Assembly: GCA_964475855.1 (NCBI GenBank)
Contig: CAYZAV010000002.1
Location: 51,933-115,932 of the forward strand
From: an uncultured Candidatus Saccharibacteria bacterium
Lineage (GTDB): Bacteria; Patescibacteriota; Minisyncoccia; Minisyncoccales; Staskawiczbacteraceae
Reading direction: 5' to 3'
DNA: 64,000 nt
The notes beneath the pieces are model-generated. The model made no database searches and had not been told where the DNA came from. It worked only from the letters and a program-made list of their open reading frames with translations. Below, in pieces: positions 1-64,000 of the stretch. Positions within the stretch are counted from its first letter, which is position 1. The number at the start of each line of letters is the position of its first letter. The translations under genes were made by a program, and so were the position numbers.

Positions 1-1
1 T

Positions 2-2080
2 GCTTTTGGCTGCACTAATTGCAATGTTACAACTGATTGGCGTCCAGCTAGCACTCGCGATGGCGGAGGCGGGGGAAGCGGTAGCGGTACGGGAGGATCA
101 ACTAATAATAATCCGATCGCCGGCCCATTTTCTATTTCCATTAATGACGGCAATCAATACACCAATAATCGTTCGGTGGTACTTTTAATAGATGGCAGCA
201 TGAGCGCAGTTTCGATGGAACTTTCGAACACAGCGGATTTTTTAACAGCAGTCAAGGAAAATTACACAACTTCAAAAAATTGGGTTTTACCGGTAGGGGA
301 TGGCACAAAAACGGTGTATGTTCGGTTTTACGGTAGTAATGGCTTGGCTTCAAATCCGGTTGCTGACAGTATTGTACTAGATACCACAGCCCCTGATATT
401 TTGATTACTTCCCTGAAAAATTCTTATACAGAGAACGAAGAAGTAACTGTGGTTGGCACAACCGAAGCTGATGTCCAGGTAATGATGATCACTGATAACA
501 GATACGGGGTTTTTACTGCTGACCATGCCGGGAATTTCAATATTACGCTTGGTAAAAAATCCGCCGGCGCACATCACTTGGAATTTACCGCCCAAGATAC
601 TGCCGGAAATATTGGTAAAACAGTAACTGCAGATTTTTTGGTAGAAAAAACGGCCGTTGCGCCCACTCCTATTATCCCATTTTTTCCCAATATCCTGGCG
701 CCACCGCTAGCTCCGTTATTACATCAACTGCAAGAGGGTATTACTTCATTGATACCTAAGATTTTTTTGCCATTGGAAAAACCGGGGCCGACACCCGTAG
801 TGACTGTTCCCCTGCAGGCGCCATTGGCCTTTAAAACTCCTTTCCGCTATATCTCCACCCAAACGCTGGCCAAATTCGTACTGACCCCACTGCCCCAGGA
901 TATCAAGCTTTTGGCCCAAAAACTGCCGCAAATACAAAAAACGTTCAACCAAGTTGGCATTCAAAAACTGAACGACTTGGAAAAACTCAAAAACACCAAT
1001 TTAAAATTACCAACGCTTACCGAAACAGCGTTACCTGAAACAACTGTTGCCACAGGAAAGTTTGACACAATCAAGGGGATTCCGGTAGCCAGGCTTTCGG
1101 ATGTAGCCAAGGCTCGCATACCTTCTGCGGTTGTATTTGCCAAGGGCGCTGGGGGCCTGGTAGATTTTAACGTAGCTCTTTCCATAAATGATAAAGGAAA
1201 AACAGAGCAAAAAATAGAAACTATCGCCGGTCAGCCCTTGCAGTTGGTGGTGCGCGCTGACAAACCGGTAAAAAGCATAAAAGGCTATATTATTTTCAAA
1301 TCACGAAAATCGACTGCCCCGGTAACCGCTGTACCGCTCAATAATTTAACTGCTTCGCTACTGTTTACTAATCCAAATATGGCCCAAGATGTTTTAGCGC
1401 ATAGCCAAGTTCCGGTGGAAGGCTCAAAAGTGGCATTTGACACATTGGCCATGGCTGATACTAAAAAAGATATTGAACGGCGTCTAGTGCTTAGCACGTT
1501 TGAGTATGTAGACAATGGCAATGGACTTTATACTGCCACGGTTGACACGCCGGTAGTTGATGGCGAATATGAAATTATCACAGTTATGGATTATGAGGGT
1601 GAAGTAGTAGAGCAAAAAGAAATCAGGCTATTGACTGTGGTTGACCCGGAAGGCTATGTGTACGAAAAAAACGGGGACAAGGAAACCCGTATCGCCGGAG
1701 CTATTGTTTCACTATATTGGCTTAATTCTGATACTAAGCAGTATGAGCTTTGGCCAGCCCGGGATTATCAGCAGGAAAATTCCCAAACTACCGATGTGCG
1801 GGGAACATATTCATTTTTGGTACCCAACGGATATTTTTATTTAAAGGTCGATGCGCCCGGATATGTGAGTTACGACGGCAAGCCGTTTGAGGTAAAAGAG
1901 GGAAGTGGTGTGCACATCAATATTGAAATGAAAACCAAATATTGGTGGCTCAGCCTGCTTGATTGGAAAACAGTGTTGCTGGTAGTGATTGTCATCATGT
2001 TACTTTATAATTTTTATCGGGATAGGATGCGGGAAAAAAATGTACCCGTTTCACAAAAAAAATCAAACCATGGAATTTAA
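2..2080 (+). CDS. Large cell-surface protein, 5'-truncated by the window edge (Ig-like segments, CarboxypepD_reg-like beta-sandwich, C-terminal TM anchor)
   Basis: Frame 2 is open from nt 2; my translation AFGCTNCN...GGGGGSGSGTGG...SVVLLIDGSM runs into tracked ORF 176..2080. Ig-like TTAPDILITS / DTAGNIGKTV segments. C-terminal hydrophobic stretch LLVVIVIMLLY followed by a basic tail. Confidence 0.6.
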   Translation, partial: AFGCTNCNVTTDWRPASTRDGGGGGSGSGTGGSTNNNPIAGPFSISINDGNQYTNNRSVVLLIDGSMSAVSMELSNTADFLTAVKENYTTSKNWVLPVGDGTKTVYVRFYGSNGLASNPVADSIVLDTTAPDILITSLKNSYTENEEVTVVGTTEADVQVMMITDNRYGVFTADHAGNFNITLGKKSAGAHHLEFTAQDTAGNIGKTVTADFLVEKTAVAPTPIIPFFPNILAPPLAPLLHQLQEGITSLIPKIFLPLEKPGPTPVVTVPLQAPLAFKTPFRYISTQTLAKFVLTPLPQDIKLLAQKLPQIQKTFNQVGIQKLNDLEKLKNTNLKLPTLTETALPETTVATGKFDTIKGIPVARLSDVAKARIPSAVVFAKGAGGLVDFNVALSINDKGKTEQKIETIAGQPLQLVVRADKPVKSIKGYIIFKSRKSTAPVTAVPLNNLTASLLFTNPNMAQDVLAHSQVPVEGSKVAFDTLAMADTKKDIERRLVLSTFEYVDNGNGLYTATVDTPVVDGEYEIITVMDYEGEVVEQKEIRLLTVVDPEGYVYEKNGDKETRIAGAIVSLYWLNSDTKQYELWPARDYQQENSQTTDVRGTYSFLVPNGYFYLKVDAPGYVSYDGKPFEVKEGSGVHINIEMKTKYWWLSLLDWKTVLLVVIVIMLLYNFYRDRMREKNVPVSQKKSNHGI

Positions 2081-2456
2081 TAATAACCTCTTCATAGCCA
2101 ATAAAAAAACCCGCTGGCTTGCGTTGGCCGTGCTGGTTTTAGCATTTGCTGCACTCTTTTTCGGGGTAAAATATGTGGTTCTCGCCAGGGAAAACCAAAA
2201 GCTGCAAGAGCAAATCAATAACAATCAACAACAAAAGCAAGTGGTGGATTTTCTGGATTTGTTCGTTCAAAAAGTGCTTAAAACCGATAAAGAGGTTTCT
2301 TTTGAAGATCGCTTGAAGTTGGAAAATGCCATCAGAAACATTAATGATCCTGAATTGTTGGCCAAATGGGAAAAGTTTACCGGTGGAAATAATGAATCGG
2401 AAATCCAGCAAGGGGTAAAAGATTTACTGGAAGCATTGGTAAAGAGGATTATATAA
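2070..2456 (+). CDS. Hypothetical membrane-anchored coiled-coil protein
   Basis: ATG at 2070 (MEFNNN...) overlaps the upstream stop by 11 nt. TM segment WLALAVLVLAFAALFFGV followed by a Q/N-rich coiled region. ATG 2040 is an alternative start. Confidence 0.45.
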   Translation: MEFNNNLFIANKKTRWLALAVLVLAFAALFFGVKYVVLARENQKLQEQINNNQQQKQVVDFLDLFVQKVLKTDKEVSFEDRLKLENAIRNINDPELLAKWEKFTGGNNESEIQQGVKDLLEALVKRII

Positions 2457-2458
2457 GC

Positions 2459-2483
2459 AAAAAACGCCCTAAAGGCGTTTTTT
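2459..2483. terminator. Bidirectional intrinsic terminator between convergent genes
   Basis: aaaaACGCCctaaaGGCGTtttttt: a 5-bp GC stem flanked by an A-run and a T-run. Confidence 0.6.
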
Positions 2484-2496
2484 GCAGGGTAGAAAA

Positions 2497-2685
2497 TTAT
2501 ACTTTCGCTACCGCTTTCATGCATTTAGTGCAGGAAAGAACGCGTTTTCCGTTAGCCAACCGTGTCCACTGTAAATTCGGGTACTTGCGTACTTTTTGGG
2601 TGGGGTTGTATTTTCCCCTCAATTTTACCAGTTGCCAGGCCATGCCTGACTTTTTGCCGCAGACGGCACAAATTTTTGAAGCCAT
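2497..2685 (-). CDS. rpmB: 50S ribosomal protein L28
   Basis: 62 aa, MASKICAVCGKK...NLQWTRL..GKRV.L.CTKC. L28-like length and pattern. Confidence 0.7.
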   Translation of the reverse strand: MASKICAVCGKKSGMAWQLVKLRGKYNPTQKVRKYPNLQWTRLANGKRVLSCTKCMKAVAKV

Positions 2686-2777
2686 GAATTGCTGAGCAGA
2701 GCGAAGAAATTCACCTCGAAAATTAGGCTTAAGTAAATAGTATACCTTGAGGCCTAATTTGCGCGGGATACCTTATT
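2686..2777 (-). repeat. Dispersed ~95-bp leader-proximal element, copy 1 (abuts the rpmB start codon)
   Basis: Aligns by eye with 30973..31066 and 47575..47745. Contains stem cgaaaattaggc/gcctaatttgcg and the ggataccttatt box. Confidence 0.7.
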
Positions 2778-2848
2778 CGCTGATATTTGATACTATCAAT
2801 ATACTATCCTATCTTTCAATATTTTACAATACCTGGTATAAATCATAT

Positions 2849-3472
2849 ATGGATATCCTCATAACTATCTTTTCCTTAATCGTTTTGCTATTCTCGGTCA
2901 TTATCCACGAACTGGCACATGGTAGCGTGGCCTATTCACTGGGGGACCCGACAGCAAAATATGAAGGCCGCCTGACGTTTAACCCCATTAAACATCTGGA
3001 CCCGTTTGGTTCCATCATTTTGCCCCTCCTTCTATTTATAAGCGGCAGTTCAGTTTTGGTTGGCTGGGCCAAACCAGTACCCATTAACCCCTATAATTTT
3101 CGCGATCAAAAATGGGGTAGCCTAAAGGTAGCCATTGCCGGGCCAGCTTCCAATATAGTGCTAGCCTTGTTTTTTGGCCTTGCCATCCGTTTTTTGCCCG
3201 TCAGTTTTTTTGTGGCAGTTCCGGGAATACTTATCATTTTTTCTTTTATTGTGCAAATTAATTTGATGCTGGCATTTTTTAATTTAATCCCTATCCCGCC
3301 GCTGGACGGCCACTGGATTTTATTTTCTATCCTGCCTCCTGGTTTTGAGACGGCAAAAACTTTTTTACAACAGTACGGAATTTTCATCTTGATTTTCCTT
3401 ATTTTCATTGGCGCGCTGCAGGGCTTAAACACCATTGTGTTCAATCTTTTTTCACTTATTACAGGAATATAA
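2849..3472 (+). CDS. Site-2 protease family (M50) zinc metalloprotease, polytopic membrane protein
   Basis: HELAHG zinc motif in TM1 and a later PPLDGH motif. Start moved to ATG 2849 because 2747-2848 is the dispersed repeat. TGgTATAAA (2834-2842) lies 6 nt before the ATG. Confidence 0.75.
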   Translation: MDILITIFSLIVLLFSVIIHELAHGSVAYSLGDPTAKYEGRLTFNPIKHLDPFGSIILPLLLFISGSSVLVGWAKPVPINPYNFRDQKWGSLKVAIAGPASNIVLALFFGLAIRFLPVSFFVAVPGILIIFSFIVQINLMLAFFNLIPIPPLDGHWILFSILPPGFETAKTFLQQYGIFILIFLIFIGALQGLNTIVFNLFSLITGI

Positions 3473-3501
3473 TTGACATAGGAAAAAAGATTTGATAAGA
3501 T
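3473..3501 (+). promoter_or_regulatory. Sigma70-type promoter of rpsL; predicts a leaderless mRNA
   Basis: TTGACA(3473-3478)-17 nt-TAAGAT(3496-3501), then 7 nt to ATG 3509. Confidence 0.5.
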
Positions 3502-3508
3502 ACGTGCC

Positions 3509-3928
3509 ATGCCAACTATTCATCAATTAATCAAGAAACCCAGAAAGTCCGTTAAAGCCAAGAAAAAGGGTGTGGCTTTGCATTATGGGTTTAATACCTT
3601 GCAAAACCGGCCATCAATCTACCCTTCGCCATTCAAGCGGGGAGTATGTTTGAAGGTGTTTACCCAAACCCCAAGAAAACCAAACTCCGCTTTACGTAAA
3701 GTAGCCCGCGTAAAATTATCCAACGGTATGGAAGTTACCGCCTACATTCCCGGAGAAGGCCACAATTTACAAGAACACAGCGTGGTGCTTATTCGCGGAG
3801 GAAGGGTTAAGGATTTACCGGGAGTACGTTATCACATTGTCCGCGGCGTGCTTGATACGACAGGAGTGGAAAACAGGAAACAGGGAAGGAGCAGGTACGG
3901 AGCGAAAATGCCAAAAACTGATAAATAA
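3509..3928 (+). CDS. rpsL: 30S ribosomal protein S12
   Basis: [12 protein letters not shown]...[13 protein letters not shown] motifs; 139 aa. Confidence 0.97.
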
Positions 3929-3934
3929 AAACCC

Positions 3935-4405
3935 ATGCGAAGAGCTTATAAAAAACACATCATCGCCCCTGATACCGTTTACAATGATATTGCCGTTGCG
4001 CAATTCATTAACAAGGTAATGCAGCAGGGTAAAAAAACCACCGCACGAAAGATTGTGTATGGTGCTTTTGATATTATCAAAGAAAAAACCAAGCAGGAAC
4101 CTTTGGAACTATTTAAATTGGCCGTTGAAAATGCTTCTCCTCTATTAGAAGTAAAACCAAAACGTATTGGTGGCGCCACCTACCAGGTGCCTATGGAAGT
4201 CCGTCCGGAACGCAAAATGTTTTTGTCGTTAAAGTGGATTATTGATGGTGCCCGTGCCGCCAAAGGAAAAGGCATGGCCGAAAAGTTGGGCCAAGAGTTA
4301 ATCAACGTTTCCAAAAACGAAGGCGCAGCTATGAAAAGAAAAGCTGATATGCACCGTATGGCCGAAGCAAACAAAGCGTTTGCGCATTTCGCCCGTTCAC
4401 GCTAA
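3935..4405 (+). CDS. rpsG: 30S ribosomal protein S7
   Basis: 156 aa, [21 protein letters not shown]; follows rpsL. Confidence 0.97.
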
Positions 4406-4500
4406 AAATCTTTCGCTCCGATATTTCCCCGCAAAAGTCAACGGGGTTGATAACGGGGAATTGACTTTTGGAGAAAATATCTTCGCTTCAGATTTTTTAC

Positions 4501-4531
4501 AAAAAAACGCGCCAACGGGTTGCGTTGGCGC
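4501..4531 (-). terminator. Intrinsic terminator of the antisense small gene
   Basis: GCGCCAACG(4509-4517)/CGTTGGCGC(4523-4531) stem, with an A7 run on the plus strand (T-run on the minus strand). Confidence 0.6.
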
Positions 4532-4542
4532 TTTGTGAAAGT

Positions 4543-4728
4543 TTACTTGTTTTCAATTGTTTTTTCTCTGTAGAGTTTGAACTGGTCAACAGTAAACCAT
4601 TGCTTTTTTCCGCACCAACCACATCTGCAGAATATCCAGGTTTCATGATTGGTTTCTGTGGATTGAAATGGTTTCTTGGGTGGTTGGAAATCGTGGCCAA
4701 TTTCTTTGCAAAGGGCAGAGTCAGGCAT
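4543..4728 (-). CDS. Small hypothetical protein (61 aa, Cys-containing) antisense within the rpsG-fusA spacer
   Basis: AAGGAGGtcctt precedes the ATG. TTGACA-18-TATAAT lies upstream on the minus strand and a terminator lies downstream. Confidence 0.5.
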   Translation of the reverse strand: MPDSALCKEIGHDFQPPKKPFQSTETNHETWIFCRCGWCGKKQWFTVDQFKLYREKTIENK

Positions 4729-4800
4729 AAGGACCTCCTTAAGAAGTGAAATTCAACTTATATTTTAATTATATCATAATACATAATAATTTGTCAATAT

Positions 4801-6879
4801 ATGTCCAATAGAAGCCATCCACTAGAAAAATTGCGTAACTTTGGTATTATCGCCCACATTGATGCGGGCAAGACAACGGTTTCCGAACGGTTGCTTTTTT
4901 ATACCGGAGTTTCCCATAAAATCGGGGAAGTACACGAAGGAGATACCGTCATGGACTGGATGCCCCAGGAACGTGAACGCGGTATTACTATTACCGCCGC
5001 CGCTATTACTATGCAATGGAAGGGCATTCAAATGAACCTGATTGATACCCCTGGCCACATTGATTTTACGGCCGAAGTGCAGCGTTCTCTGCGCGTATTG
5101 GACGGCGCTGTGGTGGTGTTTGACGGAGTTGCCGGTGTTGAGCCGCAATCTGAAACCGTATGGCGCCAAGCTGACAAATACGGCACGCCGCGCATGTGTT
5201 TTATTAATAAATTAGACAGGATGGGGGGAAATTTTGAAAAGTCTTTCCAATCCATTTTAACCAAACTAACCAAAAACGCCGTGGCCATGAATTTGCCTAT
5301 CGGCGAAGAAGAACATCTTTCGGCTATTATTGATTTGCTGAAAATGAAGGCCATTTATTTTGAAGGGGAAAAAGGTGAGATTGTGGTTGAAAAAGAAATT
5401 CCGGCCGATATGTTGGAAAAGGCAAAACTGTGGCGTGAAAAAATGGTTGATAGGATTGCCGGTGAAGATGATGCGTTGACCAATAAATTACTGGAAGGCA
5501 AGGAAATTACGAACGAAGAACTGATGGCCACCATGCGCAAAGCCTGTTTGGCATTTAAATTGGTGCCCGTTTTTTGCGGCAGCGCCTTGAAAAACAAGGG
5601 AACCCAGTTGGTGTTGGACGGTGTGGTGGATTATTTGCCAAGCCCGATGGACATCGGCCAGGTAAAAGGGACTGATCCAAAAACTGGCGCAGAAATTGAA
5701 CGCAAATTCAGTGATGATGAGCCATTTGCCGCCTTGGTATTTAAAGTTGCTACCGACCCGTTTGTGGGACAGTTAACTTTTTTCCGTGTGTACTCGGGAG
5801 TATTAAACAAAGGAACCTATTTGTTAAATTCGGTAACCGGTGAACAAGAGCGCATCAGCCGTATTTTGCGTATGAAGTCCAATAGTCGTGAAGAACTGGA
5901 TGTCATTTACGCCGGGGAAATCGGCGCCACGGTTGGTCTTAAAAATACTGTCACCGGTCATACGTTGTGCGATATGGCAAAGCCCGTGATTTTAGAAAAA
6001 ATCTCTTTCCCTGAACCCGTTATCGCTATGCGCGTGGAACCAAAAACCAAAGCTGACCAGGAAAAGCTGATCATGTCTATCAGAAAGCTAACCCAAGAAG
6101 ATCCGACATTCCGCATCAAAGAAGATATTGAAACAGGCGAAACTATTATTTCTGGTATGGGTGAATTGCACTTGGATATTATTGCTGATAGGCTACGCCG
6201 CGAGTTTAATGTTGATGCAAACTTTGGAAAACCGCAGGTTGCTTATCGTGAAACTATCACTATGGAAGCCGAAGCCGAAGAAAAATATGTCCGCCAGTCT
6301 GGTGGAAAAGGACAGTACGGCCACGTGTGGCTTCGCGTCAAACCAAAGGAACGCGGGGCAGGGTTTGAATTTATTGATGAAATTAAGGGGGGTTCGGTGC
6401 CAAAAGAATTTATCAAGCCGACAGAAAAAGGGGTTATTGAAGCTATGGACAAAGGAGTGGTGGCCGGATACCCATTGGTTGATATTGAAGTTACCTTGTT
6501 TGACGGAAGTTATCACGACGTGGATTCTTCTGAATTTGCCTTTAAAATTGCCGGCTCTATGGCGTTGCAACACGCCGCCAAAGCAGCCAAGCCCGTTATT
6601 TTGGAACCGATCATGAAAACCGAAGTCATTACGCCCGACGGATTCTTCGGCACAGTTATTTCTGATTTATCCAGCCGCCGCGGCAAGATTGAAGAAACCA
6701 AAGAGCGCATGGAAATGAAGGTGATTGACGCTTCTGTTCCATTGAGCGAAATGTTCGGGTACGCAACTGCGCTTCGCAGTTTAACCGAAGGCCGCGCATC
6801 TTTTACGATGCAATTTGATAGATATGAACCGGTGCCGAACAATGTAGCCCAGCAGATTATAGAAGGGAAGGTAAAATAA
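4801..6879 (+). CDS. fusA: Elongation factor G
   Basis: AHIDAGKTT, DTPGH, NKLD GTPase motifs; 692 aa. Confidence 0.98.
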   Translation: MSNRSHPLEKLRNFGIIAHIDAGKTTVSERLLFYTGVSHKIGEVHEGDTVMDWMPQERERGITITAAAITMQWKGIQMNLIDTPGHIDFTAEVQRSLRVLDGAVVVFDGVAGVEPQSETVWRQADKYGTPRMCFINKLDRMGGNFEKSFQSILTKLTKNAVAMNLPIGEEEHLSAIIDLLKMKAIYFEGEKGEIVVEKEIPADMLEKAKLWREKMVDRIAGEDDALTNKLLEGKEITNEELMATMRKACLAFKLVPVFCGSALKNKGTQLVLDGVVDYLPSPMDIGQVKGTDPKTGAEIERKFSDDEPFAALVFKVATDPFVGQLTFFRVYSGVLNKGTYLLNSVTGEQERISRILRMKSNSREELDVIYAGEIGATVGLKNTVTGHTLCDMAKPVILEKISFPEPVIAMRVEPKTKADQEKLIMSIRKLTQEDPTFRIKEDIETGETIISGMGELHLDIIADRLRREFNVDANFGKPQVAYRETITMEAEAEEKYVRQSGGKGQYGHVWLRVKPKERGAGFEFIDEIKGGSVPKEFIKPTEKGVIEAMDKGVVAGYPLVDIEVTLFDGSYHDVDSSEFAFKIAGSMALQHAAKAAKPVILEPIMKTEVITPDGFFGTVISDLSSRRGKIEETKERMEMKVIDASVPLSEMFGYATALRSLTEGRASFTMQFDRYEPVPNNVAQQIIEGKVK

Positions 6880-6883
6880 CTTC

Positions 6884-7060
6884 GCGCCAGCATCCGGGTA
6901 TGAATAGACGCGGTTAATTCCGCCAGCGCGGACCGGCAAAAAAAAGACTCTATCAAGAGTCTTTTTTTTGCCTATTACCGCTCACCTCTCGGCAATTTTC
7001 CCGCTTCGCGGGACCGTGCAAAATTGCCTCCGAGATGCATTCATACCCGGATGCTGTCGC
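6884..7060. repeat. 177-bp structured palindromic (MITE-like) element, copy 1
   Basis: Same length as 39341..39517, with 8 differences by my alignment. 22-nt terminal inverted repeats and an internal 17-bp A8/T8-flanked hairpin. Confidence 0.75.
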
Positions 7061-7070
7061 TATGCACCTC

Positions 7071-7094
7071 AATACGCATGTCCACGTGCGTATT
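7071..7094. repeat. ACGCA/TGCGT hairpin (family member) directly 3' of element copy 1
   Basis: aatacgcatg-tcca-cgtgcgtatt. Same position as the 39524..39547 hairpin, with a compensatory t/a vs c/g change. Confidence 0.55.
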
Positions 7095-7104
7095 AAAAAT
7101 GGTA

Positions 7105-7136
7105 ATAAAAAAGCCTCCCACTTTTTAGTAGAAGGC
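7105..7136 (-). terminator. Probable terminator of the alphaCTD-like gene
   Basis: On the minus strand: gccttc-N12-ggaggc followed by tttttt. Confidence 0.4.
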
Positions 7137-7162
7137 TATGTTACGGGTTAGCATTAAGGTGG

Positions 7163-7558
7163 CTAGATTTCATCTCTCTGGAGAGCCAATCCTAGCCGTC
7201 GAAGTTTTTCTCGCACTTCATTAAGAGAGGTCATTCCGAAGTTACGAGAGCGATCGAGGAGGTCGTCAGCTGACAACTTAATCAGGTCGCCAAGGATAGC
7301 TTCACCCTGTGGACTGCCGGTAATGGCTCGTCTGCATCCTTTGCGTGCGCGCACCGATAGGTTTAGATCGCTGATTGACATTGCCAAGACCTTTTCTTGG
7401 GTTCTTTCTACTACGGTCGGAACCTCTTCAATTGTCATGGTGAACACGATCCGTTCGCCCGGATTCAGGATGCCATCCCGCTGAACCCAGTTCATCAGCA
7501 TGGTGCGGATCGATTCTTTCTTTTCATTGATGATTCGTACACGATCCTGTTGTTGCAT
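7163..7558 (-). CDS. Orphan RNA polymerase alpha C-terminal-domain-like (HhH) protein
   Basis: C-terminal half ISDLNLSVRARKGC...LGDLIKLSADDLLDRSRNFGMTSLNEVREKLRRLGLAL matches the alphaCTD pattern (LSVRaaNcL...dLl..rNfGkkSl.Ei...L...GLsL). GAGGT SD motif. G+C-rich. Confidence 0.7.
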   Translation of the reverse strand: MQQQDRVRIINEKKESIRTMLMNWVQRDGILNPGERIVFTMTIEEVPTVVERTQEKVLAMSISDLNLSVRARKGCRRAITGSPQGEAILGDLIKLSADDLLDRSRNFGMTSLNEVREKLRRLGLALQRDEI

Positions 7559-7595
7559 GATTACCTCATGTAAAAGTGCTAAAGACTCTGTCTCA

Positions 7596-7624
7596 ATAAT
7601 ATATTATAAAAATAATATTGTCAA
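7596..7624 (-). promoter_or_regulatory. Promoter of the alphaCTD-like gene
   Basis: Minus strand TTGACA(7624-7619)-17-TATTAT(7601-7596). Confidence 0.55.
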
Positions 7625-7661
7625 GTTTTTGGTGTGTAACCGATTTTGCGTGTTGAAGTGA

Positions 7662-7784
7662 GGGCGTTGTTGCCCAAGTGCACACGCGCAGGCGCGCGTT
7701 GTCGCGCCGAGCGCAAGGCAGATTTTCAATGCATACGAATATTAGGCATTGAAAAGACTGCCGGGCACTTGGGCAGCAACGCCC
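7662..7784. repeat. G+C-rich 123-bp inverted-repeat element with three internal hairpins
   Basis: gggcgttgttgcccaagtgc (7662-7681) pairs with gcacttgggcagcaacgccc (7765-7784), 1 mismatch. Inner hairpins acgcgc/gcgcgt, gcgc/gcgc and ggcagattttcaatgc/gcattgaaaagactgcc. Confidence 0.6.
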
Positions 7785-7836
7785 GAACGCAAATAGGCTT
7801 GCGTGTTTAAACTAAAAAATATGATACAATAATCCC

Positions 7837-8169
7837 ATGGCAGAATATATTTTCATTATTATTTTAGCTGCAATATTGGTGGTACTGGTAGCTATTTTGT
7901 TTACCCTTTGGATTATGAAGGCAAAAATGGTTGTCGCGCCAACGGGGGGATCACCGCATCTTGATGTCCGAAGGCACACCAAACAGCACAATTTAGAACT
8001 GATTTTGGCCTTGTTTGCCAAATATCCAACGCTTACCAATATGATCATCCGTGAAGAACTGGGCTTTGACGACCGGGTGATTGTAAACTATATGGATGAG
8101 CTGGAAGCTATGGGTAAAGTACGACAAATAGGGGATACGGGCAAATACGTGCACTATGAATTGAGGTAG
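7837..8169 (+). CDS. Hypothetical membrane-anchored winged-helix-like protein
   Basis: N-terminal TM IFIIILAAILVVLVAILFTLWI. The C-terminal ~60 aa has a wHTH-like pattern (ELGFDDRVIVNYMDELEAMGKV). Confidence 0.5.
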   Translation: MAEYIFIIILAAILVVLVAILFTLWIMKAKMVVAPTGGSPHLDVRRHTKQHNLELILALFAKYPTLTNMIIREELGFDDRVIVNYMDELEAMGKVRQIGDTGKYVHYELR

Positions 8170-8184
8170 TTTAACACGCATGCC

Positions 8185-8208
8185 AACACGCACACGGGTG
8201 TGCGTGTT
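8185..8208. repeat. ACGCA/TGCGT hairpin family member
   Basis: aacacgcaca-cggg-tgtgcgtgtt. No T-run follows on the plus strand. Confidence 0.55.
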
Positions 8209-8232
8209 AAAAATGAAGCAAATTTGTCAAAT

Positions 8233-8260
8233 TTGACACGCTTGCTTGGATGGTTACAAT
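8233..8260 (+). promoter_or_regulatory. Promoter within a TTGTCAAATTTGACA palindrome; predicts a leaderless mRNA
   Basis: TTGACA(8233-8238)-16-TACAAT(8255-8260), then 6 nt to ATG 8267. Confidence 0.5.
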
Positions 8261-8266
8261 GGATAT

Positions 8267-8443
8267 ATGAACGTTACTAAATGCGATTTGTGCAAAAAAG
8301 AAATTAAGGAAAGCAGATATGCGGTTACCGTTCGCTTTGATTGGAAAGGTTATGAGTTTTGCAAGAACTGTCGCGTGCCCTTCGTAAAACTATTAGAGAA
8401 ACATAAACTTATTAAAAAAGAAGACAAAAAGCATGAAGAGTAA
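8267..8443 (+). CDS. Small zinc-ribbon protein (CxxC...CxxC)
   Basis: MNVTKCDLCKKE...EFCKNCRVPF. Start set at ATG 8267; the track start at 8246 is TTG. Confidence 0.5.
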   Translation: MNVTKCDLCKKEIKESRYAVTVRFDWKGYEFCKNCRVPFVKLLEKHKLIKKEDKKHEE

Positions 8444-8642
8444 AAAAATCACTATTGAAGATTTGGCTGGGATGATGAAAAGAAGCTTCGATTCTACGGA
8501 TCAGAAAATGGCAGAAGGTTTTAAAAAAGTTGATGAGCGTTTTGATAAGATAGAGCATGAGTTGATTAAAAAGAATTCTGATGAGATTGAAGATCTTAGG
8601 ATACGGATGAAAGTGGTTGAAGATGCCATGGGGATTGAGTAG
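8433..8642 (+). CDS. Hypothetical charged coiled-coil protein (69 aa)
   Basis: Overlaps the upstream stop by 11 nt. No recognisable motif. Confidence 0.4.
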   Translation: MKSKKITIEDLAGMMKRSFDSTDQKMAEGFKKVDERFDKIEHELIKKNSDEIEDLRIRMKVVEDAMGIE

Positions 8643-8772
8643 TTTTCCCACCACAACGCGACCGCAGGTGTTTTTTAGTTGGGGAGTGTTGACTTATTGT
8701 GGTTATTATAATAATATAAAAAGTATTAACAAAAACTAAATAAAATTAATTAATATTTAATTTTTAAAAACT

Positions 8773-9966
8773 ATGGCAGACAAATTTGAGCGAACAAAGC
8801 CTCACGTAAACATTGGTACTATTGGTCACGTGGACCATGGCAAGACCACTACTTCGGCTGCAATCATGCACATCTCAAAGTTGCGTGGTTTGCATTCGTC
8901 CGGGGAAGGGGTTGACCAGATTGACAAGTCACCGGAAGAAAAAGCACGCGGAGTGACAATTTCTATTACCCACTTGGAATGTGAAACGCCAAAGAGGCAC
9001 TATGCTTTGATTGACTGCCCGGGCCACGCTGACTACATTAAGAACATGATTACGGGAGCCGCTCAGATGGATGGTGGTATTTTGGTGGTATCTGCTCCAG
9101 ACGGACCGATGCCTCAGACTAAAGAACACATTTTGCTGGCCAAGCAAGTTGGATTGCCATCCTTGCTGGTGTGGATGAACAAATGTGATATGGTAGATGA
9201 TCCTGAAATTTTGGATTTGGTTGAATCTGAAGTTCGTGAATTATTGAAAAAATATGGATTCCCAGGAGATGAAACCCCGATTATCCGTGGTTCTGCCGTG
9301 AAAGCCCTGGCCGCAACTTCTGTTGATGATGCCGCAGCTAAGCCGATTATTGAATTGCTTGATGCTTGTGATAATTATATTCCTGAACCGGTGCGTGAAT
9401 TAGACAAACCGTTTGCTATGGCTATTGAAGACGTGTTCAGCATTGAAGGCCGCGGAACCGTGGCTACTGGCAGGATTGAACGCGGAATTATCAGGCAAAA
9501 CGACGAAATTGAAGTGGTGGGAATCCGACCAACCCAAAAGTCTGTGGTGGTTTCCGTTGAAATGTTCCAAAAATCTTTGGACGAAGGACGTGCCGGAGAA
9601 AACGTTGGAATTTTATTGCGCGGATTGAAAAAAGAAGACATCGAACGCGGACAGGTGCTGTGCAAACCGGGTTCTATTAATCCTCACACCGAATTTGAAG
9701 CCGAAGTGTATGTGCTTGGCAAAGACGAAGGAGGCCGCCATACCCCATTTTTCACCGGATACAAACCGCAATTATATATCCGCACCTCTGATATTACCGG
9801 AGATGTAACATTGCCTGCCGGAACCGAAATGGTTATGCCGGGCGACACTGCCAATTTAACTGTTAAATTAATTGTTCCGGTTGCTTTGGAAGAAAAAGGA
9901 AAATTTGCCATCCGCGAAGGAGGCAAGACCGTGGGAGCAGGAGTGGTAACAAAGATCATTAAATAA
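8773..9966 (+). CDS. tuf: Elongation factor Tu
   Basis: [18 protein letters not shown]; 397 aa. Confidence 0.98.
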
Positions 9967-9975
9967 TTCCCTATC

Positions 9976-10344
9976 ATGGCAACAGCCAAAGCAGAACCAA
10001 AGAAAAAAGTACCGGCTCATAAAGAGTCTGAGGCTGTTGCTATGCCCAAGCTTCGTATAAAGCTAAAGGCTTACGACCACAAAATTATCGATAGTTCTGT
10101 AAAGCAGATTATCGATATTGCCAATCGGTCAGGAGTTGAGGTGGTTGGCCCGGTGCCACTGCCGACAGAGATTTTGAAATATACCGTAAACCGGTCAACG
10201 TTCGTGCATAAAAACGCCCGGGAGCAATTTGAAATGCGGGTGCATAAACGGGTGATTGATGTAATGAGTCCGAATCCGGAAATCATTGAAGCTCTGCGGG
10301 ACTTGAATCTACCATCGGGTGTAGATATATCTATCAAGATATAG
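9976..10344 (+). CDS. rpsJ: 30S ribosomal protein S10 (possible 22-aa N-terminal extension)
   Basis: RIKLKAYDHKIIDSS core. Alternative start at M23 (nt 10042). Confidence 0.93.
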   Translation: MATAKAEPKKKVPAHKESEAVAMPKLRIKLKAYDHKIIDSSVKQIIDIANRSGVEVVGPVPLPTEILKYTVNRSTFVHKNAREQFEMRVHKRVIDVMSPNPEIIEALRDLNLPSGVDISIKI

Positions 10345-10496
10345 CTACACAAGGGATGGGTCGGAAGGGAAGGATTCCCTTTCGTGTAGGAAAACAGCGA
10401 GCGAAGCGAGCGTTAGAAACCGGGGGTTTCTAAGGAGTGAGCCGGAACCGAAGAGCTAGCCTGAGCGAAGCGAGGGCGATAAGGCGAGCGACGGAG

Positions 10497-10525
10497 TTGA
10501 CATTTCCATTAAAATTTAGTAACCT
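10497..10525 (+). promoter_or_regulatory. Candidate promoter for the rplC operon
   Basis: TTGACA(10497-10502)-17-TAACCT(10520-10525). The -10 is weak (only the TAnnnT positions match). Confidence 0.3.
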
Positions 10526-10596
10526 CTTATTATATTACGACAGTCGTTAACTTTCCCGCCAAGCTTTGGCGAAGTGGGATAACAACATTGCCTCAA

Positions 10597-10617
10597 CTGG
10601 GCATTCGCCCAGTTTTT
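10597..10617 (+). terminator. Terminator-like hairpin in the rplC leader (candidate attenuator)
   Basis: CTGGGC-attc-GCCCAG followed by ttttt, 23 nt upstream of rplC ATG 10640. Confidence 0.5.
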
Positions 10618-10639
10618 CATTACTATTCTAAAAAATCGC

Positions 10640-11245
10640 ATGAAGTTTATCATCGGCAAAAAAATTGAAATGACGCAAATGTTTGATGCAAAAGGCAATG
10701 TTGCTCCAGTGACTTTGGTTGCTGCGGGACCTTGCGTGGTTTTGCAGAAAAAAACAAAAGAGCGCGAAGGATATGATGCCATGCAAATTGGCTTTATAAA
10801 ACTTGAAAAGAAAAACAAGATCAAGAAAACCATGAAGGGCAAGGAGTATCGCCATGTCAAAGAGCAGCGCGCCAGTGGAGCAGATCAGATGGCCGATACA
10901 AATGTGGGTGACCAAATTACCGTTGCAAATTTTAAAGAAGGAGATAGGGTGACGGTTATTGGCATGTCAAAAGGAAAAGGGTTTCAGGGTGGAGTTAAAA
11001 AGCACGGATTTGCCGGGCGTAATGCCAGTCACGGAGCCAAGCACGAACAGCGTCAGATTGGTTCAGTGGGACAACGTTTCCCCCAGCACGTGGTAAAGGG
11101 AAGGAAAATGCCTGGACGCATGGGATATGATCGGGTGACAGTTAAAAACCTGATTATCGCCAAAATTGATACAGAAAATAATATTCTTGCACTGAAGGGG
11201 GCTATTCCTGGCCATCGCGGGACACTTTTGGAAATTAAAGGATAA
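10640..11245 (+). CDS. rplC: 50S ribosomal protein L3
   Basis: GMSKGKGFQGGVKKHGF motif; 201 aa. Confidence 0.96.
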   Translation: MKFIIGKKIEMTQMFDAKGNVAPVTLVAAGPCVVLQKKTKEREGYDAMQIGFIKLEKKNKIKKTMKGKEYRHVKEQRASGADQMADTNVGDQITVANFKEGDRVTVIGMSKGKGFQGGVKKHGFAGRNASHGAKHEQRQIGSVGQRFPQHVVKGRKMPGRMGYDRVTVKNLIIAKIDTENNILALKGAIPGHRGTLLEIKG

Positions 11246-11282
11246 ATACTGGAAATTTCCAATTATCAATTTACAATTTACA

Positions 11283-11912
11283 ATGAAAACGATAGTTTAT
11301 AATCAAGAAGGAAAAGAGGCAGGTGAAGTCACGCTGCCAAAAGAAATATTCCAAGTTCAGATGAACGCTGATTTGGTGCACCAAGTGTTGATTTCTTATT
11401 CGGCCAACAAGCGGCAAGTTTCTGCTCACACTAAAAACCGCGGCGAAGTGCGTGGAGGAGGCCGCAAACCATGGAGGCAGAAAGGAACCGGACGTGCTAG
11501 GGCAGGTTCAACTCGCGGACCGATTTGGAAAGGTGGAGGAGTTTCCGGCGGCCCACGCAATGAAAAAGTATATGCACGTATTATCCCAGTCAAGATGCGT
11601 AAAAAAGCGTTGGCAATGGTATTGTCTGAAAAAGTAAAGAATAATTTATTCGTCATTGTGGATGGCTTGGACATGCAAACGGCAAAAACGAAGTCTATGG
11701 CAACCATGATTAAAAAGTTACCCGTTGCAAATGCCAGCAGATTGGTATTGTATACTACCGGAAAGAACGTATTTTTATCAGCCCGTAATATTGCCAAGAC
11801 AGGCGTAACTGAAATCCGTAATATGAATGTGGCTGATTTGCTCAATTACAAATATGTAGTTTTGAGCAAGGACGAAATTAAAGAAATTGAAAAAATGGTT
11901 AGCATTACATAA
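11283..11912 (+). CDS. rplD: 50S ribosomal protein L4
   Basis: RGGGRKPWRQKGTGRAR motif. Confidence 0.96.
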   Translation: MKTIVYNQEGKEAGEVTLPKEIFQVQMNADLVHQVLISYSANKRQVSAHTKNRGEVRGGGRKPWRQKGTGRARAGSTRGPIWKGGGVSGGPRNEKVYARIIPVKMRKKALAMVLSEKVKNNLFVIVDGLDMQTAKTKSMATMIKKLPVANASRLVLYTTGKNVFLSARNIAKTGVTEIRNMNVADLLNYKYVVLSKDEIKEIEKMVSIT

Positions 11913-11917
11913 GCAAT

Positions 11918-12385
11918 ATGGCATTACTTGATTTTTTAAAAAACAAAAAAGAGAAAGATAAGGCTAACGAAAAAAAAGCCGACCTTTTGGTTTCTAAAGA
12001 AACCAAAACGCAGACCGACGCAGATAAATCGCAGATTGGCGCAGATAAGATCAGCGATAATCAGCGTAACATCAGCGTAAATCAGCGATTTTTACCTGGT
12101 AAAAATGAGAAATTTTCTTATACTATAGTAAAAGAACCGCATATTTCTGAAAAGGGGACTATTTTGTCTGAAAAGAATAAATATGTGTTCCGGGTGTATG
12201 ATCGCGCCAATAAGCCTGAAATTAAAAAAGCGGTTGAAGGAATTTATGGCGTAAATGTATTGGCCGTAAATGTGGTACGTATTCCCAAGAAAAAACGAAA
12301 GCTTGGCAGGACGGAAGGTTTTAAAAAAGCCTACAGTAAAGCCATTGTAACTATTAAAGAGGGGCAAAAGATTGAGATATTCTAA
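11918..12385 (+). CDS. rplW: 50S ribosomal protein L23 with a ~60-aa repeat-containing N-terminal extension
   Basis: Core YVFRVYDRANKPEIKKAVEGIYGV. No internal Met lies before the core. Confidence 0.9.
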   Translation: MALLDFLKNKKEKDKANEKKADLLVSKETKTQTDADKSQIGADKISDNQRNISVNQRFLPGKNEKFSYTIVKEPHISEKGTILSEKNKYVFRVYDRANKPEIKKAVEGIYGVNVLAVNVVRIPKKKRKLGRTEGFKKAYSKAIVTIKEGQKIEIF

Positions 12386-12409
12386 TTATAAATTATATGC
12401 AGAGCATAT

Positions 12410-13240
12410 ATGAAAACATATAAGCCAACAACTCCATCCCGGCGCGGAATGTCCGGAATTGATTTTTCCCAGCTTACTAAAAAAAGAGCGGAAAAGAGTC
12501 TTTTGAAATATGTGCGCCGCAGCAATGGCCGTTCAAAAGCTTCGGGCCGCATTACCGTGCGCCATAAGGGCGGCGGGGTCAAAAAACTATACCGGATAAT
12601 TGAATTTGCACAGAAAAAAATGGATGCGCCTGCAAAAGTGATTGCCTTGGAATATGACCCAAACAGGACGGCGTTTATCGCTTTGATTGAGTATGCCGAT
12701 GCAACTAAGCAATATATCATTGCCCCGCAGAATTTGAAGGTGGGAGACAGTGTTGTATTTTCAGAAAAAGCCCCATTGACACAGGGCAATAGGACGATGC
12801 TTAAAAATGTACCTGTGGGAACGAACGTGTATAACATTGAAATGGAGCCTGGCAGGGGAGGGGTATTAGTTCGGTCAGCCGGATCCGCCGCCCAGATATT
12901 AGCCCATGAAGGATTGTTTACCAATTTGAAAATGCCTTCTTCTGAAATCAGGAAAGTGAAAAGCGAATGTTTTGCCACTCTTGGGGTTGTTTCTAATCCG
13001 GAAAACAGGTATTATAGGGTGGGTAAGGCTGGAAAATCCAGAATGAAGGGACGCAGACCACATGTACGTGGAAGCGCTATGAACCCGGTGGATCATCCGC
13101 ATGGAGGAGGAGAAGGACGACAGCCGATTGGATTGAAACATCCGAAAACACCATGGGGATTACCGGCACTCGGTGTGAAAACCAGATATCGGAAGAAGTG
13201 GACTAACAAATATATTATTCAACGAAGGAAAAAGAAGTAA
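12410..13240 (+). CDS. rplB: 50S ribosomal protein L2
   Basis: RSAGSAAQI and HPHGGGEGR motifs. Confidence 0.97.
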   Translation: MKTYKPTTPSRRGMSGIDFSQLTKKRAEKSLLKYVRRSNGRSKASGRITVRHKGGGVKKLYRIIEFAQKKMDAPAKVIALEYDPNRTAFIALIEYADATKQYIIAPQNLKVGDSVVFSEKAPLTQGNRTMLKNVPVGTNVYNIEMEPGRGGVLVRSAGSAAQILAHEGLFTNLKMPSSEIRKVKSECFATLGVVSNPENRYYRVGKAGKSRMKGRRPHVRGSAMNPVDHPHGGGEGRQPIGLKHPKTPWGLPALGVKTRYRKKWTNKYIIQRRKKK

Positions 13241-13243
13241 CCT

Positions 13244-13576
13244 ATGTCACGAAGTTTACGAAAAGGTCCGTATGTAGACCCAAGGTTGATGCAAAAAGTC
13301 CTCAATGTTCGCAAAGAGGAGAAGGTAATCATCAAAACCTGGGCAAGGCACTCAACGATTTCTCCGGAAATGGTGGGGTATACCTTTGGGGTGCATAACG
13401 GAAAAGAATTTGTGCCGGTCCATATCGGTGAGGACATGGTGGGACACAAATTGGGGGAATTTGCAGCTACTACCAAATTTGGCAGACACGGAGGAAAGAT
13501 GCAGCGTGATTTGGAGACGGGGGCGCAGCAAAAGGAAACAGCTAAGATTGTTGATGCCAAACCAGCTACGAAGTAA
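13244..13576 (+). CDS. rpsS: 30S ribosomal protein S19
   Basis: [21 protein letters not shown]. Confidence 0.96.
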
Positions 13577-13598
13577 CCAGTAACGAGTAATAAGTAAT

Positions 13599-14045
13599 AT
13601 GGAAATAAAAGTCCACCTAAATAATATCAGGATCGCGCCACGGAAAACCCGGCAAATGATTGACGTGGTCCGCAATAAGGACGTGGCAGAAGCCCGCGCC
13701 CAGCTTGAGTTTACCGTAAAACGCGCGGCAAATCCGGTTTTGAAATTACTCAATAGCGCCGTAGCTTCCGCAGTCAATGACTTTAAATTACAAGAAGAGA
13801 ATTTATATATTTCCAAAATTACCGCCGATGAAGGTCCAACCTTAAAGCGCAGTTTTCCAATGTCGCGCGGAAGGGCATATCCGATTATGAAGAGGACCAG
13901 CCATATTACTCTGATATTATCAGAGAAATCCCAAGCACGAAATCAGAAATCCGAAACAAAGCAGAAAAACGAAACAAATTCCGAAACAAAAATAGAAGAT
14001 AAAAAGCCAGCTAGGAAAAGGGCAGTAAAAAAAGTTACCAAGTAA
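13599..14045 (+). CDS. rplV: 50S ribosomal protein L22 with a Lys/Glu-rich C-terminal extension
   Basis: L22 core RIAPRKTRQMIDVVR...; the tail is encoded by cgaaacaaa-type repeats. Confidence 0.93.
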   Translation: MEIKVHLNNIRIAPRKTRQMIDVVRNKDVAEARAQLEFTVKRAANPVLKLLNSAVASAVNDFKLQEENLYISKITADEGPTLKRSFPMSRGRAYPIMKRTSHITLILSEKSQARNQKSETKQKNETNSETKIEDKKPARKRAVKKVTK

Positions 14046-14046
14046 T

Positions 14047-14712
14047 ATGACACATAAGGTCCACCCAAAAGCATTCAGGATTCGGGGAATGGAGGATTTC
14101 AATATCCGCGGTTTTTATGGCAACAAAATGCCACAATATTTGGAGGAAGATTTTTTAATAAAAGATTTTTTGAGGAAAACGCTGGCCGATGCTTCCGTGG
14201 CAAATATTTTAATTGAGCACTCCGCAAATAAACTGAATGTTATCATTGAAAGCGCCCGGCCGGGATTGATTATCGGTAGGGGTGGGGAGGGGGTGGAAGT
14301 ATTGAAAAAAGCCATTGAGCAGAAAATCCAGAAAAAAGGCAAACCCGTCTCCGCCAAGGCTACGGCGAGGCAAATCAAGATTGATATAAAAGAAATAAAA
14401 AATCCGTGGATTTCAGCTAACTTGGTCGGACAGATGGCCGCCCAGCAGATTATAAAAAGGATCCCGTTTAGACAAGTGCTCAAAAGGAGCATGGAGCGTG
14501 TGATGCAAAACAAGGAAGTGAAGGGAATCAGGATGGAAGTTTCCGGAAGATTGAATGGAAATGAAATTGCCCGGAAAGAATGGTTGCGCCAGGGTCGCCT
14601 GCCTCGCCAGACTATCCGTGCCGACATTGATTACGCCAAAAACGAAGCAAACTGCACCTATGGGGTGATTGGGATTAAGGTGTGGATTTATAAAGGGGAT
14701 AAATTTGAATAA
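14047..14712 (+). CDS. rpsC: 30S ribosomal protein S3
   Basis: KH-domain GLIIGRGGEGVE. Confidence 0.96.
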   Translation: MTHKVHPKAFRIRGMEDFNIRGFYGNKMPQYLEEDFLIKDFLRKTLADASVANILIEHSANKLNVIIESARPGLIIGRGGEGVEVLKKAIEQKIQKKGKPVSAKATARQIKIDIKEIKNPWISANLVGQMAAQQIIKRIPFRQVLKRSMERVMQNKEVKGIRMEVSGRLNGNEIARKEWLRQGRLPRQTIRADIDYAKNEANCTYGVIGIKVWIYKGDKFE

Positions 14713-14718
14713 ACGACT

Positions 14719-15135
14719 ATGAGCTTGATGATGCCCAAAAAAGTCAAACACCGCAAATGGCACCGCGGTAGGACCAAAGGTGTGGAACGACGCGCTTCTG
14801 AATTGAATTTCGGCAGCTTTGGGTTAAAAGCTATGGGGACTCGTTGGATTACCGCCCGCCAGATTGAATCTGCTCGCCGATATATTATCCGATACATGAA
14901 AAAAGGAGGTAAAATTTGGGTTAGGATTTTCCCGGACAAACCTATTACTTCAAAGGGTGAAGAAGTGCCATTGGGAGGAGGAAAAGGTGCTGTGCATCAT
15001 TATGTATATCCGATAAAACCGGGAAGAATTATTTTTGAAATAGACGGACTGAAAGAAGATGTTGCTCGGGAAGCCCTAAAGGGTGCCGGCATGAAATTGC
15101 CAATCAAGACCAAATTTATTAAACGGGAAATTTAG
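14719..15135 (+). CDS. rplP: 50S ribosomal protein L16
   Basis: MMPKKVKHRK... The true start may be ATG 14728. Confidence 0.95.
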   Translation: MSLMMPKKVKHRKWHRGRTKGVERRASELNFGSFGLKAMGTRWITARQIESARRYIIRYMKKGGKIWVRIFPDKPITSKGEEVPLGGGKGAVHHYVYPIKPGRIIFEIDGLKEDVAREALKGAGMKLPIKTKFIKREI

Positions 15136-15136
15136 C

Positions 15137-15328
15137 ATGAAAACCGCAGAATTACGGAAAAAAAATACCAAAGAATTGGAAAAATCGGTGGTGGATCTCA
15201 AAAAAAAGTTGAGCGACATCCGGTTTAAGTTTTCCAGCAATCAGATGAAGAACGTGAAAGAATTGAGCAATATCAAAAAAGAAATTGCCCGCAGTTTGAC
15301 TATTATCAACGAATTTACGAATAAATAA
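15137..15328 (+). CDS. rpmC: 50S ribosomal protein L29
   Basis: 63 aa, position between rplP and rpsQ, ELRKKNTKELEK pattern. Confidence 0.9.
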   Translation: MKTAELRKKNTKELEKSVVDLKKKLSDIRFKFSSNQMKNVKELSNIKKEIARSLTIINEFTNK

Positions 15329-15397
15329 CGAATTTGCGAATTAAAGTGTAATTAACGAGTGTATTAGCAAATTCGTAACACATTCGTAAATTCGCTG
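15309..15397. repeat. Word-built inverted repeat (ttcgtaaa/cgaattt words) spanning the rpmC 3' end and spacer
   Basis: acgaatttacgaat...acgaatttgcgaat pairs with gcaaattcgt...attcgtaaattcg. Related to 42563..42660. Confidence 0.6.
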
Positions 15398-15407
15398 ATT
15401 AACTAAC

Positions 15408-15641
15408 ATGCCAAAGAAGAAATTACAAGGAATTGTGGTGTCGGACAAGATGCAAAAGACCGTGGTGGTCAGCGTTGAAAGCGTTAAAGAGCATCCGAAA
15501 TATAAACGCCGCTACAAAACCCACAAAAAATACAAAGCCCACGACGAAAACAGCCAATACCATATTGGAGACACGGTTGTGATTGAAGAAACTATCCCGA
15601 TGAGTAAAGATAAGACATTTAAGGTAATTGCAAAAATTTAA
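15408..15641 (+). CDS. rpsQ: 30S ribosomal protein S17
   Basis: LQGIVVSDKMQKTVVV. Confidence 0.95.
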   Translation: MPKKKLQGIVVSDKMQKTVVVSVESVKEHPKYKRRYKTHKKYKAHDENSQYHIGDTVVIEETIPMSKDKTFKVIAKI

Positions 15642-15650
15642 GACCATACC

Positions 15651-16019
15651 ATGATACAATTACGTTCAATGTTACATGTGGCCGATAACAGTGGAGCAAG
15701 AATTATCCAGTGTGTTAATGTTCCCGGCGGAAGCGGTCGCAGATACGCCCAATTGGGTGATATCATTGTAGGAACGGTTAAAAAAGCCGATCCGCGAAAA
15801 ATCGTCAAAAAACACGAAGTAGTGAAGGCTGTTGTGGTTCGGCAGCGGAAGGAATTTCGGAGACTGGACGGCTCATATATCCGCTTTGATGACAATGCCG
15901 TGGTGGTGCTTGGTGATGGCAAATTGCCAAAAGGGGGTAGGGTATTTGGCCCGGTGGCAAAAGAAGTTAAGGAAAAAGGGTTTGACGAAATTGCCCAAAT
16001 GGCAGCGGAACTGCTGTAG
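15651..16019 (+). CDS. rplN: 50S ribosomal protein L14
   Basis: [17 protein letters not shown]. Confidence 0.97.
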
Positions 16020-16045
16020 TAATCAGTAACAAGTAACGAGTAACT

Positions 16046-16351
16046 ATGAAAGTTAAAAAAGGCGACAGCGTATTAATTATCTCAGGCAAAGACAGGGGTA
16101 GGACCGCCAAGATTTTAAAATCCTTTCCAAAGCAGGGCAGTATTTTGGTTGAAGGCATTAATTTAAAGAAAAAGCATATCAAGCCAAAGCGCCAGGGTGA
16201 AAAGGGTCAGGTTATCCAGGTTCCGGCGCCCTTGGACGCATCCAGTGTGAAATTCCTTTGTCCTAAATGCGGAAAGGCGGTGAGGGTTGGATATAAAATG
16301 GAAAAAGACCGGAAATTCAGGGTTTGTAAAAAATGCAATTCAGAAGTATAA
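16046..16351 (+). CDS. rplX: 50S ribosomal protein L24 (KOW domain plus C-terminal C4 zinc ribbon)
   Basis: VKKGDSVLIISGKDRG; CPKCGK...VCKKC, as in the Thermus-type L24. Confidence 0.93.
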   Translation: MKVKKGDSVLIISGKDRGRTAKILKSFPKQGSILVEGINLKKKHIKPKRQGEKGQVIQVPAPLDASSVKFLCPKCGKAVRVGYKMEKDRKFRVCKKCNSEV

Positions 16352-16360
16352 ATTCTAATT

Positions 16361-16924
16361 ATGGATAAGTTATCAGAAAAATATAAAAAAGAGGCAATAC
16401 CGGCCATGATGAAAAAGTTCGGATTTACCAATCCGATGGCGGTTCCTAAAATTACCAAAGTAACGCTAAACAGTTCCTTTGGAAAAGAAGCAGTTACCAG
16501 AACTTCTTCCGAACGCGACAAGCTGATTACCTTTATTACCCATGATATCGGTTTGATTGCCGGGCAAAAACCCCGCACAGTACGGTCAAAAAAATCCATT
16601 GCCGGATTCAAACTGCGGGAAGGATTGGAAATTGCCAGCATGGTAACATTAAGAAAAAGCAAGATGTGGGATTTTCTGGAGCGATTGATTTATTTATCCC
16701 TGCCAAAGTCACGTGACTTTAAGGGATTAAACCCGATGTCAGTTGACAAGGGGGGAAACCTGAACATTGGCTTTCGTGAGCACATCAACTTCCCAGAAAT
16801 TTTCACGGACAAGGAAAAAACTATCTTTGGCTTGGAAGTCACCGTTTCAACTAATGCTAAAAACCAAGAACAAGGATTACAATTGCTGAAACTAATGGGG
16901 TTCCCAATAAGAGATAAAAAATAA
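16361..16924 (+). CDS. rplE: 50S ribosomal protein L5
   Basis: 187 aa; position and L5-like sequence. Confidence 0.95.
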
Positions 16925-16925
16925 C

Positions 16926-17111
16926 ATGGCAAAAACTTCCCAAATCGCAAGCGCAAAAAAGAAACCAAAATACTCAACCAGACTAGTGAGGCGCTGTTTT
17001 AAGTGCGGAAGGAGAAGGGGTTTTATGCGAGCATTTGGATTGTGCAGGATTTGTTTCAGGGAGCTTGCCAACCAGGGAGAAATTCCGGGAGTAACAAAAT
17101 CAAGCTGGTAA
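16926..17111 (+). CDS. rpsN: 30S ribosomal protein S14, type Z (zinc-binding, 61 aa)
   Basis: [23 protein letters not shown]. Confidence 0.95.
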
Positions 17112-17151
17112 CCATATATATTTCAATATTTAAATATTTAAATTTTTCGCA

Positions 17152-17541
17152 ATGACAGATCCAATCACAGACATGTTAAACAGGATACGAAACGCCCAGG
17201 CCGTACAAAAGCCGGAGGTTTTAGTCCCTTTTTCAAATTTGAAAAACGAAATTGCCATGATTCTGGCAAAAGAGAATTTCCTGGCCGATGTCAAAAAAAT
17301 GGCCAAGGGGAAGGGGAAAGTGCTAAAAATTACCCTGAAATATGATAATGGAGTTTCAGCGATTGAGGGCTCCAAGCGGGTATCAAAGCCGGGTCAGCGT
17401 ATTTATGTGGGAAATGACAGTATTAAGAAGGTGAAGGGAGGATTTGGCGTTTCCGTCATTTCCACACCAAAAGGATTAATGACGGGGCTGCAGGCAAAAC
17501 AGGCCAAGTTGGGCGGGGAAGTATTACTGGAGGTCTGGTAA
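17152..17541 (+). CDS. rpsH: 30S ribosomal protein S8
   Basis: MTDPITDMLNRIRNA. Confidence 0.96.
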   Translation: MTDPITDMLNRIRNAQAVQKPEVLVPFSNLKNEIAMILAKENFLADVKKMAKGKGKVLKITLKYDNGVSAIEGSKRVSKPGQRIYVGNDSIKKVKGGFGVSVISTPKGLMTGLQAKQAKLGGEVLLEVW

Positions 17542-17581
17542 AATTTAGGAAAATAAGATATAATTACCAATCAATTTATTT

Positions 17582-18133
17582 ATGTCAAGGATAGGAAAAA
17601 AATCAATTATCGTTCCGACAACTGTTAAGGTTGAATTTGAAGGCCAGAATATAAAAGTGACTGGTCCTAAGGGAACACTCAATACCATAATGCACCGCGA
17701 TATCAAAGCGGAAGTAAAGGATGGAATGGTTTTTGTGATGCCTCGAAAGCAAATCCCTACTAAGAAAGAAAAAGGATTGTGGGGGCTATACCGTGCACTT
17801 ATTTCCAATATGGTTTTGGGGGTGGAAAAAGGATTTGAAAAAAAACTGGAAATTGAAGGAGTGGGTTTTAAAGCGGCGCTGCAAGGCGATGAGTTGGTAA
17901 TGAATTTGGGATTTGTAAATCCGGTGAAAATAAAAAAACCCGAAGGAATAACGTTTACGGTTGAAAAAAACGTAATTATCGTTTCTGGCATTAGTAAGGA
18001 ACTAGTGGGGCAGACTGCAGCCGAAATCCGGGAAACCAAAAAAGCAGAACCATATAAAGGAAAAGGAATTAAATACCAAGGAGAACAGGTAAGGAGAAAA
18101 GAAGGAAAGAAAGTGGTAGCGGCGAAAAAATAG
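17582..18133 (+). CDS. rplF: 50S ribosomal protein L6
   Basis: MSRIGKKSIIVP...; 183 aa. Confidence 0.95.
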   Translation: MSRIGKKSIIVPTTVKVEFEGQNIKVTGPKGTLNTIMHRDIKAEVKDGMVFVMPRKQIPTKKEKGLWGLYRALISNMVLGVEKGFEKKLEIEGVGFKAALQGDELVMNLGFVNPVKIKKPEGITFTVEKNVIIVSGISKELVGQTAAEIRETKKAEPYKGKGIKYQGEQVRRKEGKKVVAAKK

Positions 18134-18149
18134 AAATTGTTAAAAAACT

Positions 18150-18491
18150 ATGTCATTTAAACAAGAAAAACGGAAAAGGATCCATGGAAGGATCAGGTCT
18201 CGCCTTATGGGAACTGCCATACGTCCGCGGCTTTCGGTATTCAAATCATCAAACCATATGTATGCCCAGCTGATTGATGATGATAGTGCAAAGGTACTGG
18301 TGATGGTTTCTGATATAAAAATGAAAAAAGGAAAAAAAACCGAACACTCCCTTGAAATTGGAAAATTGATTGCCAAAGAGGCATTGGCTAAAAAAATCGA
18401 AACGGTTGTTTTTGACCGTGGTGGTTTCGTATTCCATGGAAGGGTGAAGGCAGTAGCTGATGGTGCGCGCGAAGGCGGACTGAAGTTCTAA
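18150..18491 (+). CDS. rplR: 50S ribosomal protein L18
   Basis: RPRLSVFKSSNHMYAQLIDD...FDRGGFVFHGRVKA. Confidence 0.95.
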   Translation: MSFKQEKRKRIHGRIRSRLMGTAIRPRLSVFKSSNHMYAQLIDDDSAKVLVMVSDIKMKKGKKTEHSLEIGKLIAKEALAKKIETVVFDRGGFVFHGRVKAVADGAREGGLKF

Positions 18492-18529
18492 ATTTATAAT
18501 TATTCTAATTGACCTAATTATTCTAAAAA

Positions 18530-19072
18530 ATGGCTGAAGAAATAAAACAACAACCAGTGGTGCCAAAAACCGAAGGTCGCAATACCGAAGGGTTTAGGCC
18601 CCAAAGGAAATTTGGCTCACGACCCGGTGCCGTTAATGACGGATTTGATACTAAACTGCTTGATTTGGCACGCGTGACCCGTGTGACCGGTGGTGGAAAG
18701 CGGATGAGTTTCCGGGCTGTAGTGGTTGCCGGTGATAAAAAATCTAAGGTTGGCATTGGTATCGATAAGGGAAAAGACGTTTCCCAGGCTATTGAAAAAG
18801 CTACCAGCCGTGCCAAGAAAAATCTGATTACGGTTATTACCGTTAATGGCACTATTCCCCATCAAGTTGAGGCTAAGTCAGGACCGGCCGTTATTTTGCT
18901 CAAACCCCAGAGCCAGGGACGCGGATTGGTTGCCGGCGGCGCCGTTCGGGTTATTTGCGAATTAGCCGGAATCAAAAACATTTCTTCAAAAATCTTGTCG
19001 GGATCCAAGAATAAACTAAACAACGCCAGAGCAACTATGGAGGCGTTACGGAAATTGAAAATAAGGCAATAA
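18530..19072 (+). CDS. rpsE: 30S ribosomal protein S5
   Basis: RVTRVTGGGKRMSFRAVVVAGD. Confidence 0.96.
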   Translation: MAEEIKQQPVVPKTEGRNTEGFRPQRKFGSRPGAVNDGFDTKLLDLARVTRVTGGGKRMSFRAVVVAGDKKSKVGIGIDKGKDVSQAIEKATSRAKKNLITVITVNGTIPHQVEAKSGPAVILLKPQSQGRGLVAGGAVRVICELAGIKNISSKILSGSKNKLNNARATMEALRKLKIRQ

Positions 19073-19074
19073 TT

Positions 19075-19506
19075 ATGCAAATCCACCAATTACAACCAAA
19101 ACACTCCTCAAAAGACCGTAAAATTGTTGGCAGGGGAGGCAAGAAAGGAACCTATTCCGGAAAGGGAGGAAAGGGTCAAACTGCCCGCGCCGGCCGAAAA
19201 TTAGCGCCGATTATCCGAGAATTGATCAAGCGATATCCAAAATTGAAAGGATACCGAGCTTTTAAGATAGGAAATACCACTCGGGTGGTGAATTTGGAAA
19301 TTCTGGAAAAACATGCAAAGGATGGCGATGTTATTAATCCTGAACAGTTGATTGCCAAGGGGATTGTGCGTATGATAAAAGGAAAGACTCCAGAAATTAA
19401 AATTTTGGGAACAGGCGAATTTTCAAAAAAAGTAACCATTGAAAATTGCAGGGTCTCAGCCAGCGCCAAGGTGGCCATTGAGAAAGCGGGAGGGAAAGTC
19501 ACATAA
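19075..19506 (+). CDS. rplO: 50S ribosomal protein L15 (starts 3 nt after the rpsE stop; no rpmD between them)
   Basis: GRGGKKGTYSGKGGKGQTARAG. Confidence 0.95.
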   Translation: MQIHQLQPKHSSKDRKIVGRGGKKGTYSGKGGKGQTARAGRKLAPIIRELIKRYPKLKGYRAFKIGNTTRVVNLEILEKHAKDGDVINPEQLIAKGIVRMIKGKTPEIKILGTGEFSKKVTIENCRVSASAKVAIEKAGGKVT

Positions 19507-19567
19507 CACGTAACATAGAACAGATAACAAATACGTTTTGTTTTATGTTCCATGTTTCATGTTCCAT
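19499..19567. repeat. Word-built inverted repeat (aacat/atgtt heptamers) between rplO and secY
   Basis: cacataacacgtaacatagaacagataacaaa / ttttgttttatgttccatgtttcatgttccatg. Confidence 0.6.
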
Positions 19568-19572
19568 GAAGA

Positions 19573-20850
19573 ATGTGGTACGACAAAATTACGTTATTAT
19601 TTCGCAATAAGGAACTAAGGAATAAATTCGGAATAGTATTATTCCTTTTTTTGGTATTCCGTATCGCCGCCAATGTGCCGATTCCGGGTATTGGCGCTGA
19701 AAGTTTGCGCCGGTTTTTTGAACAAAACCAAGTATTTGGTTTGTTGAATATTTTTTCTGGTGGCGCTTTAAGTAACTTTTCCATTGTGCTATTGGGACTT
19801 GGGCCGTATATTACCTCTACCATTATCTTACAGCTTCTGACCATGATTTTCCCTTCCCTTGAAAAAATGTATAAGGAAGAAGGAGAAGCTGGCCGGCAAA
19901 AGTTCAACCAATATGGTAGGCTTTTGGCCATTCCACTAGCTGCTTTTGAAGGATATGGAATGTTAACCCTTTTCCAGCGACAAGGAGTCATTACCGGGCT
20001 GACCCCGATGATTTTAGTAAGCTCTATTATTACCATTATTGCCGGTTCCATCTTTTTAATGTGGATCGGGGAACTGATTACCGAACAGGGAATGGGAAAC
20101 GGCATTTCACTGCTGATTTTTGCCGGTATTGTCGCCCAGTTACCCATTAATATTTTCCAAACATTTGTTTCGTGGGATCCAAGTAAAATCCCTTCTTATC
20201 TGTTATTCTTTGTGCTTTCGGTGGCTATTATTGCTGCAGTAGTGCTAATTACTGAAGCCCGTCGGAATATTCCGGTTTCTTATGCCAAGCGTGTGCGAGG
20301 GTCAAAAATGTTTGGCGGTCAGTCAACGTATCTGCCGCTTAACGTTAACCCCGCCGGAGTTATCCCTATTATTTTTGCCTTGAGCATCTTATTATTCCCA
20401 GGCATGATTGCCGGATTTTTCGGAGGTGTGCCGGGCATGGTGGGAAACATTGCCACTTCGGTTGCAGCGTTTTTTGCCGATGTGTGGGTGCACGGTATTT
20501 TATACTTTTTGCTGGTTATTTTGTTTACGTATTTTTACACCGCGGTTACCTTTGACCCGAAAGCCATTGCTGAAAATTTACAGAAAATGGGAGGATTTAT
20601 ACCCGGGGTGCGGCCAGGAGAATCAACTACTAAATTTTTAAGCCATATTTTAAACCGCGTATTGTTTACGGGCGCCATTTTTCTTGGCTTAATCGCTGTG
20701 TTACCAACCATTGTTGGCGGACTTACTGGCGTTACCGGATTTGCCTTTTTGATCGGTGGAACTTCTCTGTTGATTGTAGTTTCTGTGGTACTTGATACCA
20801 TACGCCAGGTCAATTCTCAGCTTGAAATGCGGGAATACGATACATTCTAA
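19573..20850 (+). CDS. secY: Preprotein translocase subunit SecY
   Basis: 425 aa polytopic protein, FRIAANVPIPGI, position after rplO. Confidence 0.95.
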   Translation: MWYDKITLLFRNKELRNKFGIVLFLFLVFRIAANVPIPGIGAESLRRFFEQNQVFGLLNIFSGGALSNFSIVLLGLGPYITSTIILQLLTMIFPSLEKMYKEEGEAGRQKFNQYGRLLAIPLAAFEGYGMLTLFQRQGVITGLTPMILVSSIITIIAGSIFLMWIGELITEQGMGNGISLLIFAGIVAQLPINIFQTFVSWDPSKIPSYLLFFVLSVAIIAAVVLITEARRNIPVSYAKRVRGSKMFGGQSTYLPLNVNPAGVIPIIFALSILLFPGMIAGFFGGVPGMVGNIATSVAAFFADVWVHGILYFLLVILFTYFYTAVTFDPKAIAENLQKMGGFIPGVRPGESTTKFLSHILNRVLFTGAIFLGLIAVLPTIVGGLTGVTGFAFLIGGTSLLIVVSVVLDTIRQVNSQLEMREYDTF

Positions 20851-20856
20851 AATAGT

Positions 20857-21567
20857 ATGAGCAAAAGGGTTATTATTTTATTTGGCCCTCCTGGGGCCGG
20901 AAAAGGGACACAGTCAGAGCTTCTTTCTGAAAAGATGGGGCTTTATTTGTTTGAAACTTCCAAAATTTTAGAGCGGGAATTTAAAAAGGCTGAAAAACTG
21001 GATGAACATGCTCAAGACCGGTTTGTGGAGATTGAAGGCGAGAAATTTGATGTGCTTAATGAGCTGGCTATTTGGAAGCGCGGAGAGTTGTGTAGTCCTC
21101 CATGGGTAACTTATCTTAGCATGAAAGAATTCCAGCGCCTCTTTGACGATGGTGATAATTTGATTATTGCCGGTTCCCCGCGCACTGTTTACGAGGCTGA
21201 GCGCGAAATGCCGTTGTTGGCGAGGTTGTACGGCAAAGAAAATATCAACATTTTTATGTTGGAAATTTCTGCAGAGGCCACTATTTTCCGTAATAGTCAC
21301 CGCAAGATTTGCGAGCTGATGCGTCATTCCATTTTATTTAATAAAGAGAGCGAAAAACTGACATTATGTTCCCTAGATGGATCAAAGTTGGTTACCCGCA
21401 AAGATTTGGACGACCCGGAAACCATTAAAACCCGTCTACATCAATACAAAGACCGGACATTGCCCCTGTTTGACTATTTTAATAATAATGGCTTTAACGT
21501 TACAAAAATTAACGGCGAACGGTCGGTGGCAGAGGTACATGAAGATATTTTTAAAGCAATACGATAA
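20857..21567 (+). CDS. adk: Adenylate kinase
   Basis: GPPGAGKGTQ P-loop; position. Confidence 0.9.
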   Translation: MSKRVIILFGPPGAGKGTQSELLSEKMGLYLFETSKILEREFKKAEKLDEHAQDRFVEIEGEKFDVLNELAIWKRGELCSPPWVTYLSMKEFQRLFDDGDNLIIAGSPRTVYEAEREMPLLARLYGKENINIFMLEISAEATIFRNSHRKICELMRHSILFNKESEKLTLCSLDGSKLVTRKDLDDPETIKTRLHQYKDRTLPLFDYFNNNGFNVTKINGERSVAEVHEDIFKAIR

Positions 21568-22314
21568 ATGGGGCTGATAAAAACTTCAGAGGAAATTCAA
21601 ATAATGAAAGAGGGTGGTAAAATTTTGGCAACGGTCTTGAAAGAAATCGAAAAAATGGCCGTGCCGGGAATTACCACCTTGGAACTGGACAGAGCCGCCG
21701 AGGCTCTTATTTTGGCTGCCGGAGCTAAACCCGCATTCAAGGGTTACGAAAAATTTCCCTATTCTTTGTGCGCTTCGGTCAACGATACTATTGTACATGG
21801 CTTTCCCTCTGACTATGTATTAAAAAATGGCGACATTGTGGGGTTGGACTTAGGGGTGAAATGGAAGGGCTATAACACCGATATGGCGGTTACCGTGGCG
21901 GTGGGCGAAGTTTCTTTTGAAGCTCGTCGATTATTGCAGGCTACTAAAAAAGCCTTGCGTTTGGGCATTAAAAAGGCTCGCTCGGGCATCACTACGGGCG
22001 ATATTGGCAACACCATCCAACGATTTTTGGAAGACCAGGGTTTTGGCGTGGTGCGGGATTTGTGCGGCCACGGCATCGGTAAAGAAGTACACGAAGATCC
22101 GCAAGTGCCAAACTACGGCGAACGTCACAAAGGCACGGTATTAAAAGAGGGGATGGTGATTTGCATTGAACCTATGGTCACTATCGGTGACTGGCAGATA
22201 AAGCGCGCCAAAGATAACTACGGATTTTCAACCAGAGATGGCTCACTCTCAGCTCATTTTGAGCATACGCTGGCCATTACCAAAGATGGTTGCAGGGTAT
22301 TGACAGAGTATTAA
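21568..22314 (+). CDS. map: Methionine aminopeptidase type I
   Basis: 248 aa, pita-bread fold pattern (GHGIG, HFEHT). Confidence 0.93.
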   Translation: MGLIKTSEEIQIMKEGGKILATVLKEIEKMAVPGITTLELDRAAEALILAAGAKPAFKGYEKFPYSLCASVNDTIVHGFPSDYVLKNGDIVGLDLGVKWKGYNTDMAVTVAVGEVSFEARRLLQATKKALRLGIKKARSGITTGDIGNTIQRFLEDQGFGVVRDLCGHGIGKEVHEDPQVPNYGERHKGTVLKEGMVICIEPMVTIGDWQIKRAKDNYGFSTRDGSLSAHFEHTLAITKDGCRVLTEY

Positions 22315-22381
22315 ATTTATCCTATTATTAAAATAGATAAGGGTAGGTTGCCCTTTAAAATTTCTTTTACTGGAGGTTTTT

Positions 22382-22729
22382 ATGGATCGCTTTGAGATAC
22401 TGCTGACGCTTTGGATCACGGTTCTCGTTACGGCAACGGCATGGTTGGGTATTGTAATGATGCTCTGTCATGAGAGTAGAAAAGCTCGTCAATGCAAGAA
22501 CATGGTGAAGGGTAAGGAGTATCATATCCTTGTGCTTTCCGATGACACGTGCTATTGGATGGTAATCAAGGGCAAGGATGATGAGTTTCCGTTTACCGTC
22601 GCGCTTACGTTAAAACAGTTAACGGGGCTCAAGATTGGCGATATTGTCCAATGGAATGGAATTAGTCTTACCAAATTCAGATTACTGTCTGATGAAGACA
22701 TCGCGCAAATGGATGCATTTATGCGTTAA
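22382..22729 (+). CDS. Hypothetical single-TM protein (SD-bearing cassette)
   Basis: GGAGGtttttATG. TM LTLWITVLVTATAWLGIVMML. Terminator downstream. Confidence 0.55.
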   Translation: MDRFEILLTLWITVLVTATAWLGIVMMLCHESRKARQCKNMVKGKEYHILVLSDDTCYWMVIKGKDDEFPFTVALTLKQLTGLKIGDIVQWNGISLTKFRLLSDEDIAQMDAFMR

Positions 22730-22739
22730 ATTAGTAAGT

Positions 22740-22765
22740 CCTCGCTAAATCAGCGAGGCTTTTTT
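22740..22765 (+). terminator. Intrinsic terminator
   Basis: CCTCGCT-aaatc-AGCGAGG followed by cttttttc. Confidence 0.65.
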
Positions 22766-22794
22766 CTTGTAATAATTTTTGTTATAATTAATAT

Positions 22795-23517
22795 ATGAAA
22801 CCATTAATCGTAGCCAATTGGAAATTAAATCCTGAAACACAAAAAGAAGCAAAGGAGCTTTTTGATGCAGTGAAAAAGGGGGTGAAAAACGCTGCGGTTG
22901 AAGTGGTTATTTGTCCGCCGTTTATTTATTTGGCGGAGTTGCATGGTTTGCCGCTTGGAGCCCAAAATGTAGGACAGGAGGAAAAAGGTGCTTTTACGGG
23001 CGAAGTTTCGGCCATGCAATTAAAAGATATGGGGGTGGAATATGCGTTAGTGGGGCACTCTGAACGCCGCAACAAATTTTCTGAAACGGATGAAATGGCC
23101 AACCAAAAAATGCAGATTACATTGAAAGCAGGCTTAAAACCTATTCTATGTATCGGCGAAAAAGAAGGCGAAGATAAAGCAGGAGTTATTGATCGGCAAA
23201 TCACCATTGCACTAAAGGGTATTTCTTTAAAAGAGTTAAAACACATTGTCATTGCCTATGAACCTGTCTGGGCTATTGGTACGGGCAAAAATTGCGGCGT
23301 TAATGAAACGTTGTCTTCTATTTTATTGGTGCGAAAAATCTTGACTAATTTATATAAAAGGGAAGCGGCTGATGCTATGCGTATTCTCTATGGCGGCAGT
23401 GTCAAAGCCGAAAATTCGGCAGCTTATTTGAAAGAAGCTGGCACTAATGGCCTTTTGGTGGGTGGATCATCACTAAAGGCGGAAGAATTTATTGCTATTG
23501 TAAAGTCGGCACAGTAG
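22795..23517 (+). CDS. tpiA: Triosephosphate isomerase
   Basis: ANWKLN, GHSERR, AYEPVWAIGTG motifs. TATAAT(22783-22788) lies 6 nt before the ATG. Confidence 0.95.
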   Translation: MKPLIVANWKLNPETQKEAKELFDAVKKGVKNAAVEVVICPPFIYLAELHGLPLGAQNVGQEEKGAFTGEVSAMQLKDMGVEYALVGHSERRNKFSETDEMANQKMQITLKAGLKPILCIGEKEGEDKAGVIDRQITIALKGISLKELKHIVIAYEPVWAIGTGKNCGVNETLSSILLVRKILTNLYKREAADAMRILYGGSVKAENSAAYLKEAGTNGLLVGGSSLKAEEFIAIVKSAQ

Positions 23518-23552
23518 TTTGACATTCTTGTCTTCCGGCGTATATTGAAGGC

Positions 23553-24086
23553 ATGGAATCAGGAATAAAAAATGGCCAATTTTTCAGCCCGTCAAAGGGT
23601 AATTTGGGGTTTGACGCAGTTATCAAAGAAATTTTTGAGTATATTTCCGCCGAGCCCGGATTTTTTTACGACATTGTAGTGGGGTGCGATTCGCCTTCCA
23701 TTGATAAGCCGTTTTTTCCCATTGCCATTGTTGTTTTGCGAAAAGGGCAGGGTGGACGGTTTTTCCTTAAAAAAATGCAGTACCCAGATGCTTATTTAAA
23801 ACGCTTTACGGATGTGAAGCGTAACTGGAAACAGCGCATTTTGCAAGAAGTATATTTAAGTTGCGAACTGGCGCTGGAATTGCGCGAAACGTTAGAACGG
23901 GAATTCGGTGCGGCGCGGGCCGGCTTTAATTATCAATTTGCCTATATTCACGCCGACGTGGGAGAACATGGCAAAACCAAAGAAATGGTGCGCGAAGTTA
24001 CCGGGCTTATCAAAGGCCACGGTTTTGAACCGAAAATAAAACCATTTTCATTCGCGGCTTCGGTGGTGGCTGATAGATATACCTAA
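23553..24086 (+). CDS. YkuK/DUF458-like RNase H-fold protein
   Basis: The pattern F.SPSKGNL.F...I..GCDS...AIVV.RKGQGG...IKP.SFAASVVADRYT resembles the B. subtilis YkuK family (recalled from memory). Confidence 0.5.
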   Translation: MESGIKNGQFFSPSKGNLGFDAVIKEIFEYISAEPGFFYDIVVGCDSPSIDKPFFPIAIVVLRKGQGGRFFLKKMQYPDAYLKRFTDVKRNWKQRILQEVYLSCELALELRETLEREFGAARAGFNYQFAYIHADVGEHGKTKEMVREVTGLIKGHGFEPKIKPFSFAASVVADRYT

Positions 24087-24195
24087 ACTTTGATATGGAG
24101 TTTGGCAGGCGTGTAATGGGTTTATGGGAAAAAATATCGAAGAAAAAGATATTGTGGACTGGATTTAAAAATGTGGATAAAAATCTTGCAAAAAT

Positions 24196-24225
24196 AAAAA
24201 AGCGGAAAGGTTAGTTCTTTCCGCT
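24196..24225 (-). terminator. Terminator of the 4xHTH gene
   Basis: AGCGGAAAG/CTTTCCGCT stem with an A-run on the plus strand. Confidence 0.6.
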
Positions 24226-24273
24226 TGCGTGTGCCCGCGAAGGCGCTTTTTTCTCGCACCAGGATGGTGCTTT

Positions 24274-24957
24274 TTAAGGCTCAAAGATTTCCTCTCCGAA
24301 TTCTTCGCTGGTCTTGCTGACTAGTTGCTCGACACGTTGACGGCTGACACCTATTGCCTCGCCAATTTCTCGCAGGGTTTTACCCTTTTTGACCATCTTG
24401 ATGATGGTTTGCATCCGCCCACTTTCAAGATCTCTCCAAGTGGCAGACGTTCTTGAATCGAGCAGGTTTTCTTTGATAAGCTCGTGGGCATATAGGTCTA
24501 CTTTTCTTACTGAGACGCCAAGTAATGCTGCAATCTTGCCATTGGCAAGGCCTAGGTTCCGTAATAGTACCACGCGCTTTTTATAGCTTTGTCGTTGTTC
24601 TTTCGTAAAATGCTGCCTATGTGGCACAAGCCTTTTCTCTCTAATAAGCTGGGAGGCAATAACGATTACGATGCCAGAGGTAAGACCAAGCTTTTTGGCA
24701 ATGGCTTTATTGTCTAGGCCTTTGTTTCGTAGTCTGATAATCCCTTCTTCGCGCCGGATGTGTTCCTGTTCAGAAACAGTGAAGTTCCCCTTTTTCTGTT
24801 TTTTGACTTTTCCTTTCTTGATAAGCTGGTGGACCGTGTTTATTACTACGCAATACGGAAGCCCTGTTTTCTCTACAACCTCATTGTTACTGAAGCCTTG
24901 ACTGCGCAGTGCAATGATTTGCGATTCGCGGCGTTGCCGTTCTTGGTCGGATAGCAT
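24274..24957 (-). CDS. Protein built of four tandem ~57-aa sigma70-region-4/LuxR-like HTH modules
   Basis: Four internal repeats of the form R..II.LR..G.sn..IA..LG.s...V......LI..g. AAGGAG SD motif. G+C-rich. Confidence 0.65.
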   Translation of the reverse strand: MLSDQERQRRESQIIALRSQGFSNNEVVEKTGLPYCVVINTVHQLIKKGKVKKQKKGNFTVSEQEHIRREEGIIRLRNKGLDNKAIAKKLGLTSGIVIVIASQLIREKRLVPHRQHFTKEQRQSYKKRVVLLRNLGLANGKIAALLGVSVRKVDLYAHELIKENLLDSRTSATWRDLESGRMQTIIKMVKKGKTLREIGEAIGVSRQRVEQLVSKTSEEFGEEIFEP

Positions 24958-25004
24958 AACGATGCTCCTTATTTAGTTTTGTAGGTGCGGGTGATATGAG
25001 TATT

Positions 25005-25033
25005 GTTATATATCATTTTTATTGATATGTCAA
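25005..25033 (-). promoter_or_regulatory. Promoter of the 4xHTH gene
   Basis: Minus strand TTGACA(25033-25028)-17-TATAAC(25010-25005). Confidence 0.5.
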
Positions 25034-25089
25034 ATGGTGCGGATCGCTGTAATTTGCGGAAACCGTCAAGATTTAGTAGTATAAGGTAT

Positions 25090-26802
25090 ATGAAATCCGC
25101 AGAACTTCGCCAAAAATTCCTGGATTTTTTTGAGAAAAAGGGGCATACAATTGTCTCTAGCGCTTCTTTAATTCCTGCAGAAACGGGAGCTGGGCAAAAG
25201 ACATTATTTATTACGGCGGGAATGCAGCCTTTGATACCGTTTTTATTAGGGGAAACGCATCCCGGGGGCAAGAGAATTGTTAATATTCAAAAATGCTTCA
25301 GGACCATTGATATTGATGAAGTCGGCGATGATACACATAACACTTTTTTCCAAATGTTGGGAAATTGGTCGCTGGGGGACTATTGGAAAAAAGAATCTAT
25401 TTCCTGGAGTTTTGAATTTTTAACGAAAGAATTGAATATTCCAATAGAAAAATTGGCAGTTTCTTGTTTTATTGGTGATGAACATGCGCCAAAAGATAAA
25501 GAGTCCGCTGAAATCTGGGAAAGCTTGGGAGTTACGAAAGAAAGAATCGCTTTTTTGCCAAAAGAGGATAACTGGTGGGGTCCGGTTGGAGAAACCGGTC
25601 CGTGCGGCCCCGACACAGAGATTTTTTATTGGAAAGCAAATGATGTGCCCGTGCCAAAAGAATTTGATTCGACTAATAAAAATTGGGTTGAGATTTGGAA
25701 TAATGTTTTCATGCAATATGTTAAGGATACCAATGGCAACTATGTTTTGGCAGAACAAAAAAATGTAGATACGGGTATGGGCTTTGAAAGGACGCTGGCT
25801 ATTTTGAATGGTTTTGAAAATATATACGAAACAGATTTGTTTGCGCCGGTTATGCATTTATTCCCAGGTCATGTTGATGAACGTAAAAAACGGATTATCG
25901 CCGACCACGCCAGGGCATCGGTATTTTTAATTTCAGATGGGGTGATTCCTTCAAATAAAGACCAAGGATATATATTGCGAAGATTGTTAAGAAGAATGAT
26001 GGTACATATGCGAGGCATTGAGCACGATATCTTTGAGCCGATTAAGAAAAATATAGAAATATACCAAGAAATATATGCTTTAGATGAGGGTAAAATTATA
26101 CCGGTAGTTAAAGAAGAGGCCGAGAAATTTGAAAAAACATTGGCGGCAGGATTAAAAGTGATTGAAAAAATAACCACTATTACCGGCAAAGAAGCTTTTT
26201 TACTCTATGAAACATATGGTTTTCCATTGGAAGTTTTAGAAGAAATACGCGAAGTTGTAAATCGAGAAGATTTTTTTGAAGAGTTAAAAAAACACCAAGA
26301 ATTATCTCGCACTGCTTCTGTGGGAATGTTTAAAGGGGGACTGGCGGATCATGATCCAAAAACTATAACATTGCACACAGCGCACCATTTGCTGTTGGCG
26401 GCTTTGCAGCAACTGTTAGGGTCAGAAGTAAAGCAAAAAGGCAGTAATATTACGCAAGAACGGTTACGGATTGATGTTTCGCTTGGGCGGAAAATTACCA
26501 AAGAAGAATTATTGGAGGTGGAAAATTTGGTTAATGAAAAAATTTCTGGCGCTCTGGATGTGGTAAAAAAAGAAATGTCGCTTTCGGAGGCACAGCAAAT
26601 TGGTGCAGAAATGGAATTTGGTGTAAAATACGGTAATACGGTGTCAGTTTACTTTATAGAAGAAAAAGATGGCACGTCGTTTAGTAAAGAATTTTGCGGC
26701 GGCCCGCATGTAAAAAATACATCGGAAATAGGTAAGTTTAAGATAATAAAAGAAGAAGCTTCTTCGCAGGGGGTGAGGAGGATAAAAGCAATCTTAGAGT
26801 AA
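25090..26802 (+). CDS. alaS: Alanyl-tRNA synthetase, compact form (570 aa, no C-Ala domain)
   Basis: MKSAELRQKFLDFFEKKGH start. Editing motifs HTAHHLL and CGGPHV. Start set at ATG 25090 with TTGCGG-17-TAGTAT-7 nt upstream. Confidence 0.9.
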   Translation: MKSAELRQKFLDFFEKKGHTIVSSASLIPAETGAGQKTLFITAGMQPLIPFLLGETHPGGKRIVNIQKCFRTIDIDEVGDDTHNTFFQMLGNWSLGDYWKKESISWSFEFLTKELNIPIEKLAVSCFIGDEHAPKDKESAEIWESLGVTKERIAFLPKEDNWWGPVGETGPCGPDTEIFYWKANDVPVPKEFDSTNKNWVEIWNNVFMQYVKDTNGNYVLAEQKNVDTGMGFERTLAILNGFENIYETDLFAPVMHLFPGHVDERKKRIIADHARASVFLISDGVIPSNKDQGYILRRLLRRMMVHMRGIEHDIFEPIKKNIEIYQEIYALDEGKIIPVVKEEAEKFEKTLAAGLKVIEKITTITGKEAFLLYETYGFPLEVLEEIREVVNREDFFEELKKHQELSRTASVGMFKGGLADHDPKTITLHTAHHLLLAALQQLLGSEVKQKGSNITQERLRIDVSLGRKITKEELLEVENLVNEKISGALDVVKKEMSLSEAQQIGAEMEFGVKYGNTVSVYFIEEKDGTSFSKEFCGGPHVKNTSEIGKFKIIKEEASSQGVRRIKAILE

Positions 26803-26897
26803 ATTATTCTAATTATACTAATTGCTCTAATTATTCTAACTATTTGGGTATTGGCATTTGATTAGGTCAATTAGAATAATTAGGTTAATTAGAAATT
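26802..26897. repeat. Word-built inverted repeat (ttctaatt words)
   Basis: aattattctaattatactaattgctctaattattctaac pairs with attaggtcaattagaataattaggttaattagaaatt. Confidence 0.6.
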
Positions 26898-26905
26898 TCA
26901 CAAGT

Positions 26906-28237
26906 ATGGCTAAAAAAATCTACGATATCTTGCCGCCAAAATTGGCGAACAAAGTGGAGGGTGCGGTAAAAGAAATGGGTTTGGCTCCAAAGCCTAAACG
27001 GACGCGCGGCGCCAAGAAAGCAGTATCAACTGCCAAGGCTTCTGTTTTAGATAAATCTTCGGTGGTACGGGCCGGCGTGGTAAAGGGAAAAAAAATCCCG
27101 TTAAAAGAATTGCTTATTGGTGGCGGGGTGATTATCTGTTTGCTTGGAGTGTATTTATTCACCACCTTGCCTAGCGCCCAAATCCGCATATCACCCGCCA
27201 CAGAACAGCTGAAACTAGAAGCAAGAATAACCGCTGACACGGACCAAAAAACGGTTGATAGTGCCAAGAAAATAATCCCGGCGCGATATGTTGAAGAACA
27301 ACAAGGGGGGAGCCAGGAATTTCCCGCAACCGGCAGCGCCTCCAATGATGGCAAGGCAGCCGGAACTATCAGGGTTTATAATAAGGTCAGCCCGTCAACA
27401 CCCATCGTATTAAAAGAGGGTACCCACTTTTTATCGGATTCAGGGAAATATTTTGTGATATCAGACAGGATTACGGTGCCGGCTATGCAAGGAAAAACTG
27501 CCGGGTCGGTTAGTGTGAAGGTCCAAGCAGAGGAATCGGGTGATGCATATAATATTGGTGCTTCAAAATTTTCCGTTCCCAAATTATCGGGTACTACTTA
27601 TTATTATGGCATTTGGGCTGAGTCTACTTCTGCTATGGCGGGAGGCTATCTGGGCGATGTTAAAAAAGTAACCGCTGATGACCTTGATAATGCGCGCGAC
27701 GTGTTCACTAAAAAATTGTTAGCCGAGGCAGAAGTTTCCCTGAAAAGCAAATTAGGCAGCGACGAAATATTACTGGATGGCGCGTTTTCCAAGAACGTAG
27801 TTGAGGCCTCGGCCAGTGCCAAGGCAAATGCGGTTGCTGAAAAATTCACCCAAACGGCCAAGGTGAAAGTGACGGCGTTGGTGGTTAAAAGATCGGATTT
27901 AGAACAACTGGTAAAAGCTAATTTGGTTTCCAACTTGTCTGACGGGAAAACATATTTGCCGGAAAGTGTGAATGTTGCATATGGTATCGATTCAGTTGAT
28001 ATCCAGGGTGGCGTGGCAAAAATTACGATGAAATCTTCGGCTGCTACGTATTATGCCGTAAATGTCAATGACTTGCTTGACCGAGTTGCCAACAAACCGG
28101 CGGATGAAATCAAGAATGCGATAACTGCCAAATATGGCGAAAAAGTCTCGGCCACTACGGTTGAGTTCTGGCCATTTTGGGTCACCAAGGCGCCAAGTAA
28201 TAAGGATAAAATTACCATCGAGGTTGTTTTTCCGTAA
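26906..28237 (+). CDS. Hypothetical membrane-anchored extracytoplasmic protein
   Basis: Start at MAKKIYDILPP. TM LLIGGGVIICLLGVYLFTTL. No confident family assignment. Confidence 0.5.
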   Translation: MAKKIYDILPPKLANKVEGAVKEMGLAPKPKRTRGAKKAVSTAKASVLDKSSVVRAGVVKGKKIPLKELLIGGGVIICLLGVYLFTTLPSAQIRISPATEQLKLEARITADTDQKTVDSAKKIIPARYVEEQQGGSQEFPATGSASNDGKAAGTIRVYNKVSPSTPIVLKEGTHFLSDSGKYFVISDRITVPAMQGKTAGSVSVKVQAEESGDAYNIGASKFSVPKLSGTTYYYGIWAESTSAMAGGYLGDVKKVTADDLDNARDVFTKKLLAEAEVSLKSKLGSDEILLDGAFSKNVVEASASAKANAVAEKFTQTAKVKVTALVVKRSDLEQLVKANLVSNLSDGKTYLPESVNVAYGIDSVDIQGGVAKITMKSSAATYYAVNVNDLLDRVANKPADEIKNAITAKYGEKVSATTVEFWPFWVTKAPSNKDKITIEVVFP

Positions 28238-28242
28238 TAGAC

Positions 28243-28271
28243 TTGACCTTTGGAATGAAATTTGATAATAT
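28243..28271 (+). promoter_or_regulatory. Promoter of the infA-rpmJ-rpsM... unit
   Basis: TTGACC(28243-28248)-17-TAATAT(28266-28271), 12 nt before ATG 28284. Confidence 0.55.
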
Positions 28272-28283
28272 CAGATTTATTAT

Positions 28284-28535
28284 ATGGATGAGGTAAAAGA
28301 CAGTCTGCCAAACGGGCAAGACTCAAAGAAAGTCATCAAATTGGAAGGCAGAGTGATAGAGGCTTTACCCAACGCCTTTTTTAAGGTAGTATTGGAGGAC
28401 GGGAAAGAATTGATGGGGTTTTTGTCAGGAAAGATGAGACTCAACCGTATTAAGATTTTACCGGGAGATAAAGTGACGCTGGAAATGAGTCCGTATGACG
28501 ACAAAAAAGGAAGAATAGTATATCGACTTAAATAA
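28284..28535 (+). CDS. infA: Translation initiation factor IF-1
   Basis: [19 protein letters not shown]...ILPGDKV S1-like fold pattern. Confidence 0.93.
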
Positions 28536-28537
28536 TT

Positions 28538-28654
28538 ATGAAAGTTCGGCCATCAATAAAACCAATGTGCAATGATTGCCAGATTGTAAAACGATCGGGT
28601 ACGCTTTACGTTATTTGCAAGAAAAATCCAAAACATAAACAGCGACAAGGTTAA
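28538..28654 (+). CDS. rpmJ: 50S ribosomal protein L36
   Basis: Not in the ORF track (38 aa). My translation: [38 protein letters not shown]. Confidence 0.93.
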
Positions 28655-28658
28655 TATT

Positions 28659-29048
28659 ATGCCAAGAATAGCGGGAGTTACTATCCCAGAAAATAAACGT
28701 ATCATTATTGCCATCACCTATATTTACGGAATAGGGAACTCTTTGAGTAAGAAAATTTTAGAACAAACTAAAATTGATCCGAGCAAATTTGCCAAAGACC
28801 TGACAGCTGAAGAAGTGAATGCCCTGAAAGAGTGCATTGATCAAACCACCAAAATTGAAGGAGATTTACGCAGACAAGTGATGATTAATATAAAACGACT
28901 GAAAGATATTGGAACTTGGAGGGGGTCAAGACACGCTAAACGGTTACCGGTACGCGGACAAAGGACAAAGACAAATACCCGGACGGTGCGCGGAAACGTA
29001 AGAAAAACAATGGGATCAGGAAGAAAACCATCTGCTTCCCCAACATAA
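28659..29048 (+). CDS. rpsM: 30S ribosomal protein S13
   Basis: MPRIAGVTIPENKR... Confidence 0.96.
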   Translation: MPRIAGVTIPENKRIIIAITYIYGIGNSLSKKILEQTKIDPSKFAKDLTAEEVNALKECIDQTTKIEGDLRRQVMINIKRLKDIGTWRGSRHAKRLPVRGQRTKTNTRTVRGNVRKTMGSGRKPSASPT

Positions 29049-29059
29049 TCTGAAAATAT

Positions 29060-29512
29060 ATGGGAAAAAAACAAGTCGCAGAACAAAACCAGGAGCAGGC
29101 AATGAAAGACTCGGAGAAGATCGAGGCGAATTTGAATAAGGAAGTAAAGGTAAAAGCTTCCGAAAAAGTAGCCGAAGCCAGAGTTTATATTTCTTCTTCC
29201 TATAATAACACCATTATTACCCTTACCAATGCCAGGGGGCAGGTATTGTCTTCGAAATCAGCCGGGGCGGTGGGATTTAAAGGAACCAAAAAATCAACCT
29301 CATTTGCCGCTTCACGGGTTTCTGAAGCCATTGCCAATATTTGTAAAAAATTGGGGGTTGAGAAATTGGATGTGTTTATCAAAGGCATCGGGGCGGGCAG
29401 GGAATCGGCCGTCAGGACGCTGGTAAACCAAGGACTGAATGTGGTTTCTATTAAAGATGTAACACCAATTCCGCACAACGGGGTAACTCCAAGAAAAGTA
29501 AGAAGGGTATAG
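29060..29512 (+). CDS. rpsK: 30S ribosomal protein S11 (about 20-aa N-terminal extension)
   Basis: SSSYNNTIITLTNARG core. Confidence 0.95.
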   Translation: MGKKQVAEQNQEQAMKDSEKIEANLNKEVKVKASEKVAEARVYISSSYNNTIITLTNARGQVLSSKSAGAVGFKGTKKSTSFAASRVSEAIANICKKLGVEKLDVFIKGIGAGRESAVRTLVNQGLNVVSIKDVTPIPHNGVTPRKVRRV

Positions 29513-29521
29513 TAACATACT

Positions 29522-30112
29522 ATGGCTGAAACAAAACAAACAACAAAACCAGGGGCGTTCACCGATCCGTTTGCCAAAAAACAGGGCATGGGAGGAGGGC
29601 CTGAAAAAAAACGGCAGAAAGCGGCTTCCGAATACAAAAAATCTCTGCAAGAAAAGCAGACCTTGAAACGTCTGTACGGATTATCTGAAAAGCAGTTTAA
29701 AAAGTATGTGAAAAATGCCCTGGAAAAAATGGGCAGGGTTGAAAACGTATCCGACGAACTGATAAAGTATCTTGAAAAGCGACTGGATAATGTGGTCTTT
29801 AGGCTGGGATTTGCAAAAACCAGGGCTCATGCGCGCCAGCTTGTTTCTCATGCTTATTTTAAGATTAATGGAAAACCGGTAAATATCCCATCCTACCAAG
29901 TACAAAAGAATGACGTTATTTCCCTGAAAGATATCAAAAAGAAAAAGGGAGTGTTTGTTGAATTGCCAGGAGAATTGAAAAAGATGGAAGCTCCGCTATG
30001 GCTGAAAATGGACAAAGAAAAATTAGAAGCCCTGACTATTGGCGAGCCATCGTTAGCAGAAGTGAATCCGCCAGTTGAAATTTCATTAATATTCGAATTT
30101 TATTCACGTTAA
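29522..30112 (+). CDS. rpsD: 30S ribosomal protein S4
   Basis: S4-domain LDNVVFRLGFAKTRAHARQLVSH. Confidence 0.95.
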   Translation: MAETKQTTKPGAFTDPFAKKQGMGGGPEKKRQKAASEYKKSLQEKQTLKRLYGLSEKQFKKYVKNALEKMGRVENVSDELIKYLEKRLDNVVFRLGFAKTRAHARQLVSHAYFKINGKPVNIPSYQVQKNDVISLKDIKKKKGVFVELPGELKKMEAPLWLKMDKEKLEALTIGEPSLAEVNPPVEISLIFEFYSR

Positions 30113-30119
30113 TTAATCG

Positions 30120-30180
30120 CATGGAGCACGTGATATGGAACAATTAACCTAAGGTTATGTTTCATGTTTCATGCTTCATG
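30120..30180. repeat. Word-built inverted repeat (catg/gtttcat words) between rpsD and rpoA
   Basis: catggagcacgtgatatggaacaattaacc-taa-ggttatgtttcatgtttcatgcttcatg. Confidence 0.6.
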
Positions 30181-30190
30181 ATTAAAGTAT

Positions 30191-30970
30191 ATGATACCGC
30201 TACCAGTAGCGCCAATTGTAATCAAAAAAGGCAAAAACCAAGCCGTTTTTGAAGTGCAGGGATTGTATCCTGGTTATGGGGTAACCGTGGGAAACACTTT
30301 GCGCAGAGTATTGCTTTCCTCATTGGAGGGCGTAGCTGTTACCGAGGTGAAAATCAAAGGCGTGGCACACGAATTTTCCACCATTGCCGGCGTGCAGGAA
30401 GATGTGATTATGATTTTGTTGAACCTGAAAAATTTAAGGTTTAAAATACACGAAGGCACCACCCAAAAAGTGATACTTTCAGTAAAAGGTGAAAAAGAAG
30501 TGACCGGGGCCGATTTTGCACTTTCACCACAGGTGAAACTGGCGAATCCAGAGCTTCATATTGCCACCATTACTGATAAAAAAACTGAATTGGAAATTGA
30601 GATAAAAATTGAAAAAGGAATTGGGTATGAGCCAAAGGATCATCGGAAAATAAAAAGCACGGAAATTGGAGCGATTATATTGGATGCTATTTTTACACCG
30701 ATTAAAAACGTTAATTTTCAAGTGGAAAGCATGCGTATCGGCGACCGGACCGACTTTGACAAGTTATCACTTCAGATGGAAACCGACGGAACTCTGACCC
30801 CAGAAGAAGCGTTCTACGAAGCGTGCGATATTATCATCAAACACTTCAGTATTATTTTCGAAGGAAAAGGAATGGTAATGCCTGAAGCGATAACAGAAGG
30901 AGGGGAAGAAGAAAAACCGGCCAAAAAAGCAGCTGCCAAGAAAAAAGCGGTTGCTAAGAAAAAGAAATAA
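30191..30970 (+). CDS. rpoA: DNA-directed RNA polymerase alpha subunit, N-terminal domain only (259 aa, Lys-rich tail, no CTD)
   Basis: NTD motifs GNTLRRVLLSS, FTPIKNVNFQVE, RIGDRTDFDKL. Ends ...EEEKPAKKAAAKKKAVAKKKK*. Confidence 0.9.
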   Translation: MIPLPVAPIVIKKGKNQAVFEVQGLYPGYGVTVGNTLRRVLLSSLEGVAVTEVKIKGVAHEFSTIAGVQEDVIMILLNLKNLRFKIHEGTTQKVILSVKGEKEVTGADFALSPQVKLANPELHIATITDKKTELEIEIKIEKGIGYEPKDHRKIKSTEIGAIILDAIFTPIKNVNFQVESMRIGDRTDFDKLSLQMETDGTLTPEEAFYEACDIIIKHFSIIFEGKGMVMPEAITEGGEEEKPAKKAAAKKKAVAKKKK

Positions 30971-30972
30971 AG

Positions 30973-31066
30973 AATAAGGTATCCCGCGGAAATCAGGCCG
31001 CAAGGTATACGATATAATTAAGACTGATTTCCGAGGTGAATTTACTCACTTCGTTCATAAATTCAA
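30973..31066 (+). repeat. Dispersed ~95-bp leader-proximal element, copy 2 (fills the rpoA stop to rplQ ATG gap)
   Basis: aataaggtatcccgcggaaatcaggccgcaaggtatacgatataattaagactgatttccgaggtgaatttactcacttcgttcataaattcaaATG. Confidence 0.75.
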
Positions 31067-31417
31067 ATGCGAAAAAAGAATAAAGGCAGAAAATTATCAA
31101 GGCTCAAAAACCAACGGGTGGCGGTGTTAAGGACACTGGCAACCAGTCTTTTTTTGCATGAAAAAATAGAAACCACAGAAGCCAAAGCCAAGGAGTTGCG
31201 CATTGTGGCTGAAAAAATGATTACCCGGGCCCGGGAAAATTCCCTCGCCAACCGGCGCGTATTGGCAAAAGAAATAAATCCCGAAATATTAAAAAAACTG
31301 ATGGCTGACATTGCGCCAAGATACGCCACGCGACCGGGTGGATATACTCGGATTATCAAGCTTGGGCCCCGAAAGTCTGACAGCGCCAGAATGGCCATCA
31401 TAGAACTTGTGAAGTAA
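31067..31417 (+). CDS. rplQ: 50S ribosomal protein L17
   Basis: 116 aa, [10 protein letters not shown]...[15 protein letters not shown]. Confidence 0.95.
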
Positions 31418-31421
31418 AACT

Positions 31422-31787
31422 ATGGAAGAAATAATAAAACGGGAACAACATATCATTGACGCGACTGACAAAGTATTGGGCCGATTGGCTACCCAAGTGG
31501 TTATTTTGCTTCGCGGAAAAAACAAGCCGGGGTTTGAAGCTTACAAAGATATGGGAGATTATGTCACTATTAAAAATGTGGATAAGCTTAGATTTACCGG
31601 AAACAAATTCAAGAATAAAATTTATTACCACCACACCTTGTATATGGGAGGATTGAAAGAGGCTACTATGAAAGAGCTGTCTGAAAAGAAAGGGCACTCC
31701 GAAGTTTTTAGGAAAGCAGTAATGGGTATGCTTACCAAAAATAAACTACGCGCGAGGCAAATAAAGCGTTTACGCTTTGAAAAGTAA
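31422..31787 (+). CDS. rplM: 50S ribosomal protein L13
   Basis: IIDATDKVLGRLATQVV.LLRGK. Confidence 0.94.
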   Translation: MEEIIKREQHIIDATDKVLGRLATQVVILLRGKNKPGFEAYKDMGDYVTIKNVDKLRFTGNKFKNKIYYHHTLYMGGLKEATMKELSEKKGHSEVFRKAVMGMLTKNKLRARQIKRLRFEK

Positions 31788-31802
31788 CCAGTAATCCGCA
31801 AA

Positions 31803-32360
31803 ATGGCAACAAAAACAACAACTAAAAAAACTACGGAAGAAAAGGAAGTGATAAAACCAATTGTGCCGGTGGTATCGGTTTTGCCGGTCAAAAAAGTTGA
31901 GGTGGATGATGATTTTGATTCGTTAAGCCCCGAAGATTTTCCAACTGAAAAAGATGTGGCCGCTAAGCCAGATCGGTATTTCGAAGCAACTGGCCGCAGA
32001 AAAACCGCAGTTGCCCGTGTGAGGATTTTTACCCGAGGTGAGAAGCAGTTTTTGGTAAACGGTGCGCCATATCAGCAGTATTTTACCTTGGTAGCTGACC
32101 AAGACATGGTAACCGCTTCCATGCGCAAAATGAAATGCCTGGATAAATTTAAAGTTACCGTAATCGTAAAGGGCGGAGGACGCAGCGCTCAAGCTGAGGC
32201 TGTCCGTCATGGAACTGCTCGGGCCTTGGTAGATTTTAATAATAATTTTAAAAAGCGCTTGCGTAAAGTAGGTTATCTGACTCGCGACCCAAGAATGAGA
32301 GAAAGAAAGAAGTTCGGATTGAAGAGGGCTAGAAAGTCCCCACAGTGGGCAAAGAGATAA
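31803..32360 (+). CDS. rpsI: 30S ribosomal protein S9 (about 55-aa N-terminal extension)
   Basis: ATGRRKTAVARV...; C-terminal ...RKSPQWAKR. Confidence 0.94.
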   Translation: MATKTTTKKTTEEKEVIKPIVPVVSVLPVKKVEVDDDFDSLSPEDFPTEKDVAAKPDRYFEATGRRKTAVARVRIFTRGEKQFLVNGAPYQQYFTLVADQDMVTASMRKMKCLDKFKVTVIVKGGGRSAQAEAVRHGTARALVDFNNNFKKRLRKVGYLTRDPRMRERKKFGLKRARKSPQWAKR

Positions 32361-32377
32361 GACGTATCATTCGCAAC

Positions 32378-32405
32378 AAAAAGCACCGAAAAACGGTGCT
32401 TTTTG
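32378..32405 (+). terminator. Intrinsic terminator after rpsI
   Basis: AGCACCG-aaaaa-CGGTGCT followed by ttttg. Confidence 0.7.
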
Positions 32406-32417
32406 TTGCAGTTTCGA

Positions 32418-32446
32418 TTGACAGAATTTGGTTAAGGCACTAGTAT
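32418..32446 (+). promoter_or_regulatory. Promoter of the 71-aa cassette gene
   Basis: TTGACA(32418-32423)-17-TAGTAT(32441-32446). Confidence 0.55.
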
Positions 32447-32489
32447 GCATCTAGTTCTGAATTTCTCTTGTCTTTAGGAGGCAGAAACG

Positions 32490-32705
32490 ATGATGTATCT
32501 TTTCTTGGCTACGGATGGAGATCCGCACTTGAGCATGGAAAAGCCACCGAAAGATTCCCTCTGGGTGGAGGTTAAGATCGATGGAGGTTTCCTTGTTTTG
32601 GCCAATCGCTACTTTCCGATCGTTGCCAAGGCAGGAATGGAATTGCAAAAGAAGCTCCGAGAAATCGAATTTACCACAGACTTGGCAAGACGCGATGAGT
32701 TGTAA
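32490..32705 (+). CDS. Small hypothetical protein (71 aa, SD-bearing cassette)
   Basis: AGGAGG(32476-32481) precedes the ATG; has its own promoter and terminator. Confidence 0.5.
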   Translation: MMYLFLATDGDPHLSMEKPPKDSLWVEVKIDGGFLVLANRYFPIVAKAGMELQKKLREIEFTTDLARRDEL

Positions 32706-32716
32706 TTAGATCGATA

Positions 32717-32746
32717 GGGGGGGTACTTCAGTACCCTCTTTTTTAT
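32717..32746 (+). terminator. Intrinsic terminator
   Basis: GGGTAC-ttca-GTACCC followed by tctttttt. Confidence 0.65.
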
Positions 32747-32754
32747 TGTGTAAT

Positions 32755-32777
32755 GAAAAAGCCGCCCTTGTGGCGGC
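32755..32777 (-). terminator. Terminator of the PEGA-domain gene
   Basis: GCCGCC-cttgt-GGCGGC preceded by an A-run on the plus strand. Confidence 0.6.
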
Positions 32778-32797
32778 TCATATTCAGACAAAAGCTT

Positions 32798-34162
32798 TTA
32801 CGGCACCAACTTTTCGGAAATCACCAAGGTCCTTTCAGTTAACAAATACACTTTTTTATCTCGGTCGCTGAAAAATATGGTTGGGTTTTTTATTTCAATA
32901 TTCAGCGTAGTGCCAGTGGTATCAATCACGGAAATAGTTTTTGGCAGCGGTGCCACGTTTACATTTCCACGGGCGTCAATTTCGGAAATAATAACACTGT
33001 CTTCTGCGGTAAATATCACGTAATCATTGTTGAACCAATGAACTTCGCTGATGGTGGCGGTAACATTGCCTAGTGATATTTTCCCGGCTACAGGCTCTTT
33101 TAAGATAGTGTAGAATATTTCGTGTGGAGTAAAAAAGGTAATTTTTTCCTGATCAGGGGAAAGCTTCAAACCCTGTACTTGTTCAAAAAATGGCACGAAC
33201 ATATTATTGGCACGGTCCAGGGAAAAGGTGCTATCGCCCTGCTTCAAAAACACCATGTCATCAAGGACCACCAAGCTATAATTAGCAGTTTTTTGGATCG
33301 TAAATGCCTGATTAGTAAGCTTGGTGCTTGTTACGCCAAGCAGGGTGGTTTGATATAAAAATCCATCATAGGAAAAAACTACGAGATTGTTTCCGGTCGT
33401 TGCATACGTCGCTATATTTTTTACCAACGGCGCTGCCGCAAGCGATGAATAAAGATTTTTATCTTTGATGAAAAACAATTCAGTGCTATTGTCCGGGTTA
33501 AATGAAACTTGCCGGACTTGTTTGAGTGCTGGTAGGGGAGTAATGGCAAGAGTATCGGCCAATATATCCAGTAAAAAATAACTGCCGGAAAGAGTGACAA
33601 GCGCTTTTTTTGAATCGTTTGACCAGGTAATACTGGCTATTTTCCCATGTACCGCCGCCAGGCTATAGGTTTTTGCTGGCCTGTTGTTTTGCGCGCCCAC
33701 TTCAAATTCAATAGTGTTTTTGGTAATAATAGCTGTCAGTAGTGTGATTTGGTCGGGGGCAAGCGAGAAATAATCCACGTTATTTTTTGCTAAACTGAAG
33801 GCGGGACTTTCTTTAAATAATATTACCTCTTCCAGTTTAGTAACTTCACTGTCTTTTACGGGTAAGGTTTTTTGATAACTGATGTAGGCATCTTTTTTAA
33901 TGCTTACCGAATGATTGCCGTGTACCAGGTTTTGGACAAAAATAGAGGGATTAAAATAGGTGGTCCTTTCTGAAGGTTGCGTATCAATGGAAATTTCTGC
34001 GCCGGTGGGAATTGCCTTGACATAAATGCCGCCGGTGGAAATAATTTCATGGTTGATAAAATCAAATCGGTAGCCCAGGGCATAAAAAACAAGCAGTGGG
34101 GTAGCTGCTAAAAAGACCAGGGCGCAACTAGCCAGAATCAATAAACGGGTTCTTAGTTTCAT
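32798..34162 (-). CDS. Membrane-anchored PEGA-domain protein with a beta-rich extracytoplasmic region
   Basis: N-terminal TM. PEGA-like GGIYVKAIPTGAEISID...GNHSVSIKKDAYISYQKTL. Confidence 0.6.
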   Translation of the reverse strand: MKLRTRLLILASCALVFLAATPLLVFYALGYRFDFINHEIISTGGIYVKAIPTGAEISIDTQPSERTTYFNPSIFVQNLVHGNHSVSIKKDAYISYQKTLPVKDSEVTKLEEVILFKESPAFSLAKNNVDYFSLAPDQITLLTAIITKNTIEFEVGAQNNRPAKTYSLAAVHGKIASITWSNDSKKALVTLSGSYFLLDILADTLAITPLPALKQVRQVSFNPDNSTELFFIKDKNLYSSLAAAPLVKNIATYATTGNNLVVFSYDGFLYQTTLLGVTSTKLTNQAFTIQKTANYSLVVLDDMVFLKQGDSTFSLDRANNMFVPFFEQVQGLKLSPDQEKITFFTPHEIFYTILKEPVAGKISLGNVTATISEVHWFNNDYVIFTAEDSVIISEIDARGNVNVAPLPKTISVIDTTGTTLNIEIKNPTIFFSDRDKKVYLLTERTLVISEKLVP

Positions 34163-34193
34163 GCGGTTATCCTAGCAGAAAGAGGGGTATATT

Positions 34194-34895
34194 TCAACCA
34201 GACTTGGCTTGGAGTAGTTTCTTTGTATATTCTTTAAATTCCACCTGTTCACTGATGGGATTGAAGGTTTCCAGGGCAATGTAATTGCCGAATAAAAAAT
34301 CGGGGAGTGTTTTGATGTAATCAAAATCTTTTAAGCTTTTAATGGTGTGCATATCTACATTTTTTTGCCCGTCCCAGCCGTTTAAGTGGTTGCATTTAAA
34401 AATATGCTTTTGCCTCCGGCGCCAGACATAGTCAAAATCTTTTGATAATTTTTCCATACCGCACTTAAAATGCGCAAGATCAACGCAAAATCCGCCGATT
34501 TTTTCTACCTGGACGGTTTTGGAAACAAAATCATCAAAATTCATTTCCAGGTAAATGTTCCGGTAAAACCCATGCCACTTTTCCATATCATGGCGAGCAA
34601 AATTTTCTTCGTGGCAGGTGAAATACTTGGTGCCAAAGCGGTCACGGAGCCATAGTAATTCTTCACTATGCATGTCATGGCGCAGATGCACTACAGGGAT
34701 GCTTTTAACGCCAGAATCCAATAGCGCTGCGTATATTTCCTGTTTTTCCTGTCTATTATACAGTTCCAAAAATAGGGCGATTTCGGTAATGTCGCGTTTT
34801 TTAATTTCTTTTAGTTTATTCTGCCACGGCTCAATGGGAGAGTGGTGAGCATATTCTTTTCCGTAGCCGGTAATGGAAACTAAAACATGTTTCAT
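34194..34895 (-). CDS. Hypothetical protein (His-rich, possibly a TIM-barrel-like hydrolase/isomerase)
   Basis: Start at MKHVLVSITGYG (ATG 34895). No confident family. AT-rich, no SD. Confidence 0.45.
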   Translation of the reverse strand: MKHVLVSITGYGKEYAHHSPIEPWQNKLKEIKKRDITEIALFLELYNRQEKQEIYAALLDSGVKSIPVVHLRHDMHSEELLWLRDRFGTKYFTCHEENFARHDMEKWHGFYRNIYLEMNFDDFVSKTVQVEKIGGFCVDLAHFKCGMEKLSKDFDYVWRRRQKHIFKCNHLNGWDGQKNVDMHTIKSLKDFDYIKTLPDFLFGNYIALETFNPISEQVEFKEYTKKLLQAKSG

Positions 34896-34924
34896 ATTAG
34901 GTAATAATAGCCCAAAAAATTCCA

Positions 34925-34955
34925 TAAAAAAAGCCCTTTCGCGGGTGCGAAAGGG
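34925..34955 (-). terminator. Terminator of YfiH-like paralog 1
   Basis: CCCTTTCGC-gggt-GCGAAAGGG with an A-run on the plus strand. Confidence 0.65.
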
Positions 34956-34964
34956 TATGGTATT

Positions 34965-35882
34965 TTACAGCTTTTCGAAGCCGTCGTTGGTGAGACAACT
35001 GTCTAGGAATGCGATTGCCATATTGCGGCCATCGGTGGCTTGCCTGCCTGCTTTGAAGCGGTTATGCGACCAGAACAAGGGCTTACCGTTTTCTTCTGCG
35101 CAGCAGGTACACCGGTCATTGACCAAGATGCGATTTTCGGGAATGCCGGCGATGCGCAGCATGAACTTGCACAGGGCATAAAGGTCCACGGTCAGATGTC
35201 CCTCGCCAAAGGGACTTTTAGCAGTAGTTTTCTGCAAACACATACGAAGGATAGCGCCGAGGCGGGTTTTTGACGGATCAGAGATTTCCGGCTTGTCGGC
35301 ATATTCGGGCAGCCAACAGCATGGGCCAATGCCATAGCCAATATAGGCGCGGGTTCGGGAAACATTGAAATGTTCCATGGCCGTCATGAGGATATTGGGT
35401 TCCTTGGAGTCTTCCCTGATCAGTGCGCGGTATCCGGCGTGGAGCACCGCCATTCTGTCTTCCTCAACCAAAGCGATGATCGGGCAGTCGGCGTTGAAAA
35501 AAGCAACAGCGTTTTTTTCGCCAAACACGATGCCGCCATCGGCCGGGCTTTTTGTCCGGGTCATGACAATCTCGGTTCTTTCCTCTTGCCCAATGACCAC
35601 GCTGTTATCATAGCAGGCGCCGTCAACCGGGTCATCCTTGGGATCTCCTGGGCCGTAGATGGGAGTCATCACCGTGCGGGCATGGACATCGTCGTCTTGG
35701 CCAAGATACACCACCCGGTTAGTAAAGGCGGGCTTGGGACAAAACAGGGTGTTGGGGCGCAAGGCCAGGAAATCCTGGCGCGCGTGAAACACTTTTTGCA
35801 TGAAATCTTCACGCGAAAGGTTAGTGGGGCTGCAGTTCCATTGCATGCCCACCAGAGACCGGTACAAACGCAAATCTGCCAT
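34965..35882 (-). CDS. YfiH/PgeF (DUF152, Cu-oxidase_4)-like protein, divergent paralog 1
   Basis: FFNADCPIIAL....AVLHAGYRA, GIGPCC, VDLY..C...L...GIPE..I....CTCC....FWSHNR...DGRNMAIAFL follow the YfiH motif order. GGAG SD motif. G+C-rich. Confidence 0.6.
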   Translation of the reverse strand: MADLRLYRSLVGMQWNCSPTNLSREDFMQKVFHARQDFLALRPNTLFCPKPAFTNRVVYLGQDDDVHARTVMTPIYGPGDPKDDPVDGACYDNSVVIGQEERTEIVMTRTKSPADGGIVFGEKNAVAFFNADCPIIALVEEDRMAVLHAGYRALIREDSKEPNILMTAMEHFNVSRTRAYIGYGIGPCCWLPEYADKPEISDPSKTRLGAILRMCLQKTTAKSPFGEGHLTVDLYALCKFMLRIAGIPENRILVNDRCTCCAEENGKPLFWSHNRFKAGRQATDGRNMAIAFLDSCLTNDGFEKL

Positions 35883-35931
35883 TACTAATCTCCAAAAAAG
35901 TCCTGAGCATTGTTAAGGGGCGAATGCCATT

Positions 35932-35960
35932 AATGTATCACAAATAAATAATATTGTCAA
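35932..35960 (-). promoter_or_regulatory. Promoter of YfiH-like paralog 1
   Basis: Minus strand TTGACA(35960-35955)-17-TACATT(35937-35932). Its ttgacaatattattt core is shared with the 7596..7624 promoter. Confidence 0.55.
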
Positions 35961-35974
35961 ATATTTTCGTCAAT

Positions 35975-36000
35975 AAAAAACCTCTCCGGGTAGAGAGGTT
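35975..36000 (-). terminator. Terminator of YfiH-like paralog 2
   Basis: AACCTCTC-cgggta-GAGAGGTT with an A-run on the plus strand. Confidence 0.65.
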
Positions 36001-36008
36001 CTGATTAT

Positions 36009-36812
36009 TTATTCCAGCCAGGCGAGACTGAAACTTCGGCCATCAATTTCTTGTTGATGGGGTTTTTGCAGGGTGCATCCTTTGCGGATGGTGGCTTGGT
36101 AGCGAAGGTGCGACCAGAACACAGGTTGGCCGTTTTCTGTGGCGCAGCAGGTGCATTTGCGATCGATTTGGATGTTTTTTTTGGGTACACCGGCCATGTG
36201 AAGCAGTTGCTCTATTAATTTGTTAAGATCAACTGATACCTGCCCGGCGCCAAACGGACTTTGCTTGGCAGTGTGGCTAAGGCAACTTTCTACCAAGTCT
36301 TTGTGTTGGCAAGGGATTGGCCTATAGATTTCCTCATCTTCAAGGTCGGGAACAAAGCAGCATGGGCCGATACCTCCAAACACCAATACTTTGATTTGTT
36401 TGGGATTGAAGTGTTTCATGGCAGTTTCAATGATGCCATCTTCTTTTTGATCTTGGCGGATCAGGCATCGGTAACCCGTATGCAGCAATGCCAGTCGGTT
36501 TTTTTCATGCAAACAAACCATCGGGCAGTCTGCGTTGAAAAAACCGATTGCCACTTTTGGTACTTGCACCAAAGCCCCATCGGCGGGGTTGTGCGTACGT
36601 ACCAGCCAATTGAGCCAGGCACTGCCATCTTGGGGAAATGAGACAATATTGGTGGTAAAACCTGTCCTGGGTGCATACACCATATGCAGTCTTTCTTGCA
36701 ATTCTCCCACAAAAATCCGTGAACTGTTAGCCAAAAATTGGCTCATGGGCTGAAGCGTAGGATGAAAATTGCCATTCTCTTTGCCAAAAATCCGGCAGCG
36801 TAACGTACTCAT
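36009..36812 (-). CDS. YfiH/PgeF (DUF152)-like protein, divergent paralog 2
   Basis: FFNADCPMVCLHEKNRLALLHTGYRC, GIGPCC, CTCCATENGQPVFWSH. Start at ATG 36812, preceded by AAGGAGtattgca. Confidence 0.6.
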   Translation of the reverse strand: MSTLRCRIFGKENGNFHPTLQPMSQFLANSSRIFVGELQERLHMVYAPRTGFTTNIVSFPQDGSAWLNWLVRTHNPADGALVQVPKVAIGFFNADCPMVCLHEKNRLALLHTGYRCLIRQDQKEDGIIETAMKHFNPKQIKVLVFGGIGPCCFVPDLEDEEIYRPIPCQHKDLVESCLSHTAKQSPFGAGQVSVDLNKLIEQLLHMAGVPKKNIQIDRKCTCCATENGQPVFWSHLRYQATIRKGCTLQKPHQQEIDGRSFSLAWLE

Positions 36813-36939
36813 TGCAATACTCCTTTTAACTTTTTCAAGGAACAAATATTCCAACATATGCGGAATTACTAAAATCGTACCACTTTTTTTAAAAAAAACA
36901 AGCCAAAACAGGGGTTGGGACATGATAGGACAGGCGAGG

Positions 36940-36968
36940 TTGACATCTTGGTAAAAAGGGAATAGAGT
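36940..36968 (+). promoter_or_regulatory. Promoter of murA-mreB
   Basis: TTGACA(36940-36945)-17-TAGAGT(36963-36968). Confidence 0.5.
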
Positions 36969-37006
36969 ATAGCATACGCAAATTACAAAATATAAGTTAT
37001 ATAAGG

Positions 37007-38266
37007 ATGGAAAAATTTATCATAAATGGCAATAGGGAGTTGGCCGGAGAAATTGAGGTAAGGGGGTCAAAAAACGCTGCGGGCCCGGTGCTGGCGGCGA
37101 CTTTGCTTACCCGCGAGCCGTGCATTATTGATAATATTCCGCTGATTGATGATGTTAAAAATACTATAAAAGTGCTGGAAAGTTTGGGGGCAACGGTTGA
37201 ATGGCTCGGCGAACGTAAAGTAAAAATTACGGCTGCGAACATTAATCCCGAACATATTGATCTTGAAAAAGTTTCAAAAACCCGCATGTCGGTGGCGTTG
37301 TTTGGTTCACTCTTGGGCCGCCTTAAGAAATTCAGTATTTCAGCGCCGGGGGGAGATGCCATAGGATTGCGTCCGATTACCGTGCAATTAAAGGCTTTGG
37401 AAAAAATCGGCGCGCGCATTGAACGCGAAGGCAGTGTGTATAACGTGGAGCGTGATGAATTAATGGGTAAAGAAATCATGTTAGGGGAATTCAGTCCAAC
37501 CGCCACCCAGTCACTGATGTTGGCCGCTGTTTTGGCAAAAGGAAAAACGATAATCAAAGGGGCGGCTTCAGAGCTTTCCGTGCAGGATACTTCCAAAATG
37601 CTGGTGAGTATGGGCGCGCGCATTACCTGGCGCGGCAGCCATACTATTGAAATTGAAGGTGTTGAAACACTTCACGGCTGTGAACATTCCGTTGAATCGG
37701 ATAATTTGGAAGCAGGAACCTTTATTATCATTGCCGCCCTGACTCCCGGCCGCGTGGTTATCAAAAACATCAATTTTGAATATTTGGATTTCTTTTTATA
37801 TAAATTAGAAGAGATGGGAGTTAATTTTGACCGCGGCGACAAGCAAATCACCGTATTTTATTCCCCGTTTTTAAAGCCGGTAAAAATACAGGCGTTGCCG
37901 CACCCCGGATTTCCGACTGATTTGTTGCCCGTTATTTTACCACTCTTGATAAAAGCCCAAGGGAAAAGTTTGATCCATGACCCGCTGTACGAAAATCGTT
38001 TGGGTTATTTACAAGAACTTCGTAAAATGGGCGCTGATGTGGAGATGGTAGATCCTCATCGGGCATTTGTATTTGGGCCAAACCAGATTGAAGGAGCGGT
38101 AGTAAATTCCCTGGACGTCCGCGCCGGGGCCGTTTTGGTGGTGGCGGGTTTGATGGCCAAGGGTCAGACCGTGGTCCATGACATCTTCCATATTGACCGT
38201 GGATATGAGAAGATAGAAGAAAGATTGCGGGGCATTGGCGCGGATATTAAAAGAGTTTCAGTTTAA
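37007..38266 (+). CDS. murA: UDP-N-acetylglucosamine 1-carboxyvinyltransferase
   Basis: 419 aa, GSKNAAGPVLAATLL start, EPSP/MurA fold pattern. Confidence 0.93.
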   Translation: MEKFIINGNRELAGEIEVRGSKNAAGPVLAATLLTREPCIIDNIPLIDDVKNTIKVLESLGATVEWLGERKVKITAANINPEHIDLEKVSKTRMSVALFGSLLGRLKKFSISAPGGDAIGLRPITVQLKALEKIGARIEREGSVYNVERDELMGKEIMLGEFSPTATQSLMLAAVLAKGKTIIKGAASELSVQDTSKMLVSMGARITWRGSHTIEIEGVETLHGCEHSVESDNLEAGTFIIIAALTPGRVVIKNINFEYLDFFLYKLEEMGVNFDRGDKQITVFYSPFLKPVKIQALPHPGFPTDLLPVILPLLIKAQGKSLIHDPLYENRLGYLQELRKMGADVEMVDPHRAFVFGPNQIEGAVVNSLDVRAGAVLVVAGLMAKGQTVVHDIFHIDRGYEKIEERLRGIGADIKRVSV

Positions 38267-38280
38267 TTTAATTTTTCAAC

Positions 38281-39288
38281 GTGTTTAATAATAAAATTGC
38301 CATTGATCTTGGAACGTGCAATTCTTTGGTGTATGTGCGCGGAAAGGGTGTTGTGTTAAGCGAGCCTTCCGTGGTGGCTGTTTCGCTGTCAGACAACCGG
38401 ATTTTGGCTGTGGGCCAGGCCGCCAAAGAAATGATCGGCCGCACTCCGGCTGACATTAAAGTATATCGCCCATTAAAAGATGGCGTTATTGCTGATTACA
38501 AAGTCACCCAGGCCATGATGCGGCATTTTATTACCAAGGCTTCACCAAATTTCCGTATCTTTAAACCAGAATTGGTTATTTCCGTTCCCGCCGGCATTAC
38601 CTCAACCGAACGCCGCGCAGTTATTGAAGCTGCCATTTCTTCGGGCGCCCGCAGCGCATTTGTGGCCAAAGAACCTATTTTGGCGGCCATTGGCGCGGGT
38701 ATTCCTATTAATTCCTCCAGCGGCCACATGATTATCAACATTGGCGGTGGAACTTCTGAAGTTGCCGTAATTTCGTTGGGTGGCATTGTTACTTCCCGGT
38801 CAGCTCGCGTGGCGGGAGACAAGCTGGACGCAGCCATTGCCGAATATATCAAACGCAAATATAACTTAGCTATTGGTACCCAGTCTGCCGAGGAAATAAA
38901 AATAAAAGTGGGCACGGCTTTACCGCAGAAAGAATTAAAGTTTATGGAAATCCAGGGCCGCGACTTGATTTTGGGCCTGCCACGCAACATTAAAATTTCC
39001 AACAACGAAATTTGCGAAGCGATGACGGATGTGTTGGCTGAAATTGTACAGGTTGCCAAGCACGTATTAAGTGAAACTCCGCCCGAGCTTTCCGCAGACA
39101 TTATGAACAAAGGAATTATTATGTCCGGCGGCGGTAGCTTGCTGCCAAAAATTAATGAATTGGTTGCCCAAAGCACCGGCGTGCCATGCTTTATTGCCGA
39201 AGAACCGTTGCTTTGCGTGATTAAAGGAACAGGAACGGTACTTGAACATTTGGAGGAATACAAGAAAGTGGTGATGTCGAAAAAATAG
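38281..39288 (+). CDS. mreB: Rod-shape protein MreB, paralog 1 (GTG start)
   Basis: IAIDLGTCNSLVYV, actin-fold phosphate motifs, GGGSLL. Confidence 0.92.
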   Translation: MFNNKIAIDLGTCNSLVYVRGKGVVLSEPSVVAVSLSDNRILAVGQAAKEMIGRTPADIKVYRPLKDGVIADYKVTQAMMRHFITKASPNFRIFKPELVISVPAGITSTERRAVIEAAISSGARSAFVAKEPILAAIGAGIPINSSSGHMIINIGGGTSEVAVISLGGIVTSRSARVAGDKLDAAIAEYIKRKYNLAIGTQSAEEIKIKVGTALPQKELKFMEIQGRDLILGLPRNIKISNNEICEAMTDVLAEIVQVAKHVLSETPPELSADIMNKGIIMSGGGSLLPKINELVAQSTGVPCFIAEEPLLCVIKGTGTVLEHLEEYKKVVMSKK

Positions 39289-39299
39289 AATAAACTAAG

Positions 39300-39321
39300 C
39301 CACCTCTCTGGGTGGTTTTTT
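39300..39321 (+). terminator. Intrinsic terminator after mreB
   Basis: CCACC-tctctg-GGTGG followed by tttttt. Confidence 0.6.
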
Positions 39322-39340
39322 GATGTTGTTTGTTCGATCC

Positions 39341-39517
39341 GCGACAGCATTCGGGTATGAATAGACGCGGTTAATTCCGCCAGCGCGGACCGGTAAAAAA
39401 AAGACTCTGCGAAGAGTCTTTTTTTTACCTATTACCGCTCACCTCTCGGCAATTTTCCCGCTTCGCGGGACCGTGCAAAATTGCCTCCGAGATGCATTCA
39501 TACCCGAATGCTGTCGC
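39341..39517. repeat. 177-bp structured palindromic (MITE-like) element, copy 2
   Basis: Perfect 22-nt terminal inverted repeats gcgacagcattcgggtatgaat / attcatacccgaatgctgtcgc. Same orientation as copy 1. Confidence 0.75.
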
Positions 39518-39523
39518 TACACG

Positions 39524-39547
39524 AACACGCAAGCACATCTGCGTGTT
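39524..39547. repeat. ACGCA/TGCGT hairpin directly 3' of element copy 2
   Basis: aacacgca-agcacatc-tgcgtgtt. Confidence 0.55.
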
Positions 39548-39604
39548 GGTATTTCTATTATTTTTGCAAAAAAATACCCACGGCGCGATGGGCGTGAGCT
39601 TTTG

Positions 39605-39817
39605 TTAGTGAGTCGCTGTGATTTCAATGAGTTCCAAGTTGAACCGGGTGGAGCATTTTTGTTCTTCTCGGGCTTTTTTGAAATCTTGCCATTGGTTGAA
39701 GGCATCGGTCTCTGTGTCGGCATGGAAAATCCTATCTTGGACAGACGCAAGCCTGCCATCGGCCCATCTCTGGACTTCTTTGTATATGACACGCCAGCAT
39801 TTTTGAAAACCCATCAT
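39605..39817 (-). CDS. Small hypothetical protein (70 aa, cassette)
   Basis: MMGFQKCWRV... GAAAGG lies 8 nt before the ATG; has its own promoter. G+C-richer than the flanks. Confidence 0.45.
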   Translation of the reverse strand: MMGFQKCWRVIYKEVQRWADGRLASVQDRIFHADTETDAFNQWQDFKKAREEQKCSTRFNLELIEITATH

Positions 39818-39869
39818 ACTAGTTGCCTTTCTTGATAAAGAGCATTGCCCTAAGTAAGTAGGTAATCCT

Positions 39870-39898
39870 ATATTACATCTTTTAAAAGTATTTGTCAA
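39870..39898 (-). promoter_or_regulatory. Promoter of the 70-aa cassette gene
   Basis: Minus strand TTGACA(39898-39893)-17-TAATAT(39875-39870). Confidence 0.5.
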
Positions 39899-39936
39899 CT
39901 CTTTTATTGCGACTATCGTTTTGCTACAATGATGCC

Positions 39937-40719
39937 ATGAACCAGTTGGAATTTTTGAAGAAAATGTGGGATGGTGGGCAATTGGCTCATGCTTATATTT
40001 TTTCGGGGGCTGACATGGTGGGGTTGAAAAAAGCGGCCAATGAATTGCTCGGACATGCCGGCTGTAAATTTCCGGATGTGATTACACTTTCCAGTGCGCA
40101 AAGCGACAGTTCCATTAAAAATGAAAAGGATATGATGGAAATCGATATTGATCAGATTCGTCGTGTCCAGCAATTTTTATCATATAAATCATATAACGGG
40201 GGACTGAAAGCCGTGGTGGTTGAACATGCAGAACGGATGAACGTCGAAGCCCAAAACTGTTTTTTGAAAAATTTGGAAGAACCAAAGGGCCAGACATTGA
40301 TCATGTTATTATGCGACAAGCCTGAATATTTATTGCCCACCATTGCCTCACGCTGTCAGACAATCCGGTTTTCCGCAAAAAGCGAAGCGCAAGAAGCAGT
40401 ATTGCCCCAAGTTTTGCAAAATGTAATTAATGGGGACTTGGCTGAAAAATTCAAGTTTGCCAAAACAGCCAACCTGGAGGGAGAAAATTTCGAGAATATG
40501 TTAGCGGGTCTACAGCGACATTTTCGGAATTTACTTCTGGATAAAATCCAGGGAGAGACTAATCTACCTGCCTCGCCGGCAGGCGGGCGAATTACATCCG
40601 AATATACGAATGAAAAGATGGTATCGGTACTGCGGCAGATTGAAACATTGCAGCACCAGGCGGCAACCACCAATCTTAATAACAAACTGGCATTGGAAAT
40701 ATTATTACTTGAGTTATAA
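39937..40719 (+). CDS. holB: DNA polymerase III delta' subunit
   Basis: LAHAYIFSG..., NCFLKNLEEP, LPTIASRCQ motifs. Start at MNQLEFL. Confidence 0.8.
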   Translation: MNQLEFLKKMWDGGQLAHAYIFSGADMVGLKKAANELLGHAGCKFPDVITLSSAQSDSSIKNEKDMMEIDIDQIRRVQQFLSYKSYNGGLKAVVVEHAERMNVEAQNCFLKNLEEPKGQTLIMLLCDKPEYLLPTIASRCQTIRFSAKSEAQEAVLPQVLQNVINGDLAEKFKFAKTANLEGENFENMLAGLQRHFRNLLLDKIQGETNLPASPAGGRITSEYTNEKMVSVLRQIETLQHQAATTNLNNKLALEILLLEL

Positions 40720-40791
40720 AGTTCATAAAGTTATAAAGTTCATAAAGATACGAAGAACTTTAAAAACTTTACGAACTTTCAAACTTTATAA
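40715..40791. repeat. Word-built inverted repeat (aaagtt 9-mers)
   Basis: ttataaagttcataaagttataaagttcataaag pairs with actttaaaaactttacgaactttcaaactttataa. Paired aaagtt cores are separated by 3-nt mismatches. Confidence 0.6.
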
Positions 40792-40800
40792 TTAAAATTT

Positions 40801-41358
40801 ATGGCAGCACTAAAAGAATTTATGGATCGGGCAAAGCCGGAATTTGAAAAGGCAATCAAATTTTTGGAGGGTGAAATAGCCAAAATCCGCACATCGCGGG
40901 CGACTCCGGCGTTAATTGAAGACATTGAGGTTGATTGTTTTGGTCAAAAATTTTCCCTAAAACAGTTAGCGGCCATTTCCGCGCCTCAATCAAACCAACT
41001 GGTTATTCAACCTTGGGATCAGTCATATATAGAACCGATTGAGAAAGCCATTTTAAAATCCGGCCTTGGCATGTCGGCGGCGGTTGATAAAAATTTGATC
41101 CGGTTGAGCCTGCCCACACTGACGGAGGAATATCGCCACAGTCTGGTGAAGGTGCTCAATGAAAAAGCGGAAGATTGCCGACAGGTGCTGCGCCGCCAGC
41201 GCGAAGATATTTGGAACAAAATCCAGGCTGCCCAAAAAACCAAAGATCTTTCCGAAGACGATAAATTCCGAGGCAAAGATGAATTACAGAAACTGATTGA
41301 CGAATTTAATAAAAAAATCAAGGAATTAGTGGAGAGAAAAGAACAGGAAGTCTCCTAG
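40801..41358 (+). CDS. frr: Ribosome recycling factor
   Basis: 185 aa, IRTSRATPALIEDIEVD pattern. Confidence 0.93.
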   Translation: MAALKEFMDRAKPEFEKAIKFLEGEIAKIRTSRATPALIEDIEVDCFGQKFSLKQLAAISAPQSNQLVIQPWDQSYIEPIEKAILKSGLGMSAAVDKNLIRLSLPTLTEEYRHSLVKVLNEKAEDCRQVLRRQREDIWNKIQAAQKTKDLSEDDKFRGKDELQKLIDEFNKKIKELVERKEQEVS

Positions 41359-41359
41359 T

Positions 41360-41429
41360 AAAATTTACAATATACAATACACAATATACAAACAAATTTT
41401 GTAAATTGTAGATTGTGTATTGTATATTT
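41360..41429. repeat. Word-built inverted repeat (tacaata heptamers)
   Basis: tacaatacacaat (41372-41384) pairs perfectly with attgtgtattgta (41412-41424). Confidence 0.6.
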
Positions 41430-41433
41430 AGTA

Positions 41434-42561
41434 ATGATAATTACTTTGTTGATTGCATTTTTAAGTCTTATTGCCCTCATGATCATCCATGAATTCGGGC
41501 ATTTTATCATTGCTAAAAAATTCGGGGTGAAGGTGGAGGAATTCGGCATTGGATATCCGCCGCGGCTTTTTGGCAAGCAATTTGGCGATACGCTGTATTC
41601 CATAAATTTGGTGCCACTTGGCGCGTTTGTGAAAATTTATGGAGAAGAGGGCGAGGTAGTTTCTGACGTTGATAATTACCGTAGTTTTTCGGGACTTGCC
41701 ATTTACAAGCGTATGTTGATTGTCCTTGGCGGGGTGATTGCGTTTTGGATTGCCAGCATTATTATTTTTTCAGTAATGTTTTTGACCGGCGCCACAATGC
41801 CTGTTGGTGACCAGGATGTGGCCGGATTCACCGATATCACCATCACTATTTCTGAAGTGGCGGAAAATTCCCCAGCTCACGATTCGGGACTCAAAGAGGG
41901 TGATAAGATAGTCAGTGTCCAAGTTGGCCAAGTACGCACGGATATCAAAAAAGTGGCAGATTTTCAGAAAATCGTGCAAGAGAATAAAAGTAAACAAATA
42001 ATCGTAGCCGTTGTGCGTCAAGGGGAAGAACTTTATATTCCATTAATCCCGCGAGTTGAATATCCCGAAGGTCAGGGGCCGACAGGGGTGGTGTTGGAGC
42101 GTCTTGACACTATTATCCAAAAAGCCCCCTGGTATGAAGCTCCGTTCCGTGGAGCCGCGTATTGCTGGAAGGTGACCGTTGATATCACCTATGGCATATT
42201 TTCTTTTTTTGCCAATATCTTCCGGGGACAGGGTGTTCCTTCGGGCGCTGAATTCGCCGGGCCGGTGGGGATTACCATTTTCCTGGCACGCGCAGCAAGT
42301 TACGGAGCAGGATTTTTCCTTTACTTTATCGGGTCTATTTCTGTGCTTTTGGCTATCTTTAATTTACTGCCCATCCCGGCGCTAGACGGGGGGAAGTTAC
42401 TATTTTTAATCATTGAAAAGGTGAAGGGGTCGGCCGTTTCAGTAAAAATAGAGGGTTGGCTGACTATTTTCTTTTTTATTCTATTGATTTCCATGTCGCT
42501 ATTTATTACCATAAAATTTGATTTCCCGCGAGTAATGGAATTTTGGAAAGCAGGGTTGTAA
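41434..42561 (+). CDS. rseP: RIP metalloprotease RseP (M50 with PDZ domain)
   Basis: HEFGHF zinc motif, PDZ-like AENSPAHDSGLKEGDKIVSV, LPIPALDGG. Confidence 0.88.
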   Translation: MIITLLIAFLSLIALMIIHEFGHFIIAKKFGVKVEEFGIGYPPRLFGKQFGDTLYSINLVPLGAFVKIYGEEGEVVSDVDNYRSFSGLAIYKRMLIVLGGVIAFWIASIIIFSVMFLTGATMPVGDQDVAGFTDITITISEVAENSPAHDSGLKEGDKIVSVQVGQVRTDIKKVADFQKIVQENKSKQIIVAVVRQGEELYIPLIPRVEYPEGQGPTGVVLERLDTIIQKAPWYEAPFRGAAYCWKVTVDITYGIFSFFANIFRGQGVPSGAEFAGPVGITIFLARAASYGAGFFLYFIGSISVLLAIFNLLPIPALDGGKLLFLIIEKVKGSAVSVKIEGWLTIFFFILLISMSLFITIKFDFPRVMEFWKAGL

Positions 42562-42562
42562 T

Positions 42563-42660
42563 CAGCGAATTTGCTAATATATTACGAATTTACGAATGTG
42601 GCGAACGAGCGATCACGTAAAGTGTATTCGTAAATTCGTAACTAATTCGTAAATTCGTTG
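42563..42660. repeat. Word-built inverted repeat (ttcgtaaa words), related to 15309..15397
   Basis: cagcgaatttgctaatatattacgaatttacgaatg pairs with tattcgtaaattcgtaactaattcgtaaattcgttg. Confidence 0.6.
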
Positions 42661-42668
42661 ATGATACT

Positions 42669-43916
42669 ATGTTACAGTCAAAATTATTTTATAAATCCCA
42701 GAAAAACAAAACGGGCAATGCGGATTCGGTTTCGCATGATCTTTTGGTGCGCTCAGGATATGTGGATCAACTGATGAGCGGAGTGTATTCTTTTTTACCA
42801 CTAGGGTACCGGGTTTTAAAAAATATTGAAAATATCATTCGTGAAAACATGGAAGCCGTGGGTGGGCAAGAATTATTGTTGCCTGTTTTGCAGCCCAAGG
42901 AAAATTGGCAAAAAACAAACCGGTGGGATACATTGGATATTTTGTTTAAGGTAAAGGGATCTGGAGATAAGGAATATGCCATGGGGCCGACTCATGAGGA
43001 GGTGATTACGCCGTTGGCAAAAAAGATGGTATTTTCTTACCGCGATTTACCGTTTTATGTTTTCCAAATACAAACAAAATTCCGGGATGAATTGCGTGCT
43101 AAATCAGGAATTTTACGGACGCGTGAATTTTTGATGAAAGATTTATATTCCTTCCACACTGCGCAAGCTGATTTGGATGCTTATTATGAAAAATTAGCCA
43201 AAACGTACACTGCTATTTTTAAGGCTTGCGGCATTGGTAAAATAACGTATCGCACGTTAGCGTCGGGGGGTAGTTTTTCAAAATATTCCGATGAATACCA
43301 AATGGTGACAGATGCAGGTGAGGATATTATTTATGTGTGTAAAAAATGTGGCATAGCAATCAATAAGGAAATAAAACATGAAAATATCGCGTGTCCGAAA
43401 TGCCAGTCATCTGAATTCGAAGAAAAAAAATCTATTGAAGTGGGGAATATTTTTAATCTTGGCACGGGATTTTCAAAGCCTTTTGATTTGAAATTTACGG
43501 ACAAGGATGGCCATGACAAACCGGTGTTGATGGGCTGCTATGGCATCGGGCTTGGCAGGCTGATGGGCGCGATTGTGGAGGCAAGCCACGATGATAATGG
43601 GATTATCTGGCCAAAAAGCGTGACACCGTTTTTAGTTCATGTAATCAGCCTGGGTACGGATAAAAAAATTAAGACATCGGCAGAGAAACTTTACAAGAGT
43701 TTACAGGAAAATAATATTCAAGTATTATGGGACGATAGGGAAAACAAAGGTGCCGGTGAAAAGTTTGCTGAATCTGATTTATTAGGCATTCCGTACCGGC
43801 TCGTAATTTCTGAAAAAACACTGGCGGCGGGTAGCGTGGAAATAAAAGAACGCGGGAAGGAGAAAGTGAAACTGATAAAATTGGCAGACGTAATAAAAAG
43901 TATCAATGTTAAATAA
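42669..43916 (+). CDS. proS: Prolyl-tRNA synthetase, short form without the INS editing domain, with a Cys4 insertion
   Basis: Class II motifs. Zinc-ribbon-like CKKCG...CPKC insert. 415 aa. Confidence 0.88.
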   Translation: MLQSKLFYKSQKNKTGNADSVSHDLLVRSGYVDQLMSGVYSFLPLGYRVLKNIENIIRENMEAVGGQELLLPVLQPKENWQKTNRWDTLDILFKVKGSGDKEYAMGPTHEEVITPLAKKMVFSYRDLPFYVFQIQTKFRDELRAKSGILRTREFLMKDLYSFHTAQADLDAYYEKLAKTYTAIFKACGIGKITYRTLASGGSFSKYSDEYQMVTDAGEDIIYVCKKCGIAINKEIKHENIACPKCQSSEFEEKKSIEVGNIFNLGTGFSKPFDLKFTDKDGHDKPVLMGCYGIGLGRLMGAIVEASHDDNGIIWPKSVTPFLVHVISLGTDKKIKTSAEKLYKSLQENNIQVLWDDRENKGAGEKFAESDLLGIPYRLVISEKTLAAGSVEIKERGKEKVKLIKLADVIKSINVK

Positions 43917-44973
43917 AGCAAAAGGACTATTCTCGTTTTTAACCATGGACATGGCCATTGATTTGGGCACGGCCAATTCATTGGTGTATGTAAAAGACCG
44001 GGGTATCATAATTAATGAGCCAAGCGTGGTTGCGGTTAACAATAAAACCGGCCAGATTTTAGCCATCGGTGAAGAAGCCAAAAAAATGGTGGGACGTACT
44101 CCTTCGTATATTACCGCTACTCGACCGTTGGTTAATGGGGTAATTTCCGACTTTGAAGTGACCGAGCAAATGCTCAAATATTTCATTGAAAAGGCCGTGG
44201 CCGGCAGCAAGAAATGGTTTGGCTTTGGTTATATGCCACGGGTTATTATCGGCATTCCATGCGGGGTAACAGAAGTAGAAAGAAAGGCCGTGATTGACGC
44301 GGCTAAAAACGCGGGTGCAAGGAAGGTTTTTTTGATTGAGGAACCGCTGGCTTCTGCCATCGGCGCCAAATTACCCATTAACGAACCGGGTGGGAATTTT
44401 ATTGTAGACATTGGCGGCGGGACCACTGAAGTAGCCGTAATTTCTTTGGGCGGCATTGTCGTTTTCCGTAGTTTGAAAATAGCGGGGGATAAATTAAATG
44501 ATGATATTATCCAGTTTGCCCAAAAAGAGTATAAATTGTTGATTGGCGAACGCACTGCCGAAATGATAAAAATTGCCATTGGCAGCGCCATGCCGCTCAA
44601 AGATAAAAAAGACATGCCTATGCGCGGGCGGAATTTAGTGACGGGGCTGCCCGAAGAAGTGGTGGTCTTTAACGATGATATTCAGCGCGCGTTGGAAAGA
44701 TCTGTCCGTCAAATTGTGACAGCTATTAAAACCACTATTGAAGAAACTCCGCCGGAATTGTTGAGCGATGTGATGACCAATGGAATTTACCTGGCCGGCG
44801 GCGGAAGTTTGCTTAAGGGCTTGGACCAGCTTATTGCCCGTGAAACCAAGATGCCATGCCAAATCATTGATGACCCGCTGACCTCTGTGGTGCGGGGAAG
44901 TGGCATTACCCTGGAAAACACTGAAGTCTTGGCCGGATTACTGGCAAAAGACGAGGAATTATTTCTATCATAA
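43906..44973 (+). CDS. mreB: Rod-shape protein MreB, paralog 2
   Basis: GLFSFLTMDMAIDLGTANSLVYV. Overlaps the proS stop by 11 nt. Confidence 0.92.
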   Translation: MLNKAKGLFSFLTMDMAIDLGTANSLVYVKDRGIIINEPSVVAVNNKTGQILAIGEEAKKMVGRTPSYITATRPLVNGVISDFEVTEQMLKYFIEKAVAGSKKWFGFGYMPRVIIGIPCGVTEVERKAVIDAAKNAGARKVFLIEEPLASAIGAKLPINEPGGNFIVDIGGGTTEVAVISLGGIVVFRSLKIAGDKLNDDIIQFAQKEYKLLIGERTAEMIKIAIGSAMPLKDKKDMPMRGRNLVTGLPEEVVVFNDDIQRALERSVRQIVTAIKTTIEETPPELLSDVMTNGIYLAGGGSLLKGLDQLIARETKMPCQIIDDPLTSVVRGSGITLENTEVLAGLLAKDEELFLS

Positions 44974-44990
44974 GTATAATTGCTTCTCCG

Positions 44991-45019
44991 ATAACCACGC
45001 ACAAACTGTGCGTGGTTAT
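44991..45019. repeat. ACGCA/TGCGT hairpin family member
   Basis: ataaccacgcaca-aac-tgtgcgtggttat (13-bp stem). Confidence 0.6.
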
Positions 45020-45036
45020 GTTATATAGTCCACTAG

Positions 45037-45065
45037 TTGAGGAAAATGGTGAGTTTTGCTAGAAT
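45037..45065 (+). promoter_or_regulatory. Promoter of gatCA; predicts a leaderless mRNA
   Basis: TTGAGG(45037-45042)-17-TAGAAT(45060-45065), then 6 nt to ATG 45072. Confidence 0.55.
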
Positions 45066-45071
45066 AATATT

Positions 45072-45356
45072 ATGATTTCAAAAGAAGACGTACAGCATAT
45101 TGCCAAGTTGGCGCGATTGGAACTGGGTCAGCAAGAAGCGATAAAAATGCAGCAGGATATGTCGGCGATTTTAGATTATTTTGATTTGTTGAAAAAAGCG
45201 CCAAAAGTTACAAAGGTTACAAAAGTGACAAAGGTAAAAAATAATGGATTGCGCGACGATAAGGTGGGGCAACAAAATAGTGCTTTGGCGGGAGAACTAA
45301 TCAATGCCGCGCCGGATAAAAAGGATGGATATGTCAAAGTTAAGGCAATACTATAA
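45072..45356 (+). CDS. gatC: Glu/Asp-tRNA amidotransferase subunit C (contains a KVTKVTKVTKV repeat)
   Basis: 94 aa, VQHIAKLARLEL...ILDYFD..., precedes gatA. Confidence 0.88.
   Translation: MISKEDVQHIAKLARLELGQQEAIKMQQDMSAILDYFDLLKKAPKVTKVTKVTKVKNNGLRDDKVGQQNSALAGELINAAPDKKDGYVKVKAIL
45207..45233 (+). repeat. Three tandem in-frame 9-bp units (same family) inside gatC
   Basis: gttacaaag gttacaaaa gtgacaaag, translated (K)VTKVTKVTK. Confidence 0.8.
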
Positions 45357-46796
45357 ATGGATCTTACGTTATTAACCATCGCCCAATTGCATGAGGGGTT
45401 CAAAAAAAAGCAATTTACTTCAACCGAGGTAACCCAAGCGTATTTGGATCGGATTGAAAAAATAGATAGCAAGATCGGGGCGTATTTGTCGGTTGATAGG
45501 GAGGGGGCTTTGGAGCAAGCGTTGTTGGCGGATAAGATTATCCAGACACACCCTTCGACTAGCGCTCAGGGCAAGAAAGATTTTCCGGTATTGACGGGCG
45601 TGCCGTGCTCTATTAAAGACGCCATTTTAGTGAAGGGGCAAAAGGCAACTTCGGCTTCAAAAATTTTGGAAAACTATGAAGCTTCCTACGATGCCACGGT
45701 AATTTCGCGCCTCAAAAAACAGAACGCCGTAATTTTGGGAAAAACAAATTTGGATGAATTTGCCATGGGGGCGAGCACGGAAAATTCGGCATACGGTGTT
45801 ACCAGAAATCCACACGATGTCAGCAGGGTGGCAGGTGGAAGTTCGGGGGGCTCGGCGGCTTCAGTGGCAGCACATATGGCAGCGTATTCATTAGGATCAG
45901 ACACAGGCGGTTCTATTAGGTTGCCAGCTTCGTTTTGCGGGGTGGTGGGGCTTAAATCCACGTATGGCACGGTTTCGCGCAGTGGGCTGATTGCCCTGGC
46001 TTCTTCGCTTGACCAAATCGGGCCGTTTGCAAAAACGATTGAAGATGCAAAAATAGTATTTGAAGCTATTTCAGGAAAAGATGCGTTGGATGCAACTTCT
46101 ACCGAATATGAATTTAAAGAAATTGAACGACCACTCAAAGGTTTGAAAATTGGTGTTCCAAAAGAATATTTTTCAAAGGGACTGGATAAAGAGGTTGAAA
46201 AGATCATTAACGGCAGCATTGAAAAAGCGAAAGAGGCTGGCGCAAAAATAATTCCCATCAGCTTGCCGAGCGTGGCCTACGCGGTGGCTTGTTATTATAT
46301 AACGTTAACTTCCGAGGCTTCGTCCAATCTGGCTCGGTTTGACGGAATAAAATATGGGCTGTCGAAACCGGGCGAAAATTTATTGGATGTTTATGTAAAA
46401 AGCAGAGGCGCAGGATTTGGATCCGAGCCAAAACGTCGCATAATGCTTGGTACATATAGCCTTTCCAGCGGATACTATGACGCCTATTACAAAAAAGCGC
46501 AGCAGGTACGCGAATTGATCAAACAAGATTTTGCCGCGGCATTTAAAAAAGTAGATGTGATTTTTGCGCCCGTTTCGCCGTATCCGGCATTTCGCGTGGG
46601 TGAAAAAGCGGCTGACCCGCTGGCGATGTATTTGGTGGATATTTACACGGTTTCCGTGAACTTGGCCGGAATTCCAGCACTTTCCATGCCTGCCGGCGCC
46701 GTTGAAAAACTTCCGGTTGGCCTGCAGATCATCGGAAATCATTTCGAAGAAAATATTATTTTGGCTGTGGCAGGGGCCATGGAAAAAATGCTATAA
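45357..46796 (+). CDS. gatA: Glu/Asp-tRNA amidotransferase subunit A
   Basis: Amidase signature GGSSGGSAASVA...GSDTGGSIR. Confidence 0.95.
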   Translation: MDLTLLTIAQLHEGFKKKQFTSTEVTQAYLDRIEKIDSKIGAYLSVDREGALEQALLADKIIQTHPSTSAQGKKDFPVLTGVPCSIKDAILVKGQKATSASKILENYEASYDATVISRLKKQNAVILGKTNLDEFAMGASTENSAYGVTRNPHDVSRVAGGSSGGSAASVAAHMAAYSLGSDTGGSIRLPASFCGVVGLKSTYGTVSRSGLIALASSLDQIGPFAKTIEDAKIVFEAISGKDALDATSTEYEFKEIERPLKGLKIGVPKEYFSKGLDKEVEKIINGSIEKAKEAGAKIIPISLPSVAYAVACYYITLTSEASSNLARFDGIKYGLSKPGENLLDVYVKSRGAGFGSEPKRRIMLGTYSLSSGYYDAYYKKAQQVRELIKQDFAAAFKKVDVIFAPVSPYPAFRVGEKAADPLAMYLVDIYTVSVNLAGIPALSMPAGAVEKLPVGLQIIGNHFEENIILAVAGAMEKML

Positions 46797-46886
46797 TTCT
46801 ATTGATAATAGAATTCGCGGAACCTCGCGGAAATTAACACGGAAAAACGCAGAAGTATGCAGCGTAGTTCCGCGTGAAATTCCGCG
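46794..46886. repeat. Word-built inverted repeats (ttcgcggaa words)
   Basis: Palindrome aattctatt-gat-aatagaatt, then ttcgcggaacctcgcggaaatt pairing with agttccgcgtgaaattccgcg. Confidence 0.55.
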
Positions 46887-46912
46887 TCATTCAGCGCATT
46901 TTATGCAATAAA

Positions 46913-47452
46913 ATGTCTTGGGAACAACTTTACGATTTATTAAAAATAAAAGAATTTATTTATTTTATTTCTTCGCCTGCCATCCAGGAACAGCTTTTTG
47001 GTGTCAAAATTATTTTTTTATTTTTCACCGTTTTTTTTCTGGCAGGGATTATTTATTTTTATCTTAACAGCAGTTATTTGCAGTACCAATTTTTGCAAGA
47101 CACCACAGAATTTTTTTCCTGGCAGCCCTATGGTTTGCGCGAGGTTAATAAACGCTGGGGCCAGATTACTAAGCGCATTGTTTCCGGCACAGAAACCGAG
47201 TATAGACTTGCCCTGATAGAAGCTGACGATTTTTTGTACCAGGTACTGGAGGAAAAAGGATACCAAGGTGAAACGTTTGAAGAATTGCTGGCCGCGGCCA
47301 AAATGAAAATCCCCAACTATGTTGAAGTAGTCGGGGCGCATAAGGTGCGCAACGAAATTGTCTATAATACCGATTATTCGATTGACGTGGAAAACGCCCG
47401 GCAGTTACTTTCTATTTACGAAAGCACCATAAAAACCATTTTTACTTCGTAA
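46913..47452 (+). CDS. Hypothetical membrane protein
   Basis: Start at MSWEQLYDLL. TM VKIIFLFFTVFFLAGIIYFYL. Confidence 0.45.
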   Translation: MSWEQLYDLLKIKEFIYFISSPAIQEQLFGVKIIFLFFTVFFLAGIIYFYLNSSYLQYQFLQDTTEFFSWQPYGLREVNKRWGQITKRIVSGTETEYRLALIEADDFLYQVLEEKGYQGETFEELLAAAKMKIPNYVEVVGAHKVRNEIVYNTDYSIDVENARQLLSIYESTIKTIFTS

Positions 47453-47466
47453 TGGTTTTGGCGAAA

Positions 47467-47574
47467 TTACCTTAGAAATCCAACGCCCACCGAAAATGCC
47501 ACCATGCTGATTGCCACTAGGCTGATGAGGGCTACCCAAACGCCTTTAAGTATCTTTTTTTGGTTAAATTTCAT
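47467..47574 (-). CDS. Possible 35-aa small membrane protein
   Basis: My translation: MKFNQKKILKGVWVALISLVAISMVAFSVGVGFLR. Its ATG abuts the dispersed element exactly as at rpmB and rplQ. Confidence 0.3.
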   Translation of the reverse strand: MKFNQKKILKGVWVALISLVAISMVAFSVGVGFLR

Positions 47575-47745
47575 GAATTTATGAACGAAGTGAATAAATT
47601 CACCTCGGAAATCAGGCTTAATTATATCGTATACCTTGCGGCCTGATTTCCGCTGGATACCTTATTCGGAAATCAGGCTTAATTATATCGTATACCTTGC
47701 GGCCTGATTTACGCGGGATACCTTATTTTCTCGCAGGATACCTTT
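47575..47745 (-). repeat. Dispersed leader-proximal element, copy 3, with a tandem 61-bp duplication
   Basis: Units 47606-47666 and 47667-47727 differ at 2 positions. A partial third ggatacctttatt box follows. Confidence 0.75.
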
Positions 47746-47766
47746 ATTGTTTAATATTACTTTTTT

Positions 47767-48165
47767 ATGATACCGCGTTTAAAGAAAAAAAACCAGAAAC
47801 ATCCGTATAAAAAGATGCTGATAATGCTTGGCGGAGTTTGTCTTTTACTGATTGCCACCGGGTTGGTGGTGGCTAGTATTAATATGTACCAAAAAAAACG
47901 TGAGCTTTCTTACCAAGTCAAAAGCCTGGAAAATAAAATGCTCCAAATGCAGCAAAAAAACCAGGAACTCAAGCAAGGCATTGCAAAATCCGACGATGAG
48001 CAGTATATAGAAAAGGTGGCGCGCGAAGAACTTGACCTGCAAAAACCGGGGGAAAAAGTATTTTCATTTATCCGGGCAGAAAAGGAAGCGTCCGCAGAGG
48101 TAGAACAATCAGTAAATTTTTGGCAAGCATGGGTCGCCTGGGTTGCGGGTATTGTTCAGTGGTAG
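47767..48165 (+). CDS. FtsB/DivIC-like septum formation initiator
   Basis: N-terminal TM, coiled coil, VAREELDLQKPGEKVF motif. The 3' end overlaps tRNA-Gly by 21 nt. Confidence 0.65.
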   Translation: MIPRLKKKNQKHPYKKMLIMLGGVCLLLIATGLVVASINMYQKKRELSYQVKSLENKMLQMQQKNQELKQGIAKSDDEQYIEKVAREELDLQKPGEKVFSFIRAEKEASAEVEQSVNFWQAWVAWVAGIVQW

Positions 48166-48215
48166 AATGCGACCTTCCCAAGGTCGAGACACGGGTCCGA
48201 TTCCCGTTACCCGCT
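48145..48215 (+). tRNA. tRNA-Gly (CCC)
   Basis: Hand-folded cloverleaf: acceptor gcgggta/tacccgc, anticodon loop ttCCCaa, T arm acggg-tccgatt-cccgt. No encoded CCA. Confidence 0.85.
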
Positions 48216-48230
48216 CAGGGTTTTTTGTGT

Positions 48231-48303
48231 GCCACCTTAGCTCAGTTGGCAGAGCACCACTTTCGTAAAGTGGGGGTCCGCGGTTCGATCCCGCGAGGTG
48301 GCT
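48231..48303 (+). tRNA. tRNA-Thr (CGT)
   Basis: Acceptor gccacct/aggtggc, anticodon loop ttCGTaa, T arm cgcgg-ttcgatc-ccgcg. Confidence 0.88.
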
Positions 48304-48423
48304 CCCTTGAAAATATAGGTTGACAATAAGGGGCATTAGGATAACATAGCTATAATAAGGCATATGGGAAAGTTTGTCATGATCGGCAAACTGATATGTC
48401 TTATGTGGTATAGGAGTTGCGCG

Positions 48424-48888
48424 ATGAGCAATAAGGGATTTTCTGGGGTTGCCGGGTCATCGTTTTTGGAATCGCCCGACGATGGACCCGTTTTCAGCAG
48501 TTTCCGGGTGGTCAGTCCGCCTGTCGAGCCAATCCGTCGGCCGCAAGTTGGTGTGTCAGAGCAACAGCAATTTGATGCCATGGCAGAGAGGGGATTAATT
48601 GTTTTTATGAGTGTTCTCACATTGATGCGCACCGGAAAAACGCAAAATGTCTTACAGACCATTGCCGAAGGTGAGAATATGCACATTATCGCCTGTTTCC
48701 TGGCACAAGCTTTTCACGGAAACCTTTCCATGCATGTGGTCCGTAAAAAAGCCCGTGGCTACGATGAGCTGCGCAAATTTGTCAGCGCCCGTGTTGCCGA
48801 GTTGCGCCGGCAAAAACAAGAATTCCCGGAAAATTATTCCGGTCTTGCCAATAGGCTCTTTACCAACAGACATCTTTCGCTTCCTTAA
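48424..48888 (+). CDS. Hypothetical protein (154 aa, G+C-rich cassette next to tRNAs)
   Basis: AGGAGttgcgcgATG at 48424. No recognisable motif. Terminator downstream. Confidence 0.5.
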   Translation: MSNKGFSGVAGSSFLESPDDGPVFSSFRVVSPPVEPIRRPQVGVSEQQQFDAMAERGLIVFMSVLTLMRTGKTQNVLQTIAEGENMHIIACFLAQAFHGNLSMHVVRKKARGYDELRKFVSARVAELRRQKQEFPENYSGLANRLFTNRHLSLP

Positions 48889-48914
48889 CTCTTTTGCGAA
48901 ATAAGATACCCATG

Positions 48915-48943
48915 CCTCCAGCGCTCAAGCGCCGGAGGTTTTT
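48915..48943 (+). terminator. Intrinsic terminator
   Basis: CCTCCAGCGC-tcaa-GCGCCGGAGG followed by ttttt. Confidence 0.65.
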
Positions 48944-48982
48944 AATTTTCACATTTTTAAAAAATATGGTAAAATTCCCAAT

Positions 48983-50057
48983 ATGGATACGAGGTTAACT
49001 ATTCAAGAGTTAGAGCAAAAGGTCCACGTATTGGTGGACCGGCTTTGATGTGGATAGCAAGGAAAAAGAGCTACAGGAGCTGGAGCGCCAGGCGGGCATG
49101 CCAGATTTTTGGAATGACCACGCCTCGGCGGCAGTAGTTAGTCAGCAGATTTCAGGATTAAAAGAAGAACTGCAAACGGTTGAAGCACTTAAAAAAGAAC
49201 TACAGGATTTAAAAGAGTTGAATGCTTTGGATCAGGTTGATGAAATGGCTTTTGTAAGTTTGAGAAAACGAATTGAAAAAGAAGAATTTCGGATTTTTTT
49301 AAGCGGCAAGCATGACAAAAGCAACGCCATTCTGGAAATTTTTTCGGGAGCGGGCGGAGTGGATGCCCAGGATTGGGTGACTATGGTATTAAGGATGTAC
49401 CAGCGTTATTGTGCGACAAAGGGGTTTGAGGTGAATATTTTGCACCAGTCGTTTGGCGAAGGCGGCGGGCCTGATGGGCGCATTGGTACCAAAAATGTGA
49501 CCTTAGAAATACGTGGAAAATATGCTTATGGTTTTTTGAAAAAAGAAGCGGGGGTGCATCGGTTGGTCAGGCAATCACCCTTTTCCGCCCAAAAATTACG
49601 TCATACTTCATTTGCTTTGGTGGAAGTGATGCCCGAGATTGAAGAAAGCGCAGAATTAGAGCTAAAACCGGAAGAATTGCGGGTTGATACGTTTCGCGCT
49701 TCCGGCCCCGGCGGGCAGTATGTTAATAAAACCGAATCGGCTATTCGCATTACACATATTCCCACCGGCATTGCCGTTGCCAGCCAGTCTGAACGGAGTC
49801 AGGGCAGAAACCGCGAGCACGCCATGAAAATTTTATACTCAAAACTACACCAACTAAAAGAACAGCAGCACAAAAAAGAATTGAAAGAAATAAAAGGCGA
49901 CAGCGTCAGTGCAAGTTGGGGAAACCAGATCAGAAGTTATGTGCTACACCCATATAAAATGGTCAAAGATTTACGTACCCAATATGAAACTTCCCAGGCA
50001 GAAAAAGTATTGGACGGTGATTTGGAGGAATTCATTCAGGCTGAACTAAAAATATAA
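48983..50057 (+). CDS. prfB: Peptide chain release factor 2, requires a programmed +1 frameshift at CTT TGA (49043-49048)
   Basis: ORF0 is MDTRLTIQELEQKVHVLVDRL, ending at stop TGA 49046-49048. The +1 frame continues DVDSKEKELQ..., with SPF and GGQ motifs downstream. Confidence 0.9.
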
Positions 50058-50737
50058 TGATCCAATTTCAAAAAGTTACTAAAATTTACGAGCCCAATGT
50101 GACGGTACTCCAAGACGTTTCTTTTGATGTAAAAGAGGGGGAGTTTGTTTCCATTGTGGGGAAATCCGGAGCTGGAAAAACAACGCTCATCCGTATGGTG
50201 CTTGGGTTAGAAACGCCTACGTATGGCAGTGTATTTTTCAACGGTCAAAACGTCAGCCAGGTGGATGGCGCAGCTCTTCAGCAAATCCGCCGGAAAATCG
50301 GGGCTATTTACCAGGATTATAAATTACTGTCAGGAAGGACGGTGTACGAAAATGTAGCGTATGTCATGGAAACCAGTGGCCGGGAAAATTCTGAAATTGA
50401 ACAAGAAGTGCCAAAAGTATTGGAAGTGATTGGTTTGCAGGATAAAATGGAAAATTTCCCGCATGAACTTTCTGGCGGCGAACAACAAAGACTGGCCATT
50501 GCCCGTGCCTTGGTGAATTACCCGGATGTGATTATTGCCGATGAACCGACGGGCAACTTAGACCCGTATAATGCCTATGAAGTGTTAAGCTTGCTGGAAA
50601 AAATCAACCGAGCCGGAAAAACCGTGATTTTAGCAACCCACGACCGCGAGATGGTAAACCGACTGCAAAAACGCGTCATCACACTGGAAAATGGCCGAGT
50701 CATAAGGGATGAAGTTAAAGGAAGATTTGTTATTTAA
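50057..50737 (+). CDS. ftsE: Cell division ATP-binding protein FtsE
   Basis: Walker A GKSGAGKTT, LSGGEQQR signature; precedes ftsX. Confidence 0.9.
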   Translation: MIQFQKVTKIYEPNVTVLQDVSFDVKEGEFVSIVGKSGAGKTTLIRMVLGLETPTYGSVFFNGQNVSQVDGAALQQIRRKIGAIYQDYKLLSGRTVYENVAYVMETSGRENSEIEQEVPKVLEVIGLQDKMENFPHELSGGEQQRLAIARALVNYPDVIIADEPTGNLDPYNAYEVLSLLEKINRAGKTVILATHDREMVNRLQKRVITLENGRVIRDEVKGRFVI

Positions 50738-50750
50738 TTATTCTAAATAA

Positions 50751-51665
50751 ATGCTTACCAATTTTAAACGGGTAGTAAACTTTGCACTGGTTGATTTTCA
50801 TCGTAACAAGGGCATGTCCGTGGCCGCTATTTTTGTGCTGACCATTACCATTTTATTGGTGACGGGATTATTTTTTTTGCAGGGTATTAACCATTACCTG
50901 ATCCAAAGCCTGCAAAACAAAATTGACATCACGGCATATTTTCAAGAAAACACTTCAGAGGAAGATATCTTGGGTGTGCGGGAAGAACTGATTAAAGATG
51001 CTCCGGAAATAAAAAACATTGAGTATGTTTCGCGCGAAGATGCGCTGGCAAATTTTAACGAAAAGCATAAAGACAATCCTGTTTTTTCCCAGGCACTTAG
51101 TGAGGTGGGGGACAATCCGTTTTTACCATCACTAAACATTACCACCAGCGGCACTGCCAATGATTACGAACAAGTGGCAAAAACGTTGGAGCAGGAAAAA
51201 TTCAGCCCATTCATAGAAAAGGTTGATTTTTCGCAGAAAAAGGATACTATAGAGAAAGTATTTTCGCTTACCTCAAGCGTAAATCGGGTGGGTATTAGTT
51301 TGGGGTTAGTGCTGATATTGATTGTTATCTTGGTGGTCTTTAACACCATAAAACTGGTAGTTGATGCTTCGCGCGAAGAAATCGCCACCCAGCGCATTGT
51401 GGGGGCTTCCAGCTGGTTTGTGCGCGCGCCGTTTGTGATTGAGGGGGCGCTGTTTGGGGCCATTGCCTTTATCCTTTGTTTTTTCATGGCCCTGGCCGTT
51501 TGCTACTTTTTATCGCCCATATTAGAGTTGATTATGCCAGGTTTTTCCCTGTTTTCCTATTTCCTTTCCAATATGCTGCTATTGATCGCCATCCAGTTTG
51601 GGGTAGGGGTAGGGCTAGGCGTAGTAGCAAGTTTTATTGTGGTGAGGAAATATTTGAAAGCGTAA
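50751..51665 (+). CDS. ftsX: Cell division permease-like protein FtsX
   Basis: 304 aa, 4 TM with a large periplasmic loop; follows ftsE. Confidence 0.85.
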   Translation: MLTNFKRVVNFALVDFHRNKGMSVAAIFVLTITILLVTGLFFLQGINHYLIQSLQNKIDITAYFQENTSEEDILGVREELIKDAPEIKNIEYVSREDALANFNEKHKDNPVFSQALSEVGDNPFLPSLNITTSGTANDYEQVAKTLEQEKFSPFIEKVDFSQKKDTIEKVFSLTSSVNRVGISLGLVLILIVILVVFNTIKLVVDASREEIATQRIVGASSWFVRAPFVIEGALFGAIAFILCFFMALAVCYFLSPILELIMPGFSLFSYFLSNMLLLIAIQFGVGVGLGVVASFIVVRKYLKA

Positions 51666-51673
51666 TAATATAT

Positions 51674-51752
51674 GTGACAAAAGTAGCAAAGGAAGCAGAA
51701 GATACAAAGGCCTTTGAGCCATCTGTATCCTTTGTTACGTTTGAAACTTTTT
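51674..51752. repeat. Hairpin built from GTKRCAAAG-type 9-mers
   Basis: gtgacaaaa gtagcaaag gaagcagaa gatacaaag pairs with cctttgagccatctgtatcctttgttacgtttgaaac. Confidence 0.55.
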
Positions 51753-51758
51753 GATCAT

Positions 51759-51829
51759 TGCGGGATCGTCTAATGGTAGGACACATCCCTCTGAAGGATG
51801 TTATCTTGGTTCGAGTCCAAGTCCCGCAG
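51759..51829 (+). tRNA. tRNA-Gln (CTG)
   Basis: Acceptor tgcggga/tcccgca (U1-A72), anticodon loop ctCTGaa, T arm cttgg-ttcgagt-ccaag. Confidence 0.85.
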
Positions 51830-51963
51830 CAGTCTAGGCCTACCGAGACGGGTCATAAAACCCGCTCGGTAACCAGATTCTTTTCCTTTGATAGCAAACC
51901 GGCTGAGCGCCGCATTCAGAACAGAAATTCGCCCAAAAGGCGATTTTTTGTTAGAATCAACTT

Positions 51964-52434
51964 ATGAAGATGAGCAACTTTCTTAAATTAATCACCTGTG
52001 TCATTGTTTCAGAAGCGGCCGGAGTCATTGGCTCTTTTTTTACTGTTTCCGCCATCCCAACTTGGTACGCAACGCTTCAAAAGCCTCCGCTCAATCCTCC
52101 TGGATGGCTTTTCGGCCCTGTCTGGGTGACCCTTTATTTATTGATGGGTATCTCACTATGGTTGATTTGGAAAAGCAACGCCAAAGAAAAGAAAAAAGCA
52201 CTATGGCTATTTTTTGCCCAGTTAATATTAAATGCCATTTGGTCACCAGTATTTTTCGGGGTGCAATCAATTGGCGGATCGTTGGCGATCATTGTACTTC
52301 TGTGGGTTGTCATTGTTTTGACGATTCTGGTATTCACTAAAATATCAAAAACTGCGGCTTGGCTGTTGATTCCATATATTCTCTGGGTAAGTTTTGCCGC
52401 GTATTTAAATTTTGGTATTTGGATTTTAAATTAA
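51964..52434 (+). CDS. tspO: TspO/MBR family tryptophan-rich sensory protein
   Basis: WYATLQKPPLNPPGWLFGPVWVTLYLLMG... 5-TM pattern. Confidence 0.85.
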   Translation: MKMSNFLKLITCVIVSEAAGVIGSFFTVSAIPTWYATLQKPPLNPPGWLFGPVWVTLYLLMGISLWLIWKSNAKEKKKALWLFFAQLILNAIWSPVFFGVQSIGGSLAIIVLLWVVIVLTILVFTKISKTAAWLLIPYILWVSFAAYLNFGIWILN

Positions 52435-52446
52435 TCAAATAACCTT

Positions 52447-53028
52447 ATGAAGCGCATTTCTATTATGGCAATTTTAATAGTAGGCGTTGGCACTGTCATT
52501 GGGGTGGGTTATTTTTTATCTAAAGAGAAAATAACTCCTGTTACCACGAAAACTTCGGGCAGTGAAACAATGAATACGGTAAAACTGGTGGATTTTTCTC
52601 AAATCAACTCAGAATTTTTGTTTTCGGCAGAAATCCCAAAAGAATTAGAGGTAGAATATATTCCCCAGTTAAAAGCAATAAACATATATAATCCGTCCTT
52701 GACTAGTCAAACTAGTATAGAAAAATCCCAACTATATATCAGTTTTTTTAAAGCAAACAGATTTTTAACTTTAAATACGGTAGATATTACCAAGCAAGAT
52801 AAAATAACCATCAAAGAGCGTGAAGCAATTTTATACGAAATCACGAAAAAAGATGGTATACCCAATTTTTACGGTCAGCCAATGTGGCGCAATACCAAGC
52901 ACGAGGCACTCGATATTCGTTTGACTCAAACTAATCCAAGTTATTTTTACTCATTTGCTCAAAATCCAAATTTGTCTCAGAAAATATTTGATGATGTTAT
53001 AAATTCTCTTATTTTTATTGATAATTAA
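52447..53028 (+). CDS. Hypothetical membrane-anchored protein
   Basis: N-terminal TM. Its last 35 nt plus stop are duplicated at 56171..56207. Confidence 0.45.
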   Translation: MKRISIMAILIVGVGTVIGVGYFLSKEKITPVTTKTSGSETMNTVKLVDFSQINSEFLFSAEIPKELEVEYIPQLKAINIYNPSLTSQTSIEKSQLYISFFKANRFLTLNTVDITKQDKITIKEREAILYEITKKDGIPNFYGQPMWRNTKHEALDIRLTQTNPSYFYSFAQNPNLSQKIFDDVINSLIFIDN

Positions 53029-53030
53029 AT
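52994..53030 (+). repeat. 37-bp direct repeat, left copy
   Basis: atgttataaattctcttatttttattgataattaaat, 36/37 identical to 56171..56207. Confidence 0.8.
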
Positions 53031-53113
53031 AAAAAATTATTCAAATGGGATTGTAAAGTAAACTTGACATATTAGTTTGAATTACACTACAATAAAACCA
53101 ATAACATGTATGT

Positions 53114-53320
53114 ATGAAAGAATCCATATTAAATCAAGTTTACCAGTTGCGGAACAGGGCTGGTATTACTCAAGAAGCGCTAGCCGATGCGGTTTCTGTA
53201 ACCCGACAAACTATTATTGCAATTGAAAAAGGGAATTATATTCCCTCGGTTCTTTTGGCATTAAAGATAGCAAAATTCTTTAAAAAACCATTGGAGGAAA
53301 TTTTTAACTTTAAACAATGA
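53114..53320 (+). CDS. XRE-family HTH transcriptional regulator (68 aa)
   Basis: [34 protein letters not shown]. Confidence 0.85.
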
Positions 53321-53685
53321 TGAAAAATAATTTTTTGCAGGAAGTAGTAGTTTCTTTGATACTTATCCTATTGTTAATATTATTGCTTAACCCATTTCAT
53401 TTTTGGATGCCTACGAATATTTTAATGATAATATTGGTGGGGTTAATGGTTATTTTTGCGATATTTGCCAGTTTTGTTTGGAGAGAAAATGCCAAAGATG
53501 AGCGAGAACTTTTACACCGGATGTTCGCAGGAAGAGTAGCATATCTTGTTGGCACCGGCACATTAGTGCTAGCTATTATTGTTCAGTGTTTCAGTCATCA
53601 ACTCGATCCTTGGTTAGTGCTTGTTTTAGTTTTGATGATTCTGTCAAAGATTTATGGCATTATGTATAGCAGAACAAAAAATTAG
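53317..53685 (+). CDS. Small polytopic membrane protein co-transcribed with the HTH regulator
   Basis: 4-nt overlap with the upstream gene; three or four hydrophobic helices. Confidence 0.55.
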
Positions 53686-53771
53686 TTATCCACAACGAGA
53701 ATGTAAAGCCGTCTTTACATTCTTTTTTGTTTAAATTACACTATAAGTATATTATTAAACACAAAAAAATT

Positions 53772-54365
53772 ATGAAAAATAATTTACAAAAAGGATTTAT
53801 GAGTCCCGTCGCTATTGGAATAATTGCCGTCGTTGTTGTTGTGGTTATTATGTTTGGTTATTATATTATTCAAAAAGAACCACGGGAGGTAAGTGATAAA
53901 ACAACCCAAGAAAAAGCTATGATGCAAAAGGATGAAACATCAATGACAGAAGCAGAAAAAATGGAACAGAAAGCCATGATGGAGAAAACGGCGATGGAAG
54001 AAAAAGAAGCCATGACGAAAACCGAAACTACAAAAACCGAAACCATGATGAAGGCAGGTTCTTATGAGGCCTATAGTTCTGAAAAAGTGGCAATGGCTTC
54101 TGCTACCCATCAAGTAGTTTTATTTTTTAGGGCTGGATGGTGCCCATCTTGCAGGGCTGTTGACGCTGACATTAAGGCCAATATGTCAAAAATTCCTGGG
54201 AGTCTGGCTATTTTAGATGTTGACTATGATAATTCAACTGCTTTAAAACAAAAATATGGCGTAACCTATCAGCACACCTTTGTGCAAGTTGATAGTAGTG
54301 GGAATCTTATAAAAAAGTGGAGTGGCAGCCCAACCCTCTCTGCGTTGGTGGCAGAAGTAAAATAG
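53772..54365 (+). CDS. Membrane-anchored thioredoxin-fold protein with a Met-rich linker
   Basis: Start at MKNNLQKGF, then a TM, then the Met-rich KAMMQKDETSMTEAEKMEQKAMMEKTAMEEKEAM. WCPSC active site. Confidence 0.7.
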   Translation: MKNNLQKGFMSPVAIGIIAVVVVVVIMFGYYIIQKEPREVSDKTTQEKAMMQKDETSMTEAEKMEQKAMMEKTAMEEKEAMTKTETTKTETMMKAGSYEAYSSEKVAMASATHQVVLFFRAGWCPSCRAVDADIKANMSKIPGSLAILDVDYDNSTALKQKYGVTYQHTFVQVDSSGNLIKKWSGSPTLSALVAEVK

Positions 54366-54381
54366 ATTAAAGTAACATACC

Positions 54382-56148
54382 ATGATTCTTTTTGTCATTT
54401 CCTTTATTGCCGGGGTATTAACGGTGCTGGCACCGTGTATTTTACCGTTACTTCCTGTCATTATTGGTGGCGCACTAGGCACTGAAAAAAAGTTTAACAC
54501 AAAAAAGGCGCTGACCATTATTGTGTCTTTGGGAGTTTCGGTCATTTTGTTTACCCTGCTTTTGAAAGCCAGCACGCTTTTTATTGATATTCCCGAATAT
54601 GTTTGGAAATGGATTTCCGGTGGCATTATTTTGGTGCTTGGACTGGTGACCGTTTTCCCTGGTCTGTGGGAAAATTCTTTTCTTGCCAAATTAAACACCA
54701 AATCAAATGCGGTCATTGGGCTTGGGTATCAAAAAAAGAGCTTTCTGGGTGATATCATTATTGGTGCGGCGCTTGGGCCGGTGTTTTCAACCTGTAGCCC
54801 AACTTATTTTATCATTTTAGCCACAGTTTTGCCTGTTAGCCCATTTCTTGGAATGTTGTATTTGCTTTCGTACACTGCGGGGCTTTGTTTGGCATTGCTC
54901 TTAATAGCTATTGTTGGCAAAAAAATTATCAATAAACTTGGCATGGTAGCCAATCCCCATGGCTGGTTTAAAAAAACGCTGGGGGTATTATTTATTATTG
55001 TTGCCCTAGCTATTATTTGGGGCTTTGATAAAAAAACTCAGTTATTTTTGTTAGACGCTGGTTTTTTTGACATAACAAAAGTTGAGCAATATTTATTACA
55101 AAAGAATGCGACTCCGGTGGCAGAGCCAGATATAAAAAGTGAAGTAAAAGATATGCAAGAATCGGGCGCCCAAAAAGATGAAGCACCAGTAGCACAATAT
55201 TTAACCGAAAAACAAAAACAATCAAAATTTAAAAAAGTTCCCGAATTAAGCAGTCCTGATGGTTTTATTAATACCGGCGGAAAGCCCATTACCTTAGAAA
55301 GCTTGCGTGGTAGAGTGGTGCTACTGGATATTTGGACCTATAGTTGTATTAATTGCCAAAGAACATTGCCGTATGTAAACGACTGGTATGCCAAATATAG
55401 AGATCAGGGTTTAGAAATTATTGGCCTTCATACCCCAGAATTCGCTTTTGAAAAATTGCAGGCAAATGTTCAAAAGGCCGTAGAAAACTTTAACATACAG
55501 TATCCGGTGGTTTTAGATAATGATTATTCAACTTGGCAGGCGCTGGGAAACCAATACTGGCCCAGAAAATACTTGGTAGACATTGATGGTTATATTGTTT
55601 ATGACCACATTGGAGAGGGTGCGTACCAAGAAACAGAAAAAGCCATTCAAGGGGCTTTAAAAGAGCGGGCGTATCGCATGGGCATAAAAGATGCTGTTTT
55701 AAAAAATATATCCACTCCTGGCAATATTGTTACGGTTGATAGTAGCAAGGTAAAAAGTCCTGAAATATATTTTGGATCAGCAAGAAATCAGTACCTTGCC
55801 AATGGTAAAAGCCAAATTTCCGGCCAGCAAACTTTTTTGTTGCCATCAACTATTGAACCCAATAATTTGTATCTTGCTGGCAATTGGAATATAGCTTCTG
55901 AATATGCGGCAAATCAAGGCAAGGCGAGCATTGTGTTCGGTTATGAAGCAAAAAATGTGTATATGGCGGCGGGGTCTGATGCGGGGGTTGAAGTTGAAAT
56001 TTACCAAGACGATGTTTTGGTAAAGAAAATCATGATTAATGACGAAAAACTTTACACCCTAATTAGTGGCAGTGATTACGGTAAGCATGTGCTACGCATT
56101 GAGATTCCTTCTGAAGAATTGAAGGCATTTACTTTTACCTTTGGGTAG
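54382..56148 (+). CDS. DipZ-like protein: CcdA/DsbD-type thiol-transfer membrane domain fused to a TlpA-like thioredoxin and a C-terminal beta domain
   Basis: N-terminal CcdA-like TMs (LAPCILPLLPV), a thioredoxin domain with WTYSCINCQ, and a ~170-aa C-terminal domain. Confidence 0.7.
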   Translation: MILFVISFIAGVLTVLAPCILPLLPVIIGGALGTEKKFNTKKALTIIVSLGVSVILFTLLLKASTLFIDIPEYVWKWISGGIILVLGLVTVFPGLWENSFLAKLNTKSNAVIGLGYQKKSFLGDIIIGAALGPVFSTCSPTYFIILATVLPVSPFLGMLYLLSYTAGLCLALLLIAIVGKKIINKLGMVANPHGWFKKTLGVLFIIVALAIIWGFDKKTQLFLLDAGFFDITKVEQYLLQKNATPVAEPDIKSEVKDMQESGAQKDEAPVAQYLTEKQKQSKFKKVPELSSPDGFINTGGKPITLESLRGRVVLLDIWTYSCINCQRTLPYVNDWYAKYRDQGLEIIGLHTPEFAFEKLQANVQKAVENFNIQYPVVLDNDYSTWQALGNQYWPRKYLVDIDGYIVYDHIGEGAYQETEKAIQGALKERAYRMGIKDAVLKNISTPGNIVTVDSSKVKSPEIYFGSARNQYLANGKSQISGQQTFLLPSTIEPNNLYLAGNWNIASEYAANQGKASIVFGYEAKNVYMAAGSDAGVEVEIYQDDVLVKKIMINDEKLYTLISGSDYGKHVLRIEIPSEELKAFTFTFG

Positions 56149-56170
56149 TTTTTTGTATATTTTTTTGGTA

Positions 56171-56207
56171 ATGTTATAAATTCTCTTATTTTTATTGACA
56201 ATTAAAT
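56171..56207 (+). repeat. 37-bp direct repeat, right copy
   Basis: atgttataaattctcttatttttattgacaattaaat. Confidence 0.8.
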
Positions 56208-56296
56208 CTTTTGTTTTTGAATCAGAGTGTATATTGGGAGAATAAGTGGTATAATAAATTAGTCGATTATATAAATTGTAATAATGTTAAAAATAC

Positions 56297-56500
56297 ATGA
56301 AAATAATAAAATGCTCGCAAGTTGGGGGCGATACATGTTCTTTTGAGGTAACCGCAGAAACAATGGAAGATGCAAAAGCGCAAATGGGTGCGCATGCAAA
56401 GGAAGCTCATGCTGATATGATGGCAAAATCAACACCGGAAAGCATGGCAGAATGGAACACTATGTTTGAAAAGTTGTGGGCTGAAACTCCGGAAAATTAA
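56297..56500 (+). CDS. DUF1059-like small metal-binding protein
   Basis: MKIIKCSQVGGDTCSFEVTAETMEDAKAQMGAHAKEAH pattern. Confidence 0.6.
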   Translation: MKIIKCSQVGGDTCSFEVTAETMEDAKAQMGAHAKEAHADMMAKSTPESMAEWNTMFEKLWAETPEN

Positions 56501-56521
56501 ATAATATATGGTTTTAAAGAA

Positions 56522-56543
56522 AATCACCCGACGGGTGATTTTT
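56522..56543 (+). terminator. Intrinsic terminator
   Basis: AATCACCC-gac-GGGTGATT followed by ttt. Confidence 0.6.
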
Positions 56544-56574
56544 GTTTAGGACTATCTTTGATATAATAAGTGGC

Positions 56575-58094
56575 ATGGAAATCAATTGGTATTCAAAATC
56601 AATTTCTGATGTCTTGGATGGGCTTGTCTCCAGTCAACAAGGGTTGGATGCAAAAGAAGCGGATGCAAGATTGAAGCAGTACGGAAAAAATACTTTGCCG
56701 GAAGGAAAACCTGACGGACTTTTGATTATTTTTTTGCGGCAATTTAAAAGCCCCTTGATCTATATTCTTTTGGCTGCCGGAGTGGTGGTTTTTTCATGGG
56801 AGAAACGGTTGATTCTTTGATTATTTTGGCGGTACTTATCTTTAATGCCGTAGTGGGAACGGTGCAAGAAGGCAGGGCTCAAAACACCCTAATGGCACTA
56901 AAAAAATACACGGTAAAAAAAACCGTTGTGGTGCGTGACGGCAGGGAAATCATTTTGAAGGGCGAAGATATTGTTCCTGGTGACGTTATTATTCTGCAAG
57001 AAGGTGAGAAGATTCCGGCTGATGCGCGGGTTATGGTATCAAATAATCTTAAGGTAGACGAGTCTGCATTTACCGGTGAATCAACTCCGATTCACAAAAT
57101 TGCCGAACCATTGCACGGAGAGCATATATCCGTTGCCGAACAGAAAAATAGCATTTTCAAAGGAACCCACATTGTTTCGGGAAATGGCAGGGCGGTGGTG
57201 GTAGCCACGGGAATTAACACCCAGCTAGGAAAAATAGCTAAGCAAATTTCAGCCATAGATACGGAAATACCACTGAAGGCGAATATCCGTTATTTGTCCC
57301 GCGCTATTATTTTGGTAGTTGCGGTTATGAATATTATACTGCTCGGCACAGGATTATTTTTGGGCAAAGGCTTAAAAGGGGTAGTAGATGCTGTAGAATA
57401 CTTCGCTGGGAATACGAAATTGGTTTCTGACTTAAAGCTTTCTTTTGAGGCAAATAATATTCAGACAGAAACATTGCAGGGGAAGACTCCTATTATTCTT
57501 GCAAGCAAGAAAGAAGTTATCGCTGTCATAATGGTTGCTGATGCAATTAAGCCAGAAGCTATTGAGGCTGTTAGAAATCTGCACAAGCTTGGCATTAAAA
57601 CGGTTATGCTTACAGGAGACAGTAAAAATACCGCCAGTGCTATTGCCAAAGAGGTGGGTATTGATGAAGTGATTGCGGAGGTGCTCCCTGAAGACAAGTT
57701 AAATACCATAAAAGAATTTCAAAAGAAAGGAAGAATAGTTGCTATGGCTGGAGACGGGGTTAACGATGCCCCCGCACTTGCACAGGCTGATGTGGGTATT
57801 GCTATGGGAACAGGAACTGATGTAGCCATAGAAACTGCTGGAATTACGCTTCTTAATGGCGACATTTCAAAATTGGTAAAAGCCTTAAAGCTTTCAAAAA
57901 TGACGATGCGGGGCATTAGGCAAAACTTATTCTGGGCTTTTATTTATAACTTAGTTGGTATTCCTCTTGCCGCAGGTTTATTTTTCCCAATATTCGGTTG
58001 GACACTAAACCCTATTTTTGCTGGTCTTGCCATGGCTTTCTCAAGCGTAAGTGTGGTAAGCAACAGTTTGCGTATTAAAACAAAAAAGCTATAA
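56575..58094 (+). pseudogene. Degraded chimeric P-type ATPase: P2-type N-terminus joined to a P1B (CopA-like) C-terminus, frameshifted, no DKTGT
   Basis: Cation_ATPase_N-like start and TGES A-domain. Frameshift at the T6 run 56789-56794. From about nt 57366 the sequence switches to the CopA-like GIKTVMLTGD...GDGVNDAPALAQADVGIAMG...NLFWAFIYN. No DKTGT or PEGL anywhere. Confidence 0.7.
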
Positions 58095-58096
58095 TT

Positions 58097-58582
58097 ATGA
58101 TGATAAAATCCATGGAAAATACAAAAGACAGCATGGCAAAAGACCACGCATTGAAATTTTTAAAAAGCCATACCACGATGGTGCTTGCCAGTATGTCCAA
58201 TAATGTGGAACCCGCGGCGGCAACGGTGTATTTTGTTTCCGATGATAATTTTAACTTGTTTTTTCTTACGTCGGCAAAAAGTAAAAAGGCTGATAATTTA
58301 AAAACAAACGGTAAGGTGGCATTTGTGATTGGCTGGGGTCCTGAAATAATTACTATTCAAGGGGCGGGGGTGGCAAAGGATCTTCCTGAAAAGGAGGCAG
58401 AGATATTTTTCGATCTGATCAAGAAAAACGCATTTACTTCGGTCAACCAATGGCCTATCTTAAAGTTTGCCGATGAGGGTTATTGCGCCTTTAAAATTAC
58501 TCCCTCCTGGATCTCGTATCTGAATTTGAACAAGGAATTGTATCCGGATATCGCCAGTAATGAGTTTTATAAAATAATATAG
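58097..58582 (+). CDS. Pyridoxamine 5'-phosphate oxidase-like FMN-binding split-barrel protein
   Basis: 161 aa; general-stress-protein-26-like pattern (VLASMSNNVEPAAATVYFV...). Family call from memory. Confidence 0.45.
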   Translation: MMIKSMENTKDSMAKDHALKFLKSHTTMVLASMSNNVEPAAATVYFVSDDNFNLFFLTSAKSKKADNLKTNGKVAFVIGWGPEIITIQGAGVAKDLPEKEAEIFFDLIKKNAFTSVNQWPILKFADEGYCAFKITPSWISYLNLNKELYPDIASNEFYKII

Positions 58583-58608
58583 AGCAACCCATCAGGATTT
58601 CGCGGCAA

Positions 58609-58637
58609 TTGACGTGTCTCTTAATATGTTATATAAT
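58609..58637 (+). promoter_or_regulatory. Near-consensus promoter of the 286-aa G+C-rich gene
   Basis: TTGACG(58609-58614)-17-TATAAT(58632-58637). Confidence 0.6.
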
Positions 58638-58729
58638 AGAGCTATTAAACTAAGGTGTTTAATCCCAGTGGTGAGGCTTTCGCCATATGCACTTTGATAC
58701 CAGTACAACTGGTAGAAAGGATGATGACG

Positions 58730-59590
58730 ATGTCCAAGACATTGATCACGTCTCGTGAGGCAAAGGGTCTCGAGATCGCCAACTTCTTTGATGTCGTTTT
58801 GAATGAGGCCGGGCTCGACCAAGAGCGGGGCCAGCGCCTCATTGAGAACGGCGGCGAGTTCCAGGAAGGCCTCAAGGACCTCATCAAGAGGTTTTCGGTC
58901 ACGAATCAGTTCGCCAACGAGGAAGTGGCTTCCGGCTATGGTTATCTCTCGGGTTACAAGCCCAAGAGCGTCGCCAGGCAGGTCAAAATCCTCAATGGGC
59001 TGTTCCCGAATTTGGGTTCTGCCAACAAGAGACTGTTTGGCAAACCGCTTCCCGAAAACGCCGAAGGATTGTTCGCAATCCCGCGGTGGGAGTGCTTTTC
59101 CACAACCTACAACGAGGCAGTGGTAAGGGTACTCGACCAGATCAAGCTGATCTGTGGTGGCAAGTTCTACAACTACCGCGAAAACCAGCTCGGTCCAAAG
59201 TTTCTCCGCCAGCACGCCAAAACCGTCAAGGCATTCAGTATGCTGGGCGAACAGCAGACGGGCTACGAGATTCTCGTGGTTGCCTGTCAGTTCGGCCTTC
59301 GGCACCGTGGACGCAGTGTCCGCCGGGCCCGCGAAGTCATGAACTCTTTGGAGTTCGGTCTCGGCGCTTTCGCCAACGGCTGCATGATTCTGACCCACCC
59401 GGAACGCCTCCAGTACTACGACGATCTTTGGATCGATTGTGCCGGTGATGAGTTTTCCGATGGCGGTGTTGGTTCCTTCGGCCACGCTCCGTGCTTCAGG
59501 TTCTATGGCGGCAAGGTCCTCTTCGACTCGAGGCCTCTCGGCGCTGCCTTCGGCAACTGTGGTTCGTCGTCTGGTCTGCTCTCGCAGTAA
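58730..59590 (+). CDS. Hypothetical protein, strongly G+C-rich cassette (286 aa from ATG 58730; GTG 58655 is an alternative)
   Basis: GAAAGGatgatgacgATG. Conserved-looking blocks GLFAIPRWE, QFGLRHRGRSVRRAREVM, ILTHPERLQYYDDLWIDCAGDEF. No family recognised. Confidence 0.6.
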   Translation: MSKTLITSREAKGLEIANFFDVVLNEAGLDQERGQRLIENGGEFQEGLKDLIKRFSVTNQFANEEVASGYGYLSGYKPKSVARQVKILNGLFPNLGSANKRLFGKPLPENAEGLFAIPRWECFSTTYNEAVVRVLDQIKLICGGKFYNYRENQLGPKFLRQHAKTVKAFSMLGEQQTGYEILVVACQFGLRHRGRSVRRAREVMNSLEFGLGAFANGCMILTHPERLQYYDDLWIDCAGDEFSDGGVGSFGHAPCFRFYGGKVLFDSRPLGAAFGNCGSSSGLLSQ

Positions 59591-59612
59591 CCTTGAAATT
59601 TGTTCGTGGTAT

Positions 59613-59651
59613 ATGGCATTGTTTGTTTCACAAACAATGCCATCTTTTTTT
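59613..59651 (+). terminator. Strong intrinsic terminator
   Basis: ATGGCATTGTTTG-tttca-CAAACAATGCCAT followed by ctttttttt. Confidence 0.75.
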
Positions 59652-59661
59652 ATAGAAAAAA

Positions 59662-60264
59662 CTATTTTACGAAAAATCTTTTAGTGCCGTACGTATATAT
59701 GATGGCCAGGGCGCCGGTGATGCCATAGAAAATCCAGATGATGCGCAAGGGGGGCGATTGCAAATCGCTGCCCAAATTCAAGGAATGGAAAAAACTTAAC
59801 AAAAACCCCAGATTGCTAGTGATTAATACTTTTTGCCAGTGTTTGGCGAAAAATCCCTGCTGTTTGAAGGGTTTTGTGATGTCGTAAACGATAAGCAGTA
59901 ACCAGGAAATAATGCCAAGCCAGATATATAGCGTGCCATAGTAAAAAAAGATATTGCTTACGCTATAGCCAACCCCGGCAAACAGCAATATCGGGTGCAG
60001 GCCAAAGCAAAGTAAAATAAGTTTGGCAGTAATATTAACAAACCGGTCAAAATTGATGTGCTGGCGCAGCCAGGGTTCAAACACACCACTGATGGAATGT
60101 AGCCATAACATGGAAACCGCAGCCAGCCCAAGAAGTGGGAATATATTCAAGGAAATGTTAGTAATTTCCATTTGCCATTGCAAATGTTGGGCGCGCACCC
60201 AAAGCGGGTAACATACCGCCAACCAACCAAAAGCGATAATGAAATATTTTGGAAATTTGTTCAT
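59662..60264 (-). CDS. Hypothetical polytopic membrane protein (about 6 TM, several conserved His)
   Basis: 200 aa, hydrophobic throughout. Confidence 0.5.
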   Translation of the reverse strand: MNKFPKYFIIAFGWLAVCYPLWVRAQHLQWQMEITNISLNIFPLLGLAAVSMLWLHSISGVFEPWLRQHINFDRFVNITAKLILLCFGLHPILLFAGVGYSVSNIFFYYGTLYIWLGIISWLLLIVYDITKPFKQQGFFAKHWQKVLITSNLGFLLSFFHSLNLGSDLQSPPLRIIWIFYGITGALAIIYTYGTKRFFVK

Positions 60265-60298
60265 GGGTTTATATTATCATATGTGGTATATTTCAGCT

Positions 60299-61168
60299 AT
60301 GAATAAGTTAATAGTATATTTGATAGTGGGACTGGTTTTTTGCATGCCAGTGGCGACAAACGCGCAAACTCCCCTGGAGCAGCAAATTTTGGTATTGCAA
60401 ACAAAAATCAAGCAACTGCAATTATTGCTGGCTGACATGGTTTTGCAAGAACAAACTTCGGCTGGTTCATATATTGCCGTTGATGTATTAGACGGCTCGG
60501 TTATTTCCGCTAAAAATAGCGTAGGGAAATTTCCCATTGCTTCTATTACTAAATTAATGACTGCCGCTGTGATAGTTGAGAATACTGATCTTAGTCAAAC
60601 AGTTACCTTGACTGAAGACATGCTGCGGCCAGAAGGATACAGTCCATCGCTATTTTTAGGGGCAACGGTAACCGTAAAAGATCTTTTGTGTGCCATGTTA
60701 ATCCAGTCAACGAATGATGCGGCCCAAGCTCTGGCTTATGCTGCCGGGCACGAAACATTTATAGAAAAGATGAACCAGAAGGCGGGGGACCTTGGTATGG
60801 TTGATACCCATTTTGAAGATGCCCACGGGCTCGGCCTACAAAACCGATCTACGGCGGCTGACCTGGCTAAATTAATTACGTATATATATCAAAACCATCC
60901 GGAGCTGTTTAGCACAACCAAGGATAATAACTTTTGGTTACCGGATTCGGACGGCCGATTGCTAAAATTCCAAAACTTGAATGTATTTTACAAAAACCCT
61001 GATTTTATTGGCGGCAAAACGGGGTATTTGATTGAAGCGCGCCAGTCCATCGCTTCGGTTTTTACGGTGAAGGGCAGGCCAGTGGCAATTATGTTGCTAT
61101 ATTCCGAGCATCGGCAGGCGGATATTTTAAAAATCATTGAATTTCTAAAAATACCGACCCACTTTTGA
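60299..61168 (+). CDS. D-alanyl-D-alanine carboxypeptidase (S11, PBP5-like)
   Basis: SITK (SxxK), STN (SxN), KTG motifs. Signal peptide from ATG 60299. TGgTATATT lies 6 nt upstream. Confidence 0.82.
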   Translation: MNKLIVYLIVGLVFCMPVATNAQTPLEQQILVLQTKIKQLQLLLADMVLQEQTSAGSYIAVDVLDGSVISAKNSVGKFPIASITKLMTAAVIVENTDLSQTVTLTEDMLRPEGYSPSLFLGATVTVKDLLCAMLIQSTNDAAQALAYAAGHETFIEKMNQKAGDLGMVDTHFEDAHGLGLQNRSTAADLAKLITYIYQNHPELFSTTKDNNFWLPDSDGRLLKFQNLNVFYKNPDFIGGKTGYLIEARQSIASVFTVKGRPVAIMLLYSEHRQADILKIIEFLKIPTHF

Positions 61169-61204
61169 CTTATGCACGTTTTTTTGGTAAAGTTTGCTTA
61201 ACGT

Positions 61205-61279
61205 GGGCCCGTAGTTCAGTGGTAGAACGCTGTCCTGATAAGACAGAGGTCAAAGGTCCGATTCCTTTCGGGCCCACCA
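61205..61279 (+). tRNA. tRNA-Ile (GAT), CCA encoded
   Basis: Acceptor gggcccg/cgggccc, anticodon loop ctGATaa, T arm aaagg-tccgatt-ccttt, 3' acca. Confidence 0.88.
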
Positions 61280-61288
61280 AATAATCGT

Positions 61289-61606
61289 ATGTTTCAAATG
61301 AATAAAAAAAATATCATTACGGTTGCCATTATTGCCGTCATTATTGTGATTGCGGCAATTGCTTTTGGCTGGTATTACTATAGCGTTTCCGGGCCAGTGG
61401 TGCCGGCAGATACTAATCAGTCAGAAAATACTTCCCCTGAAGATAGTGGGATTGAAATACAAACCGGGTCCCAAACCGGGCTTAATATCTGTATCGATAA
61501 ATGCGGTGACGGCGTGTGTCAAAAAGTAGATTTGAAGTGTGTTGATAATTTGAATTGTATCTGTTTGGAAGATACTAACGAATGTCCGCAAGATTGTTCA
61601 AAGTAA
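61289..61606 (+). CDS. Small secreted/anchored Cys-rich protein
   Basis: N-terminal TM. C-terminal CIDKCGDGVCQKVDLKCVDNLNCICLEDTNECPQDC (10 Cys). Confidence 0.5.
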   Translation: MFQMNKKNIITVAIIAVIIVIAAIAFGWYYYSVSGPVVPADTNQSENTSPEDSGIEIQTGSQTGLNICIDKCGDGVCQKVDLKCVDNLNCICLEDTNECPQDCSK

Positions 61607-61615
61607 CCAATACAT

Positions 61616-62143
61616 ATGGGTACGGAGCTTAAATTACTGTTAAGTGCAGTAATTTCATTATTGGTAATGGGCATAGTGTATGCGTTGGGCGGCGACCAGG
61701 TGGCTTCTTGGAAAAATAGCGCGGCTTATTCATCCGCCATTGCCAAAGACAGCGCAGTCTGCCTGGCACCAAAGAAAGCCATAGTGGTAGATGTGATTGA
61801 TGGCGATACGCTAATTGTGGAAGGTGGCGCCCATGTGCGGTTGATTGGCATCGATGCCGAAGAAGTTTCTTTTCCTTGTTTTGGATATGCTAAAAACCGC
61901 TTGGAAGAATTGGTGATGGGAAAAGAAATCAGTCTGGAACGCGACGTAACAGATACCGACCAATACAAGCGTTGTTTAAGGACAGTATTTTTAGAAAATG
62001 AAAATATTAACGTGAAGCTCGTGCGTGAAGGGTTAGTGGCAGCGCGCTTTTATCCGCCGAATGTAAAGTATATGGCTGACCTGACAACGGCTGAAATGTA
62101 CGCCATGGAAAATAATATCGGTTGTAAATGGGCGAACAATTAA
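61616..62143 (+). CDS. Thermonuclease (staphylococcal nuclease homolog)
   Basis: VIDGDTLIV...VRLIGIDAEE...RCLRTVFL...NVKLVREGLV. Confidence 0.8.
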   Translation: MGTELKLLLSAVISLLVMGIVYALGGDQVASWKNSAAYSSAIAKDSAVCLAPKKAIVVDVIDGDTLIVEGGAHVRLIGIDAEEVSFPCFGYAKNRLEELVMGKEISLERDVTDTDQYKRCLRTVFLENENINVKLVREGLVAARFYPPNVKYMADLTTAEMYAMENNIGCKWANN

Positions 62144-62164
62144 TAAAAAACTGAATTCACTCCT

Positions 62165-62389
62165 ATGAAAATAATCATCAAGGCAAGGCCGGGGGCCAGG
62201 CAGGACACGGTAGAAAAAGTGGATGAAGCCAATTATATTGTTTCGGTTATTGCCCCGCCCAAAGACGGTAAGGCAAATGCAGCTATTATCAAGTTGCTGG
62301 CAAGCCACTTTGATGTCAGCCAGTCACTGGTAGAAATTGTCTCCGGTCACATGGCGCGGGTAAAGGTGGTAGAGATACATACGTCGTAA
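62165..62389 (+). CDS. DUF167 (YggU) family protein
   Basis: KARPGARQDTV...APPKDGKANAAIIKLLA... Confidence 0.7.
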   Translation: MKIIIKARPGARQDTVEKVDEANYIVSVIAPPKDGKANAAIIKLLASHFDVSQSLVEIVSGHMARVKVVEIHTS

Positions 62390-62405
62390 AAAACAAGCCG
62401 CAGAG

Positions 62406-62433
62406 TTGATTTTTTCGGGGCACAGAGTACACT
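62406..62433 (+). promoter_or_regulatory. Promoter of ftsZ; predicts a leaderless mRNA
   Basis: TTGATT(62406-62411)-16-TACACT(62428-62433), then 7 nt to ATG 62441. Confidence 0.45.
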
Positions 62434-62440
62434 ATACATA

Positions 62441-63952
62441 ATGGCAAAGCCCAAGAAAAAAAAGAAACTAGTGCTTGCACGAAAAAAACCGGTAAAAAAA
62501 CCGAAAAAAGTTTTAGTAAAGAAAAAACCGATTACCAAGAGAATAAAAGCCAAGACCTTCCGCGGAGTTTCGCGTAAAATTCAGATTGATTCCGCGCCGG
62601 TAGCAGCCTTTCCGGCGGAGGCATTTTTCAAGGCGAAAATAAAAGTAATTGGCATTGGCGGGGGAGGTGGGTCTATTGTTTCCGAAATTGGCAGGTCTTT
62701 GAACAAGGCCACATTTGTGGTGGCGGATACTGATGAACGCGCGTTTAAAAAACGCCAGGGCATCAAACAGTTTTTATTCGGCCAGGAATTGACACATGGT
62801 TTGGGTACCGGATTAAACACCGACTTGGCACAGCGGGCCGCTGAAAGTGAAAAAGAAAATATCGCTAAATTATTTGACGGCCAGGATATTGTTATTTTTA
62901 TCGCCTGTTTGGGCGGAGGATTAGGAAGTGGTGCCACCCAAATATTCGCCGAGGCGGCCAAAGATTTCGGGGGAATTACCTTTGGTATTTTTACGCTGCC
63001 ATTTAAATTTGAAGGCAAAAACAAGCAAAAAATCGCAGCCAAGGCGTTGCGGGAACTACGTAAATCACTTAATGTTTCCATTACTATTCCCAACGAGCGT
63101 ATTTTTAAAATCATCCAGGAAAACACGGCCATTACTGATGCGTTCAGTACGGTTAACCGCAGCCTGATAGAATCGTTGGAAAGTTTGATAGATTTGATTT
63201 ACAATCCCGGTGTCATTAATATTGACTTCGCCGATCTGCGCGCTATTTTAAAGGGACGGGGGAATTTGGCGTTTTTAAATACGGCCGAGGCTTCCGGGGC
63301 TAATAGGGCGGATACCATCATTCATGAAATTTTGCATAACCCCCTATACCAAAGTAATAATTTTTCCGCCGAAAAAGTGCTATTTAACATTGCGAGCGGG
63401 GGAAATTTAAGCATGTTTGAGGTGGATAAAATAAGCCGGGTCATTTCTGAACATAACCAGTCCGCCAAGATTATTTTCGGGATTTCCAAAGACAATTCTC
63501 TGAAAAATAAAATCAAGACGACGCTGCTCATGACGGGGGCACCGCTTGGGGTGGAGCCCGATGCTACAAAGGTTACAAAGGTTGCAAAGGTGGCAGAGGT
63601 CGCAAAGGCTCCGGAAGCTACAAAGGTGACAAAGGCTACAAAAGTGGCAAAGACCACAAAGGTGGCAAAGGTGGTCTCGCCTTCGCCTAAGGCTTCGGCG
63701 AAACAAAGAAAGAAAAAAGTGGTGCCGGCGTCAAAAACCCCACCGCTTCAAAATGTTCCCGTTTTTTCCAATGTGTACGAGCCGGCCGAAAATTCGCGTA
63801 AATTGAGCATTGTTGAGCCACCACAGAAAAAAGCCATCAGGCGCACAGCATTGGAAGTGAAAAAAGCCGAAGAAATACAAGAACAAAGGCAATCCGATCA
63901 GGAAAAAGAGTGGGAAATTCCAGCATTTTTAAGAAAAATAAAGATCAAATAA
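62441..63952 (+). CDS. ftsZ: Cell division protein FtsZ with a ~60-aa Lys-rich N-terminal extension and a repeat-built C-terminal linker
   Basis: GIGGGGGS, ACLGGGLGSGA tubulin-signature region. C-terminal peptide EWEIPAFLRK. Confidence 0.9.
   Translation: MAKPKKKKKLVLARKKPVKKPKKVLVKKKPITKRIKAKTFRGVSRKIQIDSAPVAAFPAEAFFKAKIKVIGIGGGGGSIVSEIGRSLNKATFVVADTDERAFKKRQGIKQFLFGQELTHGLGTGLNTDLAQRAAESEKENIAKLFDGQDIVIFIACLGGGLGSGATQIFAEAAKDFGGITFGIFTLPFKFEGKNKQKIAAKALRELRKSLNVSITIPNERIFKIIQENTAITDAFSTVNRSLIESLESLIDLIYNPGVINIDFADLRAILKGRGNLAFLNTAEASGANRADTIIHEILHNPLYQSNNFSAEKVLFNIASGGNLSMFEVDKISRVISEHNQSAKIIFGISKDNSLKNKIKTTLLMTGAPLGVEPDATKVTKVAKVAEVAKAPEATKVTKATKVAKTTKVAKVVSPSPKASAKQRKKKVVPASKTPPLQNVPVFSNVYEPAENSRKLSIVEPPQKKAIRRTALEVKKAEEIQEQRQSDQEKEWEIPAFLRKIKIK
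63563..63670 (+). repeat. Twelve tandem in-frame 9-bp units (GTKRCAAAG family) inside ftsZ
   Basis: gctacaaag gttacaaag gttgcaaag gtggcagag gtcgcaaag gctccggaa gctacaaag gtgacaaag gctacaaaa gtggcaaag accacaaag gtggcaaag. Confidence 0.85.
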
Positions 63953-64000
63953 AGTTGATAGTTATTAGTTTATAGTTTTAGTTAAGTGGTTATCAGTTAA

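Follow-up and report, generated by a model that had tools for sequence, protein, structure and literature searches.

The 64-kb window (the whole stretch of DNA analysed here) contains a gene set apart from its neighbours by base composition, and the locus raises the question of whether that gene is a recent arrival, a misjoined piece of another genome, or a long-standing resident whose composition has some other source. Our reading, which we hold to be likely as a whole, is that it is a copy of a DGR target that lacks a DGR and is probably frozen, that was inherited vertically, and that encodes, under its own promoter, a binding protein of fixed specificity. The features of the locus are as follows.

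58592..59485, minus strand: stop-free antisense frame of 297 aa from the ORF list; not a gene (homology is all in the sense frame)
58609..58637, plus strand: predicted sigma-70-like promoter, TTGACG-17-TATAAT, 11/12 match
58638..58729, plus strand: truncated 5′ leader of ~90 nt, from the family leader alignment and covariance model
58644-58663: 7-bp stub hairpin ATTAAAC-taaggt-GTTTAAT, in place of the 24-bp P1 of the family
58698-58714: P2-equivalent hairpin taccagt-aca-actggta
58715-58720: RBS GAAAGG, followed by the conserved spacer ATGATGACG
58730..59590, plus strand: CDS of 286 aa, member of a Patescibacteria-wide DGR variable-protein family (ORF call and homology)
59456..59584, plus strand: VR equivalent, codons S243-S285, SDGGVGSFGHAPCFRFYGGKVLFDSRPLGAAFGNCGSSSGLLS, then Q286 and stop (positional homology to TR-paired VRs)
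59591..59612, plus strand: vestige (CCTTGAA...) of the family nested inverted repeat (family comparison)
59613..59652, plus strand: predicted intrinsic terminator with a 14-bp AT-rich stem (59613-59643), TTC loop and T-run CTTTTTTTAT

The gene has a GC content of 0.566 and a GC3 of 0.718, against a GC content of 0.427 for the 64-kb window; the excess over the surrounding genes is 14 points in GC and ~27-30 points in GC3, and composition changes abruptly at both gene ends. An earlier note on this DNA had called it the most G+C-rich gene of the window, which is correct among long ORFs (the second-ranked, 34965..35882 on the minus strand, has 0.541), and its figure of 40 G+C in the 60 nt at 58801-58860 is exact. 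The 297-aa antisense shadow ORF that it reported is also present. We regard this frame as a by-product of the sense frame, because GC3 of the latter is 72% and the thousands of homologs are found in the sense frame only. Other in-frame ATGs occur at 58721 and 58724; the start was placed at 58730 because RBS spacing favours it and because it matches the AGGAGG-ATGACG-ATG block of the family.

The predicted protein consists of an N-terminal three-helix domain (~residues 10-55), the motif EEVxSxYGYLSGYxPK, an alpha/beta core in which five helices alternate with strands, and a C-terminal beta-sheet (AF2 model, pLDDT 95.6, pTM 0.89). Homologs number 3,228 at E<=1e-3, the best of them full-length matches of 55-64% identity, and the family comprises >3,200 clusters at 90% identity or 1,616 at 50% identity. 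Almost all come from low-GC Patescibacteria; relatives also occur on IMG/VR contigs and beside recombinases and methyltransferases. The blocks singled out in the earlier note as conserved-looking are indeed conserved across the family, and the family alignment has numerous invariant polar residues in the non-variable core. Assignment to a housekeeping family common across the clade had been named as a refuting outcome; the family does extend throughout the Patescibacteria, but as an accessory family of DGR targets.

The description as an uncharacterized globular protein stands; no profile library, PDB sequence search or Foldseek run assigns it to a family. The window protein has no match among Pfam, NCBIfam, PHROGs and PADLOC profiles or PDB sequences; Pfam gave nothing significant at E<=1 for 48 close family members and zero matches at E<=0.001 for 150 diverse ones (FGE-sulfatase and DUF1566 included), and PDB profile searches with two family alignments (A1 and A6) found no match. 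With Foldseek, a first model had no significant match in PDB or BFVD, and for a second (pLDDT 95.6) the best PDB match had E=0.7 and no solved DGR variable protein was matched. C-type-lectin-like domains are enriched among these PDB matches, none of them significant, at ranks 2, 3, 5, 7, 8, 13, 14, 21, 23, 44 and 46; the weak matches include EMS16, BDCA2, ZK002, MCL and rhodocetin. The canonical C-type-lectin (CLec) fold has fewer helices than the predicted five-helix core of the window protein.

Gene neighbourhoods were compared in a set of 92 related loci. RT is present in 40 and Avd in 47, and about half of the 92 targets lie beside a CPR-type DGR cassette, which when complete runs in the order target, nested inverted repeat, ~130-nt TR (350-430 nt downstream), inverted avd and RT. 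At locus L005, where bAvd and RVT_1 genes come next after the homolog (P0059), the arrangement is as follows.

8001-8855: target, the family homolog
8718-8846: VR, pairing with the TR, 20/20 mismatches at TR adenines
9223-9351: TR, a repeat of the target 3′ end
9414-9758, minus strand: avd, inverted, between TR and RT
9759-10814, plus strand: RT (RVT_1)

A ~130-nt TR with adenine-specific mismatches (e.g. 29/29, 24/24, 22/22) is present in all RT-linked single-target loci, and TR-paired VRs of 129-131 nt, with at least 85% adenine-specific mismatches, were found in 36 related loci; homologs whose 3′ ends pair with TRs include, besides P0059, those of L011, L012 and L017. At loci with two tandem targets, the repeat search paired both VR copies with each other instead of with a TR. 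In DGRs, RT and Avd copy the TR RNA into adenine-mutagenized cDNA, which then replaces the VR, and from this established mechanism the adenine-only differences between TR and VR point to VR replacement by such cDNA. Comparison of TR and VR translations gives ~22 mutable codons on a conserved scaffold, and in complete cassettes VR replacement would rewrite these codons on the C-terminal beta-sheet. Judged from the adenine-specific TR/VR pairs in relatives, the family is one of DGR target proteins. The label 'enzyme-like' in the earlier note has to be dropped, both because the relatives are demonstrable DGR targets and because one of the blocks on which it was based, APCFRFYGGKVLFD, falls inside the variable region. 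Not every member is accompanied by a cassette: among the 33 loci flanked on either side by 8 kb or more, 15 are complete, 2 partial and 16 without DGR parts.

The window copy is of this last kind. No second copy of 59300-59600, such as a TR, occurs anywhere in the 64-kb window; tblastn found no RT or Avd in the window, and neither did HMMs (30 RTs, 37 Avds) from -58.7 kb to +10 kb, which gave E=1e-182 and 4e-57 for the L005 controls. Called downstream genes contain no RVT domain, a scan of the window for the YxDD motif of any RT gave one irrelevant ORF, and a cassette in the order target-TR-inverted avd-RT (B3 order) is absent from the window. The search span was the window plus 10 kb downstream, ~74 kb of the 404-kb contig.

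The VR equivalent of the window copy retains the scaffold residues AP-F-F-G-V-F...GS-S and, in an intact reading frame, the conserved coding end GSSSGLLSQ, which is the TR/VR homology boundary. Alignment with family TRs shows differences at 62-71% of TR-A positions and 12-33% of the rest, an excess that is confounded, since the same codons are variable across the family anyway. We infer that this VR still bears scars of past adenine mutagenesis and is probably frozen now. Over 3-15 kb that take in the VR, four assemblies made from different samples or runs agree at 100% identity; this carries little weight for the VR, as the region is clonal and without SNPs, consensus assembly can hide minority variants, and the look-up was by exact match, which favours identical copies. 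All members of the 90%-identity cluster are likewise identical, with no VR variants (a comparison of low power), and a search for strain variants in JGI metagenomes with an exact 35-mer anchor gave no matches.

Upstream, the predicted promoter at 58609-58637, rightly described before as near-consensus, is the best such site in 56-62 kb, a region in which the total of promoter-like sites equals the shuffle expectation; family loci have a -35/-10 pair at the equivalent position upstream of their leaders. Of the 29 pairs in the family leader, 22 have compensatory changes, and in ~50 loci a covariance model built here (R1) gives 50-116 bits to the sequence upstream of the target. The window leader scores 15.4 bits, aligned via its RBS-proximal part, with P1 collapsed and P2 and the RBS block kept. 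The palindrome noted earlier before the start codon is the P2 equivalent, directly followed by the RBS; the proposed ~90-nt structured leader does bear hairpins, but it is what truncation has left of a longer family leader with covariation. In the window and eight loci, neither the leader nor the 3′ element had an Rfam match. A second leader-associated protein (loci L079 and L013) was considered as a distant relative or second target and rejected: hhalign aligned only a 20-residue motif at a probability of 4%, and no TR matches its 3′ end.

Downstream of the VR, the family has a three-tier nested repeat of CTTGA-like units, with 14 pairs, 83.6% of cells paired and 9 pairs with double changes; its score was reached by 0/500 shuffles. 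Other loci have a median of 3.5-4 CYYGR units, the window vestige a single one. In BPP-1, losing the hairpin that follows the VR lowers tropism switching >1000-fold (PMC3240598), and by analogy the nested inverted repeat may be the target-recognition element of this family. A canonical GC-rich hairpin with a GRNA loop was rejected as the post-VR signal of the family, being found under strict criteria at only 8/38 DGR-linked loci. The predicted terminator, which the earlier note called strong, has a 14-bp stem and a T-run and stands in the place of the family post-VR element; it is not homologous to that element and, being AT-rich, is unlike the GC-rich GRNA-loop hairpins of characterized DGR targets (PMC3240598).

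The base composition that first marked the gene had been taken to hint at a foreign source or a chimera. Instead, it is a family-wide hallmark of the target gene: 87/88 loci have the offset, whatever the host GC, and the adjacent RT and avd are host-like (0.41 and 0.40, against 0.60 for the target and 0.43 for flanks). The locus is, moreover, syntenic with relatives. An adenine-only footprint was rejected as the cause of the GC-richness, since third positions are low in both A (0.11) and T (0.16). The GC3 enrichment is specific to the target and still seen in syntenic copies orphaned long ago; perhaps it stems from a process particular to the gene, such as biased gene conversion or selection for nucleic-acid structure tied to retrohoming, or from some quite different process.

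The gene order RF1-FtsE-FtsX...target...FtsZ is shared by the window and loci L009 and L014. Between the window and L009 the target is 57% identical, and its neighbours 46-61%. L009 has no RT but an Avd fragment and a TR, whose mismatches are at adenines in 17/17 cases, and L014 has no DGR parts, with the leader and inverted repeat kept. Position and divergence relative to these syntenic genomes suggest, at the level of sequence comparison, vertical inheritance from a cassette-bearing ancestor followed by stepwise decay. The ancestor would have had the full cassette at this same site, and the gene left in the window, under a sigma-70-type promoter of its own, would give a soluble, putative binding protein of fixed specificity in the cytoplasm.

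The gene could instead be a remote target that is still active, served in trans by RT, Avd and TR from elsewhere in the genome. Action of DGR components in trans is possible, and some lineages are documented to have remote targets (PMC5758913); the inspected ~74 kb is a part of the contig, the reading frame and VR 3′ end are intact, and the VR is exactly as adenine-poor as that of L005, the one DGR-linked locus checked (10/129 in each). We consider continued activity unlikely all the same, given that the window lacks the covarying inverted repeat with which most family loci follow the VR, that loss of the post-VR hairpin has the severe effect cited above in BPP-1, that the four assemblies have no VR differences among them, and that syntenic L009 shows a cassette decaying in place.

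Recent horizontal transfer, with the gene an unknown enzyme on a foreign island, its GC that of the donor and the DGR link of its relatives incidental, is in our judgement very improbable. It would fit the compositional excess, the possession of a promoter and terminator, the relatives on IMG/VR contigs and near recombinases and methyltransferases, and the many invariant polar residues of the core; yet the GC offset recurs at nearly every locus and in the target gene only, low-GC Patescibacteria contain essentially the whole family, so that no GC-rich donor pool is visible, synteny together with divergence equal to that of housekeeping neighbours indicates long residence, and the TR/VR evidence is direct. 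The abrupt compositional change at both gene ends could also arise if a GC-rich fragment of another organism had been joined to an AT-rich contig, as the earlier note allowed for in calling for a check of both junctions. The chance of such an artefact is negligible: the contig is not chimeric, because four independently assembled contigs are 100% identical across the gene and both junctions; furthermore, what precedes the CDS without a break (promoter, leader remnant, RBS block) is typical of the family, and nearly all family loci have the same composition step.

Among known systems, 90% of CPR DGRs are reported as the 'B3' TR-(avd)-RT type (PMC5758913). The relatives share this cassette with the CPR DGR targets of clade 2 (PMC8144416) and of the B3/'unknown VR' set (PMC5758913), and the resemblance extends to a VR at the extreme C-terminus, adenine-specific TR/VR differences, a usually single adjacent target, and a protein that lacks transmembrane segments, a signal peptide and any recognisable domain; the family may itself be among the published UVR classes or target clusters (PMC5758913, PMC8144416). 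Unlike these systems, the window copy has no TR, avd, RT or post-VR inverted repeat, and the gene is probably best described as a DGR-less, frozen member of an already known kind of system. With the Mtd DGR of BPP-1 (PMC3240598) the relatives share a 3′-terminal VR, an adenine-specific TR, Avd and RT, and an inverted repeat downstream of the VR. The differences are that the family avd, inverted, stands between TR and RT, that the family follows its VR with a nested repeat in three tiers rather than with one GC-rich stem bearing a GRNA loop, and that the protein, unrelated to Mtd in sequence and without a Foldseek match to it, is small and putatively cytoplasmic, whereas Mtd is the tip of a phage tail fibre. 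As in the CLec variable proteins TvpA, AvpA and TaqVP (PMC5006420, PMC6328139), the variable residues are C-terminal in a compact domain.

Roux et al. 2021 (PMC8144416) raised the question whether the targets in CPR are new variants of the C-type lectin or of some other kind, and a confident structure model without a solved neighbour bears on it. We put forward only tentatively, and as somewhat doubtful, the idea that the family is a new, non-C-type-lectin DGR scaffold: a cytoplasmic alpha/beta protein with its own leader RNA and a nested-repeat homing signal, about half of whose copies are retained without the retroelement. If true, this would imply a conserved core function, for instance that of a sensor or immunity receptor inside the cell, with a specificity that may be fixed or remain evolvable. 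In the DGR literature cited here we found no mention of the GC3 bias limited to the target, the covarying 5′ leader RNA, the three-tier repeat or the ~50% orphan fraction.

Thousands of 'hypothetical proteins' of Patescibacteria can now be labelled as a DGR variable-protein family. The family splits about evenly into DGR-linked and DGR-less copies, and the latter are missed by design in DGR surveys that start from the RT. Its members form a natural series at one syntenic site, from the complete cassette through TR with an avd fragment and a bare target with cis elements to a target without them, and this series lets one ask what becomes of a hypervariable protein after its diversification stops.

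The open reading frame at 58730-59590 (+) is a real gene whose product is a CPR-type variable protein of a diversity-generating retroelement (DGR), a known kind of system. The earlier note described its promoter, hairpin, terminator and composition accurately, and the 40/60 G+C counted there at 58801-58860 is exact. The gene tops the long ORFs of the window in GC (0.566, with GC3 0.718; whole window, 0.427), followed by 34965-35882 (-) at 0.541. The gene and its signals are as follows.

58609-58637: promoter-like TTGACG-17-TATAAT, matching 11/12 consensus positions
58638-58729: remnant of the family leader
58644-58663: 7-bp stub in the leader
58698-58714: palindrome taccagt-aca-actggta
58715-58720: GAAAGG, followed by ATGATGACG-ATG
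58730-59590 (+): target ORF, 286 aa
59456-59584: variable region (VR), codons S243-S285, placed by alignment
59613-59643: 14-bp stem and T-run, 3′ of the stop codon

The promoter-like site is the best of its kind in 56-62 kb, where the count of such sites equals the shuffle expectation. The 297-aa stop-free antisense frame over the target is present as described, but homology is entirely to the sense frame, whose high GC produces the antisense frame as a by-product. Elsewhere in the window, 34965-35882 (GC3 0.641) and 36009-36923 (-) (GC 0.459) are adjacent paralogous Cu-oxidase_4 genes (PF02578, YfiH-like). At 56542-58094 (+) a P-type ATPase is apparently split and shortened: a 92-aa ORF (Cation_ATPase_N) overlaps an out-of-frame 432-aa ORF (E1-E2_ATPase and HAD domains), with the same sequence in independent assemblies. 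Its total is far below typical P-type ATPase size, and it is possibly a degraded gene.

The window protein had no match in Pfam, NCBIfam, PHROGs, PADLOC or PDB sequences, and 0/150 diverse family representatives matched any Pfam family. A word-indexed protein search returned 3,228 homologs at E<=1e-3; the best 120 of these, none of them named, are 41-64% identical, those of ~285 aa with a single domain being 55-64% identical. An exhaustive search gave 1,616 clusters at 50% identity, of which 524 were at E<=1e-30. Shorter members (~235 aa) consist of the core only, and longer ones (476-484 aa) carry the core in tandem duplicate, beginning at the motif EE(V/L)xSxYxYLSGY. Fused two-core proteins include P0003, P0004, P0093 and P0103, and two tandem target genes occur in loci L033, L035, L066, L073 and L076. 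When one genome per species was scanned, 188 loci encoding a relative were found, and the 80 kept are nearly all from Patescibacteria (Paceibacterota, Nomurabacteria, Kaiserbacteria, Andersenbacteria, Berkelbacteria, Saccharibacteria-labelled MAGs and others). The few short contigs with other labels that carry the gene are probably misbinned. Five IMG/VR contigs also carry it.

In related locus L005 the target homolog (8001-8855) is followed by an opposite-strand bAvd gene and an RVT_1 reverse transcriptase (RT). The last 129 nt of this target (8718-8846) are repeated at 9223-9351 with 84% identity, and each of the 20 mismatches coincides with an adenine in the downstream copy (17 A→G, 2 A→T and 1 A→C). 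Such confinement to adenines is the signature of DGR mutagenic retrohoming, and it marks the family as a DGR target; the enzyme-like protein proposed earlier finds no support. By tblastn with the L005 proteins, RT was found in 40/92 and Avd in 47/92 of the related loci fetched by then. Every RT-linked locus with a single target has a template repeat (TR) of ~130 nt with adenine-specific mismatches (29/29 in L023, 24/24 in both L041 and L089, 22/22 in L017); at loci with two tandem targets the repeat search matched the two VR copies to each other. The TR lies 350-430 nt 3′ of the target stop, or ~1,480 nt upstream where the cassette is inverted. The arrangement target–TR–(avd inverted)–RT corresponds to the 'B3' architecture; according to Wu et al. 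(PMC5758913), 90% of CPR DGRs have it and it is hardly seen elsewhere. The TR encodes a conserved template, PDADGDFSNAPYFNFNDGKVKFDTNWVDNANDNYGSASGFLPK, with ~22 adenine-containing codons; VRs differ at these and retain the scaffold AP-F-F-G-V-F…GS-S. Orphans, i.e. target loci without any DGR part, are common: among the 33 loci flanked by 8 kb or more on both sides, 15 were complete, 2 partial and 16 orphan.

The surroundings of the complete DGR of L005 (3775-15471) contain ParB-methyltransferase, N6_N4 methyltransferase, ResIII helicase and serine-recombinase genes, a neighbourhood which suggests that mobile elements carry some of the cassettes. In L024, a DGR-complete locus, a Rfam LOOT RNA (RF03000, 79.5 bits) is found at 5639-5762 (+), ~180 nt 3′ of the target stop. 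L054 has a TR-like repeat with 18/26 mismatches from A, and neither RT nor Avd.

A structure model from 48 close homologs was mediocre (pLDDT 78.6), while that from the 150 diverse representatives was very confident (pLDDT 95.6, pTM 0.89). The predicted fold has a three-helix domain at the N-terminus and an alpha/beta core; the VR lies on a sheet at the C-terminus, with strands at 252-259, 262-269 and 277-283. Foldseek searches of PDB and BFVD returned nothing significant (best E in PDB 0.7), and solved DGR variable proteins were absent from the matches. C-type-lectin-like domains recur among the weak matches, which also include a fibre-tip domain from Bdellovibrio (8oks_B, TMt 0.55); this is a faint hint of a very divergent CLec-like substructure, not an assignment. 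Reading the N-terminus by eye revealed no signal peptide or hydrophobic segment.

The window VR keeps the scaffold and ends in Q, as VRs do, where TRs have K; adenines make up 10 of its 129 nt. Relative to the TRs of the family, 62-71% of the TR-adenine positions are changed in it and only 12-33% of the others, a pattern that agrees with past diversification from a family-type template, although those codons vary in the family anyway. The 64-kb window holds no second copy of the target 3′ end, no RT or Avd by tblastn, and no RVT domain in the genes called downstream of the target. With HMMs of 30 family RTs and 37 Avds, neither the window nor the sequence L093, which reaches 10 kb further downstream, gave a match in six-frame translation (best E 0.47); L005, the positive control, scored E=1e-182 and 4e-57.

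Upstream of the start codon most loci have a leader of ~130 nt (about 128), made up of 'GTTCTTTGA', a long stem for which compensated variants occur (ATGAGACGAGC…GCTCGTCTCAT), a short hairpin and AAGGAGG-ATGACG-ATG. Examples are:

L008 4356-4481: family leader
L014 9876-10003: family leader
L009 9875-10003: family leader

RNAalifold gave 29 pairs, with compensatory double changes in 22/29. Our covariance model scores 50-116 bits immediately 5′ of the target in about 50 loci (26/35 complete, 3/4 partial, 18/39 orphan); Rfam 15 has no entry for this leader, which may be a cis-regulatory element. The window leader scores 15.4 bits: the stub replaces a 24-bp family stem, and the palindrome sits at the position of the short hairpin. 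The same motif precedes a different protein of ~255 aa in L079 (5789-6577 (-), 73.8 bits) and L013 (11696-12451 (+), 41.9 bits). These two proteins are 60% identical to each other. Their resemblance to the target family is limited to a 20-residue 'KRAREIMGRNFFG' motif and an N-terminal helix that looks similar by eye, and no TR matches their 3′ ends.

In most loci, whether DGR-linked or orphan, the first ~75 nt after the stop contain a covarying nested inverted repeat in three tiers, built of CTTGA-like units, e.g. L024 5457-5531, GAATTC-TT-GGATC-TTTTGAC…GTC…GATCC-TT-GAATTC. Over 14 pairs, 83.6% of cells are paired, with double changes at 9 pairs; 0/500 shuffles reached the observed score, and pairing is lost on register shift. 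Efficient retrohoming in BPP-1 requires an inverted repeat just after the VR (PMC3240598), and by analogy the nested repeat is likely a homing signal. The window retains only 'CCTTGAA', then a plain AT-rich terminator. Many loci have a hairpin with 'GGGTTATCCACA' ~70-100 nt after the stop (21/38 DGR-linked loci, 14/38 orphans), containing a perfect DnaA-box-like TTATCCACA.

The order RF1-FtsE-FtsX…target…FtsZ is common to the window, L009 (the same as L001-L004) and L014. The window and L009 are 57% identical over the target and 46-61% over its neighbours, as vertical inheritance would give. L009 has, at 10001-11609, a target, a TR whose mismatches are all at adenines (17/17) and an Avd fragment of 50 aa, with no RT within 10 kb; L014 keeps the leader and inverted repeat and has no DGR part. 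The three look like stages of in-place DGR decay, the window having also lost the leader stem and inverted repeat. Contigs from four different samples or runs match the window at 100% identity for 3-15 kb, a stretch that takes in the VR and both junctions; this rules out a chimeric contig. They show no VR heterogeneity at the consensus level, the 90%-identity cluster of the protein contains start-codon variants only, and JGI metagenomes yielded no copy of the gene. VR identity at the assembly-consensus level is only moderate evidence for inactivity. The window copy is DGR-less and probably frozen, with degraded cis elements.

A foreign origin, also raised earlier, is not supported: the GC bias is family-wide and the copy is syntenic with its relatives. 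Target GC exceeds that of the flanks by >5 points in 87/88 loci; in the 37 RT-linked loci the target averages 0.60, RT 0.41, Avd 0.40 and the flanks 0.43. With the VR excluded, third positions of the target have A 0.11, C 0.42, G 0.32 and T 0.16, versus A 0.24, C 0.21, G 0.22 and T 0.33 in RT genes. The bias is thus target-gene-specific and not adenine-only. Since it is equally strong in orphans (0.58 vs 0.42) and is kept in syntenic copies whose divergence equals that of housekeeping genes, it is not explained by a recent transfer from a GC-rich donor. It is the most puzzling feature of the family. This target-specific GC3 bias merits specialist attention, as do the leader RNA, the nested repeat after the VR, the ~50% share of orphans and the unmatched fold.

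Follow-up and report, generated by a model that had tools for sequence, protein, structure and literature searches.

A 9-bp word repeated in frame in the FtsZ linker recurs in gatC and in an intergenic hairpin of a Candidatus Staskawiczbacteria genome

The C-terminal linker (CTL) of FtsZ lies between the globular core of the protein and its conserved C-terminal peptide, and is predicted to be disordered. Its composition and length are reported to vary widely, its charge patterning to be important for function and selection to act on the linker independently of the core (PMC9586301; bioRxiv 10.1101/2025.11.25.690400). The linker described here resembles other CTLs in its position, its predicted disorder, its weakly conserved sequence and its typical length and charge, but differs from them in that one third of it is a 9-bp repeat at the nucleotide level; our literature search found no paper on tandem DNA repeats inside the FtsZ linker. 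The repeat itself resembles in-frame coding minisatellites (VNTRs), which are attributed to slipped-strand mispairing: its units stand head to tail with a length that is a multiple of three, they have codons in common beyond what codon usage predicts, their number varies among related lineages and they occupy a low-complexity, structurally tolerant segment of the protein. It departs from such minisatellites in having degenerate units that are nonetheless stable enough for one-to-one orthology between species, in being hosted, as is its counterpart in gatC, by a core housekeeping gene and not by a surface or contingency gene, and in conserving one four-fold wobble position across lineages, a feature not expected from simple slippage.

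The word of which the repeat is made is also present in an intergenic hairpin. Short words found both in hairpins after genes, formed by inverted pairs of the word, and in frame inside genes are known from the DUS/USS uptake sequences of Neisseriaceae and Pasteurellaceae. REP/BIME elements are short imperfect palindromes in the spacers between co-directional genes. Rickettsia palindromic elements (RPEs) are documented in frame inside genes, as whole elements of about 150 bp inserted as additions to the protein (PMC10969869). For the present locus we moderately favour the view that the ftsZ block is an old in-frame minisatellite acting as linker filler, and that what links the three sites is a constrained word and not an ongoing invasion.

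We analysed a 64,000-nt stretch of DNA, called the window below, from Candidatus Staskawiczbacteria (Parcubacteria/CPR) of groundwater. The features of its ftsZ gene are as follows.

62441..63952, + strand: ftsZ, 503 aa (translation; Pfam Tubulin, 9.4e-31, and FtsZ_C, 1.7e-15)
63563..63670, + strand: 9-bp minisatellite of 12 in-frame head-to-tail units, FtsZ residues 375-410 (TRF, unit list, codon counts)
63563..63607, + strand: units 1-5 (ATK VTK VAK VAE VAK), lineage-specific extras (comparison with the relative L005)
63608..63670, + strand: units 6-12 (APE ATK VTK ATK VAK TTK VAK), ancestral block (unit-by-unit orthology with L005)
63908..63937, + strand: conserved C-terminal peptide EWEIPAFLRK, intact, 3' of the array (translation)

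The protein, which has 2330 homologs at E <= 1e-30, consists of a Lys-rich N-terminal extension (residues ~1-65), a globular GTPase core (66-366) containing the Tubulin/FtsZ GTPase domain (PF00091, 66-226) followed by the FtsZ C-terminal domain (PF12327, 277-366), a disordered CTL (367-489), the C-terminal peptide (490-499) and an IKIK tail. A Lys-rich N-terminal extension, of 42-81 aa, is seen in FtsZ of the clade as well. In the C-terminal peptide, 52 homologs show no variation at W491, I493, F496 and R498 and at least 90% conservation at E492, P494, A495 and L497. AlphaFold2 gave pLDDT values of 80-96 for the core and of 40-47 for residues ~370-465, modelled as coil without secondary structure; on this prediction the array is within an intrinsically disordered linker. 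At 123 aa the linker is close to the clade median of 120 aa (5-95% range 103-143), and minus the array it would measure 87 aa. Its net charge per residue is 0.114, compared to 0.103 in the clade, and its charge-patterning score, which is approximate, is typical of the clade. Its sequence is unalignable across 120 homologs, and the linkers of distant FtsZ proteins are rich in Lys, Val, Ala and Pro and without repeats.

The array measures 108 bp and is translated as ATKVTKVAKVAEVAKAPEATKVTKATKVAKTTKVAK, a series of (V/A)(T/A)K tripeptides with a net charge of +8. TRF described it as 12.0 copies of period 9 with 67% matches and zero indels. The units are about 70% alike, identical neighbours occurring at most two in succession, and each of units 1-5 is identical at 8-9 of 9 positions to one among units 7, 8, 10 and 12. 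The codons for Lys are AAG in 9 of 10 cases (35% before Val in the ORFs of the window), those for the middle Thr are ACA in 6/6 (26% before Lys) and those for the middle Ala are GCA in 5/5 (30% before Lys). Since the codons common to the units exceed codon and codon-pair usage by so much, the ftsZ array is a repeat at the DNA level, as a first-pass annotation of this DNA had proposed, and not a mere peptide motif. The annotation had placed the same word at two further sites, and all three are found where it located them, with a period of 9 that stays in frame in the genes.

45072..45356, + strand: gatC, 94 aa (Pfam GatC, 3.5e-11)
45207..45233, + strand: three in-frame 9-bp units, GTTACAAAG GTTACAAAA GTGACAAAG (VTK x3; KVTKVTKVTK), in the GatC connecting loop
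50751-51665: ftsX, flanking the hairpin
51674..51745, + strand: intergenic hairpin (inverted repeat, arms 76-77% complementary; RNA folding)
51759-51830: tRNA-Gln, flanking the hairpin

How well the word unites these sites depends on how it is written. The strict form GTKRCAAAG, given in the annotation, matches 5 of 12 units in ftsZ, 2 of 3 in gatC and 0 of 4 in the hairpin, and the looser RYNRCAAAG matches nine units in ftsZ, two in gatC and one in each arm of the hairpin; 'word family' was thus a fair description, but to speak of 'copies' was generous for the hairpin. A run of three units (RCAAARGYNRCAAARGYNRCAAAR) is found 4 times in the window and in none of 100 shuffles. When 36-mers of the ftsZ array are compared with the rest of the window, gatC scores highest (30/36), followed by the hairpin arms (27/36 and 26/36); 12 windows simulated with a Markov-2 model reached at most 23-24. 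A segment at 15511-15546 (24/36), which we take to be part of the gene for ribosomal protein S17, was rejected as a further site, as it has no repeat and matches at chance level. The heptamer ACAAAGG is observed 21 times against 12.4 expected, with 9 occurrences in the three sites and 12 elsewhere. We rejected an uptake-sequence-like word on these counts: the locus shares with DUS/USS a short word present both in a post-gene hairpin and in frame within genes, but theirs are hugely over-represented genome-wide, whereas outside the three sites ACAAAGG is no commoner than expected by chance.

Two relatives carry the 9-nt word at the same place in ftsZ, L005 (78% amino acid identity over aligned columns) and L009 (72%), with 7 and about 5 units respectively, compared to 12 here. 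The block ASE VTK VTK ATK VAK VPK VAK of L005 matches units 6-12 of the window one to one, with 46/63 nt identical, and L005 has VVAAKK where the window has units 1-5. An array at the same place in two relatives, with seven units matching, indicates that the array is old and that its copy number has changed over evolutionary time. By this sequence comparison, an array of at least 5-7 units is shown to predate the split of the three lineages, the lineage of the window having gained five. The moderate likeness of the units, together with the conserved order of seven of them between species, suggests that turnover is slow. The assembly GCA_034680565.1, on a separate point, contains at least two different ftsZ genes, and L005 and L008 may therefore stem from different organisms.

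GatC aligns end to end with the solved GatC chains 3H0L_C and 2DF4_C, and its three units occupy the position at which canonical GatC has an acidic 'DTxxVEP' segment and leave the length unaltered, the loop being as long as that of 60 orthologs and of the solved structures. A 63%-identical ortholog (L006/L007) has the same word at the same place, as GTGACAAAG GTTACAAAA GCTACCAAG, and again in three units. The consensus of this loop in 30 relatives is LKKAPKxxKxxK, with a Lys-periodic PKxxKxxK. A general preference for NCA codons in GatC loops was considered and rejected, because the loops of 80 metagenome loci are mostly non-repetitive and NCA is not enriched in them relative to flanking genes; the word is therefore limited to a small sub-clade. 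Orthologs encoding the same peptide without nucleotide periodicity, which would have spoken against a DNA-level repeat, were not what the comparison returned: L005 and L009 for ftsZ and L006 for gatC all use the same word.

These comparisons bear on the suggestion, made in the first-pass annotation, that the loci are candidates for length polymorphism in essential proteins. Comparing copy number in relatives was the check proposed there, and its outcome is mixed: the ftsZ number has changed between species, with 7 shared units and 5 extra, but gatC shows no change (3 vs 3). That the arrays are present-day hypervariable tracts, a contingency locus giving FtsZ and GatC length variants within populations, seems to us most improbable. 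The tandem 9-bp structure, which keeps the reading frame, and the spread of ftsZ copy numbers would suit such a locus, but the units are degenerate, with no more than two identical in a row, seven of them have kept their order through saturated synonymous divergence, and gatC has three units and a constant loop length in two lineages that are only 63% identical. The ftsZ gene is also identical in four assemblies of the source organism, a weak test because these contigs have 0 differences over 4.8-12.7 kb and hence zero power for polymorphism.

The third site lies between ftsX and tRNA-Gln. Arm 1 of the hairpin (51674-51709) reads GTGACAAAA GTAGCAAAG GAAGCAGAA GATACAAAG, and arm 2 (51710-51745) is an imperfect inverted copy of it. 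The hairpin lies 8 nt 3' of the stop codon of ftsX, and the predicted stem ends 15 nt 5' of tRNA-Gln; its RNA has a minimum free energy of -27.1 kcal/mol (z = -4.07), a value that none of 200 shuffles reached. It is 54/70 identical to L005:7143-7212, a non-orthologous spacer located after eno in the relative, and the next best unrelated site in the 482 kb searched is below 40/70. In one arm of the relative's hairpin, 16 nt are exactly reverse-complementary to ftsZ units 1-2. This homology at a different site, which strengthens the link between hairpin and arrays drawn in the annotation, is new. The relative's hairpin alone is not significantly stable (z = -1.2), yet both of its arms still keep the words. 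The source genome was sampled over ~84 kb and its nearest relative over ~28 kb, with one copy of the CAAAG hairpin in 74 kb of the former and one in the 28 kb of the latter; no further copies were present in three array-free relatives (L210-L212, ~56 kb), in 212 loci or in viral contigs, and no Rfam family matches it. A consensus scan did not call it as an intrinsic terminator, and its stem is long and A/U-rich with a U5 run beginning 5 nt past the stem, and is not a G+C-rich stem with a direct U-run. A role at the end of a transcript is thus a putative one. A single stretch of the ftsZ array as source of a hairpin arm was rejected, as in-register matches range from 17 to 27 of 36 with the two best registers tied; the word common to hairpin and arrays could go back to one ancient copying event or to convergence.

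Evidence for a constraint on the word comes from its wobble positions. Between the window and L005, the seven orthologous units agree at the wobble of codon 1 in 2/7 cases, at that of Lys in 2/7 and at that of codon 2 in 5/7. Synonymous sites elsewhere are near saturation between the window and its relatives, with 29-38% same codon compared to 27-29% by chance. Over the four-fold wobble sites of six arrays, A is found at codon 1 in 1 of 30 cases and at codon 2 in 29 of 32 (Fisher p = 3e-13), which is likewise a new finding. Since the codon-2 wobble stays A while the neighbouring wobble bases are randomised, the word is under a nucleotide-level constraint, and its presence in gatC and in a conserved intergenic hairpin as well indicates that it is maintained at the level of DNA or RNA.

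Convergence at the peptide level would offer a simpler account, in which (V/A)(T/A)K is favoured in two unrelated flexible segments, the shared 9-mer and the likeness of the hairpin are by-products of codon usage and A-rich composition, and the sites are unconnected at the DNA level. We consider this unlikely. It would fit the Lys-periodicity already present in the GatC loop of the clade, the general richness of the clade's FtsZ linkers in Lys, Val, Ala and Pro, and the lack of ACAAAGG enrichment outside the three sites (12 vs 12.4 expected); a scan of a genome collection with RCAAARGYNRCAAARGYNRCAAAR also returned at least 120 loci in unrelated phyla, so that 9-bp (A/V)(T/A)K arrays of this kind are widespread. 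However, the codon choice of the arrays departs strongly from codon and codon-pair usage, codon 2 differs sharply from codon 1 in its wobble A, and arrays are rare in the clade itself, where tripeptide-K arrays of at least 4 units were found only in ftsZ and gatC in ~480 kb of DNA. The hairpin, moreover, is non-coding and so cannot be explained by peptide-level selection; in the window only gatC matches the array better than its arms do, both of which exceed the simulated maximum of 24, and it is conserved in a relative.

The annotation had read the shared word as a sign that intergenic repeats can seed or invade coding sequence. In its strongest form this would mean that a mobile palindromic word element, comparable to the RPEs, inserted in frame and left the ftsZ and gatC arrays as translated remnants. 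The two cases have in common that part of a gene is translated from sequence also present in an intergenic palindrome, and that essential genes are involved, and the Rickettsia precedent lends the idea some weight. The occurrence of the hairpin at different intergenic sites in two genomes also suggests mobility or turnover, and one reading frame is open across the hairpin (ORF 51476-51754); arm 1 would give VTKVAKEAEDTK, by our reading a peptide resembling that of the FtsZ array. Invasion of the genes is nevertheless unsupported, because the expected footprint of an insertion is missing: unlike RPEs and MITEs, the arrays add no length (linker 123 vs 120 aa, GatC loop unchanged, both equal to array-free orthologs), consist of tandem 9-mers and represent only one arm type, the 'sense' one, with no inverted (CTTTG-type) arm in ftsZ or gatC. 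No target-site duplication was evident by eye in the ftsZ and gatC flanks, the hairpin is limited to one copy per genome sampled and is missing from the viral contigs searched, and the ftsZ array is ancient, with units orthologous one to one. We thus regard invasion as quite unlikely.

We return to the reading that we favour, an old minisatellite linked to the other sites by its word. The anatomy of the array suggests that it would have arisen and grown by duplication of the 9-bp unit at the DNA level, through replication slippage or unequal exchange, the 9-bp period preserving the reading frame during growth. The array would encode a Lys-rich (V/A)(T/A)K spacer that is tolerated, and probably needed as filler, because selection on the linker acts on bulk properties (a length of ~120 aa, a net positive charge) and not on sequence; for the filler role the basis is the comparison of lengths. 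The array of gatC, three units of the same word, is a separate one that leaves length unchanged, and lies in the loop whose PKxxKxxK pattern is clade-wide. The hairpin after ftsX would be one copy of a conserved element that contains the word in both orientations and changes place between genomes. As one of a wider class of hairpins whose periodic arms occupy short spacers between genes of the same direction, it is most likely a transcript-end or processing stem-loop. What would link the three sites is the DNA word itself, its core CAAA held by nucleotide-level constraint. Slippage and peptide selection alone would randomise the codon-2 wobble, which is not the case, and we infer that something else acts on the word, a cause outside both processes.

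One candidate for this cause is a regulatory RNA pairing, in which the pyrimidine-rich arm 2, in the ftsX 3' region and tRNA-Gln leader, would pair in trans with the CAAAG cores of the ftsZ, and possibly the gatC, mRNA, so that selection holds the word. For a duplex between arm 2 and the ftsZ array the predicted energy is -40.0 kcal/mol, compared to a background mean of -19.9 (sd 4.0) and a best value of -32.8 among 974 window segments; arm 2 with arm 1 gives a weaker duplex (-29.5). The relative shows the same order, with -32.4 for arm 2 and the ftsZ array and -14.5 for arm 2 and arm 1 (background mean -20.4, best of 442 segments -33.3), and keeps the words in both arms of a hairpin that is not significantly stable by itself. 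Pairing would also provide the nucleotide-level cause that the conservation of the codon-2 wobble A needs, and FtsEX and FtsZ act in the same process. However, the complementarity restates the known sequence similarity and is not independent evidence, two genomes are too few for covariation, and the variation at the Lys wobble bases has no counterpart in arm 2. Pairing in trans would also face competition from intramolecular pairing, and as the two genomes have the element at different loci, a link to ftsX is not conserved. Pairing as the force that holds the word is accordingly, in our judgement, very unlikely.

The same low credence attaches to the broader proposition that the 9-nt word is a functional RNA-level signal, with the CCUUUG pyrimidine arm pairing in several registers with the CAAAG cores of ftsZ and gatC. 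Expression of ftsZ would be coupled to another transcript, here the 3' end of ftsEX; selection for pairing would explain the 29/32 wobble A amid randomised synonymous sites; and the disordered linker of an essential protein would at the same time offer a regulatory RNA a multivalent landing site. If the word is a relic of slippage only, the array is an ordinary coding minisatellite. The locus would illustrate how the disordered linker of an essential division protein is built and resized by 9-bp duplication in an ultra-small bacterium, with length and charge within the norm of the clade. The persistence of the word in a non-coding hairpin that moves between spacers indicates that something beyond protein sequence acts on it, for which RNA pairing, a binding factor or a biased repair process are candidates. 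Dual constraints of this kind are difficult to detect in lineages that have not been cultured.

The hairpin after ftsX is not the only one with periodic arms in this DNA. A ACGAATTT family is represented at 15305-15399 and 42561-42662, an AATATAC family at 41362-41428 and at L001:13531-13645, and a TAGTTAT/AACTAAA family after ftsZ and at L001:14571-14648. Taken as a class, the word hairpins are imperfect palindromes present in several spacers, which is REP-like, the CAAAG hairpin being limited to one copy per genome sampled. They share with REP/BIME their small size, their place between co-directional genes, the recurrence of families at several sites, the presence of one family at non-orthologous spacers here and in relatives, and a plausible role at transcript ends; they differ in that their arms are themselves tandem arrays of 7-9-nt words, drawn from several word families, and in that no transposase of the RAYT type was seen in the part of the genome available. 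Hairpins of these kinds are also present in the relatives.

Our analysis confirmed the observation made in the first-pass annotation that related 9-bp words occur in ftsZ, in gatC and in a spacer hairpin. The interpretation offered there is supported in part. The best-supported reading takes the ftsZ array as an in-frame minisatellite, old and slow to evolve, that serves as filler of the FtsZ linker; gatC has a sister array that leaves its length unchanged, and a conserved word hairpin accompanies both. This reading does not account for the nucleotide-level constraint seen on the word they share. The window matches metagenome contig k141_502662 (ENA ERZ27247820, 403,851 bp) with 0 differences, and among the homologs of its FtsZ and GatC the named ones belong to Candidatus Staskawiczbacteria (Parcubacteria/CPR). 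From the source genome ~84 kb was examined, and from the nearest relative ~28 kb.

Genes and arrays discussed in the text
62441-63952: ORF, FtsZ (Pfam Tubulin and FtsZ_C)
63563-63670: ftsZ array, 12 head-to-tail 9-bp units in frame, residues 375-410
45072-45356: ORF, GatC, followed by GatA
45207-45233: gatC array, GTTACAAAG GTTACAAAA GTGACAAAG
50057-50737: ORF, FtsE
50751-51665: ORF, FtsX
51759-51830: tRNA-Gln

The ftsZ units read GCTACAAAG GTTACAAAG GTTGCAAAG GTGGCAGAG GTCGCAAAG GCTCCGGAA (units 1-6) and GCTACAAAG GTGACAAAG GCTACAAAA GTGGCAAAG ACCACAAAG GTGGCAAAG (units 7-12). The spacer 3' of ftsX holds an imperfect palindrome whose arm 1 is GTGACAAAA GTAGCAAAG GAAGCAGAA GATACAAAG and whose fold is predicted at -27.1 kcal/mol (z = -4.07). 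All three sites were found as first described, although the strict pattern GTKRCAAAG fits just 5/12 ftsZ units, 2/3 gatC units and 0/4 hairpin units. The likeness among them exceeds chance: a three-unit pattern occurs 4 times vs 0 in 100 shuffles, and the segments elsewhere in the window most similar to the ftsZ array lie in gatC (30/36) and in the two arms of the hairpin (27/36 and 26/36), with a top match of 23-24 in Markov-simulated windows. Codon choice in the ftsZ array (Lys AAG 9/10, middle-codon Thr ACA 6/6, middle-codon Ala GCA 5/5) is far from that of the window's long ORFs in matching codon context (35%, 26% and 30%, respectively); the word is thus enriched beyond codon usage, contrary to one objection foreseen in the first-pass annotation, and the array is a repeat at the DNA level, beyond a peptide motif alone. 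An uptake-sequence-like, genome-wide word was rejected, as ACAAAGG is at chance level away from the three sites. Arrays of this kind are common beyond the clade: a scan of a genome collection gave at least 120 loci in unrelated phyla.

The word stands at the same position in the two FtsZ sequences closest to this one, so that a second objection, the same peptide in relatives encoded without nucleotide periodicity, also falls. The units are GCGTCAGAA GTTACAAAA GTGACAAAG GCAACAAAG GTTGCAAAA GTGCCTAAA GTTGCAAAA in relative L005 (78% identity) and GTGGCAAAA GTGACAAAG GAAACAAAA GCGGCAAAG GTGGCAAAA in relative L009 (72% identity). Comparison of copy number aligned units 6-12 of the window (APE ATK VTK ATK VAK TTK VAK) one to one with the seven of L005 (ASE VTK VTK ATK VAK VPK VAK; 46/63 nt identical), leaving units 1-5 as five extra copies that have no L005 counterpart, each matching unit 7, 8, 10 or 12 at 8-9 of 9 positions. 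The array is therefore older than the split of these lineages and has gained five units here; among the homologs compared, the FtsZ of more distant relatives has no array. The proposal of a present-day hypervariable locus does not fit units that are ~70% alike, with seven in the same order between species, nor the constant gatC array. No difference of any kind separates the four available assemblies, which makes them uninformative on present-day length variation.

The array starts 8 residues beyond the final strand of the globular domain; downstream of it, the C-terminal peptide EWEIPAFLRK is intact. In an AlphaFold2 model built with 52 homologs as input, the core has pLDDT 80-96 and residues ~370-465 have pLDDT 40-47 and no secondary structure. 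The linker is ordinary in length (123 aa vs a median of 120, 5-95% range 103-143, in 100 homologs), net charge per residue (0.114 vs 0.103) and approximate charge-segregation score (0.24 vs 0.21); without the array it would be 87 aa, under the 5th percentile. Every clade member has a Lys-rich FtsZ spacer in some form, and the array is thus one route to this clade-wide feature. In agreement with this, published work reports that the FtsZ linker is selected independently of the core and that its charge patterning matters functionally (PMC9586301; bioRxiv 10.1101/2025.11.25.690400). Elsewhere in the protein, the N-terminal extension (residues 1-65; 62441-62635), partly encoded by a 12-bp repeat at 62482-62509, has 24 Lys/Arg and 2 acidic residues and is predicted to be disordered; extension length is 42-81 residues in the five closest homologs examined (P0001-P0005), and this part of the 52-homolog consensus is Lys-rich as well. 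A helix, RRTALEVKKAEEIQEQRQSDQEKEW (residues 470-492; 63848-63916), is confidently predicted (pLDDT ~80) directly upstream of the C-terminal peptide and is conserved in the clade (consensus KKAIRRSALEIKKAEExEENKKSxQEKEW); the conserved C-terminal module of this FtsZ therefore far exceeds the usual peptide in length. In assembly GCA_034680565.1, the source of L005, L008 and L210, ftsZ occurs in at least two different versions (P0002 and P0004; 74% and 73% identical to the query), located on separate contigs in the same gene neighbourhood; the assembly therefore holds more than one Staskawiczbacteria-like genome, so that L005 and L008 may come from different organisms.

In GatC, alignment with 60 orthologs gave no insertion, and a profile built from 30 relatives could be aligned over its full length with the solved chains 3H0L_C and 2DF4_C, placing the array opposite their acidic 'DTxxVEP' loop. 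Close relatives have the consensus LKKAPKxxKxxK; the Lys spacing of three residues therefore predates the repeat. One ortholog (L006/L007, 63% identical) has GTGACAAAG GTTACAAAA GCTACCAAG at the same position, another (L008, 71% identical) a degenerate PKPKTAAKTTKAK. Across another 80 metagenome loci, the loop mostly lacks repeats. The gatC array shows no change in copy number. The connecting loop (45195-45240) is strongly basic, PKVTKVTKVTKVK, with PKxxKxxK clade-wide, and is acidic in solved structures (DTENVEP / DTEGVEP): a charge reversal at constant length.

The word hairpin has a counterpart in L005, GTAACAAAAGTAACAGAAGAAACAGAAGCGACAAAGGCCCTTGACTCCTTTGTAACCTTTGTCTCATTTG, in the spacer between eno and a phosphoglycerate-mutase-family gene, with 54/70 ungapped identities to window positions 51674-51743; across 482 kb of clade DNA, unrelated sites all stay below 40/70. 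Arm 2 of the L005 hairpin matches ftsZ units 1-2 of the window exactly, in reverse complement, over 16 nt and has 14-15-nt exact matches to the gatC arrays. The two positions are not orthologous: in the close relative L008 the ftsX-tRNA-Gln spacer has no such hairpin, and the spacer after eno in the window genome has a different word hairpin. No copy was found in ~56 kb from three relatives lacking the ftsZ array. The hairpin is thus a conserved element that appears to change place between genomes; it matches no known RNA family. The suggestion that such words invaded the genes is not supported: ftsZ and gatC show neither added length nor an inverted arm, and the hairpin was found once in 74 kb of this genome and once in 28 kb of the relative, short of demonstrating a multi-copy family.

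The hairpin is part of a wider class in the window and relatives, palindromes whose arms are tandem 7-9-nt words of limited vocabulary and which occupy many spacers between co-directional genes.

Palindromes with periodic arms
Window: 15305-15399, 42561-42662, 41362-41428, 40712-40788, 26802-26894, 19539-19568, 30157-30180, 63953-64000
Relative L001: 11513-11605, 13531-13645, 14571-14648, 15853-15931, 17928-18013
Relative L005: 2897-2993
Relative L008: 3015-3091, 5406-5494, 10306-10376
Relative L211: 15020-15115

Their word families include ACGAATTT, AATATAC/TTGTATA, TAGTTAT/AACTAAA, ATGTTTC, AGTTCATAA and AATTATTCT; the same ones are found at several spacers as well as in related genomes, where their positions are not orthologous. 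They look like a REP-like system whose arms are periodic; we found no description in the literature of such a system in Parcubacteria.

Between the window genome and the relatives compared above, synonymous sites are nearly saturated (same codon at four-fold sites 29-38%, chance 27-29%). Within the arrays, the wobble positions behave differently from one another. Across six arrays of ftsZ and gatC, the middle-codon wobble base is A in 29/32 units (Fisher p = 3e-13 vs codon 1, where T or G accounts for 27/30 and A for 1/30), and the Lys wobble base is either A or G, with free drift; where units of the window and L005 are orthologous, their wobble bases agree in 2/7 (codon 1), 2/7 (Lys) and 5/7 (codon 2) units. 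Genome-wide codon-pair usage does not account for this, NCA before Lys amounting to 26-30% here and 15-30% in the relative. The core CAAA is held at the nucleotide level by some constraint. Pairing of CCUUUG words in hairpin arm 2 with the CAAA cores is a candidate source: the duplex predicted between arm 2 and the ftsZ array (-40.0 kcal/mol) is stronger than the best of 974 background segments (-32.8) and than arm 2 with arm 1 (-29.5), and the relative gives -32.4 and -14.5 for array and arm 1, respectively. We nevertheless regard such pairing as very improbable, because these figures restate sequence similarity already known and rest on two genomes.

Other repeats were seen in the window. 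A 61-bp direct repeat (47605-47727; two copies, 96% identical), each copy with an internal hairpin GGAAATCAGGC...GCCTGATTTCC and the pair followed by a third, partial copy of the tail, GGATACCTT, lies in the spacer upstream of a DivIC-family gene (47767-48165). RpoA (30191-30970) is just 259 aa, with the N-terminal dimerisation and insert domains present, no match to the alpha C-terminal domain, and a Lys/Ala-rich end, KPAKKAAAKKKAVAKKKK, from an 18-bp repeat at 30923-30963. Ribosomal proteins L23 (11918-12385) and L22 (13599-14045) have low-complexity extensions from short tandem repeats, N-terminal and ~69 residues long in L23 (repeats 12005-12087) and a C-terminal tail of ~40 residues in L22 (repeat 13940-13978); they too are core proteins with repeat-built tails, but the words differ.
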